DNA from: Thermodesulfobacteriota bacterium
GTDB lineage: Bacteria; Desulfobacterota_D; UBA1144; Nemesobacterales; Mycalebacteriaceae
Direction of reading: 5' to 3'
DNA length: 64,000 nt
Assembly (NCBI GenBank): GCA_965198945.1
Contig: CBDAQI010000010.1
Location: 1-64,000, forward strand
Both the position numbers and the translations under genes were made by a program. Positions within the stretch are counted from its first letter, which is position 1. Each line of letters opens with the position of its first letter. The notes beneath the pieces are model-generated. The model was given only the letters and a program-made list of their open reading frames with translations, did no database searches and was not told the origin of the DNA. Below, piece after piece: positions 1 through 64,000 of the stretch.

Positions 1-747
1 GAGAAACATCTTCATCTGCGTCGAAGTCGTATTCTGCGCCTCGTCAAGAATCACAAACGCCCCGCTGAGAGTGCGCCCTCTCATATAGGCGAGCGGGACT
101 ATCTCAACGGTTTTTCTCTCTATCATGGCGCGCGCGGCGCTCATTCCGGCAATCTCATAAATCGCGTCAAAAAACGGACGCAGAAACGGATCGGATTTCT
201 GCTCAAGGTCTCCGGGGAGAAAACCCAGATTTTCTCCGGCTTCAATCATCGGCCTTGTTATGACAATTCTGCCCTTGCCACCCGCAGAAAGCTCTGAAAG
301 AGCCATTGCGACCGCAAGGTAGGTTTTCCCCGTGCCCGCCGGCCCGGTGCCGAAAACTATTGTGTTCTTTCTCATTGCGCTGATGTATTCTCGCTGACAC
401 ACGGTTTTGGGCGAGATTTTTCTGCCTTTTATCTCTATGGGGCCGGAGAGAAAAACGTCTCTTATGGCGCCCCCTTTTGAGGAAACAATTTCCGCCCCCG
501 TTTCAAAGTCTCCGGGTTCTATCATGTAGCCCTCGGTTATGAGTTCATAAAGCTGGCCGGCAAGATTCTTCGCGCCCGCCACATTGTCTTCGGGCCCGGT
601 TATAAGCAGGTTGGAGCCGCGCGAATTGACCGTTACGCCGCAAAGATTCTCAATTTTTACAAGGTTGGCGTTAAGGCTCCCGAAAAGGCGCCTCGCCGCT
701 TCGCCGTTCTCAAAAACAACCTCATATGTTATGCGCTCACCGCTCAT
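1..747 (-). CDS. phoH: PhoH-family ATPase (3' end runs off the window)
   Basis: Manual minus-strand translation from ATG at 747: GTGPAGTGKTYLA (Walker A), ITRPMIEAGENLGFLPGDL, LAYMRGRTL, ILDEAQN. Not in the ORF track because it has no stop in the window. Confidence 0.93.
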   Translation of the reverse strand, partial: MSGERITYEVVFENGEAARRLFGSLNANLVKIENLCGVTVNSRGSNLLITGPEDNVAGAKNLAGQLYELITEGYMIEPGDFETGAEIVSSKGGAIRDVFLSGPIEIKGRKISPKTVCQREYISAMRKNTIVFGTGPAGTGKTYLAVAMALSELSAGGKGRIVITRPMIEAGENLGFLPGDLEQKSDPFLRPFFDAIYEIAGMSAARAMIERKTVEIVPLAYMRGRTLSGAFVILDEAQNTTSTQMKMFL

Positions 748-780
748 CGGGAAACTGAACCGGTAATCTGTGCGCCCGCC

Positions 781-3313
<2,533 letters not shown>

Positions 3314-3317
<4 letters not shown>

Positions 3318-4900
3318 AGAGTTACCTGAGTTATTGAAATTATCCCGTCAAGCGAACGAATCCTCTCCATCCGCTCCCCATCAACCGGAGAATCAACATT
3401 TGTAAAAACAACCGCCCTGCCTCCCACGCTCTCGCGCCCCAAATGCATGCGCGCGATGTTGATTCCGCCGTCGCCGATTATTCCGCACATCCCCGCTATG
3501 AGACCCGGCCTGTCATGGTTTTCGCTTATAAGCAGAATTCCTTCAGGCGCAACGTCAAGTGAAACGCCGTCAACGGTAACAAAACGCGGTTTCTGCTTTC
3601 CGAATATCACGCCCGAAACGCTTCTCTCCGCGCCTCCGGGAAACTCAACGGTAACAGTCAGAAGGTTAGTGTAATCGCCCGATGCCGTGGTTTTTGATTC
3701 AACAATCTCCATGCCTCTGTCCGCCGCAATAACCGGCGCATTCACATATGTTACGACACCCTCCATCACATGGGAGAGAAATCCCTTGAGAACGGAAAGC
3801 ATCAGAACCCTTGTGTCAAATTCCGCCATTCCGCCGCCGTATTCAACAATTATTTTGCGCCCGCCTCCGCATGTCTGACCGAGAAAAGAGCCGAGTTTTT
3901 CAGCAAGAGCAATGTAAGGGCCCATCCTCTCCGCCTCGGGAGCGTCAAGAGAGGGCATGTTGACCGCGTTTTTGACGACTCCGTTTGAAAAATCAACCAT
4001 CTGCCGGGCGATTGCCGCGCCGACCTTTTCCTGCGCCTCGCGCGTGGAGGCGCCGAGGTGGGGAGTAAGCACCATTTTGCCTGAGTTTTGCAGAACCGGG
4101 CTGTCCGCAGAGGGAGGCTCGGATGAAAACACATCAAGCGCCGCGCCCGCAAGTTTTCCGCTTGAAACGGCTTGTGAGAGCGCCTCCTCATCCACAATGC
4201 CGCCGCGCGCGCAATTGATCAGAATGGCCCCGTCTTTCATTTTTGCTATGGATTCGGAATTTATGAGGTTTTTTGTCTGTGAGGTGAGAGGAGCGTGAAT
4301 GGTAATAACATCTGACTGCGCAAGTGTTTCGTCAAGCGGCGCGAGTTTGACACCCGCACGCGCCGCGGCTTCGGGTGTGAGAAAAGGGTCATATGCGACC
4401 GGAATCATTTTGAGCCCCGCCGCCCTCTCGGCGACAAGTTTGCCTATGTTACCAAGCCCTATGAGGCCCAGGGTTTTGCCGAACAGCTCAATTCCCTTGA
4501 ATTTACCGCGTTCCCACTTGCCCGATGCGGTGGAGATATGCGCCTGGGGAATTCCGCGGGCAAGAGACATCATAAGAGCAACCGCGTGTTCCGCCGTCGT
4601 GATGGCGTTTGCTTCGGGCGTGTTCATAACCACAATCCCGCTCCGAGTTGCGGCGTCAACATCAACGTTGTCAACCCCTATTCCGGCTCTGCCGACAACC
4701 TTGAGAGAGCCTGCCGCAGCTTCAATCACCTCCGCCGTAATTTTCGTCGCGCTGCGCACTACGACGCCGTCATATTCTTTGATTATGCGTTTGAGCTCTT
4801 CGGGGTCAACACTTTCGCGTATATCCGCCTCAACGCCGGGAGCGGATTCCAGAATGTTCTTTCCTTCCCGGGCGAGACCGTCTGTAACAAGTATTTTCAC
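3314..4900 (-). CDS. serA: D-3-phosphoglycerate dehydrogenase
   Basis: GRAGIGVDNVD, GLGNIG, INCARGGIVDE, TPHLGAST, C-terminal ACT domain; likely GTG start at 4900 (MKILVTD). Confidence 0.96.
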
Positions 4901-4974
4901 GATGGTAAAACGGGCGAAACGGGGTATAGTATGCGTAAACTCTCCTTTTTTGTCAATTACCCGGCCGGCTTGCG

Positions 4975-5709
4975 ATGACTGACGAAGCAAAAGCCCCTTT
5001 TCTTAAACACCTCGCCGAATTGAGAACGGTTATTCTGCACTGTTTTATCGCTGTTGCGGCGCTATTTTTCCCTTTTTACGCATTTCTGCGCTTTGATCTG
5101 CTCAGGCTGGTGACCGAACCCGTAGTTTCGGCTCTTCCGCCCGGGCAGACTCTCATTTTCACAAAACCCTCCGAGGGGTTCGCGGCATTGGTGGCGGTTT
5201 CACTTTTCTTCGCCTTTATGTCCGCAATGCCTTTCATACTATACAAAATACGAAAATTCATAGCGCCGGGTCTGCGTGAGACTGAAAAAAAATGGCTGTC
5301 GTTTTTTGTTTTTTTCGGAACCGTTTCTTTTGTCACGGGAGTTTTCTTCTGCCACTCACAGGTGGCTCCGCGGGCTATGGATTTTCTGCTCGGAGAAAAT
5401 TCGTCTGATTTCGTCCGTGCGATGCCTTCTCTCGGACAGTCATTGTCTTTTCTTCTGACGATGTGTCTGGCGTTTGGGATTGTGTTTGAATTCCCTCTGG
5501 TTGCTTTTACCCTTTCGCGGCTCGGCATTGTGAACGCAAAAACTCTGGGCGGAGCGCGGAAATACTCTTATCTTGCGGGTTCGGTTCTCGCGGCGGTAAT
5601 CACGCCGACAACCGATCTCGCCTCAATGATGTTTCTGCTTATTCCGATTTTTGTGTTTTACGAAGCGGGAATTATCATCGCAAAGTTTTTCGGGAAAACG
5701 GAAAGATAA
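4975..5709 (+). CDS. tatC: Twin-arginine translocase subunit TatC
   Basis: HLAELR, FIAPGLRETEK, FGIVFEFP, AAVITPTTD; about 6 TM segments. Confidence 0.96.
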   Translation: MTDEAKAPFLKHLAELRTVILHCFIAVAALFFPFYAFLRFDLLRLVTEPVVSALPPGQTLIFTKPSEGFAALVAVSLFFAFMSAMPFILYKIRKFIAPGLRETEKKWLSFFVFFGTVSFVTGVFFCHSQVAPRAMDFLLGENSSDFVRAMPSLGQSLSFLLTMCLAFGIVFEFPLVAFTLSRLGIVNAKTLGGARKYSYLAGSVLAAVITPTTDLASMMFLLIPIFVFYEAGIIIAKFFGKTER

Positions 5710-6175
5710 AAGGCATTCTCTTTGCCATGCCGGGTTCCCGCTTGCGCGGGAATAACGGGAAAAGTCTCCTCCTCGTCATTCCCGTGGCAACGGGAATCCA
5801 GTATTCATGGCAACGGGAACCACCCGTGGCGTCTCAAAGAAACCCCACAACCGCAGAAAATAAAAATCAAATCTGCAACATTAAAGGCATTCTCCTCGCT
5901 ATGCTGGATTCCCGTCCCCGTCCCCATCCCCGTTTTCACGGGGACATGCTTTCATGAGGACAAGCTTTCACGGGGACAAGCTTGCGCTGGAATGACGGAG
6001 AAAGCCCCCTCCTCGTCATTCCCGTGGCAACGGGAATCCAGTATTCACGGCAACAGGAATTACCCGTGGCGTCTCACGGTAGCCCCACACCGCAGAAAAT
6101 AAAAATCAAATCTGCAACATTAAAGGCATTCTCTTCGCTATGCCGGATTCCCGCTTGCGCGGGAATGACGGAAAA
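5710..6175. repeat. Tandem array (~2.3 units of ~174 bp) of a composite element built from ATTCCC-N8-GGGAAT palindromes
   Basis: cgtcattcccgtggcaacgggaatccagt at ~5775 and ~6014; shared spacer ending aaggcattctc..gctatgc; the middle palindrome carries a 66-bp insert (5915-5980). Confidence 0.9.
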
Positions 6176-6320
6176 AATAAAGAAAATGACGGAGAGGAAA
6201 GAAAATCAAGGAGAAAAAAACGGGAAGGGTCTAAAAGGAATGACGGGAAAGTCCACTCCCGTCACTCCCATTAAATCCGACTTTACCGGGACCGCCCAAA
6301 GCCCCGCCGTTTCTCGCAGC

Positions 6321-9300
6321 TTACCACTGGAAGTTCAGACCGGTCTGCAACAGCCTTTCGTCAAACTCATTAGTTGTCGCCCCGGAGAAGTGGAACTGGA
6401 AGTTGTCGGTCAGCCTCATTCCCACACTGCCGGCAACTCCGTAATCACCCTCGTATTCGGAGAAGTTTATATCCAGACCAATCCGCTTTCCGGGCTCAAC
6501 CGGAGTTGACTTTATAGCGGCCGCCATGGCTATGCCTCTGCCAAGCTTGGCGATGGCCGCGTCATGCTCGTCAATTTTGTCCTGAACCCAGGCGTTGCGC
6601 TCATAGAGGTCGCCGTATCTGATGGGCTCGCTTCCGAGCGGTGTTTCCTGAAGGGCTTCCAGAGTGGCCGAGGTCAGCTGGTTTTGCCCCGCCTCGGTCA
6701 GGAACTCATCCACATTCCTTATGCGTCTCTGGTCGGTATCTTCGGTTCCGGCCACGATATACTCATCTATCAGCCGCATCTCTCTGAGGTTGCTTTCACT
6801 GTCAATTTGCGCCGCGTAGCCCTGCTGTAATGCGGGTGAATTTTGAGAGATATATTCATAAACCGCAATTTTCTCTTCCACGGTGGCAATTCTTTCAATG
6901 CCCCTGCTTAACTCACCGCGACTAAGCCATCCGTCCCCGTTTCCATCATATGTGTTGATCAGATTCCTGATCCGCTGGGCCGGAGTTAAGCCATCCGGGC
7001 CAGTGTTTGTGTCAGTTAAGTCAACGCGCGTACCGAGAACACCATCCACATCAAAACCTGCAATGCGCTGTGAAACATAGTAGTTTCTCTGCTCATAAAG
7101 GTTTCCGGTGCGGTTTATCGTAACTTCCCAACTCCCGTCAGATTGTTGCTGTTCATAAAAGTTCGGGTCGGCGGAAGGCCTGCTTCGAGCACCGAGAGCA
7201 TTCTCCCCCTGCACGACTTCGGTCCGTATCAAAGATTGGTAGGCCGTGGGGTCTCTCTTGAAAGTAACCTGGTCGGCAAGAGACACATACCTGTCACCCA
7301 GAGGATTATTCGTATCCGCAGTATCCGCCCAGCGCTGTCTCTGGAAGTCTGAAGCTCCGACCGCTTCATATGAGTAAGCGGTCTGTCTGAGCAGCGAACC
7401 GTTCGGGTCAGGCGCGGGACGCAGTGAGAGAATACTCTCAACCTGCTGCTGGGTGTAGGAATCTACGCTTGTCTCTTCTGCAAAACTGTTCTGTAAGTCT
7501 TTCAAAGAGTCGCGCTCCTCTTCAATTTCCTTGTTATCTTTAATCTGGTCATTCTCAAGGTAGGCATCCAGAGCCGCAAGATAGGACAGTTGAGCCGCGT
7601 TGGCGGCGGCGTCAGATGAAGTATCAACCGCAGCGACCGTGTTTCTTTCGGTTCTCACTTTCTGTCTGAGCGTTTGAGGACCCTCCGTGTTTCCTATGAG
7701 TTCGTCAATCCCGTCAAAACCGAAGTCCGCGGTCTGCAGAGTCCCGTCCGGCAGAACTGTTGCCACTCTCGTGGCTCCGCCGGCTTCAACGCCCCGGTCT
7801 TTTCTTTCCACAAATCTGCCAAGGGCGGGATCATGCTCCATCTGTGTTATGTATGTCGGTACGCCGTCAGTGCCTTCCGAAGAGTTGGCTGTATAGTAAG
7901 CTTTTTCCTCATAAAGACCAAGCCCCGTGTATCTGTAGTTCAAATCAGCTTCAGCCGGTGTGCCGGTGCCGAAACTGTCTCCGAGTGTGTAATCACGACC
8001 GTCCGCAGTGTCACCGAATGACTGTGTGCCGTCTCTCCTGACCGAGGCTCCCGCTCCGAGCGCCGCGCTTCTGTATGCGTCCGCTGTGGAATTTACACCC
8101 AGCGCCGTTGAGTTGGCCCCGTTTGCAAACGAATGGGCTCCGAAAGCCGATGAGTTATCGCCCGATGCTTCGGTGAAATAACCGATACCCGTTGAAAGGC
8201 TTCCCGTGGCGGAAGTGTTGACACCGGATGCGGTTGCGCCCAGTCCGGTTGACTTTGCGTCTATACCCGCGACAAACGCGCCTTCTGCGGTCGCCCTGAT
8301 ATTTCTTCCGAACGCCACACTGTTGTGGGCATCCGCCGCGGCGTTTCGTCCGATCGCTATTGACGCTTCATGCGTCGCCTTTGCGTTCACACCTATCGCT
8401 ATTGAATCTCTTCCGGATGCGTTCGCTTCATGACCCACGGCCAAACTGTCATCACCGCTTGCACTTGCATTCTGACCGAGGGCCGTTGAATTTGCGCCGC
8501 TCGCACGCGCGTTTCTGCCGAGAACAGTTGAGTTTGCGCCGGAGGCGTTGGAGCCCTGACCCACGGCCGTTGAATTCAATCCGGTTGAAGAGGCGTTCTG
8601 CCCTATGGCCGTTGAATCCGTATTTTGACATAAAGCTCCATGCCCCACGGCCGTTCCGTTTGCATCAGCACAGAAAGCATCCTCACCAACGACCGTTGTG
8701 TTTGTGCCTTGTGCTCTGGCGCTTACACCAACGGCTGTTGAATGCGACCCCGAAGCATTCGCGCTCACACCCACGGCCGTTGTATTTTCGGCGCTGGCTC
8801 TGGCAAGATAACCGAACGCCGATGAGTTTACGCCGCTCGCATTCGCGCCCTTACCCACGGCCGTTGTGTGGATGTTTATAGCATGTGCGCCCTGCCCCAA
8901 AGCCGTTGAAAACAGGCCGAGAGCACTCGCACCCTGACCAAGAGCCGTTGTATCCAACTCAATGGCGGCCGCATTGTGACCTACGGCGGTTGCGTTGGTT
9001 TGCAAAGCAAACGAAAGGGCTCCCAAAGCTGAGGAATTTTCACCCGCCGCTTCACCGTGATAACCTATGGCGGTTGAGTGGTTTCCGGTCGCCTGAGTGC
9101 CTCTGCCGCCTGAATGCGCGCCCAGCCCCGTAGCCTTGCCGTCTATACCCACAATAAATGAACCCTCTCCGGCCGCTCTTATATTTCTTCCGATTGCCAC
9201 ACTGTTGTGTGCAACGGCCTCGGCGTTTCGTCCGATCGCTATTGACGCTTCATGCGTCGCCTTTGCGTTCACACCTATCGCTATTGAATCTCTTCCCGAA

Positions 9301-12300
9301 GCGGTGGCCCTGTGTCCCACGGCCAAACTGTCAATGCCGCTTGCTTCGGCACTCCTGCCGAGAGCCGTTGAGTTTGCGCCGCTCGCAACTGACTGTTGAC
9401 CGAAAGAAGACGAGTCTATACCCGATGCCGCCGAAAATGCTCCTATTGAAGTAGAATCCGTTCCTCTTGCAGCCGCAAGGTAACCCACGGCCGTTGAGTT
9501 TTCTGTTGACGCTTCTGCCGAGGTACCCAGAGCAGTTGACTTCTCAGCCAACGCCTCCGCGTCCCAACCCAAAGCCGTTGCATCCCTTGCGCTTGCTCTT
9601 GAAAAAGCACCTACCGCAGTTGTGTCTCTTGCGGTGGCTCTGGCATCATGACCCACGGCCGTTGAGCTGGAGTCCAAAGCCCTTGAAGCCTCGCCCAAGG
9701 CCGTTGAAGCAGCGCCGCTCGCTTGTGCATCCTGACCCAGCGCTGTTGCTAATCCGCCGGACGCATTTGCACCCTGGCCCACGGCCGTTGAATCTACACC
9801 GGATGCACTCGCACTCCTGCCGAGAGCCGTTGAGGCTGCGCCGCTCGCAACTGACTGTTGACCGAAAGAAGACGAGTCTATACCCGATGCCGCCGAAAAT
9901 GCTCCTATTGAAGTAGAATCCGTTCCTCTTGCAGCCGCAAGGTAACCCACGGCCGTTGAGTTTTCTGTTGACGCTTCTGCCGAGGTACCCAGAGCAGTTG
10001 ACTTCTCAGCCAACGCCTCCGCGTCCCAACCCAAAGCCGTTGCATCCCTTGCGCTTGCTCTTGAAAGAGCACCTACCGCAGTTGTGTCTCTTGCGGTGGC
10101 TCTGGCATCATGACCCACGGCCGTTGAGCTGGAGTCCAAAGCCCTTGAAGCCTCGCCCAAGGCCGTTGAAGCAGCGCCGCTCGCTTGTGCATCCTGACCC
10201 AGCGCTGTTGCTAATCCGCCGGACGCATTTGCACCCTGGCCCACGGCCGTTGAATCTACACCGGATGCACTCGCACTCCTGCCGAGAGCCGTTGAGGCTG
10301 CGCCGCTCGCAACTGACTGTTGACCGAAAGAAGACGAGTCTATACCCGATGCCGCCGAAAATGCTCCTATTGAAGTAGAATCCGTTCCTCTTGCAGCCGC
10401 AAGGTAACCCACGGCCGTTGAGTTTTCTGTTGACGCTTCTGCCGAGGTACCCAGAGCAGTTGACTTCTCAGCCAACGCCTCCGCGTCCCAACCCAAAGCC
10501 GTTGCATCCCTTGCGCTTGCTCTTGAAAGAGCACCTACCGCAGTTGTGTCTCTTGCGGTGGCTCTGGCATCATGACCCACGGCCGTTGAGCTGGAGTCCA
10601 AAGCCCTTGAAGCCTCGCCCAAGGCCGTTGAAGCAGCGCCGCTCGCTTGTGCATCCTGACCCAGCGCTGTTGCTAATCCGCCGGACGCATTTGCACCCTG
10701 GCCCACGGCCGTTGAATCTACACCGGATGCACTCGCACTCCTGCCGAGAGCCGTTGAGGCTGCGCCGCTCGCAACTGACTGTTGACCGAAAGAAGACGAG
10801 TCTATACCCGATGCCGCCGAAAATGCTCCTATTGAAGTAGAATCCGTTCCTCTTGCAGCCGCAAGGTAACCCACGGCCGTTGAGTTTTCTGTTGACGCTT
10901 CTGCCGAGGTACCCAGAGCAGTTGACTTCTCAGCCAACGCCTCCGCGTCCCAACCCAAAGCCGTTGCATCCCTTGCGCTTGCTCTTGAAAAAGCACCTAC
11001 CGCAGTTGTGTCTCTTGCGGTGGCTCTGGCATCATGACCCACGGCCGTTGAGCTGGAGTCCAAAGCCCTTGAAGCCTCGCCCAAGGCCGTTGAAGCAGCG
11101 CCGCTCGCTTGTGCATCCTGACCCAGCGCTGTTGCTAATCCGCCGGACGCATTTGCACCCTGGCCCACGGCCGTTGAATCTACACCGGATGCACTCGCAC
11201 CCTGACCAAGAGCCGTTGTATCCAACTCAATGGCGGCCGCATTGTGACCTACGGCGGTTGCGTTGGTTTGCAAAGCAAACGAAAGGGCTCCCAAAGCTGA
11301 GGAATTTTCACCCGCCGCTTCACCGTGATAACCTATGGCGGTTGAGTGGTTTCCGGTCGCCTGAGTGCCTCTGCCGCCTGAATGCGCGCCCAGCCCCGTA
11401 GCCTTGCCGTCTATACCCACAATAAATGAACCCTCTCCGGCCGCTCTTATATTTCTTCCGATTGCCACACTGTTGTGTGCAACGGCCTCGGCGTTTCGTC
11501 CGATCGCTATTGACGCTTCATGCGTCGCCTTTGCGTTCACACCTATCGCTATTGAATCTCTTCCCGAAGCGGTGGCCCTGTGTCCCACGGCCAAACTGTC
11601 AATGCCGCTTGCTTCGGCTTTCTGACCGAGAGCCGTTGAGTTATAACCTGTTGCTTCCGCTCCTCTACCGAAGGCGCTCGTATTTACATTGGTCGCCCGC
11701 GCAGACTGACCCACAGCAGTCGCATTAACTTGTTCAACCCTTGAGCCTTGACCAATGGCAATTGAGTCTACGGCGGCTGAAGTTGCGGCGGCCTCGTGAC
11801 CCACAACCGTTGAATTTATGCCACTTGCACGCGAATCTTGACCCAGAGCCGTTGTATTGACCTGCTCCGCACGCACACCCTGTCCCAAAGCCGTCGCGTT
11901 TACATGACTCGCATGTGAGCCCGTACCCAAAGCTGTCGTGTTTGCCTGGACGGCGCGCGCAAAATGACCCAAGGCCGTAGCTTTCACACCAGTCGTCGCC
12001 TGCGAAAGCGAACCCACTGCCGTTGAATTTTCAGAGGTCGCCTGTGCTCCCTGACCTACGGCAGTTGCTCTTTTAGCAATTGCCTCAGCCCCCTGACCCA
12101 AAGCCGTCGCATTGGTGGCTCCGGCATTCGCACCCTGTCCCAGTGACGTCGCGTTAGCTGACATTGCATGTGCAAGCCGACCCACTGCCGTTGAATCTAC
12201 ACCGACTGCTTCCGCATCCTGACCCACTGCCGTTGAATTTTCGGCTACGGCATGAGCAAACTGACCCACTGCCGTTGATTTATCACTGGTTGCTTCCGCA

Positions 12301-14561
12301 TCCTGACCCACTGCCGTTGAGCCTACTCCAAATGCATCCGAACGTTCACCAAGAGCGGTTGACTCCTCTTCGCGGGCATTTGCCGCATGACCCAGCGCTG
12401 TTGATCTTTCTCCCAGCGCCGCGGCTTCCTCACCCACGGCCGCCGCGTTTGTGGCGGAAGCAATTGAATCTGCGCCTATCCCAATGGAATGGCTGACCGC
12501 CGCATTCGCCTTATAACCAACGGCAAGTGAGTTTTCATCTTTCGCATGCGCGAGCCTGCCAACGGCAACCGATCTCAAGCCCGCCGCATTCGCTTTCTGG
12601 CCCACAGCCGTCGCCCCCGGCGCGGTTGCGGCCGCATTTTCGCCCAGCGCCGTTGTGTCAGCGCCTATCGCCATTGAACGATAGCCGTAAGCCGTTGCAT
12701 TTATTCCCAGTGCGGCTGAGTTATCACCCATAGCCATGGCATTTCCTCCCATGATGACCGGAGCCTGCTGTTTGATGACGGGAAACGGCCCCCTTCCCAA
12801 GGGGTCATCAGAGGCGACAAACGCGAGAGGCCCTACATTGGCGTTCCTTCCAATAGCTATCCCGCCCGGTGTTAGTACGGCAGCGTTTTGCCCGATTGCT
12901 ATTGATCTTTGTTGTCCGGCATTTGCGCCTTCTCCGATTGCAATTGAGGCTTCACCATCCACAAACGCCTCTTTATCAGAGGGATTGGCCGAAACTTTCA
13001 CAAACCTCTGAGACGGAGGCCTTAAAGCAATCACCGTTGCGTCAGCCAGGTCTTCAAACAGTATGGTTTTATTAAGTATCTTTGCACTTGTTACGGAATC
13101 GTTGGCAAGTTTTTGTCTCGTCACCGCACCGTCCTGAATTTTTGCCGTCGTTACGCTGTCGGCGGCAAGATAGGCACTTGTGAGCTGCTCTATGCGGGAA
13201 ATCTGCCCGTCCCTATTTACTCTGATAAGGCCCGTATCGTCGCCAGAGCGCGCAAGTGACGGAACAACAACCCTGTGCGCGGAGGTTCCAAGAACTATTT
13301 GACGGGCAGCAGTCGTCCGCGCTCCGGCACCTATTGCAACGGAATCCGTGTGAGATGCCAACGCATCCTCGCCAAAAGCCATTGACCGAGCGGCGGACGC
13401 ATTCGCCCCATGACCCAAGGCGATTGACGATTCGGAGACCGCACTCGCATTAGTACCCACTGCCACTGAAGTATCTGCGTACGCATTCGCACTCGCACCT
13501 AGAGCTACCGCAGCTGTGCCAATTGCTTTGGAATCTGAACCCACTGCCGTTGCACGCCCTCTCATTGTAAAGGCAGTCGCACCCACAGCCACCGAATTTT
13601 GGCCGGACGCATTCGCCTTAAAACCCACAGCCACCGAATTTTGGGCCAACGCACTTGCAATATGACCAACGGCGGTTGCACGCCCCACAAAAGAAGGAGG
13701 ACCCGATCTAATTTCACCGGACGCATTTGCATTCTGCCCAACCGCAACCGATCTACTGCCTGCAAAAGCTGCAGTGTCAGATAAGTTGCCGATTTTTACG
13801 AACGGACTACCGCCTCCACCTCGAAGAGCCTGCCTCGCGGCGGGGGAAATGTCATCAATCTGTATTGTGTTGTTTTGTATCTTTGCACTTGTTACGGAAT
13901 CGGCGGAAAGATATTCGCTTGTGAGCTGCTCTATGCGGAAAAGCTGCCCGCTCCTATCTACTCTGACAAGGCCTGTATCGTCGCCAGGGTTCACAAGTGA
14001 CGGAACAACAACTCTGTGCGTGGAGGTTCCAAGAACTATTTGACTGGCGGCAGTCGTCCGTGAAGCGGTACCTATTGCAACGGAATTGTGGTGTGTCGCC
14101 CGGGCATCATAGCCCAGAGCCACTGAATATAAATTTCTGGCTTGCGCTTTGTGACCCAAAGCCGTTGAAAAACGATGGCTAGCTAACGCACCCTGACCCA
14201 AAGCCGTTGCTCCCGCTTCATTTGCAGACGCATAACTCCCCACAGCCAAAGCGTTTGCACCCAGTGCATTCGTATATGCCCCCAATGCCGCTGAATTTAC
14301 TCCCTCAACTCTTGATCTAAAACCAAAAGCCACTGATCGCCCTGAACTGTCGGTTGTAGAGGCTTGCCGACCCACAGCTGTTGATTCAAGACCACCCGCA
14401 TCCGCTGCCGTCCCTACGCATAAGAGCGTTTTAGTAGCAACTTCACCAATACTACAAGTGCCTCCTGTGTTTATGGACTGCGCTTGCGCGTCTTGGATAT
14501 GCAGATTTAAAGAAGAAAAAGTGAATACGGAAATAATGAATAGGGCACTTAAAATTCTCAT
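6321..14561 (-). CDS. Giant YadA-like trimeric autotransporter adhesin (2746 aa)
   Basis: Signal peptide, very many 14-residue head repeats (xSTAVGxxAxA), coiled-coil stalk, C-terminal anchor GIAMAAA...GLNFQW. Confidence 0.93.
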   Translation of the reverse strand: MRILSALFIISVFTFSSLNLHIQDAQAQSINTGGTCSIGEVATKTLLCVGTAADAGGLESTAVGRQASTTDSSGRSVAFGFRSRVEGVNSAALGAYTNALGANALAVGSYASANEAGATALGQGALASHRFSTALGHKAQARNLYSVALGYDARATHHNSVAIGTASRTTAASQIVLGTSTHRVVVPSLVNPGDDTGLVRVDRSGQLFRIEQLTSEYLSADSVTSAKIQNNTIQIDDISPAARQALRGGGGSPFVKIGNLSDTAAFAGSRSVAVGQNANASGEIRSGPPSFVGRATAVGHIASALAQNSVAVGFKANASGQNSVAVGATAFTMRGRATAVGSDSKAIGTAAVALGASANAYADTSVAVGTNASAVSESSIALGHGANASAARSMAFGEDALASHTDSVAIGAGARTTAARQIVLGTSAHRVVVPSLARSGDDTGLIRVNRDGQISRIEQLTSAYLAADSVTTAKIQDGAVTRQKLANDSVTSAKILNKTILFEDLADATVIALRPPSQRFVKVSANPSDKEAFVDGEASIAIGEGANAGQQRSIAIGQNAAVLTPGGIAIGRNANVGPLAFVASDDPLGRGPFPVIKQQAPVIMGGNAMAMGDNSAALGINATAYGYRSMAIGADTTALGENAAATAPGATAVGQKANAAGLRSVAVGRLAHAKDENSLAVGYKANAAVSHSIGIGADSIASATNAAAVGEEAAALGERSTALGHAANAREEESTALGERSDAFGVGSTAVGQDAEATSDKSTAVGQFAHAVAENSTAVGQDAEAVGVDSTAVGRLAHAMSANATSLGQGANAGATNATALGQGAEAIAKRATAVGQGAQATSENSTAVGSLSQATTGVKATALGHFARAVQANTTALGTGSHASHVNATALGQGVRAEQVNTTALGQDSRASGINSTVVGHEAAATSAAVDSIAIGQGSRVEQVNATAVGQSARATNVNTSAFGRGAEATGYNSTALGQKAEASGIDSLAVGHRATASGRDSIAIGVNAKATHEASIAIGRNAEAVAHNSVAIGRNIRAAGEGSFIVGIDGKATGLGAHSGGRGTQATGNHSTAIGYHGEAAGENSSALGALSFALQTNATAVGHNAAAIELDTTALGQGASASGVDSTAVGQGANASGGLATALGQDAQASGAASTALGEASRALDSSSTAVGHDARATARDTTAVGAFSRASARDATALGWDAEALAEKSTALGTSAEASTENSTAVGYLAAARGTDSTSIGAFSAASGIDSSSFGQQSVASGAASTALGRSASASGVDSTAVGQGANASGGLATALGQDAQASGAASTALGEASRALDSSSTAVGHDARATARDTTAVGALSRASARDATALGWDAEALAEKSTALGTSAEASTENSTAVGYLAAARGTDSTSIGAFSAASGIDSSSFGQQSVASGAASTALGRSASASGVDSTAVGQGANASGGLATALGQDAQASGAASTALGEASRALDSSSTAVGHDARATARDTTAVGALSRASARDATALGWDAEALAEKSTALGTSAEASTENSTAVGYLAAARGTDSTSIGAFSAASGIDSSSFGQQSVASGAASTALGRSASASGVDSTAVGQGANASGGLATALGQDAQASGAASTALGEASRALDSSSTAVGHDARATARDTTAVGAFSRASARDATALGWDAEALAEKSTALGTSAEASTENSTAVGYLAAARGTDSTSIGAFSAASGIDSSSFGQQSVASGANSTALGRSAEASGIDSLAVGHRATASGRDSIAIGVNAKATHEASIAIGRNAEAVAHNSVAIGRNIRAAGEGSFIVGIDGKATGLGAHSGGRGTQATGNHSTAIGYHGEAAGENSSALGALSFALQTNATAVGHNAAAIELDTTALGQGASALGLFSTALGQGAHAINIHTTAVGKGANASGVNSSAFGYLARASAENTTAVGVSANASGSHSTAVGVSARAQGTNTTVVGEDAFCADANGTAVGHGALCQNTDSTAIGQNASSTGLNSTAVGQGSNASGANSTVLGRNARASGANSTALGQNASASGDDSLAVGHEANASGRDSIAIGVNAKATHEASIAIGRNAAADAHNSVAFGRNIRATAEGAFVAGIDAKSTGLGATASGVNTSATGSLSTGIGYFTEASGDNSSAFGAHSFANGANSTALGVNSTADAYRSAALGAGASVRRDGTQSFGDTADGRDYTLGDSFGTGTPAEADLNYRYTGLGLYEEKAYYTANSSEGTDGVPTYITQMEHDPALGRFVERKDRGVEAGGATRVATVLPDGTLQTADFGFDGIDELIGNTEGPQTLRQKVRTERNTVAAVDTSSDAAANAAQLSYLAALDAYLENDQIKDNKEIEEERDSLKDLQNSFAEETSVDSYTQQQVESILSLRPAPDPNGSLLRQTAYSYEAVGASDFQRQRWADTADTNNPLGDRYVSLADQVTFKRDPTAYQSLIRTEVVQGENALGARSRPSADPNFYEQQQSDGSWEVTINRTGNLYEQRNYYVSQRIAGFDVDGVLGTRVDLTDTNTGPDGLTPAQRIRNLINTYDGNGDGWLSRGELSRGIERIATVEEKIAVYEYISQNSPALQQGYAAQIDSESNLREMRLIDEYIVAGTEDTDQRRIRNVDEFLTEAGQNQLTSATLEALQETPLGSEPIRYGDLYERNAWVQDKIDEHDAAIAKLGRGIAMAAAIKSTPVEPGKRIGLDINFSEYEGDYGVAGSVGMRLTDNFQFHFSGATTNEFDERLLQTGLNFQW
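9349..11200. repeat. Four near-identical 462-bp (154-aa) tandem repeats inside the adhesin
   Basis: Shadow ORFs recur at 9467, 9929, 10391 and 10853 (462-bp spacing) and differ at one visible position. Confidence 0.95.
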
Positions 14562-14650
14562 TGTTGGTCAGTTCCTCCGACTTTTTTACTGAGAAGTAAA
14601 ATAGAAGCTTCAGGTGAAACGCATCCTTTCCTCAGCCGAAACATCCCCAG

Positions 14651-14680
14651 AATTTATAAGGGCGGAGAAAAATTGTCAAG
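14651..14680 (-). promoter_or_regulatory. Possible sigma70 promoter of the adhesin
   Basis: Minus-strand TTGACA (14680-14675) followed 16-18 bp later by TATAAA/TAAATT. Confidence 0.4.
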
Positions 14681-14735
14681 ACAAATATAAGAGCGGCCGT
14701 AGAGTAAAAAACCGCCGTTGTGATTAAGCCGCGGC

Positions 14736-15962
14736 TCACAAACTTCTCTCGCCCGGCACGGCTAAAACCTGCTCAAGCGTCAGAACACGGAGAAACCTTT
14801 TCCCGTTTTCCTCAAAAATCGCGTCCATACCGCCGAAACGGGCCGCCTCAAGAGCCTTCATACCCCCGTCCGTAACAGTCTTTTCGCCCGTGAGGCGGAT
14901 TGTTACGGCGCCGAAATCACCACGGCCCGGGATTTCAGACTTTTTCAGAACCTCGGCTCGCACCCTGATTCGTTCGTGGTCGTCTCCGGGGCGGTTCAGT
15001 TCGGCTCCGCCCACTGACCGCCGCTCACCGGACGCTGAACCCGCCGAAGAGGCGGAAGCGGCCGCATACATCTCACGCACGATGTCAGACGGATAGGTCG
15101 GCGCGTTGTGCGCTCCGGAATTCATGCCAAGCTGAAAAGCAAACGGAAAATGACCGCTAACCGCGCCCTCGCACAGAGCCTTCACGGCTCCGCCGTATCC
15201 GATGAAAACCGATGACGGTGTGTGATGAACGGCGGCGTCATTCATCGTGGCAATTTGAAGCCAGCTGAAATCGGCAAGAGTGATCCCCTTTTCAAACAAG
15301 CCCTCAAGAACCTCGCCCTCACCCAAAGATTCAAAACTTCTTCCCGCATCGCCGGAAAAATTTGCGGACACCGCGCCCGGGTTAAGCTGCAGAGGCAAAA
15401 CCGCCTTTGACAGATCAATCTCCCGCGGCTGGGTCTTAACCGTGCTTGACTTTTCGTGGACAACGCCCTTTTCCGCACGCACAAGAACCTGACGGACATA
15501 GCTCAAAACCGTCTCGCCGCGCTGATTTGAAACGCGCGTTTCAACCTGAACCGAACCGCTTGTGGCGCCGTCTTTTCTGAACTCAACACCGAGAACCTTT
15601 GATTCGGCGGAAACAGTGTCTCCCTCAAACACCGGAGCGCCGAAAACAAGATTTGAATATGAAAGGTTTGCAACTGCGTTGAAAGAGATGTCATGAACGC
15701 TCAGACCGAACCCGGTGTTGAAAAGAAACCCTCTGCTGACAAGGGCGGAATCTTTGATGCCAAGCTCCCTCTCTTTGCGCGCGGCATCGGGGTCAACATA
15801 TCCGAGCGCCGTTGAAAGACGCGAGTTTGCCGGAACCTCCCCGTCTCCGAATTTCTTCACATACTGCCTGTTGCGCATCGGCGTGATTTGAACCGCGCCG
15901 TGGTGGTAGACGTCTCCCTCAGCAAAATCGCCTATAAATCTCTCGCACTGAAGGTTTCTCAC
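14736..15962 (-). CDS. Double MaoC/hotdog dehydratase, mesaconyl-CoA hydratase-like
   Basis: FIGDFAEGDVYHHG, GLSVHDISFNAVANLSY (recalled Mch motif VPDISLNAVANLGY), PVFEGDTVSAES; second hotdog domain starts GRSFESL. Confidence 0.75.
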   Translation of the reverse strand: MRNLQCERFIGDFAEGDVYHHGAVQITPMRNRQYVKKFGDGEVPANSRLSTALGYVDPDAARKERELGIKDSALVSRGFLFNTGFGLSVHDISFNAVANLSYSNLVFGAPVFEGDTVSAESKVLGVEFRKDGATSGSVQVETRVSNQRGETVLSYVRQVLVRAEKGVVHEKSSTVKTQPREIDLSKAVLPLQLNPGAVSANFSGDAGRSFESLGEGEVLEGLFEKGITLADFSWLQIATMNDAAVHHTPSSVFIGYGGAVKALCEGAVSGHFPFAFQLGMNSGAHNAPTYPSDIVREMYAAASASSAGSASGERRSVGGAELNRPGDDHERIRVRAEVLKKSEIPGRGDFGAVTIRLTGEKTVTDGGMKALEAARFGGMDAIFEENGKRFLRVLTLEQVLAVPGERSL

Positions 15963-17657
15963 TTATTTCGCCTCCCAGGTGTCTTTTGTTACGCCCTTTT
16001 CCCGAAGCTCATTTTTTTTGACCCGCTCCGTTCCGGTCTTCGGAAGCGACTTCACAAACCTTACAAAACGCGGAATCATAAAGGCCGGCATCAGAGGCTT
16101 AAGAAACTTTACGATTTCCACGGGGTCGGGTCTTGCGCTCTTTTCCGGAACAATCACAATCATCACTTCGTCTTCCGCGTGTTTGCCCGCCGAGGCTTTC
16201 ACTCCCACAGCCGCACATTCGGCAACCAGAGGGTGAGACGAGACAACCTTTTCAACCTCAAAGGAGCTTATGTTTTCGCCTCTTCTGCGTATGTAGTCTT
16301 TTACTCTGTCCATAAAATATATGTAGCCGTCTTTATCCATCCAGCCCGCATCACCGGTGTGAAACCACAGGTTGCGAAAATCCTCAACGGTTTTTTCGGG
16401 CATCTTGTTGTAATAGTGAAGCATGATGTTCGGAATCCGGGGTCTCACAACTATTTGCCCCACTTCGCCGCGGGGAAGCTCTTCGTCTGATTCGGGGTCG
16501 GCGATTTTGATTTCATAGCCGGGCGCCTCTTTTCCGCAAGACCCGACCCTGAAAGGCTCTCCGGGGCGCATCCATGTGCACTGCCCGGTTTCGGTGAGCC
16601 CGTAACCCTCCATAAACTTGATATTGAATCTTTTCATAAACTTTTCAATTATGTCGTGCGGCGCGGGAGAGCCGAGAACCAGACTGACCGAATGCGTCTT
16701 TTCTTCCGGAACGGGCGGGGTGTTCCACATAAAATATGAGACCGTTCCGACAGTATTGAAACGGGTGACTTTGTAGTCATTCATCCAGCGCCAGAAACGG
16801 CTTGCGCTGTATTTTTCCTCAACAACGGCTTTTGCGCCCTTGATCAGAGCGGGATAAACCGTCATCACCATCGCATTTGAATGGAAGAGCGGCAGGCAGG
16901 TGAAATACACATCATCCGGCCCCACATCCATTATTTCCGCGCAGTTTCTCGCGCTGCTGTAGTCCGCCGCACTCGGCCGCATAACGCCCTTTGAGCGCCC
17001 CGTTGTGCCGGAGGTGAACATCAGACGGGCATAATCGGTGAAAAAAACCTCAACCTTAGGCTCGGAAGAACGGGCGCCTTTGAGAAATCCCGCATAGGAT
17101 TTCATATTTTTGAATCTGAAACCGTGTTTTTGAAAATCGCCTGAGCCCGACCGAGTCCAGACCACAACTTTCTCAAGACTTTTCAAGCGTTTTGCAATGG
17201 GCGGCATTCTGTCAAGATACTCCTCCGCGATAAACAGCAGCCGTGAATCCGATGAATCTATTATGTATTGCAGAAAATCGGCCTTGTATGCGGTGTTAAT
17301 TGGAACCATAACGGCTCCGGCTTTGAGAATTCCGAACCATACAATCACATAATCGTCTGAATTCGGCATTAGAACGGAGACCTTGTCACCCTTTTTAATT
17401 CCGTTTTTTGCAAGCGTGTTCGCAACTTTGTTGGCAAGCGCATTTGTCTGTTTGAAACTGAGCGGTTTTTCCGCGCCGAACTGCAAAAACGGCTTGTCGC
17501 CCAGTTTTTTCGCCTGATTTTTAAGAATTTCGGGAAGAACCCAGTTTTTTCTGTCTTCCTTCAGATACCACTCCACATCAAAAGGGCTTTTTCGTTTGAA
17601 AGTTACCGAGTGTTTGAGATTGCGTATTTTTCTGCGGGGTTTGGTTTTGGCGGGCAT
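15963..17657 (-). CDS. ATP-dependent acyl-CoA ligase, CaiC-like
   Basis: MFTSGTTGRSKG, EGYGLTET, WFHTGD, DRVKDYIRRRGENISSFEVE, PKTGTERVKK. Confidence 0.92.
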   Translation of the reverse strand: MPAKTKPRRKIRNLKHSVTFKRKSPFDVEWYLKEDRKNWVLPEILKNQAKKLGDKPFLQFGAEKPLSFKQTNALANKVANTLAKNGIKKGDKVSVLMPNSDDYVIVWFGILKAGAVMVPINTAYKADFLQYIIDSSDSRLLFIAEEYLDRMPPIAKRLKSLEKVVVWTRSGSGDFQKHGFRFKNMKSYAGFLKGARSSEPKVEVFFTDYARLMFTSGTTGRSKGVMRPSAADYSSARNCAEIMDVGPDDVYFTCLPLFHSNAMVMTVYPALIKGAKAVVEEKYSASRFWRWMNDYKVTRFNTVGTVSYFMWNTPPVPEEKTHSVSLVLGSPAPHDIIEKFMKRFNIKFMEGYGLTETGQCTWMRPGEPFRVGSCGKEAPGYEIKIADPESDEELPRGEVGQIVVRPRIPNIMLHYYNKMPEKTVEDFRNLWFHTGDAGWMDKDGYIYFMDRVKDYIRRRGENISSFEVEKVVSSHPLVAECAAVGVKASAGKHAEDEVMIVIVPEKSARPDPVEIVKFLKPLMPAFMIPRFVRFVKSLPKTGTERVKKNELREKGVTKDTWEAK

Positions 17658-17792
17658 TTTGCGCCTCCGTCTTGTTTTCTCCGGTGTATTGTGCCATAAA
17701 AAAACCGCCGAGTCATTATTTAAGTGATTTCATTGTTGATTAGGCGATTTTCCCGTCTTTTCGCTTTCTTTTTGGTCATTTCCTTCCTTTGT

Positions 17793-18075
17793 CCGTCATT
17801 CCCGCGCAAGATTGTCCCCGTGAAAGCTTATCCTCATGAAAGCATGTCCCCGTGAAAACGGGGATGGGGACGGGAATCCGGCATAGCGAAGAGAATGCCT
17901 TTAATCCTTCGGATTCCATTCCTGTTTAATAAGGTTGTGAGACTCCCGTGAGACGCCACTGGTAGTTCCCGTTGGTGTGAATGCGAATACTGGATTCCCG
18001 TTTACACGGGAATGACGAGAGGGGAAGGGAATGACAAGAGAAAGAACGGGAATGGCAGGGGGGAAGGAACGGGAA
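17793..18075. repeat. Composite palindromic element with nested insert plus purine-rich tail
   Basis: Inverted relative of the 5775-5998 element; ends with ggattcccgtttacacgggaatgacg. Confidence 0.85.
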
Positions 18076-18109
18076 TCGCCGGGGAAACTAAACAAACCCT
18101 CCGTTTTTC

Positions 18110-18460
18110 TCACTTATTCCCGGTCTCACATTTTTCGCACGGGCACTGCCGGCGCAGAAACTCAAATGTGTATATACCAGTGTCATGTTTATCGTTCCAC
18201 TCAAACTGGAGCGCGTAGAGCCCTACCCGGCTGATTTTTGCCGGCCTGATTCCCGCATCCGCAGAGCCCGGAGCGATTCTTTTTTTGAAAGGCAGTTTTC
18301 CGGTTCTGCTTTTGCTTCTGAGCCTGCGGCAGGTTGCACACGGGCACTGCTGCCGCAGATCGTCATAGAGGTAAATACTCTCGTGTCCGTCATTCCACTC
18401 TATGAGCAGCGTGGAGTTACTAAATTCGGTTATTTTGTCGGGAAGCGGTTTTGCGGTCAT
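18110..18460 (-). CDS. DUF971 / GBBH N-terminal-like Zn-binding protein
   Basis: IEWNDGHES, LRQQCPCATC, VGLYALQFEWNDKHDTGIY. Confidence 0.88.
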   Translation of the reverse strand: MTAKPLPDKITEFSNSTLLIEWNDGHESIYLYDDLRQQCPCATCRRLRSKSRTGKLPFKKRIAPGSADAGIRPAKISRVGLYALQFEWNDKHDTGIYTFEFLRRQCPCEKCETGNK

Positions 18461-18525
18461 TTCCGCATTTTAACGGAAAGAGCACGTGTTTGACACCCAA
18501 CCTCACCGACAATTACAATCACCAA

Positions 18526-19290
18526 ATGAATCCTCAAGGGGAAATCACCGCGCTTGAGGCGCTTGCCGGGTGGCTTGCGGAGGCACGGCGGACGGTTTTT
18601 CTGACCGGCCCCGAACTTACCTTTGAAGCCGGCATCCCCGATGCGGGCTCGCTTGAATTCAACCCTGACATAAATGATTTCAAGGAAAAACAAGAGGTCA
18701 GAGAGCAATACTGGGCGAAAATTTCAGAGTTTTATCCGAAAATCGCCGCCGCCGAGCCATCGGAATCACACAAAGCGATATATGGCATTTCTCTTCTGTG
18801 CACGGTTGACTGCATTATAACTCAGGCGGTTGACGGACTCCACACAAAGGCGGGCGGGGAGAATATTCTTGAGATTTATTCCTCAATTCACTGGGCGCAG
18901 TGCCTGAGCTGCGGGAAGGATTACAGAATGATGGACGTTCTGACTTCAATGTCGCGCGCGGGTGAAAAAATTCCATCCTGCGCGGTCTGCCGCACCGGGA
19001 TGCTGAAGCCTCCTCTGTCATTTCCGGGACAGCCGCTTCCGCACTGGGAAATCCGTGAGGGTTGGATAAAGATTCACGGATGCGACCTTCTGGTTTGTGT
19101 CGGCGCCGTTCTTGATAAGGAGCCGGTTGCTTCTTTTCCGGCACAGGCTCGCCAGAGAGGTGTTAAGACCGCGATTGTAAGCGCACACCAGAGCGCCGCA
19201 GACGGTTATGTTGACGCCGTGCTTTACGGCAACCCGGCGGTTGTGATGAGCAGCCTGCTGGAGGAAGTGAGGAAGATCACACTGGTATAA
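18526..19290 (+). CDS. Sir2/CobB-fold protein with degenerate catalytic motifs
   Basis: Sirtuin layout with two CxxC pairs, ITQAVDGLH and LKPPLSFPGQPLP; likely ATG at 18526. Confidence 0.85.
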   Translation: MNPQGEITALEALAGWLAEARRTVFLTGPELTFEAGIPDAGSLEFNPDINDFKEKQEVREQYWAKISEFYPKIAAAEPSESHKAIYGISLLCTVDCIITQAVDGLHTKAGGENILEIYSSIHWAQCLSCGKDYRMMDVLTSMSRAGEKIPSCAVCRTGMLKPPLSFPGQPLPHWEIREGWIKIHGCDLLVCVGAVLDKEPVASFPAQARQRGVKTAIVSAHQSAADGYVDAVLYGNPAVVMSSLLEEVRKITLV

Positions 19291-19291
19291 C

Positions 19292-19440
19292 GCTCCGGAC
19301 TTCATTTTTGTTTCCTGCGGTTATGAGGTTCCCTTGAAACGCCATGGGTAATCCCCTTGCCCGGAATGCCGGATTCCCGTCCCCATCCCCGTTTTCACGG
19401 GGACATGCTTTCATGAAGACAATCTTTCACGGAAATGACG
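19292..19440. repeat. Palindromic element with a 2 x 22-bp nested insert
   Basis: Insert at 19380-19423; the flank ccggacttcatttttgttt is the reverse complement of sequence at ~26481-26499. Confidence 0.85.
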
Positions 19441-19491
19441 GGGAAATTAAACGGGAACGGCGGTGTGGGTTGTTCGCGCGGCTTTACAAAT

Positions 19492-20856
19492 TCAATCGCC
19501 TTGCCACTTCTCTTTCACAAACCGGGCCGCCTCCTTTTTTGTTTGAAGGCGGGTTTCCAGCTGAGCCTCTTCAACTTCGGAAAGAATTGTCTTGAACTGC
19601 GGTCCCGGCTCAAAACCCATTTTAATCAGATCTCTTCCGTTCAGAAGCGGCGCGGGTTTGATTTCCTCCTCGCCGAATTCCTCAATTTTTGCCTTTGTAA
19701 ATTCAAATGCGTCGGTCATTCCGTGACTTGCGAGACAGTCCGCCAGATGGAGAGCGAGATGCTCTTCAAAATACGGCATGCCAAGGAAACGCTTGAGAGT
19801 GCTCTGCCTCATTTTCTTCACATCCTTGAACTTCAAATGGTGGCGCACAAGCTCGGATATTCTTTCAATTTGTTTGTTTGAAAATTTCAGGCGCCGGCAG
19901 ATTTTTTTTGCCATCGCCGCGCCGACTCTGTCGTGTCCGTTGAAGCGGATTCTGTCGCTCCTCTCAAAAGTGGGCGGTTTGCCGACATCATGAAGAAGCG
20001 CCGCGACCGCGAGTTCGCACGACCTTCCGGGAGTGTTTTCCTCAAGCTTTTCCAGAACCATCCGTGTGTGAACAAACACATCGCCTTCGGGGTGAAACTC
20101 CGGCGGCTGTTCAACCCCCGCCATTGCGTCCGCTTCAGGCAATATGAAGGCAAGAAGACCGGTTTTGCGCAAAAGACCGAGCCCTTGTCCGCAATTGGGG
20201 CGCGTGAGAATTTTTACAATCTCATCGCGTATCCTCTCGGCGCTCACATCCTCTATAAAACTCGAGTTTTCCACTATCGCCTCAAAAGTCCGCTTTTCAA
20301 TCTCAAATCCCAGCCCGGCCGCAAAACGCACGGCGCGAAGCATCCTCAACCGGTCTTCCGCGAACCGCCGCCCGGGGTCTCCTATGGTTCTTATAATTTT
20401 TTTTCTCAAGTCCCCGCGTCCGTCCACATAGTCAAAAATCTCTCTGGTCTCCGGTTCAAGCAGAAGGCCGTTAATCGTGAAATCCCTTCTTTCCACATCA
20501 TCCTTTTCGCTGTTTCCGAATAACACGGTTTCGGGATGCCTGCCGTCTTTGTAGTTGAAGTCTTTTCTGAATGTCGCCACTTCAAAACTGTCTTTGCCGT
20601 CGGTAACAATAACCACGCCGAAACTTTCCCCAACGGCCACGGAGTGCGGAAAAATTTTCCGTGCCTGTTCCGGGGCGGCGCTTGTCGTGATGTCAAAATC
20701 TCCGGCTTCAAGCCCGCAGAGCATATTTCTCACACATCCGCCTACCATAAAAGCCGAGTGCCCGGCTTTTTTCAGCGAGCGCACGACCCCTTGGGCTTTT
20801 TTGAAAAGCGGGGTGGTAAAATGTTTCGGGTCTATCTCGGTTTTAATTTCGCACAT
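19492..20856 (-). CDS. cca: CCA tRNA nucleotidyltransferase / poly(A) polymerase family protein with HD domain
   Basis: VGGCVR, DFDITT, RRDFTING, EDRLRMLRAVRF, HPEGDV, LLHDVGK. Confidence 0.9.
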   Translation of the reverse strand: MCEIKTEIDPKHFTTPLFKKAQGVVRSLKKAGHSAFMVGGCVRNMLCGLEAGDFDITTSAAPEQARKIFPHSVAVGESFGVVIVTDGKDSFEVATFRKDFNYKDGRHPETVLFGNSEKDDVERRDFTINGLLLEPETREIFDYVDGRGDLRKKIIRTIGDPGRRFAEDRLRMLRAVRFAAGLGFEIEKRTFEAIVENSSFIEDVSAERIRDEIVKILTRPNCGQGLGLLRKTGLLAFILPEADAMAGVEQPPEFHPEGDVFVHTRMVLEKLEENTPGRSCELAVAALLHDVGKPPTFERSDRIRFNGHDRVGAAMAKKICRRLKFSNKQIERISELVRHHLKFKDVKKMRQSTLKRFLGMPYFEEHLALHLADCLASHGMTDAFEFTKAKIEEFGEEEIKPAPLLNGRDLIKMGFEPGPQFKTILSEVEEAQLETRLQTKKEAARFVKEKWQGD

Positions 20857-20935
20857 TAGCCGGGGCTGCCGTTTTCAATAAGGGCTCTCTCGTATATTAT
20901 ACCGCTCAAAAGCCGCCGAGTCCGCCGGAGTTTCA

Positions 20936-21868
20936 ATGCTTCCCGACACATTGACAAAACTTATCAAAAATATGGTTTCTGAAAACGGTTCTTCACTTCT
21001 TATTCAGAGAAGAGACGGCCACAGCTGGAAACAGATAACCTGGAAGGATTTTGAGAGCGACACGAGAAGCGTCGCCGCTTTTCTCACCGGTTCCGGCTTT
21101 GAAGCCGGAGACAGGGCATTTTTTGAATCGTGCGGAGGATATGGGGGGCTTGTGTCTGAAACGGCGGTCTTTATGCTCGGCGGCGTTGCCGTTTCGTGCC
21201 TGCCCGCTAACGGTTCAGCCTGCGCTTCGGTAAAAACAGCGTTTGCGGACAGCCGCGAGAGCGCTCTCAGGTTCATATCGGAAGGCGCGGAGACAGCGAT
21301 TTTTCATGCAAACAATGGGAGTTTCAAACCCGGAGATGCGGTTGTGGATTTCCGCGCGGCTCTCAAGTTCGGTTTTCTCAAAAGCAGGAAGATGACGGAC
21401 GAGCTTAATACGATTTTTTCCGCTGTTGCGCCGCACACGGCCGCGGTTGAGTTTCAAAACGGAAACGGCGACCCTCAGGCCCTTTCTCATAAGGGGCTTA
21501 TGGATATGCTCGGTTCCGGTCTTGAAAAAATTTCCGGTTCCATGAGAGCGGGCTCGCAGACCTTCAACCATCTTCCGCGTCCGGATATGTTTTCGCGCGT
21601 AGCGCGTTTTCTCTCTCTGTGCGTTTCCGCCCGTTCGGCGGCGGCGGAAAGCGAAGAAGATTTGTTTGAGGATATGGTTGAGGTTATGCCCACGGTGGCT
21701 TTTTTTGACTCGGTAACTCTTAGCGGAATTGCGCGCAAAATCTCAGATGAAGACGACAAATCCGCTTTCGGAGGACGGCTGTCTCATATTTTCACCGACC
21801 GGGCGCCGGAGGGTGAAACGGCTGAGTTTTATTCAAAAAACCGCGTTAAGGTATCGGAGATTTTTTAG
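20936..21868 (+). CDS. Truncated, degenerate AMP-binding (long-chain acyl-CoA synthetase-like) protein
   Basis: N-terminus WKQITWKDF...GFEAGDR resembles FadD-type ligases; P-loop degenerate, C-terminal domain absent. Confidence 0.6.
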   Translation: MLPDTLTKLIKNMVSENGSSLLIQRRDGHSWKQITWKDFESDTRSVAAFLTGSGFEAGDRAFFESCGGYGGLVSETAVFMLGGVAVSCLPANGSACASVKTAFADSRESALRFISEGAETAIFHANNGSFKPGDAVVDFRAALKFGFLKSRKMTDELNTIFSAVAPHTAAVEFQNGNGDPQALSHKGLMDMLGSGLEKISGSMRAGSQTFNHLPRPDMFSRVARFLSLCVSARSAAAESEEDLFEDMVEVMPTVAFFDSVTLSGIARKISDEDDKSAFGGRLSHIFTDRAPEGETAEFYSKNRVKVSEIF

Positions 21869-21907
21869 AGACTTGCTACGCCGCAGTGTATTATAGTCGC
21901 TTAAATA

Positions 21908-22510
21908 ATGATGAGTCCAAAAAACATTATCTGTTTATTTTTGCTTGCGTTTTTGTCAGTATTGCCTTCAAGCGGCTTTAGTGACGAGGCGGTTGAAAAT
22001 AAAAACAACAAACAGGGAGGAGAAACAATGTCAAAACAGTGGGACAGCCCGCCGGAGATGCGGATTGATTCGGCAAAAATCTATGTTGTGGAGATGAAGA
22101 CAAACAAAGGAGTCATCACCCTTGAGCTTTATCCCGAACATGCTCCGAAAACGGTCAATAATTTCGTTTTTCTCGCAAATGAGGGTTTTTACGACGGTGT
22201 TTCTTTTCACCGTGTGATACCGGATTTCGTGATACAGGGCGGCGACCCGTCCGGAACGGGTTCGGGCGGGCCCGGTTACAGGTTTGAGGACGAGACCGGA
22301 GGCAATCCGCTTGTTCATTCCGCCGGGGTGATTTCAATGGCAAACTCGGGGCCTGACACAAACGGAAGTCAGTTTTTCATCACGCATTCACCGCAGCCGC
22401 ATCTGAACGGCCGCCACACGGTTTTCGGAGGTGTGGTTGGGGGTATGGATGTGGTCAACTCAATAAAACAGGGTGATGTGATGGAAAAAGTTACTGCGAA
22501 AGAAAAATAA
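21908..22510 (+). CDS. Cyclophilin-type peptidyl-prolyl isomerase (signal-like N-terminus; alternative ATG near 22028)
   Basis: [44 protein letters not shown]. Confidence 0.96.
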
Positions 22511-22596
22511 AGCATATTCGCCCCGCGTCAGACAAGAAGAAAATGTGGAGTTTTTGGCTTTTGCCGCGTTCCTTATTGGCAGTTTTTCTCTTCCTC

Positions 22597-22765
22597 CGTC
22601 ATTCCCGCTTTTGAGGGAATGACGGAAAAAGTCTCCCTCTCCATTTCCGTTTCTCTATTTCCATAGTCATTTCCGTTCCCGCCCCCCGTCCCCATCCCCG
22701 TTTTCAAGGAGACATGCTTTCATGAGGACAAGCTTTCACGGAGACATGCTTGCACGGCAATGACG
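22597..22765. repeat. Empty palindrome followed by a palindrome with three nested units
   Basis: gtcattcccgcttttgagggaatgac at ~22598; nested insert at ~22682-22748. Confidence 0.85.
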
Positions 22766-22992
22766 GGGAGGGAGCGGCAACACGGTCAAAAAAACCGGCG
22801 CGAAAATCAGTTGTGAAATCGGTGTTTTTACGTGTGTGCTAAAAACTCTTTGCCTGTGAAAAACTATCAATTAATCTAAAGAACCGGTGGTTGAATTATA
22901 TGGAGAAATCTTACGCGGTCGGGACTGCCAAAATTAAGGGAAGCAAAAAATCGTGTAAATAAAGATTTCAGAAAAAAATTTCTGGTGCAATA

Positions 22993-23358
22993 ATGGCAAA
23001 TTCTCTTCATGTTGAAAAAGTGAAAAAAGGCGTGGCGGAATGGAATCGCTGGAGGGCGGAAAATCCCGGTCTGACTCCCGACCTTTCTTGGGCAGACATA
23101 TCGGGAAAAGACCTTTCAGGCGCGGATTTTTCGGGCGCAAGTATGAAACTCGCTTTCTGCAAAGGCTGTGTTTTCAAAAATACGGATTTTTCGGGTGCAA
23201 ATCTTTACGGGGCAAATCTTGAAAAAACAGATCTTTCGGGCGCAAACATGAGAGACGCGAATCTTGAAGGCTCTCACCTGATAGGCGCAAATATTGATGA
23301 TGCGGACACCGGGGGAGCCAATATGCGTTTTGCAAAAAAAGAGGGTCATCAGTATTGA
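22993..23358 (+). CDS. Pentapeptide repeat protein
   Basis: WNRWRAENP..PDLS followed by A(D/N)LxG-type repeats. Confidence 0.92.
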   Translation: MANSLHVEKVKKGVAEWNRWRAENPGLTPDLSWADISGKDLSGADFSGASMKLAFCKGCVFKNTDFSGANLYGANLEKTDLSGANMRDANLEGSHLIGANIDDADTGGANMRFAKKEGHQY

Positions 23359-24512
23359 CCGGAAAACTCCTCTCATTTGAAGACATTACCCGTGAAAAAA
23401 TCTACGGCGTCAGTGAAATAAACACCCTTATCGGCGCCGCGATAAAAGAGGGCGCGGGCGGTTTTTTCTGGGTTGAGGGAGAGATAACCGATTTCAAAGC
23501 GCATCACAGCGGGCATCTTTATTTCACATTGCGTGATGAAAATAGCGAAATCCGCGCCGTCTGCTGGAGGCAGTCCGCGCTTAAAATCGGCTTTGTTCCG
23601 GAAAACGGAATGAAGGCTTTGTGCCGCTGCCAGACCGATTTTTATGAAAAGCGCGGCACGGTAAATCTCAATGTTATTACGATTGAACCCAGAGGCGCGG
23701 GAGCCGAAGCGCTCGCGCTCAGGCAGCTGCTCGCCAGACTTGAAGCCGAAGGCCTTTTCGCGCCCGGACGGAAAAAATCTCTGCCGCAAGTCGTTCGCAG
23801 AATCGGAGTTGTAACCTCTCCGGGCGGGGCGGCTCTTGCGGATATTGTAAAAGTGGCTCAAGTCAGATTTCCGAACGCTGAAATAACCGTTTCACCTTCT
23901 TCGGTTCAGGGCGCCGCCGCGCCTGTTGAAATCGCCTCCGCCCTTGAACGTTTGCGCGGAGCGGAAGTTGACGCAATCATAGTAGCGCGCGGCGGCGGGT
24001 CCGCCGAAGACCTCTCCGCGTTTAATACTGAAATTGTCGCAAGGGCGGTCGCTTCGTGCGCGGTTCCGGTAATATCCGCCGTAGGGCATGAGACCGACAC
24101 AACCGCCTCAGACCTTGCGGCCGATGCGAGGGCCGCCACCCCTTCGGCCGCCGTAGAAATGGCCGTTCCGGTGAAGGCGGACCTTATTGGCGGTCTCTCT
24201 GAGATGAAAAATCGTCTCGGCATTGCGCTGCGGCGCGCCGTTTCTCTTGCGGCTATGGAGCTTGACGGGGCTTCCGATTTGCTCACCCGCGCTGCCCGCT
24301 TGCGGGTTTCAGAAGCTGGGAAAGAGGTTTCCTTTCTTGCTGCACGTCTTGACGGGATGAGCCCGCTTGCCGTTCTGGCACGCGGATATTCGGTTGTCTA
24401 TGGGGCGGATAAAAAGCCCGTTACCGATTCCGCCGTCCTGAAAAAGGGCGACAAACTGAAAATCATGTTTTCAAAAGGCGGCGCGAAGGTTGAGGTCAGC
24501 GAAACGGACTAG
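23355..24512 (+). CDS. xseA: Exodeoxyribonuclease VII large subunit
   Basis: SGHLYFTL, RGGGSAEDL, SAVGHETD, TPSAA, LARGYSV. Confidence 0.96.
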   Translation: MTGKLLSFEDITREKIYGVSEINTLIGAAIKEGAGGFFWVEGEITDFKAHHSGHLYFTLRDENSEIRAVCWRQSALKIGFVPENGMKALCRCQTDFYEKRGTVNLNVITIEPRGAGAEALALRQLLARLEAEGLFAPGRKKSLPQVVRRIGVVTSPGGAALADIVKVAQVRFPNAEITVSPSSVQGAAAPVEIASALERLRGAEVDAIIVARGGGSAEDLSAFNTEIVARAVASCAVPVISAVGHETDTTASDLAADARAATPSAAVEMAVPVKADLIGGLSEMKNRLGIALRRAVSLAAMELDGASDLLTRAARLRVSEAGKEVSFLAARLDGMSPLAVLARGYSVVYGADKKPVTDSAVLKKGDKLKIMFSKGGAKVEVSETD

Positions 24513-24524
24513 GCCATTTTTTCC

Positions 24525-24742
24525 CGTCATTCCCGCAAAAGCGGGAATCCAGTATAGCAAAGAGAATGCCTTTAACTTCCGGATTTCATTTCTGTTTTCT
24601 AAGGTCGTGCGGCTTCCGCGAGACGCCACTGACAGTCCCCTTTGGTGTGAATACGAATACTGGATTCCCGTTTACACGGGAATGACAAGAGAGGGAAAGG
24701 GAATGACGAGAGAGGGAACGGGAATGACGGGGGAAGGGAAAT
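24525..24742. repeat. ~165-bp composite element with two inverted empty palindromes, followed by three ~21-bp gggaatgac tail repeats
   Basis: cgtcattcccgcaaaagcgggaatcc ... ggattcccgtttacacgggaatgac; spacer similar to 17881-17990. Confidence 0.88.
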
Positions 24743-24789
24743 AACAGTAAGGTGAGGGCGGTGATAAATTGTTCCCTATCTCATCCGTT

Positions 24790-26277
24790 TCATTTCTTCT
24801 GCGCCAGCCTTTCAAGCGCGGGCTTTACCAAAAGCGGATGAACCTTTGCGACTTCGTCGGTGAGTTTTTTAACCGTCTGTTTGATGTCCCACTGCGCCCC
24901 TTCGGACATTCTCAGGTTTATGAGGTGGTATAACTCCCAAAGACTAAAATTTCCCCTGACCGTTCTGTTGTGCGCGTTGGTAACCGCATAGGCGGCCGCC
25001 TGCGGAAAGCCCGCGTCTGCGAGCTCCTCAAAAAGCCGCCCGCCGAGACTGACCGCCTCCATAAGAAGCCCCTCAGCCCCCGCATTTTTGATGTTCGGCG
25101 GAACCGTTACGCCCGAAGAAACGGACGGCTCCGCGGCAAACCATTCAACCTTTCTGTGCCGCAGAAGCTGGTGCCAGCAGGCCTCGCTGATAACAAAATC
25201 CGCCGAATAACCCACAAGTTTGAGCGCGTTGTGCGGATTGTCATATACGCCGAGACCCTCAATCGCCGACAGGAAAATGCGCTCTGACTGCACTGGGGAA
25301 AGTTTTTCGGCGCCGCCGGGAAATCCGGACTCACAGGCGAGACCTCCTGTGATTTTACCGAGCGCTGACGCTTGAGGGTCGCTCTTGTCCGCTCCCGTCC
25401 ACTCCGCAAGACGGACGAAAGGCGGCTGCGGCGGAGAACAGTCGGACTGGTCGGGGAATTTCTGAGAAAAAATCTCTCCGAGACTTTTACGCCTCTGCGT
25501 TATGTGAGGGTTTTCCGAAGCGTATTTAACAAGCGTGGGAACACCGAAACGCGCCTCATGTTTCATCTCCTCAGCCCGAATTCGCGCCTCGGCATACTGA
25601 GAGGAAAGCAGTTCCACAAGGCAGTCTTCAACGGCGCGCGCGTTTGCCGTCATCCCAAGGCTTGTCATTGCGGAAAGGTTCAGCGCGTAGCGCGCGTCTT
25701 CAAAAGCGATTTTTTCAAGCGCATTTTCACTTGTGTCAGGATTTGTTTTTTTGAGAAACCGGAAAATTTCCGCATTCAGTTTTTCATATGTGTCATACTG
25801 CGAGTCGCAAACAAACAAAAACCGGTCCGCCAGCTTCGGTGAATCTGCTATTTCAGGCGGCACAACAAAATCTCCTCTTCGCGGCTTCTGATATCTCTGT
25901 GAGTATTCGGTGAATGAAAGGTGCTCACCACAGAGCTCAAGTATTGAAGAGAAAAGACGTGAAACTCTCTCAATGCCGAGATGGACGGCCGCATGTTCGG
26001 CAACCGAAGCGTGTCCGTAGTTCAGAACCCATTTCTCGTGAAATTTCTGTGCCCTGTCTCTACCGCGCATCTCTTCTTCAAGAACGGTCGCTATGTTTTC
26101 TTTGAAGCTCTTGGGGCTTCTGCTCACATATGCGAAAATGACCGCCACAACTTCTTCGGGCAGCCCCGAAACGGCATATATGTCGCCTTCGGGATTTGAA
26201 ATGTGCTGCGCTATTGAGTTTTTTTCAGTTTCTTTGTTCTTATTCATTTGAAAGTTTTCCGTTATTTCCGTCACCAT
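24790..26277 (-). CDS. thyX: FAD-dependent thymidylate synthase, long two-domain form
   Basis: YGHASVAEHA, SFTEYSQRY, FEDARY, QLLRHR, LRMSEGAQWDI. Confidence 0.8.
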   Translation of the reverse strand: MVTEITENFQMNKNKETEKNSIAQHISNPEGDIYAVSGLPEEVVAVIFAYVSRSPKSFKENIATVLEEEMRGRDRAQKFHEKWVLNYGHASVAEHAAVHLGIERVSRLFSSILELCGEHLSFTEYSQRYQKPRRGDFVVPPEIADSPKLADRFLFVCDSQYDTYEKLNAEIFRFLKKTNPDTSENALEKIAFEDARYALNLSAMTSLGMTANARAVEDCLVELLSSQYAEARIRAEEMKHEARFGVPTLVKYASENPHITQRRKSLGEIFSQKFPDQSDCSPPQPPFVRLAEWTGADKSDPQASALGKITGGLACESGFPGGAEKLSPVQSERIFLSAIEGLGVYDNPHNALKLVGYSADFVISEACWHQLLRHRKVEWFAAEPSVSSGVTVPPNIKNAGAEGLLMEAVSLGGRLFEELADAGFPQAAAYAVTNAHNRTVRGNFSLWELYHLINLRMSEGAQWDIKQTVKKLTDEVAKVHPLLVKPALERLAQKK

Positions 26278-26404
26278 TCAGGTCATTTTTGTACAAGCAT
26301 ATCCGAATGCAAAAGGTAATGGAGACGGAGGTTCAGTATAAACCAAACAGACGAACCGGGAAAACTTTATTCCATGAAAGCCGGATTCCCGTCCATCGCC
26401 ATTC

Positions 26405-26590
26405 CACCGGAAAGAACAATCCGGTATTCACGGCAATCACAATTACCCGCAACTATCTGACGGAAACCTCAAAACCATAGAAACAAAAATGAAGTCCGGG
26501 GCGTCAAAACAGACTCCTTTCCATGCCGGATTCCCGCACCCGTCCCCACCCCCGTTTTCACGGGGACAAGCTTTCACGAGAATGACGGGG
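26405..26590. repeat. Degenerate composite palindromic element
   Basis: ggattcccg-cacccg-tcccca-cccccg-ttttcacggggacaag-ctttcacgagaatgacg at 26528-26587. Confidence 0.75.
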
Positions 26591-26806
26591 GAAAAGTGGA
26601 ATGACGGAAAGACAAATAGATATCTTTTTCCGGATTAAGCGGCATAATATCAGGTTTCATTGCAAGTCAGGTATTGTTTATTCAGAAACTGCAAAGGCAA
26701 AAAGCAAGCAAAAGAATTTGTGAAGGGGAATATACGGCGGACTGCAACCGTTGGGAAACCCGCTCAACAAATGGAATCCGCAACGCCGGACCACCGCCGC
26801 GGTGAT

Positions 26807-27172
26807 ATGAAAAAACACGAAAAATTTAACTATGTTGAGTTTCCCTCAAAGAATCTTTCGGCGACCAAAGACTTTTTTGCCGAGGCCTTCGGCTGGAAGT
26901 TCAAGGATTACGGAGGCGAATACACGGCGTTTTCAAACGAGGGTCTGGACGGCGGATTTTTCAAATCGGAGATGTGCTCATCAACCGGCAGCGGGGGAGC
27001 GCTGCTTGTTTTCTACAGCGAAAATTTGGAAAAGACCATGGAAAAAATTCTGCGGGCCGGCGGCTACATCGTAAAACCCGTCTTTTCATTTCCCGGCGGC
27101 CGCCGGTTTCATTTCACAGAACCGGGCGGCAACGAGTTCGCAGTGTGGTCTGATATTGGCGGCAAGAAATAA
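26807..27172 (+). CDS. VOC/glyoxalase-family protein
   Basis: NYVEFP, FFAEAFGWKF, FPGGRRFHFTEPGGNEFAVWS; ATG at 26807. Confidence 0.9.
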   Translation: MKKHEKFNYVEFPSKNLSATKDFFAEAFGWKFKDYGGEYTAFSNEGLDGGFFKSEMCSSTGSGGALLVFYSENLEKTMEKILRAGGYIVKPVFSFPGGRRFHFTEPGGNEFAVWSDIGGKK

Positions 27173-27264
27173 TCCGGAAAATCAGAAACGCAAAAACAAA
27201 CCGCGCGGAGCCGGATTGTTGTCCGGCTCCCTTCACGGAACTTATTCTTCTGTCTTAAGAGAAA

Positions 27265-27588
27265 TCAGATTTTTCCCTGAAGCAGGAAAGCGATGAGAAG
27301 CGCGTAAATGACGAGCGACTCAATAAGAGCGAGACCGATGATCATCGGTGTCTGTATCTTTGACGCGGCTCCGGGGTTTCTTGCAATTCCTTCAAGCGCC
27401 GCCGCCGTGGCCCGTCCCTGACCGAGACCGGCTATCGCCGCCGCTATCCCGATTCCGAGACCCGCACCGAGCCCTATGCCCATTTTGGCAAGGTCTCCGG
27501 TTCCGCTCGCAGCCGCGGCCGCATCCGGGGCGAAAGAAAAAACACCGGCAACCAAAGCACCGGCAACCACCAAAACAAACCTTTTCAT
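27265..27588 (-). CDS. atpE: ATP synthase F0 subunit c
   Basis: GxGxG motif, ARNP loop, [11 protein letters not shown]. Confidence 0.96.
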
Positions 27589-27636
27589 CTTATTTCCTCC
27601 TTATGTAAGGTTTTTGTTTGTAAATATCCAAAATCT

Positions 27637-28323
27637 TTAGTGATGTGACTCCGCAAGTCCGATATAGATGGCGGAAAGCACCGTAAATATAAACGCCTGA
27701 AGAAAACTGACAAATATGCCGAGCCCTATAAAAATTGCGGGCACGATGAAATGGGTCAGATTCGTAAAAACACCCATAACCATATGGTCTCCGGTTATGT
27801 TCATAAAAAGACGCAAGGAAAGCGAAACCGGCCGCACTACGTGGCTGACAATCTCAATGATCAGCATAAGCGGAGCGAGAAACGCAACGGGACCGAGAAA
27901 CTGCCTTATGTAACCCGCGCCGTGAGCGCGAAAACCGTAGAAGTTATAAACCAGAAAAATAAGTATCCCGAACGCCAGAGTTGTGTTGAGCACTCCAGTC
28001 GGCGGCAGGAAGCCCGGCACCACTCCGAGCAGATTACAGAAAAGAATGAAGAAAAACGAGCCCGCAAGCAGGGGAAAATACATCTTCGCTTTTTCACGCG
28101 AGCCGAGAATGTTTGTGAGCATTGAGAGAAGAAAATCTATCCCCATCAACTCCACAAAGTTTCTGAAAGACACCTTTTCAGAAGGAAGGTCGGAAGTGTC
28201 CGATGCAATGCTCTTCTTGAAACGCACACCCGCAACCACAAGCAGGGCAAGAACAAGAAGCACCCCCATTATGTGGTCAAAGTCCCCAAGCCCCAGCAAT
28301 GAAAACCAACTAAAATGTTCCAC
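27637..28323 (-). CDS. atpB: ATP synthase F0 subunit a
   Basis: RPVSLSLRLFMNI, LQAFIFTVLS. Confidence 0.96.
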   Translation of the reverse strand: MEHFSWFSLLGLGDFDHIMGVLLVLALLVVAGVRFKKSIASDTSDLPSEKVSFRNFVELMGIDFLLSMLTNILGSREKAKMYFPLLAGSFFFILFCNLLGVVPGFLPPTGVLNTTLAFGILIFLVYNFYGFRAHGAGYIRQFLGPVAFLAPLMLIIEIVSHVVRPVSLSLRLFMNITGDHMVMGVFTNLTHFIVPAIFIGLGIFVSFLQAFIFTVLSAIYIGLAESHH

Positions 28324-28672
28324 TTTTTCCCAAAAGACCGGCGGCGATTATTCCGGCCACACCGGCGGTCAAGCCCGTAGTAAATCCTAAAATATCCAAT
28401 CTTGCAAACAAAATCAGAAAAACGGCAATTCCGACAAGCAGTGCTATCTTGAAAATGAACAGGACAGCAACACGCCAGACCGGCATTTTACCCTCCCGGC
28501 CGCGACCGGTAAACACTGAAACTATAAGCCGCAAAGCCGCGACATCGGCCGCGAACAAAATCCCGGCACAAACCGCGGCGACCGCAAAACCGACGCCGAA
28601 AAATGCCAACCCGAAAAGCGCGGCCACCGATGAGAATCCCAGCACAAACAGTTCAGGCCCGCGGTCTTTCAT
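28310..28672 (-). CDS. atpI: ATP synthase protein I-like membrane protein
   Basis: Four hydrophobic helices, directly upstream of atpB. Confidence 0.7.
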   Translation of the reverse strand: MKDRGPELFVLGFSSVAALFGLAFFGVGFAVAAVCAGILFAADVAALRLIVSVFTGRGREGKMPVWRVAVLFIFKIALLVGIAVFLILFARLDILGFTTGLTAGVAGIIAAGLLGKSGTF

Positions 28673-28863
28673 CCGAACCTCCCGAGCGTTCTGAAAAGCA
28701 GGAGCATTCCGCCTATTGTTCCCAGAATCAATCCGGCGACAGTCATATACGGCGTCCGGCTGCCGAACTTTGTGTCAAGAAAATCGCCCGCAAGAAGTCC
28801 GGCGGCCACCGAAGCCGCGACCTCAATCCCCACAACCGCAAAAATCATCCAACTGTTCTTCAA
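28669..28863 (-). CDS. AtpZ/AtpI-family small membrane protein
   Basis: GDFLDTKFGSRTPY motif between two TM helices, upstream of atp genes. Confidence 0.8.
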   Translation of the reverse strand: MKNSWMIFAVVGIEVAASVAAGLLAGDFLDTKFGSRTPYMTVAGLILGTIGGMLLLFRTLGRFG

Positions 28864-30182
28864 CGCCCCTCCCCCATGCAGACCTCCAGCGCGCGGTCAA
28901 CCGCTTTCAGGGTTTTTTTAATATCTCTTTCCGTATGAGCCGTTGACACAAACGCCGCCTCAAACTGAGACGGTGGAAAAAGAATTCCATGTGAGCGCAG
29001 GGCGGAATGGAAAACACCGAACATCTTAGTGTCACAGGTAAGAGCGGATTCATAGTCAGTAACGGGTTTGGAAGAGAAAAAGACTGTCAACATTGAGCCC
29101 GCACGGTTGACCGTAACCGGAGCCCCCGTGCGGCGCACCGATGCGTTTATGCCTTTCTCAAGAAGCGCCGCAAGCCGCTCAATCTTCGCCCGTCCGCGCT
29201 CTCCGGCCGCTTTGATGGTGGCAATGCCCGCCGAAACCGCAACCGGATTTCCCGAAAGAGTTCCTGCCTGATAAACGGGACCAAGGGGCGAGACCATGTC
29301 CATAATTTCCGCCCGTGCGCCGTATCCCCCCACCGGGAAACCGCCTCCGATAACTTTACCGAGACAGGTTATGTCCGGAATCACGCGAAAAAGTCCCTGC
29401 GCCCCGCAGCCCGCAGAGCCTTTTCCCCAAAGGCGAAATCCCGTTATGACCTCGTCAAAAATCAGAAGCGACCCGTGCTCGCGCGTGATTTTTCTCAGAC
29501 CCTCAAGAAAACCCCGAACCGGCCGCACAACCCCCATGTTTCCCGCAACAGGCTCAACAAGCACGGCGGCGATTTTGCCTCCGGCGCGGGCGAAAAGTTT
29601 TTTCACCGATTCAATGTCGTTGTATTTCGCCGTGAGGGTTTTGGACACAAAAGATTTGGGCACGCCCGCGCTGCCCGGATGCCCGAAAGTGGTGGCTCCG
29701 GAGCCCGCCTTTACGAGAAGAAAATCCGCGTGTCCGTGATAGCAACCGTCAAACTTTACAATCAGGTCGCGTCCGGTAAACGCCCTGGCAACGCGCACCG
29801 CACTCATCAGGGCTTCCGTTCCCGAATTTGTCATTCTGATTTTTTCAACCGATTTGAAAGACTTTCGCACAGTTTCCGCAAGCTCAATCTCGGCTTCGCA
29901 CGATACTCCGTAGCTTGTTCCCGCACGCACGGCCGCGTCCGCCGCCTTCAAAACCGAAGGGTGCGCATGGCCCGCAATCAGAGCGCCCCATGAGTTAATG
30001 TAGTCCGTATAGCGATTGCCGTCTGCGTCATAGACAAAAGCCCCGGAAGCTTTTGAAATAAAAAGAGGCGACCCCCCGACCGCGCCGAAAGAGCGCACGG
30101 GGCTGTTCACACCGCCGACGAGAAGACCCTTGGCGCGATTGAAAAGTGCGGATGATTTTGCGTTTTTCAGTTCCTTTTTCAC
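28860..30182 (-). CDS. hemL: Glutamate-1-semialdehyde 2,1-aminomutase
   Basis: GGVNSPVR, NSGTEA, FDEVITGFR, GKVIGGGFPVG, YQAGTLSGNP, PSQFEA. Confidence 0.97.
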   Translation of the reverse strand: MKKELKNAKSSALFNRAKGLLVGGVNSPVRSFGAVGGSPLFISKASGAFVYDADGNRYTDYINSWGALIAGHAHPSVLKAADAAVRAGTSYGVSCEAEIELAETVRKSFKSVEKIRMTNSGTEALMSAVRVARAFTGRDLIVKFDGCYHGHADFLLVKAGSGATTFGHPGSAGVPKSFVSKTLTAKYNDIESVKKLFARAGGKIAAVLVEPVAGNMGVVRPVRGFLEGLRKITREHGSLLIFDEVITGFRLWGKGSAGCGAQGLFRVIPDITCLGKVIGGGFPVGGYGARAEIMDMVSPLGPVYQAGTLSGNPVAVSAGIATIKAAGERGRAKIERLAALLEKGINASVRRTGAPVTVNRAGSMLTVFFSSKPVTDYESALTCDTKMFGVFHSALRSHGILFPPSQFEAAFVSTAHTERDIKKTLKAVDRALEVCMGEGR

Positions 30183-30278
30183 CGTTCGCGGGTCTGCTGG
30201 ACGCAGAGCACGGCAGGATAGTATAAGAGCGGGCGGGGTTTTTCAATTATGAGCCCTGACGGTTTATAATTTAGGATC

Positions 30279-31484
30279 GTGATGCAAAACAATCCGCAAA
30301 CCGACGGACGGCCGAAGTTTGCCGCCATAGGTGTATTCTGCGAATCCGGGGGCTGGGCACTGCCCGACGGCGCGAAGAGTGTGGTGAGAGAAGCGCGGGT
30401 TTTTTCGGGCGCAAAACGGCATTTTGAAAAAGTGCGGCGGTTTATGCCGGCAAACTCCGAATGGATAGACATAGACGGAGACATTGAAAAAACTCTGCGC
30501 GTTTACGACAACCGCATTGAGCGCGGCGCGGGAACCATTGTGATTTTCGCTTCGGGAGACCCGCTTTTCTACGGTATAGGTTCAACCCTCCTGCGACTGC
30601 GCCCCGGGTGCGCGCTTGAAGTTTTTGCGGCTCCGAACAGCATACAGACCCTTTGCCGCAAAGCGGTTATTCCCTACGGAAACATAATCTGCGCCTCGGT
30701 CCACGGAAGAGACTGGCACGAACTTGACAGAGCTCTGATTGGCGGAGGGGAACTCATAGGGCTTCTGACCGATTCGTTAAAATCTCCGCGTGAGGCGGCA
30801 AGGCGCATGGTTGAATACGGCTTTGAGCAATACGGCTGCGTAGTCGGGGAAAATCTCGGAGAAAAAGACGAAAAAGTAAGTTTTCTTTCTCTGAGAGAGG
30901 CTGCGGAGTCTGTTTTCAGGCAGCCATGCACGGTTATTTTTGAAAGAAAAGGGAAAAAAATCCGTCCGGGCGCACAATTTGAAACGCTTGAACAAAAACC
31001 CGGAATGATAACAAAACCGCTTGCGCGGGCATATGCCCTTTCGCGTCTGGAACTGGGAACCGCCGAGCATTTCTGGGACATAGGATTCTGCACCGGCTCG
31101 GTTTCGGTGGAGGCGCGGCGGGGTTTTTGCGGACTGCGCGTTACGGCGTTTGAAAAAAATCCGCTTTGCAAAAAACTGATTGAAATAAATTCAAAAAGGT
31201 TTTTCGCTCCAGGAATAAAAATCGTCATGGGAGATTTTTTTGAATCCGCGCCGGAAAAACTTCCCACGCCCGATTCCGTTTTCATAGGCGGGCACGGGGG
31301 GCGGCTCGGAGACATGATGAAAATTCTCGGAAGAACCGTCCGCACGGGCGGAAGAATAGTTCTCAACAGCGTTACGGGGAAAAGCGGAAACATTTTCCGC
31401 GAGCGGGCGGAGAAAAACGGTTTTCAAATTGAAGACCCGGCGGTCGCCGGAAGTATTGAGATTTTAAGCGCGGTGAAATTATGA
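30279..31484 (+). CDS. cbiET: Bifunctional precorrin-6Y C5,15-methyltransferase (CbiET/CobL)
   Basis: ASGDPLFYGIG, SVHGR, GMITK, WDIGFCTGSVSVE, FIGGHGG. Confidence 0.9.
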   Translation: MMQNNPQTDGRPKFAAIGVFCESGGWALPDGAKSVVREARVFSGAKRHFEKVRRFMPANSEWIDIDGDIEKTLRVYDNRIERGAGTIVIFASGDPLFYGIGSTLLRLRPGCALEVFAAPNSIQTLCRKAVIPYGNIICASVHGRDWHELDRALIGGGELIGLLTDSLKSPREAARRMVEYGFEQYGCVVGENLGEKDEKVSFLSLREAAESVFRQPCTVIFERKGKKIRPGAQFETLEQKPGMITKPLARAYALSRLELGTAEHFWDIGFCTGSVSVEARRGFCGLRVTAFEKNPLCKKLIEINSKRFFAPGIKIVMGDFFESAPEKLPTPDSVFIGGHGGRLGDMMKILGRTVRTGGRIVLNSVTGKSGNIFRERAEKNGFQIEDPAVAGSIEILSAVKL

Positions 31485-33046
31485 AAAAAATCTCATTGGT
31501 CGCGGTTTCCGGAACCGGAATCAAAACGGCCCGTAAAATTGCGGAAAAAATGGCGGCGGAAAAAATTAAGGCCGATATCGTTTCAACAAGAAAAGGAGCC
31601 GGAATCAAAACCGTCAAATCAATCTCAGTTTTTACGGAGGAAAGTTTTGAAAAATATGACGGCTTTATTTTTATCGGTTCGCTGGGAATCTGCGTGCGCT
31701 GCATAGCACCGAACATAAAAAATAAAAAAACGGATCCGGCGGTAATAAACGTTTCCGAAGACGGCCTTTTCACCCAGTCCGTTTTGTCGGGCCATGAGGG
31801 CGGAGCCAACCGGCTTGCGGAAAAAACCGCGGAAATTATCGGTGCGACTCCGGTTATTACCACGGCGTCTGAAACGCGCGGGAAAGCATTGTGCGTCGGG
31901 CTCGGAAGCCAGCGGGGAATAGACTCGGAGGAGTTTGTGAAATCATTTGAAAAAGAATTGAAAAAGTGCGGATTTTCACCCGCCAATGTATGCGGCCTTG
32001 CGTCTGCAAGCATAAAACAGTCTGAGCGGGCGTTTGCCGCGCTTGCGGAAAAACTGAAAGTTCCGATCAGGTTTTACGACGAAAAAACTCTGATAAAAAT
32101 TCCGAAACCCAACCCGTCTGGGGTCGTGAAGAGAAAAACCGGAACGGACGGCGTTTGCGAGCCGGCGGCTCTTTTTCTTGCTGGGGCTAAAAAACTTGTT
32201 GTTGAAAAAACAAAAATAACCCTGCCATCCGGGAAAAAATACACCTTTGCGGTCGCGCTGGGGGAGAAATCAGCCGGAGAGGGGCTTGTGGCAATAGTCG
32301 GAGCCGGGCCCGGAGACCCGCGCCTGATAACGGTTGAGGGACGGGATTTAATAAGAAGGGCGGACCTGATTCTCTATGCGGGAAGTCTTGTTCCGGAAAA
32401 CCTCACTGCGGAGGCCAAACCCGGAGCGGCAATTAAAAATTCCGCAACAATGACACTTGAAGAGCAGATCGGTCTTATGGAGAAATTCTACAAGAAAGGC
32501 GGCTTAATAGTTCGTCTCCATTCGGGAGACCCTTCAATATACGGGGCAACCGGGGAACAGATGGAAATTTTTGAAAAAAAGGAAATGAAATATGTTGTTG
32601 TGCCGGGAGTTTCCTCTTTTCAGGCCGCCGCCGCAAAACTCGGAACCGAACTTACGGCGCCTGATATTTCGCAGTCAATTATTCTCACAAGAGGAGAGGG
32701 GAAAACTCCCATGCCGGAGAGAGAAAACATTTCAAAAATGGCCCGGCACCGATGCACAATGTGCATTTTCCTGAGCGCTAAAACGGCGCGCAGAGTTCAA
32801 AACGGACTGCTTGAGCATTACGGGCCCGAAACCCCGGTGGCCGTTCTACACCGTGTAACATGGAAGGATGAAAAAATCCGGCACGGAAAGCTGAAAGAAC
32901 TCGCGGACATAGTCCGTGAAAACAAATTGACCAGAACGGTTTTAATCATGGTCGGAGACGCATTGAAAAAAGAAGGCGGACGCTCGCGGCTTTATCATCC
33001 CGAATGGAGGCATCTGTTCCGTGCGGAAAAATCAAAACTGAAATGA
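31481..33046 (+). CDS. cbiGF: CbiG-CbiF (precorrin-4 C11-methyltransferase) fusion
   Basis: [21 protein letters not shown] (CbiG); [26 protein letters not shown] (CbiF/CobM). Confidence 0.9.
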
Positions 33047-33813
33047 CGGACATACTTGTATTCGGCGGAACAACTGAGGGGAAAAAAGCTGCGGCGGCCC
33101 TGGACTTTGAAAAACTGCCCTATTTTTATTCCACCAAAATAGAAACTGATTTCAAACCGTCTGTTTTCTGCAATTATATTCACGGGGATTTGAATGAAAA
33201 ATCACTTCCCGGATTTATCCGGAAAAAGGGAATAAAACTTATTATTAACGCCGCCCATCCTTTTGCCGGACGTCTGCATCAGACCGTCGCGCTGATTTCT
33301 GAAAAAATGAAAATTCCCGTAATAAGATATGAGAGAAAATATCCGGAAAAAATAAACCACCCTCTTGCCGTTTATTGTGACGATTTTGCCGGCGCAGTGC
33401 GGGAAATTGAAAATCAAACCGGCGGCTGTCTCATATTGAGCGGAGTTCGGACGCTTTCAAAATTAAAACCCCTGTGGGAAAACCGCAGCCTCTGCTACGC
33501 CCGCATACTGCCTCGTGAAACTTCGGTCAATCTCGCCCTGAAACAGGGTTTTCCGAAAAACCGGCTCATAACCGGAATGCCGGGGAGCGACATAAAAAAG
33601 GAAAAAAAGTTTTTTGAAAAACTCAAAATAAAATCAATTGTAACAAAAGAAAGCGGAGAAAGCGGCGGGCAGGAGATTAAAATAAAAGCCGCCATTGAGA
33701 CGGGAGCGAAAATAGCCGTGATAAAACGCCCGGAAAAACCGGTTTTCCCCTTTGCGGTAAAAGGACGGAAACAGATGATTAAAAAAATAAGGGAAATTCA
33801 CAATGTGCCTTGA
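33043..33813 (+). CDS. cbiJ: Precorrin-6x reductase
   Basis: FGGTTEG, NAAHPFA, VTKESG; ATG at 33043 overlaps the upstream stop. Confidence 0.9.
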   Translation: MTDILVFGGTTEGKKAAAALDFEKLPYFYSTKIETDFKPSVFCNYIHGDLNEKSLPGFIRKKGIKLIINAAHPFAGRLHQTVALISEKMKIPVIRYERKYPEKINHPLAVYCDDFAGAVREIENQTGGCLILSGVRTLSKLKPLWENRSLCYARILPRETSVNLALKQGFPKNRLITGMPGSDIKKEKKFFEKLKIKSIVTKESGESGGQEIKIKAAIETGAKIAVIKRPEKPVFPFAVKGRKQMIKKIREIHNVP

Positions 33814-34909
33814 GGAACCGCCCGCAAAGACAAAAACAATGAAAACCGGACACACTACGGGCGCCTGCGCGGCGGCCTGTTCAAAGGCGGCGGTTTTAAG
33901 CATTCTGGAAAGAAAAAAAATAACAAAAGTGGAAATTGAACTCCCGGGCGGGAAAACCGCCGCCTTCCGAATAAAAAATTCAGAATATAGCAAGAACAGC
34001 GCCTCAGCCACAACGGTTAAAGATTCCGGCGATGATCCCGATGTTACGCACGGGGCCGTAATAGGCAGCAGAGTTATGCTAAACAATACGGGGAAAATAA
34101 CATTTTTGCGCGGTAAAGGAGTGGGCAAGATAACGCTTCCGGGGTTGGGATTGGAAATCGGTGAGCCCGCTATAAACAGAGTTCCGAGAAAAATGATAAG
34201 CCGTGAAGTCTCGGATTTGCTGAAAAAAAGCGGTCGGAAAAACGCGGGGGCGAAAATAACCGTTTTTGTGCCTGAAGGGGAAAAACTTGCAAAAAAAACC
34301 CTCAATTCAAGACTCGGTATCAGGGGCGGAATATCAATTATCGGCACAACCGGAATTGTGAGACCTTTCTCAAGCGCCTCATATGTGGCGAGCATTTTCC
34401 AGGCGGTTCAAATCGCGGCCGAAAACCGGGCCCCTCATCTGATTGCCTCATCGGGAGGAAGAAGTGAAAAATTTATCAAAAAACAGTTTCCCGACCTGCC
34501 GGACTACGCTTTTATACAATACGGGAACTGGGTGGGCAGGCTGCTTGACGCTACCAAAAAGAATAAAATACAAGACCTGACCCTTGTCATAATGATTGGA
34601 AAAGCTGTTAAACTTGCTTCCGGAGAAATGGATACACACAGTGGAAAAACCTTTTGGAACAGGGAGTTTATAGCGGAAACGGCGAAAAAAGCCCGCGCCG
34701 GGAAAAAGACGGTGGAAGAAATAAAAAATCTGAACGCCGCCGTGCGTCTTACGGAAATTTTTCCTCTGCGTCCCGAAGAGCCATTCTACCGCGAACTGCT
34801 CAAACAGTGCCAGAAACACTGCTCCAAACGCCTCGGCGGGTTTCTCACACTGGCGCTTGTCGGAACTGACGGAGAAATAGTGTGGTATCCTCAAAAGCCG
34901 AATGTCTGA
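33803..34909 (+). CDS. cbiD: Cobalt-precorrin-5B C1-methyltransferase
   Basis: GHTTGACAAA, KDSGDDPDVTHG, GISIIGTTGIVRPFS. Confidence 0.95.
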   Translation: MCLEEPPAKTKTMKTGHTTGACAAACSKAAVLSILERKKITKVEIELPGGKTAAFRIKNSEYSKNSASATTVKDSGDDPDVTHGAVIGSRVMLNNTGKITFLRGKGVGKITLPGLGLEIGEPAINRVPRKMISREVSDLLKKSGRKNAGAKITVFVPEGEKLAKKTLNSRLGIRGGISIIGTTGIVRPFSSASYVASIFQAVQIAAENRAPHLIASSGGRSEKFIKKQFPDLPDYAFIQYGNWVGRLLDATKKNKIQDLTLVIMIGKAVKLASGEMDTHSGKTFWNREFIAETAKKARAGKKTVEEIKNLNAAVRLTEIFPLRPEEPFYRELLKQCQKHCSKRLGGFLTLALVGTDGEIVWYPQKPNV

Positions 34910-36617
34910 AAAAGAGTCAAATACTTTCCCTTTCGCGGCGATATGCGGACAGGATGACCTGAAACTCGCTCTTATTCTCTGCGCGATTGACCCGCAAATA
35001 GGAGGCGTTCTCGCCCTGGGTGAGAAAGGAACGGGCAAAACAACGGCTGTTCGCGCAATCGGAGAGATGCTTTCGCACGGAGATTTGCGTTTTCCCGTGG
35101 TAAACCTTCCCATTGGCGCCACAGAAGACAGGGTTCTCGGAGCCGTTGATCTGGAAAAACTTATCAATGAAAAACGGGAGTCGGTTCGTCCGGGCCTTCT
35201 GGAGCAGGCGCATGGAGGAATTCTCTACATAGACGAGGTGAACCTTCTTGACGATTACCTGACGGACATACTTCTTGACGCGGCGTCCGCGGGTGAATAT
35301 ATGCTTGAGAGAGACGGAATATCACGAAAAATCAAATCACGCTTCCGGCTTGTCGGAACAATGAACAGAGAAGAAGGTGAACTGAGACCCCAGCTTCTGG
35401 ACAGGTTCGGTCTTTGTGTTGAAGTGAAATCGCCTTCCGGGGCCGAAACAAGACAGACGGTGGCGAGGCGGAGAATGGAATTTGATTCCAGCCCCGGAAC
35501 TTTACGCGCCGCTTTTGAAAAAGAACAGAAAAAACTGCGGCGGAAAATCACGGATGCGACGGAAAATCTTAACAGGGTGGCGATTCCGGATGAAATTTTT
35601 GAAAAATCATGCGCTATTGCGGTTGAGAGCGGGGCTGAGGGAATGAGAGCGGATATTTTGATTGTTAAATCGGCGCGAGCCCTTGCGGCTTTTGAAGGCC
35701 GGAATAAAGTCAGCACGGACGACGCTGATAGAACGGCGCCGTTTGTTTTAAGACACCGCAGATCTGACGCCGCGGACGGGAAAAAAAACTCCGGAAATTC
35801 CGGGACTGAAAACCATACTCTGACAAGCGGCGGAACGGGAAACCATAAGGGGGAAAATCCGGTTTCAAATCAGCAAAATGAAAAGGTTTTTCCTCCCGAG
35901 GGAAGTTTTTCCGCAATGAAACCGGCATTGCGGACTCCCGTCTCAAGGCGCGGAAGTTTTTATCCGGAAAAAATAACGGACTCTGCGGGAAAAGGAAAAA
36001 GGAAAACGGAAAAAATCAACATTTATGAGTCCGTGCGCGCCTACTTAAAAAAAGGTAATTTCTCTCCCAAACCAAAAACGAACGGGGGGCGCGGAAAAGT
36101 GTCTCTTATTTTCATTATTGATTCCAGCGGTTCAATGGCTTCCGGAAAACAAATTTCATATGCAAAAAAAATCATCGGGAAAACGGCCATGGAAAACAAG
36201 GGGAAAATCACCGAATTTGCCGCGATAGCGATTTGCGGAAACGGGGCGCGGATTTTTTACCCTCCGGGAAACGACCCTGAAAAACTGACGACACGGCTCG
36301 CCGGAATTAAAACCGGAGGGAAAACAAACATGGGCGCGGCCGTTGTGCTTGCCAGCAAAATACTGCGAAAAACACGTCGCGCAAAATCGTCCTCATCGGC
36401 CATATTCATATTTACGGACGGGAGAATAAATTTCTGCGAAAGCGGAGAAGACCCTTTTCAAGACACCGTGAAAAAATTCAAAATGGCTATCGGCAAGACT
36501 GTAAAAACAACCGTGGTTGACACTGAAACGGGTTTTGTAAAAATAGACGCGGCGGTGAAATTTTCCGAAGCCATCGGGGCGGATTACGCGCGCGCCGGTG
36601 ACATAAGGAGAGGGTAA
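34902..36617 (+). CDS. Chelatase AAA+ subunit fused to vWA domain (BchI/BchD-like, probably a cobaltochelatase partner)
   Basis: GEKGTGKT, ATEDRVLG, LYIDEVNLL, RPQLLDRFG, DSSGSM (MIDAS), TDGR. Confidence 0.88.
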   Translation: MSEKESNTFPFAAICGQDDLKLALILCAIDPQIGGVLALGEKGTGKTTAVRAIGEMLSHGDLRFPVVNLPIGATEDRVLGAVDLEKLINEKRESVRPGLLEQAHGGILYIDEVNLLDDYLTDILLDAASAGEYMLERDGISRKIKSRFRLVGTMNREEGELRPQLLDRFGLCVEVKSPSGAETRQTVARRRMEFDSSPGTLRAAFEKEQKKLRRKITDATENLNRVAIPDEIFEKSCAIAVESGAEGMRADILIVKSARALAAFEGRNKVSTDDADRTAPFVLRHRRSDAADGKKNSGNSGTENHTLTSGGTGNHKGENPVSNQQNEKVFPPEGSFSAMKPALRTPVSRRGSFYPEKITDSAGKGKRKTEKINIYESVRAYLKKGNFSPKPKTNGGRGKVSLIFIIDSSGSMASGKQISYAKKIIGKTAMENKGKITEFAAIAICGNGARIFYPPGNDPEKLTTRLAGIKTGGKTNMGAAVVLASKILRKTRRAKSSSSAIFIFTDGRINFCESGEDPFQDTVKKFKMAIGKTVKTTVVDTETGFVKIDAAVKFSEAIGADYARAGDIRRG

Positions 36618-37190
36618 ATGAAAATTTATACAAAAAAGGGAGATGCCGGAAAAACCGCGCTTTTCGGGGGCAGGCGTGTTGATAAGGATGATGTTCGCGT
36701 GGAATGCTACGGCACACTTGACGAAGTAAATTCAACCATAGGTCTTTTGCGCTCAAAACTCACGGAGAAACACGGGTGGCAAAACGGTTTGCATAAAATA
36801 CAAAAAGATATGATGGATATGATGTCGCATCTGGCACGCCCCTCCGATTCCCATAAAAAAAACACAAATCCCGTTCCGGTTGACGGGGCGGAATTTTGCG
36901 AAAAATGGATTGACGAACTTGAGAAAAATATGTCATCTCCTTCGGACTATTTTCTGCTTCCGGGAGGAAATGAAATATCAGCTCTCTGCCACTTAGTAAG
37001 AACACAGATAAGAAGGGGCGAGCGCAGGCTCGTCTCTCTTATGAAAAAAGACGAAATAAATCCCGTTATTCCCGCTTATATAAACCGCCTTTCAGACCTT
37101 TTTTTCACACTCGCAAGAGCCGAAATGGATTCGGCCGGAGTAGCGGAGGAAAAATGGCGTTTGTTTCTTTATAAAAAGAAAAAAAGATAA
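36618..37190 (+). CDS. PduO-type cob(I)alamin adenosyltransferase
   Basis: IYTKKGDAG, YGTLDEVNS, RRGERR, YINRLSDLFF. Confidence 0.93.
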   Translation: MKIYTKKGDAGKTALFGGRRVDKDDVRVECYGTLDEVNSTIGLLRSKLTEKHGWQNGLHKIQKDMMDMMSHLARPSDSHKKNTNPVPVDGAEFCEKWIDELEKNMSSPSDYFLLPGGNEISALCHLVRTQIRRGERRLVSLMKKDEINPVIPAYINRLSDLFFTLARAEMDSAGVAEEKWRLFLYKKKKR

Positions 37191-37269
37191 AGACAAAAAA
37201 TTGCTTAATCACACCGATTTCTAAAACTTTTTGCAGAACACTGACAATTTTCCTAAAATAGGAGTCGGA

Positions 37270-37491
37270 ATGCATGAACTATCAATTGACATAATTGCGT
37301 TTTTCATTTTTGCTTTCGCAACGGTTTTCAGCGCGGGAATGCTAGTTGCCGAAGTGCGGGGTCTGCGCAGAGATATGGACGACTCGGCGCGCCGGATGGA
37401 AGACTGGAAAAGAACGGTCTGGGACAATGAAACCAAATACCGCACCCGCATGTGTGAGCGCATCAAGAAAGTGAAAAAATCCGTTGACTAA
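37270..37491 (+). CDS. Small hypothetical membrane protein
   Basis: GGAG RBS before ATG at 37270; one TM helix followed by a charged helical tail. Confidence 0.45.
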   Translation: MHELSIDIIAFFIFAFATVFSAGMLVAEVRGLRRDMDDSARRMEDWKRTVWDNETKYRTRMCERIKKVKKSVD

Positions 37492-37755
37492 TGGTCTCAC
37501 TCCGCACTTGAGGCGGGACGCACAGAGAAACGGCGGACGCATGAATCTGAAAAATAACATCTGAAATATAATTGAGTCTCAATTCTCAAGCCGCGGCCGA
37601 GGGGCGGATTGATGAATTTTCTGGAGTGATGGAAAACGGTTCTTAAAAAACAAAAGGAGGTTAAGCAAGGGACCGGGCAGTTTTTGAAACACTGTAAAAT
37701 TGCAAACGGAGCTCCCTTTGAGAGAAAAATTGGAGAATATGACAGAACAACCCTG

Positions 37756-38643
37756 TCAGAGCTTTGTTTTAATCTCATTCATGCGCAAAACAGTATTTTT
37801 CCTCAAATGGTCAATGGCCATCTTTTCAATTTGCCTCACCCTTTCTCTGCTCAAGCCGGTTATATCAGCGATTTCCCTCAAGGTAAGGGGCTCTTCGGCG
37901 CCGCCAATTCCATATCCTAAACGAACGACAGTCGCCTCTCTGCTGGCAAGACCATTGATGATTTTCCTCACCATCTCCGATTCTCTTCGCCGTGAGTATT
38001 TTTCAAATCCGCTGGCGGCTGCGTTGTCTTCAATTTGTTCAACAATGCTGACAAACTCTCCGGTTTCCTGTGAAAAGAATTCAGAAACGGAACTGTAACT
38101 TGACAGAGCGGCGGCAAGCATATCCTGAGAGACTTTTCCCGCAAGGTCCGGAGACTTGTGTCTGAAAGATTCTCTGACAGCCCGTGCGGCGTGTTCAGGT
38201 ATTTTTACAACACGATGTTTTTCACAGTCCTGAATTCTGTGCTGAACAGAGTATAAAATCCACCAAGCCGCAATCGTTGAAAACTTGCTTTTTCTTTCCG
38301 GGTCATATTTTTGAATTGCCTTCATAAGACCGAAAATTCCCTCTTGCAGAGAGTCTTCAAAAGAAAGCCTTTCGCTTGCATGGCTCTGACACACCCTGAC
38401 CATCAGGGGTGTGTTTCTGAGAATAAAAGCGTGCCGGGCCCTGCTTTCTTTTTTCTTGATAATTGCTTTTAGAATATGATTTTTAGTTTTGCGTGCCGCA
38501 TTGGAAAGCGCGCGGATTTTTATCAGAGCCCGCCTTTCCTCAGCATTGTTGAGAAACCCCTGATGCTTTTCCGGAAAAAATTTTTTTATGGCCGCCCCCT
38601 CACCGGAGGCCAGAGAACGCTGTGAAAACATATTGATTTTCAT
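37756..38643 (-). CDS. Divergent RpoD/RpoH-like sigma-70 factor
   Basis: EDSLQEGIFGLMKAIQKYDP (2.2), FSTIAAWWI (2.3), TLREIADITGLSRERVRQIE (4.2). Confidence 0.88.
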   Translation of the reverse strand: MKINMFSQRSLASGEGAAIKKFFPEKHQGFLNNAEERRALIKIRALSNAARKTKNHILKAIIKKKESRARHAFILRNTPLMVRVCQSHASERLSFEDSLQEGIFGLMKAIQKYDPERKSKFSTIAAWWILYSVQHRIQDCEKHRVVKIPEHAARAVRESFRHKSPDLAGKVSQDMLAAALSSYSSVSEFFSQETGEFVSIVEQIEDNAAASGFEKYSRRRESEMVRKIINGLASREATVVRLGYGIGGAEEPLTLREIADITGLSRERVRQIEKMAIDHLRKNTVLRMNEIKTKL

Positions 38644-39209
38644 TGCATATACCGTCCTTATTTTTGAATTTAGATTTCACCAAGCGCGCGCCAATGGAGA
38701 CACAGCGCAAAATTGAACCCGCAACCCGCACCACCCCGTAGTACGGCTGCCTTGGTATCTCACCCCGGTTTTACATCAATTAAGTGTCGTCGCCCGAGTG
38801 AGCGTAAATACATCAGTAAGGTTGGCATTCAAAATTCAGGATTGTGTTTGTGTCAGTTATTCCTCTCAGTCTGCACTCTAAAGCCATGTTTTTACCTCCT
38901 TGTATAAACTGATAAAACATTGTAGGAAAAAACGTTCTTTCTTGACAACTTCTGTGAGGAAGAAAAATGAAAAAACCAGTGCAATGAGTCACTTACGGAG
39001 CTATTCTCTTCACAAAATGCAAGGATGAGAGGAGGTCAAAAACGAGTCTTTTATGACTGAAAATGTTGCCAACCGGCAGGATGATTTGGGCAATCCAATT
39101 ACAATTTGACCGGATTCCAGCCCCCCTTCCCCATCCCAATTTTCATGTGATGGGTGTGATTAGTATAGAGACGGAAACAAAAATCTCACCTTCGTAATTA
39201 CCACACCCC

Positions 39210-39950
39210 TCAGCCATTCCAACGAAAGCATGTCTCCAGTGAAAACCAGGGCGGAGATGGGGTGGAAATCTTCCCCTCCCGTCACTCCCGCAAAAGCATG
39301 TCCCCGTGGAAACGGGGGAGGGAATCCAGTATTTATTAAACACATTGTAGAAAGTCAGTTGTAACACCAAAGTGGAGCGTTTTGTTCTGTCTGTTCTCCG
39401 GGGCGCAGACACAAAGTTGTTTTTGAATAAAGAGTTGCTTTGTTGTCGTTTTCTCTCCACCGGCAGACAACATTGCCTTTGTTGAGTGTCATTTGCTGCA
39501 TTGCCCACGATTCCCACCCGTTTTCACAGGGACAATCTTTCAGGGGAATGAAAGAGAAAATACGGAACTAAACAGAATCGTCTTTTCTCGCTCTCGTCAT
39601 TCCCGTGGAAACGGGAATCCAGTATTAGAAATGACAGAGCATCATTGTTTTCATTATTAGCTATTCTGTGTGAGACACATAATCCGGCATTGAATTAAAT
39701 GTTTTTGCAATCGCCAAAAGTGTATGCAGATAAAAAACTTAGAATCCGCTTTTGTGTTGTCCGTATTTCCATTTGCGCTTAGGCGAAGATGCTATTTCTC
39801 CCTTCAAGTCATTCTGCCTCTGACACGGAATCCGAGGGTTTATGGCAGGACTTGTCGGAATACTGGATTCCCGTTTCCACGGGAATGACGGGAGAAAGGG
39901 GAATGACGGGGAAAGAATTGGGAATGACAGAGAAAATGCAGAAATGAAGA
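39210..39950. repeat. Cluster of ATTCCC-N8-GGGAAT palindromes and spacers
   Basis: One-unit nested copy at 39280-39330; degenerate copies at ~39212 and ~39508; inverted perfect pair at ~39596 and ~39864. Confidence 0.85.
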
Positions 39951-39962
39951 GAAAAGCATCCC

Positions 39963-42285
39963 CTACATCACAAACCTCATTGTAAACAAAACACCCTTTT
40001 CATCAGCGGGATTCAACTCATAGTTCCTGTTCTGAACCGTTATGTCTCCCTTCAACCCCGTGCTGTAGTTAAACTCCACACCGACATCAAAATTCTTCTT
40101 CCGCCTCATAAATGACACTCGCGCCGTCTGCGCATGTCCCCTCGCTGATTTAATCAGTGAATACACGGGATCAACCTCTCCATATGCCGCAGCAGCTCCC
40201 ACTCCTATCCCATATGTGTCGCCCAACCCGAAATACCTGTCAAATGACGCTATCACCTTGTTCGTGTCTCCGAATCTATAGGAACCGCTGCCAACACTGC
40301 CGAAAAAAGAATCCGTCTCTCTTTCAAATGCAACGGAAAATCCGCTCGTGTGCGATATGCCCGCTCTGCCCACTCCGTATTGCCCGTTCATGAAGAAGAA
40401 AGCTCCTTTGAAAAGATGAGCGGCGCTTCCTCCGTCCACAACGGGGACTGACAGATAACCCGAATCGCGGAAGTCAATCATGCTTTTTATACTGTTCCAG
40501 GAGACAGACGGTTCTATGCGCAGGGAAGAAGATGAAGCGGAAAGGGGAACTGAAATTTCATAGTCTCTTGCAAACTCGTTGTTTTCATAGCCCTTTACGA
40601 CAACGGGTTCGGATACAGATGCTCCGGATACGGCTATGTCGCCCCGGGCAACGGGAAGCAATTCAGCTGGGTCAACAAGATCTCCCGTGGGGAGCCAGAT
40701 GGCTGAGACGGAGAATTGACCGCAACCATTAACAGCCGGGTTTCCAAGGTCTATGGCTGTCTCACAGGCAAGTTTTACAAGTTGCCTGTTTGTAAGGTGA
40801 GGCCACACATAGCGGATGTTTACAAGGGTGCCAAATACAAGAGGGGTGGAATAACTTGTGCCGGGAACTTTAAAGTAGGAAACTGTAGTATCAGTGATTT
40901 CCGTTACAACAGTAACCTCATAAGGCGCCAGAACGCAGAAATCTCTTGCATCACCGCAACGGTTTGAATTGCCATGTGCTTCCGGAGTGACTCCTGAGCC
41001 TGTATCTACTACAATGCCATTGCGCAGCTCTATCTTCCGGTAACGCAATGAACCGTCGGTATTTTTCAGAGGCAAGCCTCTGCTGTCTGTAAGAAGGTAG
41101 TTCTGACTGTAGAAAGAATCCTCAAGACCGGCAACCAAAAGAAGTGACCCTGTCATCTCATGAATCTCTCTCAAAGCTTCGGCCCGATGTGCCGGCTGAT
41201 CCGGTGTTGTTTCAAGTCGTAAAATAGGGTGATGATCAAGAGCTACGAAGTCCCGTCTGGTGGAGTCGGGACCAAAATTGCCGGTGCCAACAACAAATAA
41301 AGCTTCGGAATCTCTCACGGCTTCAGGAGCAATCAGATTCACAACCTCACTAGGGTTATCCTGACCGGAAGATCTGAAAAGGTGTGCCCCGGAAATATTG
41401 ACTATTCTTGAAAAAGCTCCCGGCCTTTTGCAAAACAGCCTGCTATCAGAGGGGCTGCAATCATCAGCCAGCTCGTTTACAAAACTCACACTTCGGCCAC
41501 TGGAAGCTCTGTTGTCATAAAATTGAAGGAAATCCGGAAGTGTGGCTATTTCGGCTACTTTGCGCACCCTTGTAGCATGTTGGTCATCTTGTCCGGGGAC
41601 GGCCGGATTATAGTCACTGTCAACTATTATACCGAAAGGTGTAATGGTTTCCCGGGCATCTTTTCTTTGTTGAACTTTTGCCGAGACCTTATCATATAAG
41701 GGAAGCAGCCCGGGAATTCTCCTGCGTTGACAATCAGAACTCCAGAAACGGGAAGGATGGCAGGCAATTTCCCTGCCGGGAACGGCAGGTCCCAAATCAT
41801 AAAACGAAGGAGTACGCTGTAGAGGCACAGACTCCGGTGCCCTCACAGGCTCCGGCAATGGCACGAAGCTCTCAGAAGGGCTTCATCCGAAACTACGGAG
41901 ACCGGGAGTTCCCCGCTCCACCGGCCTTCCCAATATAGGTAAAGACTCCGGTGCCCTCACAGACTCCGGCAATGGCACGAAGCTCTCAGAAGGGCCAACC
42001 GAAACTACGGGACCGGGAGTTCCCCGCTCCACCGGCCTTCCCAATATGGGTAAAGACTCCGGCGCCTTCACAGGTTCGGGCAATGGCACAAAACTCTCAG
42101 GGGGTAAGGGAGGAAGAGGCGCAGGGTTCGGTTGTGAAACAATTTGTCTTACACGCTGCGAAAAACCGGCGGAAGTCTGTGTGGAATCCGGCGCCCGTAT
42201 CGCCGTGCCCCCGCCTCCGCCCGCACATCCTGATAACAGGAAAACCGTGAGCGGCAAAAAAAAATTTGTATCCGCTTATCTTCAC
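39963..42285 (-). pseudogene. Lipoprotein S8 subtilase with autotransporter-like C-terminus, interrupted in this assembly
   Basis: Lipobox LSGC+GGGGG, Pro-rich repeats, IIVDS (Asp), HATRV (His), GTGN (oxyanion), GTSYSTP (Ser), alternating beta-strand C-terminus; in-frame TGA at 41883-41885 and frameshift at the A9 run 42256-42264. Confidence 0.8.
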
Positions 42286-42419
42286 TGAACTGCAAGACTC
42301 CGCACCCCAAATTATAACAAACCAGAGAGTTTTGCAATTTTTTTGTGCTTATGCTGAATCAGCGATTTCCAGTATTATATTAAAACGCATTGCAGAGGAT
42401 AGATTTTAATACAAATGCA

Positions 42420-42582
42420 AGGTGTTTTATTCCGCTTGTCCGCCGGACAACTTTTTAATAATACGTTGCCTTTTCTCCGCTGGCAGACAGCATTGTTTTT
42501 ATTAAGTCATGAATTGCCTTGCTCCGGATTCCCTTCCCCCATCCCAGTTTTCATGAGGACAAGCTTGCACGGCCGATGACGG
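42420..42582. repeat. Degenerate palindromic element with a spacer related to 39380-39550
   Basis: Shared ggcagaca(a/g)cattg..ttt..tt.agt block followed by gattccc and nested units. Confidence 0.65.
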
Positions 42583-42741
42583 GAAAAGGGAAGAGCGGAG
42601 AAAAAGCCGGAACTGGGTTGAAAAACGGAAATCACAGGTGGTTGTCAATCAGTTTTTTTTTATATTGCCGGTAGTGAAATTATGGTGTTTGGTTGAAGAT
42701 TGCGGCAAATATTCCAATAATGAAACAAAAAAATTATTTTT

Positions 42742-44236
42742 CTACCCCCTCACTTTCATATCTTTCATTCCCTCAGCAAACTTGACCGCGCCAGCTTTTG
42801 TCGGCATTTCAAAAATCCCGCTTGTATTATCTCTTTTCACGGCTTCAAGCAAAGCTCCGAAAGGGTTTTCAGCGCCTTTGTAACGGTCTGCAAATGTCGC
42901 GCCGTTTTCCAGTTTCAACACCCCCTCTGGGGCAAACCGCCGCGCATATTCCGCAACCCACACATGAGGCGCGAATTATGTTTTCGCCTTTCTGAAGCGT
43001 AAGAACGCACATCTATTCCCATCTCGCAGTAGGTTGAGCAGTTTCCGCACGACATGCACTGACCGCCGTTTGTTGTGATTCTAAATTTTGAGAAAAACCG
43101 CTGGAAAATTCCGAGAACCGGCCGCCATTGGACAACCGAATCTGCACCAAACCCTTGTTCCCATAATCGGATAGAACCCGACACCGACCACCCCTGAAAA
43201 AACCGCTCCGATGAAAAACCCATACCACATTGAGAATTTCTGTGAAATTCCGCCCAGAATTCCACCGCCGGTTGCCCGAGTTGGCCCACAAAAGAAGGGT
43301 TGTGACAGTCACAAAAACCAGCACTCCGTGAACCATCCATCTCTCAACCTTCCAGGCTTTTGTTGATTTGTCGGAAAGCTGCCGCCACGGGTCTCCCAGG
43401 AGTCTCCGCAAGCCCGCCGCAGCCGCAGACCCATGAGCAATACCATCTTTTGCCGAATTTGTATGTCAAAAGCGGAGTTGCAATAAATGTCATCACAGCT
43501 CCCCAGAAAATAAAAAACACTCCCAGACCTCCGGCGGAACCGGTTATGTATGAGACCGTGCCGGGAAAAAGATAATCGTATTTGAGAGGCCAGAAGTAGC
43601 TGAAATAAAACTCCGGCTGTTGAAACAGTTTCAAAACATTGGGAATTATGAACGCGAATCCAAGTTGAAAAAACATCACTGAAACCGTGCGTATCTGCTG
43701 GTAACGGTTATGCCTGTAGCGCATTATCATTCTTACGCCGAAAACAAGAATCGCTATTGTGTAGACAAATCCGTAGAGAAACCAGTGACTGGTCTGGCCG
43801 GGTGAACCGCCCGTGAGCCAGACATGGAGTGGGAGAGACTATCTTCACCGCGCCTTCAAGCGGAGCGGGCCTCATATATACCAATATGTAGAATACGGTC
43901 ATAAAAATTCCCGCTATCCAACCGAGACTTCCGCGTGAACTCAGATCTTTGAAGTAATTTCCATTGTTTTTAATGCCCGGAGTTCCGTTCTTTATAGGCA
44001 AGGTAGAAATATCCGGCGCCTCCGACGGCGGGGAGCCCGAAAGTGAGCAGCAAGCCCGTCCACGACCCCCCGGAGCCGCTCAAAATCTGCAAAACAAGAG
44101 CCAGAATTCCCGCGCCAACCATTGACAGGCATATTTTCTCACCGATTGCGAGCCGCTCTTGCTCATAAATCACGGGCTCTTCAAAGCCCAGAGTTTCCTC
44201 GTCATAGTTATATGAGAGTGTTTTTGTGTCCATCAT
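42742..44236 (-). pseudogene. Membrane 4Fe-4S binding (polyferredoxin/NapH-like) protein split by several frameshifts
   Basis: Fragments carry GKRWYCSWVCGCGGLAET, CMSCGNCSTYCEMGIDVR, a second CxxCxxC motif and GVLKLENG. Confidence 0.8.
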
Positions 44237-45503
44237 CGCAACTGCTCTCTGAAAGTTCCCGCAATCTCTTTTTCATAAAGCGAATAAAACTCAGGGTCAA
44301 AATTTGCCTCGCTCAAATTGTCCAGCACGTAGTCAAGAGGGCGTTCTTCCTCTATCCATTTTTCACACACCTTGTGGCGGTAGCGAAGCCCCATAACATT
44401 TACACCTATGGCGGCGCCGTCTCTGTGGACAATCCTGAGCGCCGCGAGCCCGTCGGGTCTTTCCCAGTAAAGGTTTTTTTTCTCCTTCAATTTTGAGATT
44501 GACCTGTCCGTAGGTCTGATATTCAAGATCAAGAAATTTGGCGGAATTAAACCAGGTGGCGGGCTCATAGTGCGTCTCAATCCCACACACAGCTTCTGCG
44601 GCCGCTTTGCCTTGAGCTTTTCCCGTATACCAGACCTGTTGAAGCAGGTTGCGCTCCTGCCCGGTTATGATTTCCGCACAGTCTCCGGCGCAGTATATGT
44701 TTTCGGTGTCAGTTTTGAATCCCCTGTCCACCAGTATTCCCCTTCCGGTCTTTATTCCCGCACCGTCCGCAAGAACTTTATTCGGAGTCACGCCCGCGGT
44801 CAGACCCACAAATCCGCACTCTATTCTCTGACCGTCTTTTGTAACAACCACCCCCCACCCTTCCGCATCCGTTTTCAGTAATCTCGGCGAGTTCTGTGTT
44901 CAGGCAAAGATTAATCCCTTCTTTGACTATCACGCGGTTAACCATTGCCGATTCTTCATCCGGCAGTATACGGTTCCAATACGAACTTTCGCGCACAAGA
45001 AAAGTTACATGAACACCGCGCGAGTGAAGCATTTCGGCAAGTTCAATCCCTATAAGTCCCCCGCCCGTTATTACCGCGTGTTTGAGGTCTTTTGAGTTTT
45101 TATAAAGTTCCCGCAGATCCATAAGGTCGTAAAGCCCCTGAACGCCTTTCAAGTCCTGCCCGGGCCAGCCGAATTTGTTCGGTTTGCTTCCCACCGCAAG
45201 CAGAAGCTTGTCAAAACTTACGGGTTGTTTTTTGTGAAGCAGCAGGCGGCTGTTTTTTGTGTCAATCTCCGTCACCCATCCGCGCAGAAGGTCAATGCGC
45301 TTTTGCCTCCAGAAACTGTCTTCATATGGCTTTGTATCCCGGTAGCTCATATGTCCCATGTAGATATACATGAGAGCCGGACGCGAATAGTGAAAATCCG
45401 ATTCACCGGAAATCATAACAATTTCCCAGTCAGGCTTGAGCTCTCTTATTCTCAAAGCCGCCGAAACACCGGTTATGCCGTTTCCGATAATTGCGATTTT
45501 CAT
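44233..45503 (-). pseudogene. FAD/NAD(P)-dependent oxidoreductase (ferredoxin-reductase-like) with two frameshifts
   Basis: MKIAIIGNGITG, GGGLIGIELAE, GVTPN, IYCAGDCA, WFNSAKF; breaks at the C-rich run ~44849-44860 and the T run ~44475-44482. Confidence 0.82.
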
Positions 45504-45769
45504 TTTTTTCTTACGACAAATATAAACTCTTTTGTCATTTTTTATATGAAGCTGCGGGACATTTATACGGCCGCTCTTCAATTAAAGTCCCATTCAATAT
45601 TTCAAATTCACGCTTTGACCCGGAGTTTTATAAACGAAGCTGATTCATTCAAACAGTGAACGGCTACAGACTGTCAAAAGAGAGAGGCAGGCTTCCGGGT
45701 TTCCGTCTCTGTTTTAACCCGCCGGTCTTTGTTTAATAATTCCCGACTTCGCCGCGAATTCTTCCGGAG

Positions 45770-47113
45770 TCATTTCTTTCTTTTCTTTGGTTTGGCCGCT
45801 TTCCGCTTGTTGGCCAGAAAAGCCTTCAAATGCACATCCGAGTAAGACCCTTTGGGGTAGTATTTGTCATAAAATTCAGGGTCTATGTTCATCGCCTGAA
45901 AAACAAGCCGCATATACATCGGGTCAACAAACGCCGGGAATCTTCCGTATCTGTCATAAATGTAGTTCGCCACATCGCGGACAATTTGTATGGTCGTTTC
46001 GGTGGGCTTTGGCGCCTGCATGAGGTGTTTGTCGGGCTCGGTGTAGGGGAACGGCTTGTCGCTTTTCCAAGCCGACTCCTTGTGCTCCAGAAAAGCGTCA
46101 ATGGCCTCATCCATGTTTTTGTAATAGGGCGGGCAGTAGCCTTCAAAAACCCCATCTTTGCCGACCGGAATTGTGTTCGGCGGATTGATGGAACCGCGTT
46201 TCGGCTGGATGAATCTGAATCCGAGGCCTTTGAACAGATTCGGAGCCGCTCCGAGAGCGAAACGGGGCACAAGCCCGGTAAAAGTCCATCCGGCGAGTCC
46301 GAGAGCCTGTAATGCAAGGCTCATGTTCTGGCATATAAAGGCCTGCTCAACGTTGAGACCGGTGAGAATTCTCACCTCAAGGTCAAACAGCGAGAGTTTC
46401 ACCTCGCCCTTGATTCTTCCCTTCTTTATCCATTTGTTGAGACCGGCGGGCTTTCCGGTCAGATCGTCCGTGATGGAAAACCCGTAGCTGCTGCTACAGT
46501 AGAGAAGCAGAAGGTTCAGATATTCCTCCGTAACGTCGGTTACGGGTATAAAGACCGAGGTTCCGGGTTTGTTTGTGTTCCACTGGTTGAAGTCAAAAAG
46601 TCCGGGCATTTTGTCGGGCAGGTCGGCTCTTTTCTTTTCAAGCCTGACAATGCTTTTTCTGTAAAGCTCAAGCATGCGGTCAATGCGTTTCTGCCTTCCC
46701 ATTTTGAAGAACATGTCCAGTTCACCCGGTTCGGGCAGCATATGTTTCACATCAACATGGTAAAGCCCTTTGTCATTTGTGAAGAAAAGCTCCGTGCCGT
46801 GATTGTTACATGCAGACGGCCATGTTCTGCCCGTCCACTGACACAGAAGGTCAATTCCGTTTTCAGGCGGCAGGTCTGCGAGGCACAGCCCGGTCAACCC
46901 CGTTCCCGACCACACAAGAAGAGCCTCTTCAAGCTCTTCAAGCGTCACGGGTTTGTATGCGGATTTGAACCCGAGTGTGCTTGTTTCCGGCAGTTCCATT
47001 CCGAGCCCGAACCTGCGAGACCTCCGGTTGAATATGGAATCAAACAGAGGATATTTGAGCGCATCTTCGTAACGTTTGCTTAGTCTTTTGGTTGTTGTTT
47101 TTCTTACGGCCAT
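45770..47113 (-). CDS. Conserved hypothetical protein, possibly nitroreductase-like fold
   Basis: 447-aa ORF; IFNRRSRRF, WPSACN and QNMSLALQALGLAGW resemble nitroreductase motifs. Confidence 0.6.
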   Translation of the reverse strand: MAVRKTTTKRLSKRYEDALKYPLFDSIFNRRSRRFGLGMELPETSTLGFKSAYKPVTLEELEEALLVWSGTGLTGLCLADLPPENGIDLLCQWTGRTWPSACNNHGTELFFTNDKGLYHVDVKHMLPEPGELDMFFKMGRQKRIDRMLELYRKSIVRLEKKRADLPDKMPGLFDFNQWNTNKPGTSVFIPVTDVTEEYLNLLLLYCSSSYGFSITDDLTGKPAGLNKWIKKGRIKGEVKLSLFDLEVRILTGLNVEQAFICQNMSLALQALGLAGWTFTGLVPRFALGAAPNLFKGLGFRFIQPKRGSINPPNTIPVGKDGVFEGYCPPYYKNMDEAIDAFLEHKESAWKSDKPFPYTEPDKHLMQAPKPTETTIQIVRDVANYIYDRYGRFPAFVDPMYMRLVFQAMNIDPEFYDKYYPKGSYSDVHLKAFLANKRKAAKPKKRKK

Positions 47114-47191
47114 TTTTCTCTCCGGTGTTTTTTGATGAGTCTAAACCAAAATAATAACACAATAAGAGGCTTGAAATTCCACCACTATTTT

Positions 47192-48109
47192 TTACAAACC
47201 CGTTTTTTTTATCACTTCCATAACTTTTTTGTAAACCCCTCTCCCTGCGGCAACCACCCCCCTGTTTCTCTCAAGCGTCCGACCCGTTGAAAAATCAAGC
47301 GGGCACCCGTCAAAATCAGACACCTCCCCGCCCCCCTCACAGACAATCGCCGCTCCCGCCGCGTGGTCCCACACATTCTCCTTGCGTCCGTCGGAATTGG
47401 GAACGCGAATGAAAACGTCCGCCTTCCCGCCCGCCACCAGAACGTATTTGCACTGGCTGTCCATTCTGACCGTTTCAGTTTGCCCGCCCAGGCCACACAT
47501 AACTTTTGCCGAAGCCGTATATGCCTCGCACGTTCCCCGGGCCGTTTCGCACAAAGTGATTTTTCCTCCACTTTTTTCCGGGGCGCGGATGCGTTTTTTC
47601 TCCGAGCCGTCAATCCGGGTTTTATAAACACCCTGCCCGCGGCATCCAAGCATTATGAATCCGAGTCCGGGACATCCGAGAAGTCCGAGCACGGGAGCCC
47701 CCTCTTCAATCAGGGCGACCGCGACCGCAAACTGGCCTCCGCTGACAAAACCCGCCGTTCCGTCAATCGGGTCAACAGCCCAGAAACGGTCTGCTTCCGC
47801 CTCCGTTGTAACCGCCTCAAAAACGCTTGTGTCCACAGAAGGTGTGAGCTTCAGTATGCCGGCGAGAATGTCCTCTCCCCGCTCTCCGCCGAGAAATTCG
47901 GGCTTTTCCTCAGCAACAATACAGTCTCCGGGAAAACCTTCCTTTATGGATTTTGTAAGAACAAACTGCGCCGCGTAGTCCGCCGCGGTTACCGGCGAAC
48001 CATCCGGTTTTTGCGCGGGGCTGAAATCTGTTTTCCGCGCAGCCACGCAGACCGCGCACGCTTGCACAACCGCTTTGAGAGCCATATCCGTTTCCTTTTC
48101 AAAATTCAT
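47192..48109 (-). CDS. 3'(2'),5'-bisphosphate nucleotidase, HAL2/SAL1-like
   Basis: SPVTAADY, VDPIDGT, MDSQCKY, ENVWDHAAG. Confidence 0.88.
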   Translation of the reverse strand: MNFEKETDMALKAVVQACAVCVAARKTDFSPAQKPDGSPVTAADYAAQFVLTKSIKEGFPGDCIVAEEKPEFLGGERGEDILAGILKLTPSVDTSVFEAVTTEAEADRFWAVDPIDGTAGFVSGGQFAVAVALIEEGAPVLGLLGCPGLGFIMLGCRGQGVYKTRIDGSEKKRIRAPEKSGGKITLCETARGTCEAYTASAKVMCGLGGQTETVRMDSQCKYVLVAGGKADVFIRVPNSDGRKENVWDHAAGAAIVCEGGGEVSDFDGCPLDFSTGRTLERNRGVVAAGRGVYKKVMEVIKKTGL

Positions 48110-49464
48110 GTTTTTGTCCGCATGTTTTCAAACACTATCATTATCCACACCGGAACAAACTCAACCCAGACAATCACTTCCCGCAGAGCGCTTTGCCCGG
48201 AAAGCCCGTATTGGGCGTAGTAAAGCGGAAGAAAAGCCGTCAGGGAGAGAAGAGACCACATTGCCCCGCTTTTTCTCAGAGCCAAAAACGGAACCACCCA
48301 GCAGTAATACCAGGGAAACTGGGTCGGAACGATGAGGAATAAAAGGGCGGACACAAAAAGGCACCTGCCAACCAAGTCTCCGCTTTCCCATCTTTTTGAG
48401 AAGAAAGCATATCCCGCCCCGCACACGGCCATAAAAGCGGTCGCCACCCTCGCCGTAAACTGGCCGTGTCCGATATGGAATCCAAACATCTCCGCAACGG
48501 TTTCAGAGACAAAAAGCGTTATTCTGAAAAATGAGCTGTTGTTTTCCCAGCTCTGCGCGTAAGCCGTGAGTCCTGAGTTTTCAACCGAAGACGAAGCAAT
48601 CAGGGGCAGAAGCATGACGGCTGAAAGCGGGACGAAGACCGCGAACAGAGAGAGCATTTTTTTCATGTCTTCTCTCCAAATCCGCGCAAGCGGAACAATT
48701 AACAGCGCCGTCCAGATTTTTATGGAAACTGAGAGCGACAGAAAAAAAGAGGCGGCAAATCCGCGCCTGTTTTCCGCCGCGAGAACAGCCGCGAGTAGAA
48801 ACGGAAACAGGAGCGCTTCAAGATGGCACGAAAAGAAAATTGTGAAAACCACAAGCGGATTCCACCAGTAAATCATGGTATTCGCTCTGCCCCGGACAAG
48901 CCGTCTCAAAATAAACAGTGTCGCCGTGTCCGCCGCAAGCAGAAGCACACGCCAGGCGGTGACGCTCCATTCGGAGACAAGGTGTGAAACCGCAAAAAAC
49001 GCCTGTGTCGCGGGAGGGTATATTGTTGTCAGATGCGGATGATTGATGCGGCCGGCAATGCCGCCTGACTCCCCGGCAAGCGATTTCAGAAAATCTCCGG
49101 CGTTTCCGGTGACAACTTCGGAGGGTGAGAAAAGATAAGGGTTTGCGCCGCTTGCGGTGACGGCGCCGTCCCACAAATACCGGAAATAGTCGTCTTCAAG
49201 TACCGGATGCGAAACCAGCCCCGCCGCTCTCATTAAAAGCCCTATTGCAAAAACGGCGGAAAACGATATTTCTCCGCCGCTTTTTTCTCCGGTGCGGATT
49301 GCCACCAGGTATAAAACCGCCGCCATACAGAGAAGCACAACAACAAAAGCCACTGGCATTTCGGCGGTTTTTTCAGGGAAGGCGGAAAATCTTCCGGAAA
49401 TTCCGGTGATTATCCAAAGCGCGGCGGCGGCGCCCGCTCCGAGCATTGTGGATGTGTTTCTCAT
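48106..49464 (-). CDS. GT-C membrane glycosyltransferase (GT87-like)
   Basis: LEDDYFRYLWDG, GANPY, INHP..TIYPP, WWNPL, PWY; many TM segments. Confidence 0.82.
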   Translation of the reverse strand: MRNTSTMLGAGAAAALWIITGISGRFSAFPEKTAEMPVAFVVVLLCMAAVLYLVAIRTGEKSGGEISFSAVFAIGLLMRAAGLVSHPVLEDDYFRYLWDGAVTASGANPYLFSPSEVVTGNAGDFLKSLAGESGGIAGRINHPHLTTIYPPATQAFFAVSHLVSEWSVTAWRVLLLAADTATLFILRRLVRGRANTMIYWWNPLVVFTIFFSCHLEALLFPFLLAAVLAAENRRGFAASFFLSLSVSIKIWTALLIVPLARIWREDMKKMLSLFAVFVPLSAVMLLPLIASSSVENSGLTAYAQSWENNSSFFRITLFVSETVAEMFGFHIGHGQFTARVATAFMAVCGAGYAFFSKRWESGDLVGRCLFVSALLFLIVPTQFPWYYCWVVPFLALRKSGAMWSLLSLTAFLPLYYAQYGLSGQSALREVIVWVEFVPVWIMIVFENMRTKT

Positions 49465-49532
49465 TTCTTTCCTGTTTCCCGATCAGGATAACAGATTGAA
49501 AAAAGGGCGAAGCGGTGTAGTTTTCTTCTCCA

Positions 49533-50075
49533 ATGACTTTGAAAAAAGAAAAAGAGGCTCTGCGCCGCATATTGGTTGACCAGTCAGTGCGATACGGGGA
49601 TTTCAAACTTGCCTCCGGCGCCAAGAGCGGCTTTTACATAGATGCAAGAAAAACAACCCTTCATCCCGAAGGAGCCCGTTTTGCGGCGGCAATTTTTCTT
49701 GAGGAGTTTTTCAAAGACAAAAATGCAAATGCCATAGGGGGCCCAACGCTCGGAGCCGACCCGATTGTGGGAGCCATGCTCGCACTTTGTCAGCCCACCG
49801 GTGTTCACGGTTTTATAGTTCGTAAAGAGGAGAAAAAGCACGGCGCACAGAAACTGATTGAGGGAAATTTGCGCGAAGGCGACCGCGCCGTGATGGTTGA
49901 GGACGTTGTTACCACGGGCGGCTCGGTTATGCGCGCCGTTGAGGCGGTCAGGGGCGCCGGAGCGGATGTCTCAAAGGTTATGGCGGTTGTCAGCAGAGCC
50001 GAATCGGACAAGGTTTTTACTGATAAGGGAATTGAGTTTTTCAGCATATTTGATGTGAGTGAGATAGTGGGGTGA
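49533..50075 (+). CDS. pyrE: Orotate phosphoribosyltransferase
   Basis: FKLASG..SGFYID, RKEEKKHG, VEDVVTTGGS. Confidence 0.96.
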   Translation: MTLKKEKEALRRILVDQSVRYGDFKLASGAKSGFYIDARKTTLHPEGARFAAAIFLEEFFKDKNANAIGGPTLGADPIVGAMLALCQPTGVHGFIVRKEEKKHGAQKLIEGNLREGDRAVMVEDVVTTGGSVMRAVEAVRGAGADVSKVMAVVSRAESDKVFTDKGIEFFSIFDVSEIVG

Positions 50076-50308
50076 AGCGGGGTTTACAATTTTCCCGACT
50101 TTGACTTCAACGGGGACGATGTTTTCCGCAAGATTTTCTTCTTGAAACAAACCAAGAATGCCTTGTGGATTTCCAATTCCGATACCAACCAAATTAGAAA
50201 GTCCGATTTCTCCGCCAACTGTCTACCCATCAATTTTGCCCGAAAATTCAAAACTCTTTCTCAAGGTAATTTATCAGCGACTGAAAAGCCAAAAAAGGAT
50301 ACTTTAGA

Positions 50309-50352
50309 AAAAAAGCGGAGGGGCGGTTTCCCGCTTTCCTCCGCTTTTTTAC
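50309..50352 (-). terminator. Intrinsic terminator downstream of the OMP gene (could act bidirectionally)
   Basis: aaaaagcggagg...cctccgcttttt hairpin with A/T runs on both sides. Confidence 0.8.
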
Positions 50353-50370
50353 TCTTTTGGTTTTTTGTTG

Positions 50371-52053
50371 TTACTGAAAGAAGTAGGTAAAAGCCACACC
50401 CGCTCTGATACCCCAAATGGAGTCAACATCACTTGGTTTCGCAATCGCATAGTGGAACCTGACATCCCCTCCTATGTTCATGTTGTCTCGGAAGGGATAA
50501 TGGAGTCCCGCTTTGACAAGAATGGGCCAGCTTGTCCCGCCGTTCACCTTGTCGCCAAGGTCGTAGAACATAATGCCCGTTCCCACTCCGAGATTTCCGG
50601 TTACCGTCTCAGACTTGAAGTTCGCAACGGCGTAAACAGGAACCGTCACATGAAACAGTGTCGGACTTTTGTCCAGATTGCTAACCTGAACCGCTCCCGT
50701 GGGAGTTGCAGTGGAGCCCGGGAAAAGATTTGTCACAATCTGCCGGGCTGGCAAATCTCTGTTTGCCGCATTTGCGCTTGTCACTGCCGCCGCCGCATTT
50801 GACGCAAAAACGGGTGCCGCCGCATTTACATGGTCCGCCGCCGTTGCGCTTACCCGTGTCGCTTCAACAAAAGAGACTAAAGCAGGGCCCGCAGTATCTA
50901 ATTGATTTTGTTGTGGTGTATTTTCTATGGATTGGGTTGCTGTGTTTGCCATAACGGCTCTAATATGTGCGTTATTGGTCGCCGCGGCTGCGTTAATGCC
51001 TATGGATTCAATTGATGTGCCCGCGAGTAAACTGTTAAGACTTTGCGCAAAATCTTCGGCTGCGGATGCATTGCCGGTTGCTGATACTGTTTGTACCTTT
51101 ACCGAGCCTACCACGCTTTGTTGGTCCGACCCTGTTACAAGCGTTTCGAAAGCAGCATTGGCGCCAATAACCCCCCCAGAAGGTCTTTCAAGCAAAACCT
51201 GCGCTGTGTTGACCGCCCCTACTAACTGAACAGCAATACCGACTGCGTTCTGAGCCGAGGTATTTGTTCTGATTGCCTCCTGTTCTGCGGCTATTACCGT
51301 TTCCTTTGCCGCCGTATCAACAAGAGCTGCGAAAGTCAACTGTTCATTAACAGTCAGACCCCCGGCTTCCGCCGAGCGTAATTGACTGAGATATGCAACC
51401 AAAAACTGTTGAGCAAAAGTGGCTTTTCTTGCGTCATTTTCAAGATCGTCCAGAGCAGTTCTGATAGCATCCGGTGCAGTGGCTTGATCTATTGCAACCG
51501 CACCAGTTTGACCTTCTCTGGCAATATCATATGCCGCAATAACCGCATCCCTAATTCTTTTCTCCTCAGTGTTTTCTGCGGGATTTGCCGCCAGTTTTGC
51601 ATCTGTAAACAGGTTCAAAGAGGTGTCTTCATCTTGACTGCTTACCTGCGTGTAGTTAAGACTGGCCGCTAAGACTTGCGCCTCAATGTCGTTTTCAAGC
51701 TGTGTTTTGGGGTTGCCCTTGACCTTAACATCTGAACTCAGACTTACCATTAATCCGGGCTCAATCTCAATCCCAAGTTCCAGATTGGATGTCCGGTCAA
51801 AATAATATCCCGCCTTCGGCGCTATGTAGATTCCGTGCTCGGTAACCTCGCCTTTGAGGTTTTTAACTGGACTCGTTGCCGCTCCGACATTTACCGTTGC
51901 CTTTCCCGGCAACTTCTTCAAATCCGCAGACTGATAGTAGTAACCGCCCGTTATGCCGAAACGCAGTTTCGTATCTCCCAATGTGTGCTCATCAGCTCTT
52001 GCGGCAGAACCCGCAAAAGTGAGCAACAGAAAAAATAATAAAACCCTTATCAT
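50371..52053 (-). CDS. Outer-membrane beta-barrel protein with a ~340-aa Ala-rich insertion
   Basis: Signal peptide, about three amphipathic strands, large helical insert, about five C-terminal strands ending TYFFQ. Confidence 0.78.
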   Translation of the reverse strand: MIRVLLFFLLLTFAGSAARADEHTLGDTKLRFGITGGYYYQSADLKKLPGKATVNVGAATSPVKNLKGEVTEHGIYIAPKAGYYFDRTSNLELGIEIEPGLMVSLSSDVKVKGNPKTQLENDIEAQVLAASLNYTQVSSQDEDTSLNLFTDAKLAANPAENTEEKRIRDAVIAAYDIAREGQTGAVAIDQATAPDAIRTALDDLENDARKATFAQQFLVAYLSQLRSAEAGGLTVNEQLTFAALVDTAAKETVIAAEQEAIRTNTSAQNAVGIAVQLVGAVNTAQVLLERPSGGVIGANAAFETLVTGSDQQSVVGSVKVQTVSATGNASAAEDFAQSLNSLLAGTSIESIGINAAAATNNAHIRAVMANTATQSIENTPQQNQLDTAGPALVSFVEATRVSATAADHVNAAAPVFASNAAAAVTSANAANRDLPARQIVTNLFPGSTATPTGAVQVSNLDKSPTLFHVTVPVYAVANFKSETVTGNLGVGTGIMFYDLGDKVNGGTSWPILVKAGLHYPFRDNMNIGGDVRFHYAIAKPSDVDSIWGIRAGVAFTYFFQ

Positions 52054-52174
52054 CCTTCACACCCTCCTAAAATTCTTCAAAAGTCACATCGAACTTTTTT
52101 ATTATAGCCTGATATGCGTTGAAAATTCAAGCCCCTTTTTAGGGGCTTATAACATTTGCTTGCTGCCAATTTAA

Positions 52175-52473
52175 CTGGAGCCCCGCCTGTCGGGTCTCTG
52201 ACAAATACAACACTCTGTTTATAGAGAAACTTATAGAGAAACACTCAGGCTTCTTCAACTCTGGTTGAATTGGTAGCAAGGCCCGGCGCCCACGCGCTGG
52301 CAGAGGATAAAATAAGCCAATTGGGAGATAGTGAGGTGAAATTTGAAATTTACACCACCCCTCCGCCGCCAAAAGATGAAGACGGCATGATGTTTTGATT
52401 GAGCGCCCAGCACCTCTAACGAACCACACACCTTGTTCATTATCAGTAAACACTGTCGGGGACTTTTTTTACT
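52175..52473 (+). ncRNA. Putative structured RNA inside the IS1595 right end (copy 1)
   Basis: Conserved blocks shared with 63303-63537(-), substitutions compatible with pairing, terminal stem followed by a U run. Confidence 0.5.
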
Positions 52474-52552
52474 TTGCAATGTAAAAAAAGAGCCTATAAT
52501 CATCTTGCTTTTTAATGGTTAGTAAGAATGCCAACAAAAGGGGAAACAAGCC

Positions 52553-52843
52553 ATGAAAGAAAATAAAGCAGAGCAACTTAATTTGTTTGAAATCAAGGGC
52601 AAGGAAATAAATCCCATTGTATCCACCCTTGAAGAGTTGATAGAGGGCAGGAAATCGCACGCCTTATCTACTTTTGACAGTATTATCAGTGCGTTTGATA
52701 CCTTCCGCATTTACCCTTCAAGTCATAAAAAATCAGATATTGCTAAAACTCCCGCCGAAGGGTTGGCTTCCGATTGGAACAATGTTTTTACAGACTTAAG
52801 TATTGCGTTTGGGAACGAAACCTGTCGGGTTGACATTGACTAA
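52553..52843 (+). CDS. Hypothetical passenger protein
   Basis: AT-rich ORF with GLASDWNNVFTDL, overlapping the next gene. Confidence 0.55.
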   Translation: MKENKAEQLNLFEIKGKEINPIVSTLEELIEGRKSHALSTFDSIISAFDTFRIYPSSHKKSDIAKTPAEGLASDWNNVFTDLSIAFGNETCRVDID

Positions 52844-53270
52844 AAAGCCGCCAGTAAACACTTCTCATTTACCAAACCAACCTGCCTCAGGGCAAGGTGA
52901 ATTAACTCCTCTGCAAGTTGAATTACGAACTGAGCAGTTGTTTTCTGGGCCATTGCCGCCTCCCGTAGTGCTTCAAGATTATGAAAAAATTCAAAAAGGA
53001 TTTGCGGAACGTGTTATCGCAATGGCCGAAAAAGAACAAAACAACAGGCATACTATAGAAAAAGATAGGCTGGACAATGATTTCGTTGTAGAGAAAAAAG
53101 GGCAACAGTTTGCTTTTTGGATTTGTATTGTGTTAATAGGAGGCGGTGTCGGTCTCGTTGCACTCGGCTACGCTATAGCTGGGGCAGTGCTTGGCACAAC
53201 CACACTTGGTAGTCTGGCATACACTTTTATTGCGGGACGCCGTTCCAAAGACAATGCCAAAAACAAGTAA
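52803..53270 (+). CDS. DUF2335-like membrane protein (passenger)
   Basis: FSGPLPPP...YEKIQKGFAERVIAMAEKEQNNRH plus two TM helices; true start may be slightly downstream. Confidence 0.85.
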   Translation: MRLGTKPVGLTLTKKPPVNTSHLPNQPASGQGELTPLQVELRTEQLFSGPLPPPVVLQDYEKIQKGFAERVIAMAEKEQNNRHTIEKDRLDNDFVVEKKGQQFAFWICIVLIGGGVGLVALGYAIAGAVLGTTTLGSLAYTFIAGRRSKDNAKNK

Positions 53271-53275
53271 TATGT

Positions 53276-53425
53276 CTACTTATTTCTGCGCTTTTTGCTT
53301 TTCCTGTTTGCAGATTTGTCGGAGTTTGCTGAATCGGTTTTCTTTTTAGGGGACTTCACAATCGCCTTTCCTACATCTTCAATAGATGCATTTATCGGTT
53401 CAATGAGCCTTGGTTTACGAGGCAC
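53276..53425 (-). CDS. 49-aa basic ORF directly after the IS1595 transposase
   Basis: MPRKPRLIEPINASIEDVGKAIV...; homologous DNA (LIEPINATLEDVAKAV) follows the second IS copy at ~62870-62920. Confidence 0.5.
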   Translation of the reverse strand: MPRKPRLIEPINASIEDVGKAIVKSPKKKTDSANSDKSANRKSKKRRNK

Positions 53426-53564
53426 AGGTCAACTCCTTGTATTTCAGGCGTTTGCCTTCGGTATTCGCTATAATCTTCGCCAGTTGGTTGATTGTGTCAA
53501 GCGACTGCAGGTTGTGCCTTCCGGCAAACTCATCCACATACCTCTGCAAATGCTTGTTGCTGAA

Positions 53565-54532
53565 TTAAGGCCGCATTTGCCAGAGCTTTTGTAGAAGAAG
53601 CCTACAGGCAATACAGGGCGATTGATGCCGCCGCTGACCCCGCTACCCCCCCCCAACCCGCTTATGGCTCAGGTGCAGGCCGCAAACGTTGCTGACTGGA
53701 CGGTCATCACCGGCAGAGTTGAGTCAGGACTCGAAACAGCCGGACAACAAATTAGATTTGCAAGTTTAACCGGGGTTGGTGCTAACCCGGCAGATGCTGA
53801 TGGAGCCTTAGATTTGTTCACAGACGCAAATCTGAGGGCAGATGCTAGCGATGATAATGATGCCTCCAGAGTTAAAGAAGCAATTATTGCGGCTTATGGA
53901 ACAGCGAATGTAGGGGGGGGGTTATCGCGGACGATGCCAATGAAGGTCAAGTCCGAACGGCCCTTAATGATGGTGGTTTTACCGATGAGGAGAAAGCAGA
54001 GTTTACCAAACAGTTTATGATTGAATATTTCCGCCAGTTAGGCGCTTCTGACACCGTTGTGTTGACTGAAGCACAGACGAGTCTCATAACATCCGTTAAT
54101 ACTGCAAATCCAGATGGCACAGCAGTAACTACGATTCCGACGGGAAGACCCGTTCTGGCAAGTGTTTTCCCTTCAGTTGCCACTACGGCAACGGCTCTCC
54201 CCGCTGGTAGTGTTCAAGTAAGCAATCTGGACAAGAGCCCGACACTGTTTCATATAACGGTTCCGGTTTATGCGGTTGCGAATTTCAGTTCTGAAACGCT
54301 GACCGGTAACCTCGGAGTGGGGACGGGCATTATGTTCTACGATGTCGGAGACAAAGTGAACGGCGGAGCCGCCTGGCCGATTCTTGTGAAGGCGGGGCTG
54401 GAATATCCTCTCAGAGACAACATGAACATAGGAGGGGACTTGAGGTTCCACTATGCACTCACAAGCCCGAGCGGAGTTGACTCCATCTGGGGCGTCAGAG
54501 CGGGTGTGAAGCTCACCTACTTCTTCCAGTAG
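53565..54532 (+). pseudogene. 5'-truncated paralog of the 50371-52053 beta-barrel protein
   Basis: Last 108 aa are 91/108 identical by manual count; shared helical module LDLFTDANL...; no signal peptide; frameshifts at C9 (53646-53654) and G9 (53913-53921). Confidence 0.85.
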
Positions 54533-54556
54533 AAGAAACGAAAACTCGCAAATGAT

Positions 54557-54596
54557 AAAAAGCGGAAGAGACTCTTTTAGCCTCTTCCGCTTTTTG
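54557..54596 (+). terminator. Intrinsic terminator
   Basis: aaaaagcggaagag...ctcttccgctttttgtttt. Confidence 0.85.
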
Positions 54597-54709
54597 TTTT
54601 GACAGGTCGGAACTTGTTGCAGAAGGAACCGGCTGCCGGACTGGCAAAAACCCGGGCGGAACTGATTTCAACCGGAAACCGGCGCGGCACTGGGTTTCAT
54701 ATTTTAATC

Positions 54710-54737
54710 TTGACAGATAACTGTTTTACCGTAGAAT
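54710..54737 (+). promoter_or_regulatory. sigma70 promoter of rho
   Basis: TTGACA-16 bp-TAGAAT, ending ~135 bp upstream of the rho start. Confidence 0.6.
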
Positions 54738-54873
54738 TATGGCGATAGGGAAAGCTTCCTGTTCTGTTTCTCTCCCTCCCGGGGAGAAAAGAAGTGGTTT
54801 CAGCAAGGTCTTTTGAGGGTTTTTCCCGGTTCATGCATTTTGCACTTAATAACTTTCTTATCAGTTTCTCTTT

Positions 54874-56193
54874 ATGTCTAAAAATCAGCAACAGACTATA
54901 GAAACCTCACGCAAGGGTAATGGTTCTTCGGGCGCCGAGGTTTTGAGTTTGGAAATTCTAAGAAAAAAATCCAACAGCGAGTTGACCAAACTTGCCTCGG
55001 ACGCCGGTATTGAAGACACGAGCGTTTTGTCGCGCCAGGACATGATTTATTCAATAATGCGGGCCAAAGGCGGGAGCGGAGACGGTTCCATTCAAACCGA
55101 AGGGGTTCTTGAAATACTTTCGGAAGGATACGGATTTTTAAGGTCTCCGGCAAACAGCTACCTGTTCGGTCCCGACGATGTTTATGTTTCAAGGTCACAG
55201 ATTCGCTCGGTAAGCCTGAAAACCGGAGATACGGTCAGCGGAAAGGTTCGCCTTCCGAGAGACGGAGAGAAAAATCTCGCACTTTTGAAAATTGACTCTG
55301 TTAACGGTGAGCCCCCGGCAAAATGCAACGAAAGAATACCGTTTGAAAATCTCGTTCCGCTACACCCGGAGAAGCGTTTGGATCTTGAGTATGAGGCGAA
55401 AGAGTTCAGCACCAGAATTTTGAATCTTTTTGTCCCCATAGGACTCGGTCAGCGGGCAATGATTGTGGCGCCTCCGAGAACCGGGAAAACCATTCTTCTT
55501 CAGAGGATAGCGAACGGAATCACACAGAATCATCCCGATGTCAAACTCATAGTTCTTCTCATAGACGAGCGTCCCGAAGAGGTTACCGATATGAAGCGGT
55601 CGGTTGTGGGAGAAGTTGTGAGTTCAACATTTGACGAGCCGCCCAAGCGTCACATTCAGGTCGCGGATATGGTTCTTGAAAAAGCAAAACGCTTTGTTGA
55701 ACAGGGAAGAGACGTGGTGGTTCTTCTTGACAGTCTTACCCGTCTTGCGCGGGCGAGCAACACGGTAACTCCCGCGAGCGGCAGAGTTCTTTCAGGCGGA
55801 ATTGAGGCAAACGCTCTTCAGAAACCGAAGCGGTTTTTCGGTGCGGCGAGAAACACCGAAGAGGGGGGAAGTCTCACAATCATCGCCACCGCTCTTATAG
55901 ACACCGGCAGCAGAATGGACGAAGTGATTTTTGAAGAGTTCAAAGGCACGGGCAATATGGAATGTTATCTTGACAGAAAACTTGCCGACAGAAGAATTTT
56001 CCCGGCATTTGAACTTCAGCGTTCCGGCACAAGAAAAGAAGAGCTTCTTTTGACTGAAGAAGAGATGAACAGAGTCTGGCTCCTGCGCAGAGTGCTGAAC
56101 CCGATGAACACCGTTGAGGCGATGGAGTTCCTTCTGGATAAAATGCGCGGCACCAAGAACAACAAAGAGTTTTTGAGCGGAATGAACCAGTAG
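54874..56193 (+). CDS. rho: Transcription termination factor Rho
   Basis: [44 protein letters not shown]. Confidence 0.98.
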
Positions 56194-56234
56194 CGGAATT
56201 TTCCCGCTTTCCACTTATTTGCCGGCGCGGCGCA

Positions 56235-56855
56235 ATGTATTATTTCCCCATGGAACTGCGGATAATTGTCGGCGCATACCTGATTATCTTTTTTGCCGTC
56301 ATGACCTTTCTTATCAGAAAGGTTGGATCAAATATCGGCGCTTGCCCCATAGTCCGCCATAAATCGGATAAAAATCCTCTCATGGCGTTTACCGAGCGTG
56401 CGGCTTCTCTTTCATTTTTTCTGCTTATTCTGAGCGCGGTTTTCTATGTTTTTGACTTCACACCCTTTTTTCTTTTTCACGAATTTTCCCTGCCTTATAA
56501 GTATGAAATAAGAATAGCGGGGGTTTTTCTCGCCGGTATTGCTCTGGTTCTTATTTCCACGGCGCTGCTTCAGATGCGCGATTCATGGCGTATGGGCATA
56601 GAAGACAGGTCTGATATGGAAACGGAACTGGTCAGCCGGGGGCTGTTCAGGTTTTTCCGCCATCCGGTTTATCAGTTTGCCATTGTTCTGGGGGTTTCAA
56701 TTTTTTTCACGGATCCTCATCCTGTGTCTCTTCTGAGTGTTACGGTTTACTATGTGGTGCTTTCGGTTCAGGCGCGCATGGAAGAGGAGTTTCTGCTGCG
56801 CAAGTGGGGAGAACGCTACCGGGATTTTATGAGCAGCCGCTCAACATGGTTTTAG
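56235..56855 (+). CDS. Isoprenylcysteine carboxyl methyltransferase (ICMT/PEMT)-family membrane protein
   Basis: SWRMGI, LVSRGLFRFFRHPVY, EEEFL...GERYRDF. Confidence 0.85.
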   Translation: MYYFPMELRIIVGAYLIIFFAVMTFLIRKVGSNIGACPIVRHKSDKNPLMAFTERAASLSFFLLILSAVFYVFDFTPFFLFHEFSLPYKYEIRIAGVFLAGIALVLISTALLQMRDSWRMGIEDRSDMETELVSRGLFRFFRHPVYQFAIVLGVSIFFTDPHPVSLLSVTVYYVVLSVQARMEEEFLLRKWGERYRDFMSSRSTWF

Positions 56856-56893
56856 CGGAGTAGTGTGTAAGGGATTCAAAATCAAATTTTTCT

Positions 56894-57202
56894 TCATCCG
56901 GCTTCAACATCAACAAAAATTTCTCCGTTTTCCACTTTGACTTCAAAAATCTCTATCGGTTCGGTCGCGGGCATGCAGAGAGCTTCACCGGTTTTTACAT
57001 TAAACTCCGCCCCGTGATAGGCGCAGGTGATGACTTCTCCGTCCAGTTCCCCGTCTGAAAGCGGCAGTTCCTGGTGCTTGCACCGGTCTCGGAACGCACA
57101 GAACACTCCATCAACATTACAGACGGCCACTTCATCAAAACCGACCATGAAAGACTTAATTTCTCCGGGAGCTATTTCGGAGATATTGGCGATTTTTTTC
57201 AT
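56894..57202 (-). CDS. Rieske [2Fe-2S] ferredoxin
   Basis: CKH...CAYH Rieske motif; ATG at 57202. Confidence 0.92.
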   Translation of the reverse strand: MKKIANISEIAPGEIKSFMVGFDEVAVCNVDGVFCAFRDRCKHQELPLSDGELDGEVITCAYHGAEFNVKTGEALCMPATEPIEIFEVKVENGEIFVDVEAG

Positions 57203-57206
57203 CTTT

Positions 57207-58532
57207 TCATTTTCCGAGCGCGGCGGCAAACCAGCTTTCGGACTCTTTTTCAAGAAAACCGCGAATCGGTTCCACGGTCATCTGCGCTATGCTTTCGCGC
57301 GTGAAACCTCTTAAAATGACCGACCGCGCATCGCTTTCGTGTATTCCCCTTGAGCGTAGATAAAAAACGGCGTCTTCATCCATTTGCCCGATTGTGGCCC
57401 CGTGCGTGCATTTGACATCGTCATTATAGATTTCAAGCTGCGGTTTTGTGTCTATGCGCGCCGTGTCGGAAAGCAGAAGATTGCGGTTAGTCTGTTTCGC
57501 GTCCGTTTTGACCGCCCCCTCGTGAACTACGATTCTTCCGTGAAAAACACCCCGGCCTTTTTCATTCAGAACACCGTTGAAAATCTGCCGGCTGTCGCAG
57601 TGGGGCGCCGCGTGCTCAACCTTCATGAAATTGTCCATATGCTGGCGTCCGGTCGGCATGAAAAGACCGTTCACAAGACAGTTGGCCCCGCTTCCGGAGA
57701 GTTTCGGATGCACGTTGTTTCTCACAATCGCGCCGCCGGAAAGAACCGAATGAGACAGTGTGTTTGAATCTTTGCCCTGAAGCAGATTAAGGGTTGAGAT
57801 GTTGACGCCGTCTCTGTCTTCAAATTCAAGAGTGTAGTGTTCAACTGTGCCGGCGGCCCCAACGGACACTTCGGTCAGGGTGTTTGAAAGAAAACCGCCT
57901 CCCCCGACTGATATATAATGCTCAATAACTTTGGCCTTGCAGCCGTCTTCCGCAATTATCAGATTTCTCGGACTGTTTATCAGCGCAGCCCCGTTGCAGA
58001 CAGACGCGTAAACAACGTAAACCGGGGTCCGCTCTTCCGTGCCTCCGGAGATATGCACAAAAGCCCCGTCCTCAAAAAGCGCGGTGTTCAAAGCGGTGAA
58101 AAACTCTTTTTCGCAGTCGGAAAGTTTTCCGAAATGTTCCCGCACTTTCTCCTTATAAGTTTTTGCGGCTTCTGAGAGCGGCAGAACAACAAGGTTTTCA
58201 GATTCTTGAGGATTTGAAAGCGCGGGCTCATAAACACCGTTTACAAACACAAGTGTGGGAGCGCCGAGCCCCTCCACCAGGCGGCCTGAGATGTCGCGCC
58301 CGCTTATCTCGGTTTTTCCGGCAAGGCCGTATGACGAAGCCGCCACACCCTTCAGGCTGGTAAATCTCCAGTCTTCATGCATTACGGTGGGAAACTCAAT
58401 TTGCGCAACCGAGAGCGCGGCTTTTTCTTTTATTTCGTCAAGAAAGGAAACGCCTGTTTTCGGGGCGTTTTCACAAAGAGCCGCGAGCCCCTCAGCTTTT
58501 TTTATAACTTTTGATGACATTTGTTTGTTCAC
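57207..58532 (-). CDS. sufD: Fe-S cluster assembly protein SufD
   Basis: EDWRFT, KPQLEIYNDDVKCTHGATIG, FYLRSRG. Confidence 0.95.
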   Translation of the reverse strand: MNKQMSSKVIKKAEGLAALCENAPKTGVSFLDEIKEKAALSVAQIEFPTVMHEDWRFTSLKGVAASSYGLAGKTEISGRDISGRLVEGLGAPTLVFVNGVYEPALSNPQESENLVVLPLSEAAKTYKEKVREHFGKLSDCEKEFFTALNTALFEDGAFVHISGGTEERTPVYVVYASVCNGAALINSPRNLIIAEDGCKAKVIEHYISVGGGGFLSNTLTEVSVGAAGTVEHYTLEFEDRDGVNISTLNLLQGKDSNTLSHSVLSGGAIVRNNVHPKLSGSGANCLVNGLFMPTGRQHMDNFMKVEHAAPHCDSRQIFNGVLNEKGRGVFHGRIVVHEGAVKTDAKQTNRNLLLSDTARIDTKPQLEIYNDDVKCTHGATIGQMDEDAVFYLRSRGIHESDARSVILRGFTRESIAQMTVEPIRGFLEKESESWFAAALGK

Positions 58533-59279
58533 CTATGCGGATTTTTCAATCCACCCGTAGCCCCTGCTTTCAAGCTCTAAAGCGAGTTCCCTGCCTCCGG
58601 ATTTAACTATTTTCCCCTCCGCCATAACATGGACAAAATCGGGCACGATGTATTCAAGAAGACGCTGGTAATGGGTTATGATTATAAAAGATCTGTCTTT
58701 TGACCTCATGGAATTGACGCCTTCGGCGACTATTTTGAGCGCATCAATGTCAAGACCGGAATCAGTCTCGTCCAATATGGCGAGTTTCGGTTCAAGGATT
58801 TGCATCTGAAAAATTTCGTTTCTCTTTTTCTCGCCGCCCGAAAACCCTTCGTTTACGGGCCGTGAAAGAAAAGAGCTGTCTATTCCGAGATCTTTCATTT
58901 TTTCCGCGGCGAGTTTTGAAAACTCCACATGCTTTACCGGCTCCATACCCTTGTATTTTCTTATGGAATTGAGCCCCTCCCTCAGCAGGTAGGCGTTTGA
59001 AACCCCGGGTATTTCAATGGGATATTGAAACGCCATGAAAACCCCTTCGGCCGCACGTTCTTCGGGTTCCATGTCAAGAAGGTCTTTCCCTTCAAGTTCA
59101 ACCGCTCCGTCAGTCACTTGATATGCGTCTTTTCCGGCGAGAACCTGTGAAAGAGTGCTTTTCCCCGAACCGTTGGGGCCCATTATTGAATGAACCTCCC
59201 CCTCTCCCACTTTCAGGTTGAGCCCTTTGAGTATTTCCCTGCCGTCAACGCCGGCGCGCAGATTTTTTATTTCAAGCAT
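58533..59279 (-). CDS. sufC: Fe-S cluster assembly ATPase SufC
   Basis: GPNGSGKST, VNEGFSGGEKKRNE, LDETDSGLDID. Confidence 0.97.
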   Translation of the reverse strand: MLEIKNLRAGVDGREILKGLNLKVGEGEVHSIMGPNGSGKSTLSQVLAGKDAYQVTDGAVELEGKDLLDMEPEERAAEGVFMAFQYPIEIPGVSNAYLLREGLNSIRKYKGMEPVKHVEFSKLAAEKMKDLGIDSSFLSRPVNEGFSGGEKKRNEIFQMQILEPKLAILDETDSGLDIDALKIVAEGVNSMRSKDRSFIIITHYQRLLEYIVPDFVHVMAEGKIVKSGGRELALELESRGYGWIEKSA

Positions 59280-59324
59280 TTTTTTCTCCCGCGAAATGTG
59301 TTTTGTGTTCTCGCGCCGTGAGGT

Positions 59325-60776
59325 TTATCCGACGCTGCCCTCAAGGCTTACACTGAGAAGTTTTTCCGCCTCAACCGCAAACTCAAAAGGCAGTTCCTTG
59401 AAAACTTCCTTGCAGAATCCGTTAACAATCAGTGAAACGGCGTCTTCGGCGGAAAGCCCCCTTTGCTGACAGTAGAATATCTGGTCTTCCCCGATTTTTG
59501 AAGTTGACGCCTCATGCTCCATTTGAGCGGTTGCGTTGTTCACCTCAATATATGGAAATGTGTGAGCTCCGCAATGGTCTCCTATCAGCATTGAATCGCA
59601 CTGTGTGTAGTTGCGTGAGTTTTCAGCCGGCTTCCCGATATTTACAAGGCCTCTGTATGTGTTCTGCCCCTTGCCCGCGCTTATGCCTTTTGAAACTATT
59701 GTGCTGCTTGTATTTTTGCCGACATGCACCATTTTTGTTCCGGTGTCGGCCTGCTGCATTCCGTTTGTCAGCGCGACCGAATAAAATTCTCCGACCGAGT
59801 TGTCTCCCTCAAGTATGCACCCCGGATACTTCCAGGTAATGGCGGAGCCGGTTTCCACCTGAGTCCAAGATATGCGCGAACCCGCTCCCGCACACCTTCC
59901 GCGCTTTGTAACAAAGTTGTAGATTCCGCCTTTGCCCTCGCTGTCTCCGGGATACCAGTTTTGAATGGTTGAGTATTTAATTGTGGCATCCTCAAGAGCC
60001 ACAAGCTCAACGACCGCCGCATGAAGCTGGTTTTCGTCCCTCATGGGAGCCGTACAGCCCTCAAGATAACTCACATAACTTCCCTTTTCGGCGATTATTA
60101 GAGTTCTTTCAAACTGACCGGTGTTCTCCGCGTTGATTCTGAAATATGTGGACAGCTCCATCGGGCAGCGCACACCTTCGGGAACATAGACGAAAGAGCC
60201 GTCTGTGAATACTGCCGAATTCAGGGCGGCGAAAAAGTTGTCCGAATGCGGAACAACCGAGCCCATGTATTTTTTCACAAGATCGGGATGCTCACGAACG
60301 GCTTCGGAAATTGAACAGAATATGACCCCTTCGGCGGCGAGTTTTTCCTTGAAAGTGGTTACAAGCGAAACACTGTCAAAAACCGCGTCCACCGCCACGG
60401 CTTCACTCTGCACCCCCGCGAGCATCTTCTGCTCTTCAAGCGGTATGCCGAGCTTTTCATATGTTTTTCTTATCTCGGGGTCTATGTCATCAAGACTTTT
60501 CGGGCGCTCTCCGTTTTTGGGCGCTGCGTAGTAGATTATTTCGTTATAGTCTATGGGCGGGTATTTTACATTTGCCCACTTCGGTTCTTTCATTCCGAGC
60601 CAGTGTTTGTATGCCTTCAGCCTCCATTGAAGCATCCAGTCCGGCTCTTCCTTTTTTGTTGAGATAAAGCGGATTACATCTTCACTGAGGCCTTTCGGCG
60701 CGACATCCTGTTCCACATCGGTTGAAAAACCGTATTTGTATTCCCGCCGGGCGAGTTCCTCAAAGTCAATGCTCAC
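59325..60776 (-). CDS. sufB: Fe-S cluster assembly protein SufB
   Basis: [34 protein letters not shown]; probable GTG start at 60776. Confidence 0.97.
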
Positions 60777-61182
60777 TGAGGTCCCCTTCCTTGGACAAAC
60801 TCTCAAGGCTTATTTTTTCAAGGGTTCTTATCATGGTTGTCTGCAGTTTGTCCCAGACTGGAAATTGCGTACAATTTTCATAAAGCGCACAGGGGCCGTC
60901 CTCATTTATACAGTCAACTATTTGTATGTCTCCCTCAATTGCCTCATATACATGTCTGAGATTCAGCGCGGAAGGTTTTTTTGCGAGCATGTATCCGCCC
61001 GAGGGACCGCGTCCCGAAATTACTATCCTCCTTTTTACAAGCCGCCCCATTATCTTGGCCAGATATTTGTGCGGTATGTGCTGGTGATCGGAAATTTCTT
61101 TCATTCCGCACCTTCTTCCCTGGTTGTTGCTCATATATGTCAATGAGCGTACGGCATAATCAAGAGCTTTACTTATCTGCAT
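60766..61182 (-). CDS. Rrf2-family transcriptional regulator (IscR-like)
   Basis: [16 protein letters not shown], three Cys (C..C..C) for Fe-S binding; first gene of the suf operon. Confidence 0.92.
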
Positions 61183-61236
61183 AAATGAGTTCCTCTGTTT
61201 GTCATTAACATTTTTTTAAAGAATTAGACTCGTAGC

Positions 61237-62184
61237 TTAACAGGAAAAATCCATTTTTTCAACTAACTCCCGCGCCAGACCCTCAGCTCTTTGCGGGCTT
61301 GAAATTATCGTATCGGTAACAAGAGTCTCAATTCCCAGGGACTCTATTTTTTTTGCTTCGGCACGGTCGTTCCGGTCTATCACCATCAGATTGAGAAAGT
61401 CGGAATACATCTTTGCAATCTGGAAGGAGGAAACTTCAAGGCCCATGGCTTTCATGAGCCGGTCGGCGGGGCCTTTGAGGGGTTTGCCCCCCACAAGCGG
61501 ACTTACGGCCGCGACAACGGCTTTTGATTTTCTCAAACATTCCCTCACTCCCGGCACTTCAAGTATGGGCCCTATGCTTATTACCGGGTTGCTCGGACAA
61601 AGCACTATCGCCCGGGCTGATTCAATTGCTCCGGCGACTCCGGGAGCGGGTGTTGCGGAATCAATTCCCTTGAAAGTGATTCCCGAAACCGCGGGCTGCA
61701 TTTTTCTGCGGACGTAATACTCCTGGAAGTGCATCTCTCCCGAATCGGTGTGCACCCATGTTTGAACCCCGCAATCTGTCATCGGTATTATTGCCGCCTT
61801 CTCAGCCACCCCGAAACGGCGCGCAATCTCCCTGACCGCGCCCGAAAGCGGCTCCCCGCCCTCCATCATTTCCGTTCTTATGATGTGTGTGGCAAGGTCG
61901 CGGTCACCTATTCTGAACCAGTTTTCCTTTCCGAGGGAGCCCGCCGCGTCAATAAAATTGAAAGTGTCCCCCTTTATTCCCCAGCCCTTTTTTTTGTCCG
62001 CGATTCCCGCAAGCCAGTAGATTACGGTGTCTATGTCGGGCGATATGTGCAGACCGAAAAGTTTTATATCATCCGCGCTGTTGACTATGACGGAAAGTTT
62101 TCCGCAGTTGCGTCTGACAATTTCCGATGACATGCCTTTGAGGAACTTCCCCGCTCCCACACCACCTCCGAGACAGGTAATCAT
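61237..62184 (-). CDS. cofD: 2-phospho-L-lactate transferase (F420 biosynthesis)
   Basis: GGGVGAGKFL, ISPDIDTVIY, WFRIGDRDLATH, HFQEY, PSNPVISIGPIL, KGPAD. Confidence 0.95.
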   Translation of the reverse strand: MITCLGGGVGAGKFLKGMSSEIVRRNCGKLSVIVNSADDIKLFGLHISPDIDTVIYWLAGIADKKKGWGIKGDTFNFIDAAGSLGKENWFRIGDRDLATHIIRTEMMEGGEPLSGAVREIARRFGVAEKAAIIPMTDCGVQTWVHTDSGEMHFQEYYVRRKMQPAVSGITFKGIDSATPAPGVAGAIESARAIVLCPSNPVISIGPILEVPGVRECLRKSKAVVAAVSPLVGGKPLKGPADRLMKAMGLEVSSFQIAKMYSDFLNLMVIDRNDRAEAKKIESLGIETLVTDTIISSPQRAEGLARELVEKMDFSC

Positions 62185-62872
62185 CCACGAAAGCATATAC
62201 AAAAAATGCCTTTGTTTGGGGCTTATATACCGTTTTAGGCAAACAGTAATTTGAACCGGTATTGATGGGCATATTGTTTTGTATGTCTACCAAAAGAAAG
62301 AATATCAGTGTTTACGAGTTCATAAGCAGGGACCCGGATGAGAAGGCGGTTGTTGTTTTCTTTGAATAAAGCCGGTGGGACAGGACCGGGCGTCATTGTC
62401 AGCATTGCGGCGGTTTACGGCCAACCAAAGCCAAGCGGCAGGATGCCGTTTCACTGCAAAGACTGTAGCAAGCATTTCAGTGTTCGCACGGGTTCCGTGT
62501 TTGCGGAGAGCAATCTGCCTCTCAATAAGTGTCTCATGGCGATTTATTCTCTCGCAACCAACCTTAAAGGGATGGCTACGCTGGCTTGAAAAAAGGTTTT
62601 AAGCATATGGCGGTCAGTCACTCTGTGAGTGAGTATATCAAGTGGTTCATACAAACGGGGTTGAACCCTTCTGGTCAATGCTCAAAAGCGGTTATGTCGG
62701 TGTTTATCATCAATTCAGCAATAAGCATTTGCATAAATATGTGGATGAGTTCGCGGGCCGGCACAATCTGCGGACGCTTGGCACAATCAACCAACTGGCG
62801 AAGATTATAGCGAATACCGAAGGCAAACTCCTGAAATGCAGAGAGTTGATTTACGCTCCGACAAGCCAAAAC

Positions 62873-63217
62873 TCATTGAACCGATAAATGCAACTCTTGA
62901 AGATGTGGCAAAGGCTGTGTTTCGGAATAAGAAGCTGAAGAAAAAAGACAGAGTAAGAAAGCCGCCCAATTAAAACGCGGAATCTTCATAAATTTTTCTT
63001 TGTATACGCCGGCCTGCTTGATAATCTCCAACAATGTGCCGACAGGTATTGTTTCTGAGCGATAAGCAGTTAGTCTTTCAATAGCAACTCTACAGGCTTC
63101 CCGCAACATTTCAAAAGCATGATCTGCCGTATCGCCACAACTGGCAACGCCAAAATCAAGACATTGAGAGAAATAATTTTCGCCCTCTTTCCATGAAACC
63201 GCTTTTGTTGTGTCCAT
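62873..63217 (-). pseudogene. HicB-like N-terminus joined to a HicA-like C-terminal remnant
   Basis: WKEGENYFSQCLDFGVASCGDT...LREA (HicB-like) then IPVGTLLEIIKQAG (HicA-like). Confidence 0.65.
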
Positions 63218-63302
63218 TTCTCCTCTGTGTTTTCAAATTGCCGAATAATAGGGAACTTTTGCGGAACTAACAGTGCTTTTTGTCAAAAAGCTTTCCCATA
63301 AC

Positions 63303-63537
63303 AGTAAAAAGAGTCCCCGATAGTTGTTTACCAAACTAATGAACGAAGGGTATGAAGTTCATTAAATATTGGGGACTCAAAATTCCAAGCATCAAATTAA
63401 GTTGCCAACCAAATCTCCTTGCATACCAGCGCGTGGGCGCCGGGCCTTGCCACTTACTCACTGAAAAGAGAAAGCCTGACTGTTTCCCTGTAAACAGAGT
63501 GTTGTATTGATCAGAGACCCGACAGACGGGTTTCCAG
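63303..63537 (-). ncRNA. Putative structured RNA inside the IS1595 right end (copy 2)
   Basis: Homolog of 52175-52473; gagtcccc...ggggactc stem followed by a U run. Confidence 0.5.
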
Positions 63538-63684
63538 CGAATAAGTGGCGGGAAAACCATAACAGTAAACTTGTAAAATAATCAAGAAGGCGTCTAACAA
63601 AGTATATAAGTCTCCTTTATTTTGTTGGACTTTACGCTTTTTTGCTTATAAAATGAACAAGAGGTTGGGCTTGGCGGGGGTATT

Positions 63685-64000
63685 ATGGGCACGAGCCTGA
63701 AAGAAAACAGAAATTCGTGGTTTGCAAGAATAATTGTGATAGTTCTTGCGATCGCGTTCATTGTGGGTCTGGGATATACGGGCGGCTTTCAGGGAGTGTC
63801 GGGCGGAGTCGCCGCTGAGGTAAACGGCGAGCCCATTCCAATTCAATATTATCATCTCGTAAGAGGGCGGATTTTCAACGAACAGACCAAAAATCTGGAC
63901 AAAATTCCCTTAGAGCTCAGGGAAGCCATAGACAGGGTTTCTCTCGCGTTTCTTATTGACAGAAAACTGCTTGCTCAAGGAGCCCGCTCCCTCGGCTTCA
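63685..64000 (+). CDS. SurA N-terminal domain / PpiD-like membrane-anchored chaperone (partial)
   Basis: Manual translation: MGTSLKENRNSWFARIIVIVLAIAFIVG...AAEVNGEPI...LIDRKLLAQGARSLG, open to the window end. Confidence 0.78.
   Translation, partial: MGTSLKENRNSWFARIIVIVLAIAFIVGLGYTGGFQGVSGGVAAEVNGEPIPIQYYHLVRGRIFNEQTKNLDKIPLELREAIDRVSLAFLIDRKLLAQGARSLGF

Follow-up and report, generated by a model that had tools for sequence, protein, structure and literature searches.

Nested 22 nt hairpins in NTS-type palindromes suggest insertion of whole modules into hairpin loops

The window analyzed here is a stretch of 64,000 nt (contig CBDAQI010000010.1 of assembly GCA_965198945.1, positions 1 to 64,000), to which all coordinates refer unless another contig is named; the genome from which it comes is 1.39 Mb long, lies in 14 contigs, and is 95% complete. 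Between two convergent open reading frames in this window there is an array of repeats (5710–6320) composed of three tandem copies, with start-to-start spacings of 174 and 239 nt. Alignment of the three copies reveals a single block of 66 columns that is present in the middle copy only and is without counterpart in copies 1 and 3. The borders of the block are identical across the copies, with ...GGATTCCCG before it and CTTGCGC... after it, and there is no flanking duplication. The block occupies the loop of a palindrome, hereafter the host hairpin, and the features of the array and of the rest of the window are listed in Table 1.

The 66 nt focal block parses as three nested 22 nt units. The host arms are at 5906–5914 and 5987–5993, and between them lie three left 6-mers (5915–5932; TCCCCG TCCCCA TCCCCG), three right 16-mers (5933–5980; TTTTCACGGGGACATG CTTTCATGAGGACAAG CTTTCACGGGGACAAG), and the displaced loop of the host (5981–5986), the segment from 5981 to 5997 as a whole being CTTGCGCTGGAATGACG. 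Among the loci of this genome the distance between the host arms is 6 + 6·nL + 16·nR for nL left and nR right units, which at the focal site amounts to 72 nt. The filled host differs from the consensus of the Neisseria Transformation Sequence (NTS, see below) by its loop content and one arm base only, and its minus strand corresponds to the published NTS-forward strand, i.e. the one that can be cleaved by Ssn. When folded as single-stranded DNA, the segment from 5904 to 5998 forms concentric helices on both strands, with energies of −20.4 kcal/mol (z = −3.3) for the plus strand and −22.0 kcal/mol (z = −3.7) for the minus strand. An Rfam search of the whole 64 kb window matched no family.

Table 1. 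Positions of empty and filled host hairpins in the 64,000 nt window.
Feature	Position	Strand
Empty host hairpin, variant GGGTTCCCG..CGGGAATAACG, tandem copy 1	5732..5757	+
Empty NTS-type hairpin, opposite orientation	5775..5799	-
Focal composite, NTS-type host hairpin with three nested 22 nt units	5906..5997	+
Empty NTS-type hairpin, opposite orientation	6015..6039	-
Empty host hairpin, tandem copy 3; NTS consensus with ≤1 mismatch on minus strand	6145..6170	+
Composite, 2 left/3 right units (right excess); left flank family same as focal copy	17794..17879	-
Empty NTS-type hairpin	17992..18016	+
Composite, 2 left/2 right units; host 3′ arm CGGAAAT	19371..19440	+
Composite, 3 left (one of 7 nt)/3 right units; host 3′ arm CGGCAAT	22674..22765	+
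Empty NTS-type hairpin; published NTS consensus with ≤1 mismatch	24525..24550	-
Empty NTS-type hairpin	24662..24686	+
Composite, 3 left units/1 right unit (left excess)	26528..26587	+
Host hairpin with 1 unit	39280..39327	-
Degenerate host, 1 unit (left part 5 nt)	39508..39552	+
Empty NTS-type hairpin	39596..39620	-
Empty NTS-type hairpin, then iterated GGGAATGAC half-sites	39865..39889	+
Degenerate composite, 2 irregular left units/1 right unit	42526..42581	+

Related hairpins are scattered throughout the window. The pattern ATTCCC-N0-30-GGGAAT occurs 10 times, against an expectation of 0.21, and none of 100 shuffles contained 10 or more, while the sequence TTTCACGGGGACA is present in 13 copies genome-wide where its composition would predict approximately none. 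An initial annotation, made from the letters of this DNA, had named loci with one, two, and three units together with empty and unbalanced ones, and all of these exist with the numbers of units ascribed to them. The boundary of a 1.3 kb repeat falls inside the hairpin at 39280–39327, and the copy of this repeat on contig C13 is 99.9% identical.

To judge by its sequence, the outer palindrome is an Ssn-related motif (SRM) of the NTS/dRS3 type. NTS is the 28 nt sequence CGTCATTCCCGCGMAVGCGGGAATCYRG, within which dRS3 is contained (Chenal et al. 2025, PMC11893778). According to the text of that paper, SsnA is a 94 aa single-domain GIY-YIG protein that binds NTS solely as single-stranded DNA, on one strand, and cuts a few bases upstream of it; any loop is tolerated in vitro, including a removed or extended one, and the protein is reported there to have no action on RNA. 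The same text describes SRMs as single hairpins of 20–50 nt, places SsnA homologs and SRMs in many phyla with the genes usually flanked by the motif, and as to how NTS, dRS3, and SRM sequences multiply, it raises an IS-like hypothesis and goes no further (PMC11893778). The published consensus is found in the genome in five exact copies, seven with up to one mismatch (the search rule given in PMC11893778), and 27 with up to three, the window containing two with up to one mismatch at 24525 (+) and 6170 (−), and the host palindrome therefore belongs to a known family. There are 33 copies of the dRS3 core ATTCCC-N8-GGGAAT in the genome, which together with the five exact NTS matches upholds the initial identification of the outer palindrome as dRS3, and asymmetric flanks of the NTS type (CGTC upstream, C after the palindrome) are also present. 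The exact hairpin is in seven of 31 related genomes, this one included, and in three relatives its loop has other, lineage-specific contents of 8–15 nt. The published degenerate SRM pattern yields 16 matches here, compared with 4–13 in five shuffles, and was left unused since it does not discriminate.

The module that fills the loop is a 22 nt hairpin, TCCCCG TTTTCA CGGGGA CAWG, whose register is known within 1 nt, and it sits in the host loop directly after the 5′ arm when the plus strand is read. In appearance it is like an NTS cut short, and because the site CCCG/TTTTCA/CGGG recurs in its own loop, one module can hold another. The focal paralogs favor a block TCCCCG...CAAG inserted at CCCG^CTTGCG; innermost loops start with T in 21 of 22 loci, and displaced host loops with C in 20 of 22, a rule that fits a register shifted by one base, so that two module boundaries remain.

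Throughout the genome there are 27 exact copies of the empty hairpin GGATTCCC(G/A)-N6-(C/T)GGGAATGAC, and 33 under a looser rule; the pattern YTGGATTCCCG-N6-CGGGAATGACG, which records the orientation of the flanks, likewise has 27 exact copies and 33 looser ones. The filled loci number 22 in a table curated by eye, 19 of which were recovered by an automatic parser that missed the degenerate loci C10:22701, C4:40944, and C1:104467; a more permissive left-arm/right-arm scan gave 364 rows that are mostly noise, and only its 6 nt peak was used, followed by anchored parsing. There are 15–16 balanced loci (eight 1/1, four or five 2/2, and three 3/3). The other six depart from balance by 6 or 16 nt steps, three with an excess on the left (C1:264613 and the window loci 26528 and 42526) and three with an excess on the right (window locus 17794, C12:97936, and C13:241902).

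The units themselves are arranged with considerable regularity. The inner unit is of type G/CGGGGA/CATG and the second of type A/TGAGGA/CAAG in nine multi-unit loci, with the order reversed in one (C12:97936); loci with two units always have the inner and the second type, and single units are mostly G/CGGGGA/CAAG. Unit orientation follows the adjoining arm, even where the asymmetric flanks of the host are reversed (C11:61852). The unbalanced loci, and chimeras such as the lone right unit at 26528, are in keeping with slippage between the 16 nt repeats. The depth-specific variants common to several loci, together with the six unbalanced loci, suggest that composites already assembled were duplicated as such and that slippage afterwards eroded them, and the copies in this genome look like relics for the most part, copied as blocks and then altered by slippage of their arms. 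The shared depth order fits the movement of sub-dolls (22, 44, or 66 nt) as blocks and the loss of units from one ancestral composite equally, and it could stem from a single ancestral three-deep copy. As a separate observation, a change at the fourth base of the 3′ arm marks 11 of the 22 filled hosts (CGGA in five, CGGC in three, CGGT in two, and CGAA in one) and none of the 33 empty hosts, and in the one host with reversed flanks the changed arm base follows the orientation of the unit.

Contigs in Logan that hold the focal region, from four public runs of one study, all end or branch inside hairpins, so the exact number of units at each locus is that given by the assembly. One contig joint skips 5849–6089 in a single low-depth run and is not counted as evidence. 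The neighboring gene is 56–63% identical at the protein level in congeners, which are too distant for orthologous empty and filled sites to be compared, and the empty/filled pairs at hand are unpolarized, each being equally compatible with precise deletion.

The nested reading makes predictions about unit lengths and about pairing. Nesting turns a module ab into aabb, and the left and right periods must therefore sum to the length of the module; for arms that slip independently of one another they need not. Among the matches listed there are 88 nesting steps, with (left, right) periods of (6,16) in 12, (7,15) in 73, (6,15) in three, and (7,16) in none, although loci of one repeat family are not independent and these and the following counts overstate the number of events. 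Eight of the (6,16) steps are in this genome and four in one metagenome family. The periods sum to 22 in 85 of the 88 steps listed, and do so in at least two registers, in agreement with the 22 bp quantum proposed at the outset.

Pairing was scored, depth by depth, between the base that ends the left unit and the base that opens the stem of the right unit. In this genome left G/A is matched by right C/T in 14 of 15 cells, compared with four of 15 in a depth-rotated control, as expected from the initial claim that A-T and G-C pairs are set by depth. Among the matches listed elsewhere, the corresponding numbers are 10 of 12 cells for the genome set (six of 12 when rotated) and 130 of 141 for the metagenome set (98 of 141 when rotated). 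Thirty-six of the listed loci are of mixed type, with 23 fully concordant, none fully swapped, and 13 partial, and the concordant ones occur in both orders (GA/CT in 12 and AG/TC in five, plus three-deep cases). The nested reading of the initial annotation holds. Finally, among the matches listed one flank family has A as its outermost left type in 12 of 13 multi-level loci, and another has G in 24 of 25; that the founder type stays outermost and the inner types vary is expected if new units enter from inside. The period sums and the covariation with depth thus favor nesting of whole modules over independent slippage of the arms. Unbalanced forms are common nonetheless, with (2,1) found 15 times, (3,1) twice, and (2,2) four times among the matches listed for the genome set, which is unbiased, and (2,1) 39 times compared to (2,2) 54 times among those listed for the metagenome set, and arm-wise changes must therefore be frequent.

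The distribution of the module differs from that of its host hairpin. The 19 nt core of the unit is present in one of the 31 related genomes, namely this one, and in one of 120 genomes of the phylum. A scan of one genome per prokaryote species with the 19 nt pattern returned at least 110 stretches, and because by our own arithmetic 596 billion bases should yield about 70 matches by chance alone, single matches to this pattern are not regarded as evidence, which we have limited to genomes with multiple copies and to units matched inside host arms. Among the matches listed, the unit lies inside NTS-type arms in Dehalococcoidia and other Chloroflexi, Poribacteria, Omnitrophota, Schekmanbacteria, Saccharibacteria, a cyanobacterium, and others. 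Five unrelated genomes hold 30, 136, 44, 18, and 33 copies of the unit and none of a reversed-pattern control. With two left units as the requirement, more than 128 metagenome contigs were retrieved; the nests among the matches listed are two to four deep, some free-standing and others enclosed by host palindromes of several kinds. A separate metagenome scan for GGACAWGCTTTCAYGRGGACA, the junction peculiar to this genome, gave no match. The module is widespread outside this phylum and probably foreign to this lineage, and its occurrence in many phyla but in only one of 120 genomes of this one suggests that a very small DNA element has spread horizontally. The initial annotation knew of no account of such nesting, and literature searches by the unit sequence, by REP, nested, and RAYT, and by Ssn likewise found no description of a nested 22 nt module, nor does the main text of PMC11893778 use the words 'nested', 'inserted', or 'tandem'. 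As far as the literature searched shows, the self-nested 22 nt module is new; the outer element is already known.

Outside this genome, empty and filled sites can be compared in a Brocadiaceae metagenome-assembled genome, G032, the one with 136 unit copies. There an Ssn-like gene is present in multiple copies with an NTS upstream, and the site that directly follows this NTS is empty in one gene copy, holds an additional 24 nt hairpin in two, and an additional 44 nt two-deep nest in another, the flanks of the gene copies being otherwise near-identical. One of the G032 gene copies has unit-type hairpins at both of its ends. Of 21 fetched regions, 10 have NTS hairpins no more than approximately 700 nt away from a small GIY-YIG gene; in G020, a relative of the same order, two inverted NTS copies bracket a small GIY-YIG gene, and motif-flanked genes of this kind are also present in G034 and G035.

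The candidate enzymes within the genome itself are less telling. Genes of the IS110/Piv, RAYT/HUH, and GIY-YIG types had all been put forward as candidates to be sought beside the repeats, and none was found there. The IS110 DEDD domain (PF01548) has no match in this 95% complete genome and does match in control genomes. There is a single RAYT-like HUH gene (L001:994–1839, minus strand), whose product scores 75.8 bits against NCBIfam REP_Tyr_transpos, for which the cutoff is 80, and does not match any solved structure. No hairpins lie beside this open reading frame, the gaps to its neighbors being 15 and 60 nt, and it does not co-occur with the hairpin among relatives, as it is present in 21 of the 31 (five of seven with the hairpin and 16 of 24 without). 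No Y1 transposase associated with the module was identified. The only small GIY-YIG gene is at C1:366685–366915, inside a type I restriction-modification locus; neither NTS nor units flank it in the assembled 95% of the genome, the best solved relatives of its product are UPF0213 proteins, and there is probably a frameshift near its 3′ end. Homologs of this gene are present in four of seven hairpin-bearing relatives and three of 24 others. When the GIY-YIG and RAYT-like proteins of this genome were compared by tblastn with the flanks of all fetched unit loci, which extend for 300–400 nt only, there was no match.

A further indication comes from the boundary of the module. The SsnA cut, when mapped from the 75 nt substrate in Supplementary data 8 of PMC11893778 and the 20 nt product, is 5 nt 5′ of GTC. 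The module ends 4 nt beyond GAC (GTC on the other strand), and its boundary is thus no more than one base from the cut expected of an Ssn-type enzyme, a coincidence from which we infer a possible correspondence between the two.

How did the nests arise? The origin with the best support is insertion of entire modules into hairpin loops, and we regard it as about as apt to be right as wrong; the support for insertion of whole modules comes mainly from other genomes. The principal alternative for the structure in general is that the left arms of 6–7 nt and the right arms of 15–16 nt slip separately, and that selection for hairpin stability keeps them balanced and paired, which we consider rather unlikely. 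It accounts well for unbalanced loci in both directions, both the three left and three right excesses among 22 in this genome and the (2,1) forms listed 15 and 39 times elsewhere, for a pair of related metagenome loci (L139 and L262) that differ by one extra left 6-mer only, and for the many two-deep loci with two identical units (GG/CC). However, it gives no reason for periods that sum to 22 in two registers in nearly all of the steps listed, it leaves the 23 listed loci with mixed types concordant and never swapped unexplained, and the first duplication of 6 or 16 nt has no prior repeat on which to slip; duplicates made by slippage should also match their neighbors, and yet GA/CT and AG/TC are frequent. 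For this genome only, it could instead be supposed that one ancestral three-deep host was dispersed whole and that the other states are its deletion products, with no module-wise insertion in the lineage at all, a reading that we likewise doubt. This single three-unit ancestor with loss by slippage is the scenario that the initial annotation had set against its own proposal, and the nine loci with the same depth order and the six unbalanced among 22 come near to it; in addition, the locus at 26528, with three left units and one right, carries the chimera expected from a collapse of right units 1–3, and the changed arm base is confined to filled hosts. Against it, the inner unit is identical in five loci with differing host arms and flanks, the depth order is reversed at C12:97936 and the host flanks at C11:61852, the filled focal copy stands between two empty tandem paralogs, and the two-unit loci always pair the inner with the second type, as if sub-dolls move as blocks.

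Two further explanations seem much less probable. The nested structure could be the product of a selected function, such as a terminator or attenuator, an RNA element, or a protein-binding array, rather than of mobility, and the position of the focal array between two convergent open reading frames, a fold more stable than those of shuffled sequences, and depth covariation that preserves pairs would all suit this reading. We nonetheless think it improbable, as the same 22 nt sequence turns up across many phyla and within several unrelated host palindromes, a breadth that local regulation would leave unexplained, five genomes have 18–136 copies each, the window has no Rfam match, and SsnA does not act on RNA according to the text of PMC11893778. 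Least probable of all, and in our judgment very unlikely, is that the numbers of units or the nesting result from mis-joining of short repeats during assembly. The breaks and branches inside repeats in the Logan contigs of all four runs, and inner units that are identical between loci over up to about 50 nt, show where such errors might occur, but the same architecture, two to four deep, is seen in at least 128 independent metagenome contigs and in named metagenome-assembled genomes and chromosomes of other projects, and this genome has three separate three-deep loci.

If module-wise insertion is the origin of the nests, then a whole module, or an already nested composite of 44 or 66 nt, would be inserted into a hairpin loop in one orientation and without target duplication, probably on single-stranded DNA, by an enzyme acting in trans. 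The leading candidate would be an Ssn-type GIY-YIG nuclease together with host repair, with an HUH enzyme in second place; we know of no GIY-YIG nuclease that joins DNA. The module would have entered this lineage horizontally, and within this genome composites would have been copied as blocks, after which slippage may have added or removed single 6 nt left or 16 nt right arms. Of the initial proposal that an enzyme in trans repeatedly inserts a minimal unit, the insertion of whole modules thus finds support, and repeated single-unit insertion at each locus does not, given the common depth order.

A bolder possibility, which we put forward tentatively and think somewhat unlikely, is that the 22 nt hairpin is mobile DNA that targets itself, perhaps the smallest such module known, cut out or copied as single-stranded DNA at its own hairpin foot by an Ssn-type GIY-YIG nuclease in trans and placed into any loop with a CCCG/TTTTCA/CGGG core, including its own, with sub-dolls of 22, 44, and 66 nt moving as blocks across phyla along with the nuclease gene. 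If true, it would reveal how repeats of the NTS/dRS3 type multiply. With their fixed 22 nt quantum, site, and orientation, the nested copies preserve in nature a record of the multiplication step, which thereby becomes open to tests with oligonucleotides and a single small protein. The loop of the hairpin that Ssn recognizes serves in nature to hold cargo, which bears on the use of Ssn enzymes that has been proposed as programmable tools for single-stranded DNA. Taken together, the nested mini-hairpins suggest that hairpin loops can take up other hairpins as complete modules.

These elements share properties with several known systems. Like REP, BIME, and REPIN sequences, they are short extragenic palindromes present in tens of copies, of a kind thought to be mobilized in trans as single-stranded hairpins, and a RAYT-like gene is present in this genome; in contrast to the concentric self-nested units described here, however, REPINs are inverted pairs of hairpins. 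IS200/IS605 elements and their gene-less derivatives insert strand-specifically by a short target, without target-site duplication, using hairpins and single strands, and have separate left and right end hairpins and lengths of hundreds of bases. Oriented insertion without target-site duplication is paralleled here, in that the 66 nt block is not flanked by a duplication and unit orientation follows the arm, but the module is a single 22 nt hairpin with no distinct end hairpins. With IS110/Piv systems it shares the use of the same palindrome as an insertion target, but the inserted unit is just 22 nt, carries no gene, and is found in a genome where the search for an IS110 domain gave no match; dRS3 is mentioned in the text of PMC11893778 as the target of 'a specific phage recombinase'. 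The focal region is also reminiscent of the Neisseria intergenic mosaic elements, or NIMEs (RS elements bounded by dRS3), being a mosaic of repeat blocks of approximately 174–240 bp bounded by dRS3-type hairpins in both orientations, although NIMEs are described in the text of PMC11893778 as repeats between dRS3 copies, and not as hairpins within the dRS3 spacer. The closest likeness is to the NTS and SRM family as it is described in that text, with which these hairpins share an asymmetric CGTC flank, an arrangement in intergenic clusters, a variable loop, an occurrence in several phyla, and an association with small GIY-YIG genes, which are flanked by them in the relative G020 and in other genomes. 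They differ in that this genome, at 95% completeness, has no NTS-flanked ssnA gene that we could find, and in that the loop holds one to three concentric copies of a second, 22 nt hairpin module.

Host hairpins that carry the 22-nt units can differ from empty ones in their 3′ arm. Half of the 22 filled loci genome-wide (11) have an A, C or T as the fourth base of this arm (CGG-G-AAT), a change seen in none of the 33 empty hairpins, and in the single host with reversed flanks the altered base still lies on the 3′ side of the unit. The outer stem, GGATTCCCG..CGGGAATGAC, is identical in three relatives of the same order (G011, G023 and G020), where the loops hold their own sequences of 8–15 nt; approximately 42 hairpin copies in G011 have CTCAGAWGACTTG-like loop content, and 16 in G023 have ATAAAGACATT-like content. 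Half-sites also occur without a partner: at 39865–39960 of the window a full hairpin is followed by two or three lone copies of the right half-site (G)GGGAATGAC spaced about 18–24 nt apart, and the same half-site forms arrays with a period of 22–24 nt in a congener (G002:C1:1388698-1390742).

Features discussed in the text, with coordinates in the window or on other contigs (C) of this genome (G000); L, sequence regions
Feature	Location	Strand	Remark
Filled hosts in the fourth-base comparison	window 19371-19440 and 22674-22765, plus 20 further loci across the genome		
633-aa ORF	window 39963-41864	minus	3′ part inside segment 39293-40600
2746-aa ORF	window 6321-14561	minus	end adjoins hairpin array
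RAYT-like HUH protein gene, single-copy	G000:C11:6417-7259 (L001:994-1839)	minus	
Small GIY-YIG gene, UPF0213-like	G000:C1:366680-366915 (L130:1462-1695)	minus	
NTS-type hairpin cluster / zinc-ribbon plus GIY-YIG contig	G000:C9:1936-2516 and 4080-4660		L132

A 1.3-kb segment of the window (39293–40600), one end of which falls within a unit-bearing hairpin, is 99.9% identical to C13:240614-241921, and parts of it match C4:37551-38343 and C11:29442-29751 at 100%. The 633-aa ORF overlapping this segment looks like a surface protein gene. Antisense ORFs recurring every 462 nt (9467, 9929, 10391 and 10853) suggest that the 2746-aa ORF contains long internal tandem repeats.

The RAYT-like gene, squeezed in with a ccmC-like gene on one side and a small ORF on the other, encodes a protein with a C-terminal helix-turn-helix that is present in 21 of 31 relatives and shares 67–74% identity in four of five congeners; it looks domesticated and without relation to the hairpins. 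Among GIY-YIG genes, the UPF0213-like one belongs to a type I restriction-modification locus, where it separates the hsdM-like gene from the hsdS-like gene, and a 12-bp inverted repeat lies a short way downstream; its C-terminal motif runs on in a different frame, reflecting either a slip of one base or a genuine frameshift. The 4.8-kb contig C9 has six NTS-type hairpins within 600 nt; about 1.8 kb from them is a frameshifted gene that encodes a zinc-ribbon plus GIY-YIG protein, for which the Pfam match is weak (19 bits). Finally, in the unit-rich Brocadiaceae MAG G032, an Ssn-like gene contains a unit in its 3′ end (L266, G032:C120, 1022–1049), in place of C-terminal residues conserved among homologs, and the contig terminates at the same point.

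Follow-up and report, generated by a model that had tools for sequence, protein, structure and literature searches.

A structured RNA resembling sRNA-Xcc1 as a probable leader of IS1595 passenger modules

Two diverged copies of a structured RNA lie in a 64,000-nucleotide stretch of DNA from a Thermodesulfobacteriota bacterium (GCA_965198945.1, CBDAQI010000010.1:1-64000), referred to here as the window. We propose that this RNA is a divergent relative of sRNA-Xcc1 that heads the passenger module of IS1595 transposons, and that it most likely acts in cis as a leader of the cargo; we hold this reading to be probable, though by no means certain. The RNA would have a promoter of its own and form the 5′-most segment of the transcript made from it, would ride in IS1595 transposons at the head of the passenger module and would act on its own cargo mRNA, the stability or translation of which would be set by the base-paired 5′ end and the compact core. 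In addition, a stable small RNA might be set free from it, in the manner of the 88-nt sRNA-Xcc1 of Xanthomonas. Covariation of the helices, together with the fixed site of the RNA between a promoter and the gene of an exported protein, suggests a cis-acting leader of mobile cargo. The loci also show that IS1595 elements can carry a structured RNA within a modular passenger cassette.

Fold and covariation of the RNA

The fold was analysed on 63 distinct sequences, many of them kin to one another, which were aligned by the covariance model R1. This model had been built from 10 sequences, with the helices P1, P3 and P4 as its structure, and since the alignment is fitted to these three helices it favours them. 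Over all helices, 98.0% of the alignment cells pair, and in 22 of the 28 pairs both partners have changed. Five measures were used, and not one of 500 shuffles attains the observed value of any of them; sliding the partner strands against each other lowers pairing to 31–49%. The initial annotation had named covariation as the way to probe its proposed fold, and the compensatory changes found are strong. We conclude that, as judged from its pattern of sequence change, the element is in all likelihood a genuine, strongly structured RNA of about 125 nt.

The individual core helices are 97.6–99.5% paired, and P3 and P4 covary as well as the outer helix P1. P1 comprises 12 modelled pairs and reaches about 20 in single sequences (range 12–20 bp), its 5′ strand being formed by the first bases of the RNA. 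Double changes are found at all 12 pairs, and as many as six kinds of base pair occur at a single position. Many of these pairs are G-U, which fixes the strand: they read on the strand for which the RNA had been proposed and would fail on the opposite one. The pairing of CUCUG with CAGRG that had been suggested for the window copies corresponds to P4 and has the support of covariation. The suggested pairing of GYCUG with CAGGC was discarded as indistinguishable from shuffles (pairing is seen in 61% of cells and is equalled by 94 of 500 shuffles).

A further helix, P-alpha, joins GUCGGGUCU with AGRCCCGRC and is 98.2% paired in the 63 sequences. It was left unpaired in the search model, and the alignment is therefore not biased toward it. 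At one of its positions the pair occurs as UG, UA or CG, and there is one swap of G-C to A-U. P1 and P-alpha cross, the strands following each other in the order P1 5′, P-alpha 5′, P1 3′ and P-alpha 3′, so that the two helices must form either a pseudoknot or alternative folds. In nested energy models the P1 fold is more stable than a fold with P-alpha only, by a median of about 11 kcal/mol, and it has the lower energy in 61 of the 63 sequences; because of this preference we infer that a P1/P-alpha pseudoknot is more likely than a balanced switch.

Could the crossed helices nevertheless belong to an attenuator or a riboswitch-like leader? In such a leader, CGGG would have two alternative partners, CCCG upstream and RCCCG downstream, and the choice between them would sense a signal and gate the passengers, by way of the terminator in the window copies and by way of translation in the relatives. 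The upstream CCCG is a conserved motif that is paired with CGGG in 90.5% of the cells, and it would compete for this CGGG with the covariation-supported P-alpha, which uses the same bases. Moreover, in minimum-free-energy folds of the window copies the hairpin P5 overlaps the 3′ end of P-alpha. Covariation is absent from the CCCG/CGGG pairing, however, and cannot serve to judge it, as its sequence barely varies, while the energy difference given above leaves the two states unbalanced in nested models. We regard such a switch as quite unlikely, also in view of the genes and promoters described below.

Distribution, passenger modules and the link to IS1595

Further copies in the genome of origin were recovered by BLAST, and R1 has six matches there (E 4.7e-21 to 1.0e-7) as well as a weak seventh (E 0.33). 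Within the phylum, 34 of 120 sampled genomes contain R1 matches, with one to seven per genome. A pattern scan of 185,579 species genomes returned 46 loci, 21 of which were judged real by eye, and 20 of these 21 were confirmed by R1. The hosts are named in the records as sponge-symbiont Thermodesulfobacteriota, Candidatus Poriferihabitaceae, Candidatus Spongiihabitans, Arenicellales and Parvibaculaceae, and include sponge-symbiont Gamma- and Alphaproteobacteria. Among the pattern matches from metagenomes, 8 of 17 are also members, and viral contigs gave no pattern match.

The surroundings of the RNA follow a common plan in the relatives. In those of the same genus, the conserved 5′ block is closely preceded by a promoter-like site and closely followed by a ribosome-binding site with an ATG. 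Over the whole set, 47 of the 63 instances have, within 200 nt of the RNA end, a ribosome-binding site with an ORF of 40 aa or more; among the 45 that have a start within 70 nt, the median distance from the RNA to the start is 27 nt (mostly 15–50 nt). Crude regular expressions detect a signal-like hydrophobic N-terminus in 43 of the 47 ORFs and a lipobox-like motif in 26. The remaining 16 instances have no cargo ORF by this rule, and both window copies are among them. Upstream, a -10-like hexamer lies 3–18 nt before the model start in 33 of the 63 instances (19 of them with a TG extension), compared to 3 of 63 in a control window. When different elements are compared, similarity spans the RNA and about 75–90 nt beyond it, which takes in the ribosome-binding site and the signal peptide, and then ends. 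Thus the spacing of the ORFs, the signal peptides, the limit of similarity and the -10 sites point to a modular unit that would consist of promoter, leader, ribosome-binding site, signal peptide and variable exported cargo.

This arrangement bears on the switch-like leader considered above. When nested ensembles are computed for 45 cases, the main partner of the ribosome-binding site is the early coding region in 26 and the conserved leader in only 5; with pairing mostly to the coding region there is no sign of a classical sequestering switch; the downstream genes are also too varied for a metabolite riboswitch. A separate candidate, in which UCUCY from the 5′ strand of P-alpha/P3 would act as an anti-ribosome-binding site on GGAG, was found in 1 of 45 nested ensembles and rejected.

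An IS1595 DDE match occurs in 57 of the 120 sampled genomes of the phylum. Outside the genus of origin there are 57 RNA matches, and at least 21 of these lie within 3 kb of an IS1595 DDE match, among the DDE matches listed. Intact relatives have terminal inverted repeats of 20–39 nt of the type GGGGATTATATAC.... A repeat pair could be identified in 10 of the fetched loci; in 9 of these it encloses the RNA, and in the tenth the IS is inserted into the cargo gene. The location inside IS1595 elements that had been noticed in the window is thus also that of these relatives. Its geometry is not constant. Among 15 fetched loci, the RNA directly follows the transposase on the same strand in 6, is convergent with it in 4 and divergent from it in 5, and two loci (L086 and L094) have the same transposase and the same RNA-cargo module in opposite relative orientation. 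The convergent layout, which is that of the window, has about 1 kb of cargo between RNA and transposase. Of 62 instances, only 5 have an IS end in the 400 nt that precede the RNA, and the layout of the window is hence one of several. The link to IS1595 is not obligatory, and the RNA persists after loss of the transposase: all five genus relatives have the RNA and none of the five has an IS1595 DDE match, and in three complete genomes of sponge-symbiont Gammaproteobacteria the RNA copies are at least 4 kb from the nearest DDE match.

The initial annotation had suggested that the variable middle of the window copies might be a guide or antisense segment. In its strongest form, the RNA would be a guide or bridge-like RNA of transposition, the variable middle of which selects targets for the IS1595 transposase, and both the physical linkage to IS1595 elements and the presence of a variable segment between conserved blocks in the window copies are in keeping with this. 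Retention of the RNA in the genus relatives without any DDE match, its distance from DDE matches in the gammaproteobacterial genomes and the variation of module position and orientation relative to the transposase (tandem, convergent or divergent) speak against it. What looks like a variable middle in the window is the start of the cargo gene in most members (47 of 63). The variable middles of the window copies have no further match in their own genome at E up to 0.05 and none in 50,697 phage records, and to our knowledge the DDE transposases of the IS1595 family need no RNA. Membership among guide or bridge RNAs was rejected on transposase co-occurrence, which is 0 of 5 in the genus relatives with the RNA, and on target complementarity, of which none was found. 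The guide reading is the weakest of the rivals, was already disfavoured and is in our view extremely improbable.

The window copies and their host elements

The features of the two loci are listed in Table 1.

Table 1. Coordinates of the RNA copies and of the host elements in the window
Feature	Position	Strand	Remarks
Relic 1, terminal inverted repeat remnant	52142..52160	+	GGGGCTTATAAC..., directly adjoins the RNA
Copy 1, structured core	52161..52300	+	Model R1, 86.7 bits over positions 1-124
Copy 1, variable middle	52301..52415	+	GAGGUG ribosome-binding-like site, 15-codon stub ORF, no cargo
Copy 1, 3′ module	52416..52470	+	Hairpin UAACGAAC...GUUCAUUA, GUAAACA, CUGUCGGGGACU, run of 7 U; predicted fold
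Promoter-like site for relic 1 passengers	52473..52500	+	TTTGCA, 16 nt, TATAAT; 10/12, consensus match only
Relic 1, passenger ORFs	52553..53270	+	96 aa, no family; 155 aa, DUF2335 / phrog_3996 (membrane protein)
Relic 1, transposase stub, last 45 codons	53430..53564	-	tblastn, aa 266-313, 46-64% identity
Relic 2, left terminal inverted repeat	62218..62240	+	GGGGCTTATATACCGTTTTAGGC; resembles the repeats of intact relatives
Relic 2, transposase pseudogene	62274..62854	+	Frameshifted; about aa 108-215 of intact relatives unmatched
Relic 2, passenger ORF, 114 aa	62873..63217	-	Weak HicB-like match: E 0.0033, 18 bits, cut-off 27
Copy 2, 3′ module	63306..63364	-	Outer stem GAGUCCCC/GGGGACUC around hairpin UAAUGAAC/GUUCAUUA, then UUUUU
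Copy 2, variable middle	63365..63425	-	AAGGAG ribosome-binding site, 3-codon stub
Copy 2, structured core	63426..63550	-	R1, 89.1 bits over positions 1-124; fold z-score -2.75
Copy 2, weak promoter region	63551..63589	-	TTGATT, 18 nt, TATGGT; between repeat and RNA
Relic 2, right terminal inverted repeat	63590..63614	-	GAGACTTATATACTTTGTTAGAC

The two repeats from which the RNA had been proposed were recovered in the window as inverted pairs at 52175–52230 and 63482–63537 (56 nt, 88%) and at 52266–52300 and 63426–63460 (35 nt, 89%). BLAST aligns the 5′ blocks of copies 1 and 2 at 74.6% over 126 nt and the 3′ blocks, 52417–52473 and 63364–63303, at 77.4% over 62 nt. The locus had thus been placed correctly; the starts had been set too far 3′, because the outer half of the long helix was overlooked, and the true starts are about 14 nt further upstream at 52161 and 63550. 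In copy 1 the core runs from P1 through the CCCG linker, the 5′ strand of P-alpha, P3, the AAUACAA/GAAAYA loop and P4 to the 3′ strand of P1, the 3′ strand of P-alpha and the start of P5. A perfect tandem duplication of 12 nt (52219–52230 and 52231–52242) affects P4 in its 3′ half, together with the loop strand that comes next.

An excess of conservation over the rest of the element, the lack of which the initial annotation had counted as a refutation, is not found in identity between the copies, as the RNA blocks agree at 75–77% and the dead transposase fragment common to both relics at 84.8% over 204 nt (BLAST, 53364–53566 and 62915–62712). The divergence of the RNA lies largely in the outer helix, where both strands have changed and pairing is kept. 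The ORFs that overlap the RNA are on opposite strands in the two copies.

Relic 2 spans 62218–63614 and contains, from its right to its left end, the repeat, the weak promoter, the RNA, the stub, the terminator, the 114-aa ORF, the dead transposase and the other repeat. The 8 bp on either side of it, CTTTGTTT and CTTTATTT, are identical at 7 of 8 positions. A target duplication of 8 bp is a trait of the IS1595 family, and the flanks fit this size. The Pfam family DDE_Tnp_IS1595 matches the transposase fragment of relic 2 over the C-terminal third only (41.6 and 40.3 bits, cut-off 27), which is the sole match of this family in the whole genome. Decay of the transposases was judged by tblastn with 13 intact transposases from related genomes. 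The 114-aa ORF had no match in PHROG or NCBIfam. Relic 1 retains one end, the repeat of which resembles those of intact relatives and is identical in its first 10 nt to the start of the left repeat of relic 2; the promoter spacer of about 50 nt that copy 2 has is absent. The shared transposase fragment sits downstream of each RNA copy on the opposite strand. The RNA copies accordingly have the position first described for them, just inside the right end of an IS1595 element, pointing inward and ahead of unrelated passengers, with copy 2 bounded by repeats and copy 1 by one end.

From these sequence features, both host elements appear to be IS1595 relics with dead transposases and a clear ancestry. 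They have in common with the IS1595 family what is left of a DDE_Tnp_IS1595 transposase, the terminal inverted repeats, a near-perfect 8-bp flank repeat and passengers inside the element, and differ from it as relics without a working transposase. In ISfinder, the IS1595 subgroups marked '+' carry passenger genes.

A hairpin and a U run close the window copies in predicted folds, in agreement with the terminator-like end that had been proposed. The 3′ module of about 60 nt is also present in a copy on contig 13 (C13), again with the UAAYGAAC/GUUCAUUA hairpin. In copy 2 and C13 this hairpin is enclosed by the GAGUCCCC/GGGGACUC stem and followed by the U run. A simple terminator scanner made no call on the compound hairpins of either window copy; in the case of copy 1 this is explained by its permitted loops of 3–8 nt, as the loop of this hairpin contains an inner one. 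In 119 other genomes a pattern for the 3′ module has 6 matches, compared to 4 for the reversed control, and it is too strict a pattern, recovering only one of the three own-genome copies. By BLAST against all fetched loci the module was found in the own-genome copies only.

The promoter-like site that follows the terminator of copy 1 (Table 1) is at odds with gating of the passengers by that terminator. The scanner found no promoter-like site between the terminator of copy 2 and its ORF, so that the attenuating leader suggested in the initial annotation could apply to copy 2 only. The scanner likewise made no call upstream of copy 2, and the -10 hexamers of both window copies have 4 of 6 matches.

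We read the window copies as orphaned leaders in dead transposons, in which the cargo would have been replaced by a stub and a compound hairpin. They could at most yield, from promoters that have become weak, orphan RNAs of about 310 nt (copy 1) and 245 nt (copy 2). It is quite possible, if not our first choice, that they are inert debris, no longer expressed or used, of a family that is functional elsewhere. Both transposases are dead, the cargo is lost in both copies, the -10 hexamers are poor as stated, and copy 1 has suffered the deletion of the promoter spacer as well as the duplication of 12 nt. Furthermore, the window copies score 87–89 bits with R1, compared to 100.8–126.2 bits for the best copy of each of six genomes of the genus. 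On the other hand, every core helix still pairs in both copies, the differences between their P1 helices are compensatory, and the terminator module has been retained in three diverged copies.

Kinship with sRNA-Xcc1 and comparison with other mobile-element RNAs

The initial annotation stated that no RNA component was known for IS1595 elements. This needs correction, since the core of the RNA matches sRNA-Xcc1, a known mobile small RNA, over its full length at scores below the threshold. With Rfam at its gathering thresholds, the whole window gives no match. When matches are instead reported by E-value, every one at the RNA itself is to sRNA-Xcc1 (RF02221, gathering threshold 53 bits), over model positions 1–87 and in the same register, so that the proposed Rfam comparison turned up no accepted family and yet a full-length relative. 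The top relative scores 46.3 bits (E 2.4e-5 in a 31-kb search and 1.4e-7 in 181 nt), followed by three distinct relatives at 34.5–34.9, three more at 30.3–30.9 and a gammaproteobacterial copy at 27.7 bits; two of the loci searched duplicate two others. For window copy 2 the score is 20 bits (model 1–87; E 0.25 when 181 nt are searched), and window copy 1 has no Rfam match at E up to 10. Other Rfam families, whether self-cleaving ribozyme, riboswitch or any other, gave nothing at E up to 10 beyond chance-level rows in the regions searched.

Shared with sRNA-Xcc1 are the outer helix (P-alpha), P3, the AAUACAA/GGGAAAUA internal loop and the short P4 hairpin. Chen reportedly described sRNA-Xcc1 in 2011 as an integron-, transposon- and plasmid-borne small RNA. 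As far as the available parts of the publications go, carriage on mobile DNA, often in multiple copies, and a small gene downstream (symE in integron cassettes in the case of sRNA-Xcc1) are further common traits. In contrast to sRNA-Xcc1 proper, all scores are at 20–46 bits and hence under the threshold of 53 bits, and where the model has its second local hairpin, this RNA has the 3′ strand of P1, which pairs with the extreme 5′ end; cmscan flags non-standard pairs at this stretch. The hosts are Thermodesulfobacteriota and Proteobacteria named as sponge symbionts instead of Xanthomonadaceae, the carrier is IS1595 and the cargo consists mostly of lipoproteins. Taken together, model matches and fold suggest that the RNA is a divergent relative of sRNA-Xcc1 with a long added 5′ helix, P1. 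In the portions available, the literature on sRNA-Xcc1 and on IS1595 with small RNA was found to describe neither this RNA in IS1595, nor a structured RNA at the head of the passenger module, nor the P1 extension.

If sRNA-Xcc1 is a relative, could the RNA be a stand-alone small RNA that acts in trans, with the promoter-to-terminator window copies as its functional form base-pairing with other mRNAs? In the accessible parts of the published accounts, sRNA-Xcc1 of Xanthomonas campestris is a discrete RNA of 88 nt, the ends of which were mapped and which gave a single Northern band (PMC2996969), and it is multi-copy in Xylella (PMC12189769). Base-pairing in trans has been proposed for it in Xanthomonas and Xylella. 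The own-genome copies C10a, C10b and C13 end in the shared hairpin and a U run, and C13 has no downstream ORF. Most of the family does not look like this, however. The ribosome-binding site and ORF follow within 200 nt in the 47 relatives noted above, no terminator is seen between RNA and ORF in the downstream flanks of the 15 fetched loci, and the 3′ module is confined to the genome of origin in the searches described. The variable part has no complementary target in that genome, and the window promoters are weaker than the family norm. The targets given for sRNA-Xcc1 are, in the parts of these papers at hand, predictions only (PMC12189769, PMC2996969), and a demonstrated mechanism was not found in the available portions of the sRNA-Xcc1 literature, although the family has been known since 2010. 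Likewise from a partly available source, the Xanthomonas integron cassette that is most widespread has sRNA-Xcc1 upstream of its symE gene, transcribed against the cassette promoter (bioRxiv 10.1101/2025.06.18.660453). We consider a trans-acting small RNA unlikely as the main function and prefer the cis-acting leader of mobile cargo.

A more far-reaching version of the cis-acting leader, conceivable though doubtful, is a portable sensor or control module. RNA, promoter and lipoprotein signal peptide would together make up an 'express-and-export' cassette, IS1595 would move and swap surface lipoproteins among unrelated sponge symbionts from several phyla, and sRNA-Xcc1 would be a widespread cis leader of mobile cargo. 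If this were true, toxin cassettes of integrons would likewise be headed by this RNA in the form of sRNA-Xcc1, the crossed P1/P-alpha fold would respond to a signal or a protein, and sRNA-Xcc1 would not be a Xanthomonas virulence small RNA. Going by record titles, the module is common to sponge symbionts of different phyla, which suggests that surface lipoproteins are exchanged horizontally in the sponge microbiome. The window loci themselves are of lower value in this respect, both copies being relics.

How does the RNA compare to other RNAs of mobile elements? The bridge RNA of IS110 and the omega RNAs of IS200/IS605 TnpB and IscB bind a recombinase or nuclease and carry programmable guide loops. 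Like them, the RNA described here is a structured non-coding RNA within an insertion sequence, near one end. Unlike them, it persists without the transposase, lacks target complementarity and is fused to coding cargo. A further parallel is the small RNA derived from the 5′ UTR of IS200 tnpA (Ellis et al. 2017, PMC5435999). As far as the available part of that paper shows, the IS200 RNA is the leader of the transposase gene, whereas the IS1595 RNA heads the cargo, and the two have no sequence relation; what they share is a transposon-borne structured 5′ UTR, which in IS200 can give rise to a regulatory RNA.

Cargo genes behind the leader RNA

In related genomes, the passenger (cargo) genes that follow the structured leader RNA encode a lipoprotein signal peptide (MKRI.SLFVVLLFVVGCGGG...) that is nearly identical from locus to locus, as seen at four fetched loci with RNA matches (L086, L089, L092 and L094) and at others. 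The mature parts fused to this signal peptide are unrelated among these cargo genes, and between elements the similarity of the DNA ends approximately 75-90 nt past the RNA. Two of the loci, L086 (genome G071) and L094 (genome G051), are related IS1595 elements that have their inverted repeats, transposase and RNA-cargo module in common; from one to the other, the orientation of the transposase gene is flipped with respect to the module.

IS relic 1 and its surroundings

One passenger ORF of IS relic 1, the decayed IS1595-family element that carries RNA copy 1, matches DUF2335 and also, with E 6.3e-32, phrog_3996, which is a membrane protein of the phage “moron” type. The RNA copy itself contains a perfect 12-nt tandem duplication (TTATAGAGAAAC x2), spanning the 3′ half of P4, a hairpin of the RNA core, and the loop strand behind it.

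On either side of the relic lie two divergent ORFs of 560 and 171 amino acids, whose 3′ ends form the arms of a 320-nt inverted repeat with 81% identity. No match to either ORF was found in Pfam, PHROG or NCBIfam. The two may be paralogues, or they may represent a single gene that was rearranged by the relic.

Features of IS relic 1, its surroundings and further RNA copies (window coordinates unless a contig or locus is named)
Feature	Position	Strand	Remarks
Inverted repeat, first arm	50372-50691		
Inverted repeat, second arm	54212-54531		
560-aa ORF	3′ end within 320-nt repeat	minus	
171-aa ORF	3′ end within 320-nt repeat	plus	
Tandem duplication, RNA copy 1	52219-52242		
Passenger ORF, relic 1	52803-53270		DUF2335, E 5.5e-13
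Seventh RNA copy, G000	C1:332099-332192	minus	badly decayed; 19 bits, E 0.33
IS-end-like repeat, G000	C1:332236-332260		
tRNA gene, G000 contig C13	L009:189-260		
tRNA gene, Parvibaculaceae	L029:173-246		

Further copies and hosts of the RNA

The seventh RNA copy of G000, the genome to which the window belongs, is preceded by an IS-end-like repeat, and the copy on contig C13 of this genome has a tRNA gene approximately 1 kb upstream. Two tandem RNA copies in a Parvibaculaceae genome directly follow a tRNA gene. A single 14-kb metagenome contig holds two copies (L110 and L111), 1.8 kb apart.

Hosts were tallied by record title for the 20 confirmed RNA members from the species-genome scan (among loci L010-L055). 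Nineteen of them come either from MAGs whose titles name a sponge symbiont or from isolate-coded assemblies of Thermodesulfobacteriota, Arenicellales and Parvibaculaceae, and the remaining one from a sea-cave MAG. Because these titles place the hosts in at least two phyla, our tally suggests that the RNA was transferred between hosts inside the sponge-symbiont habitat.
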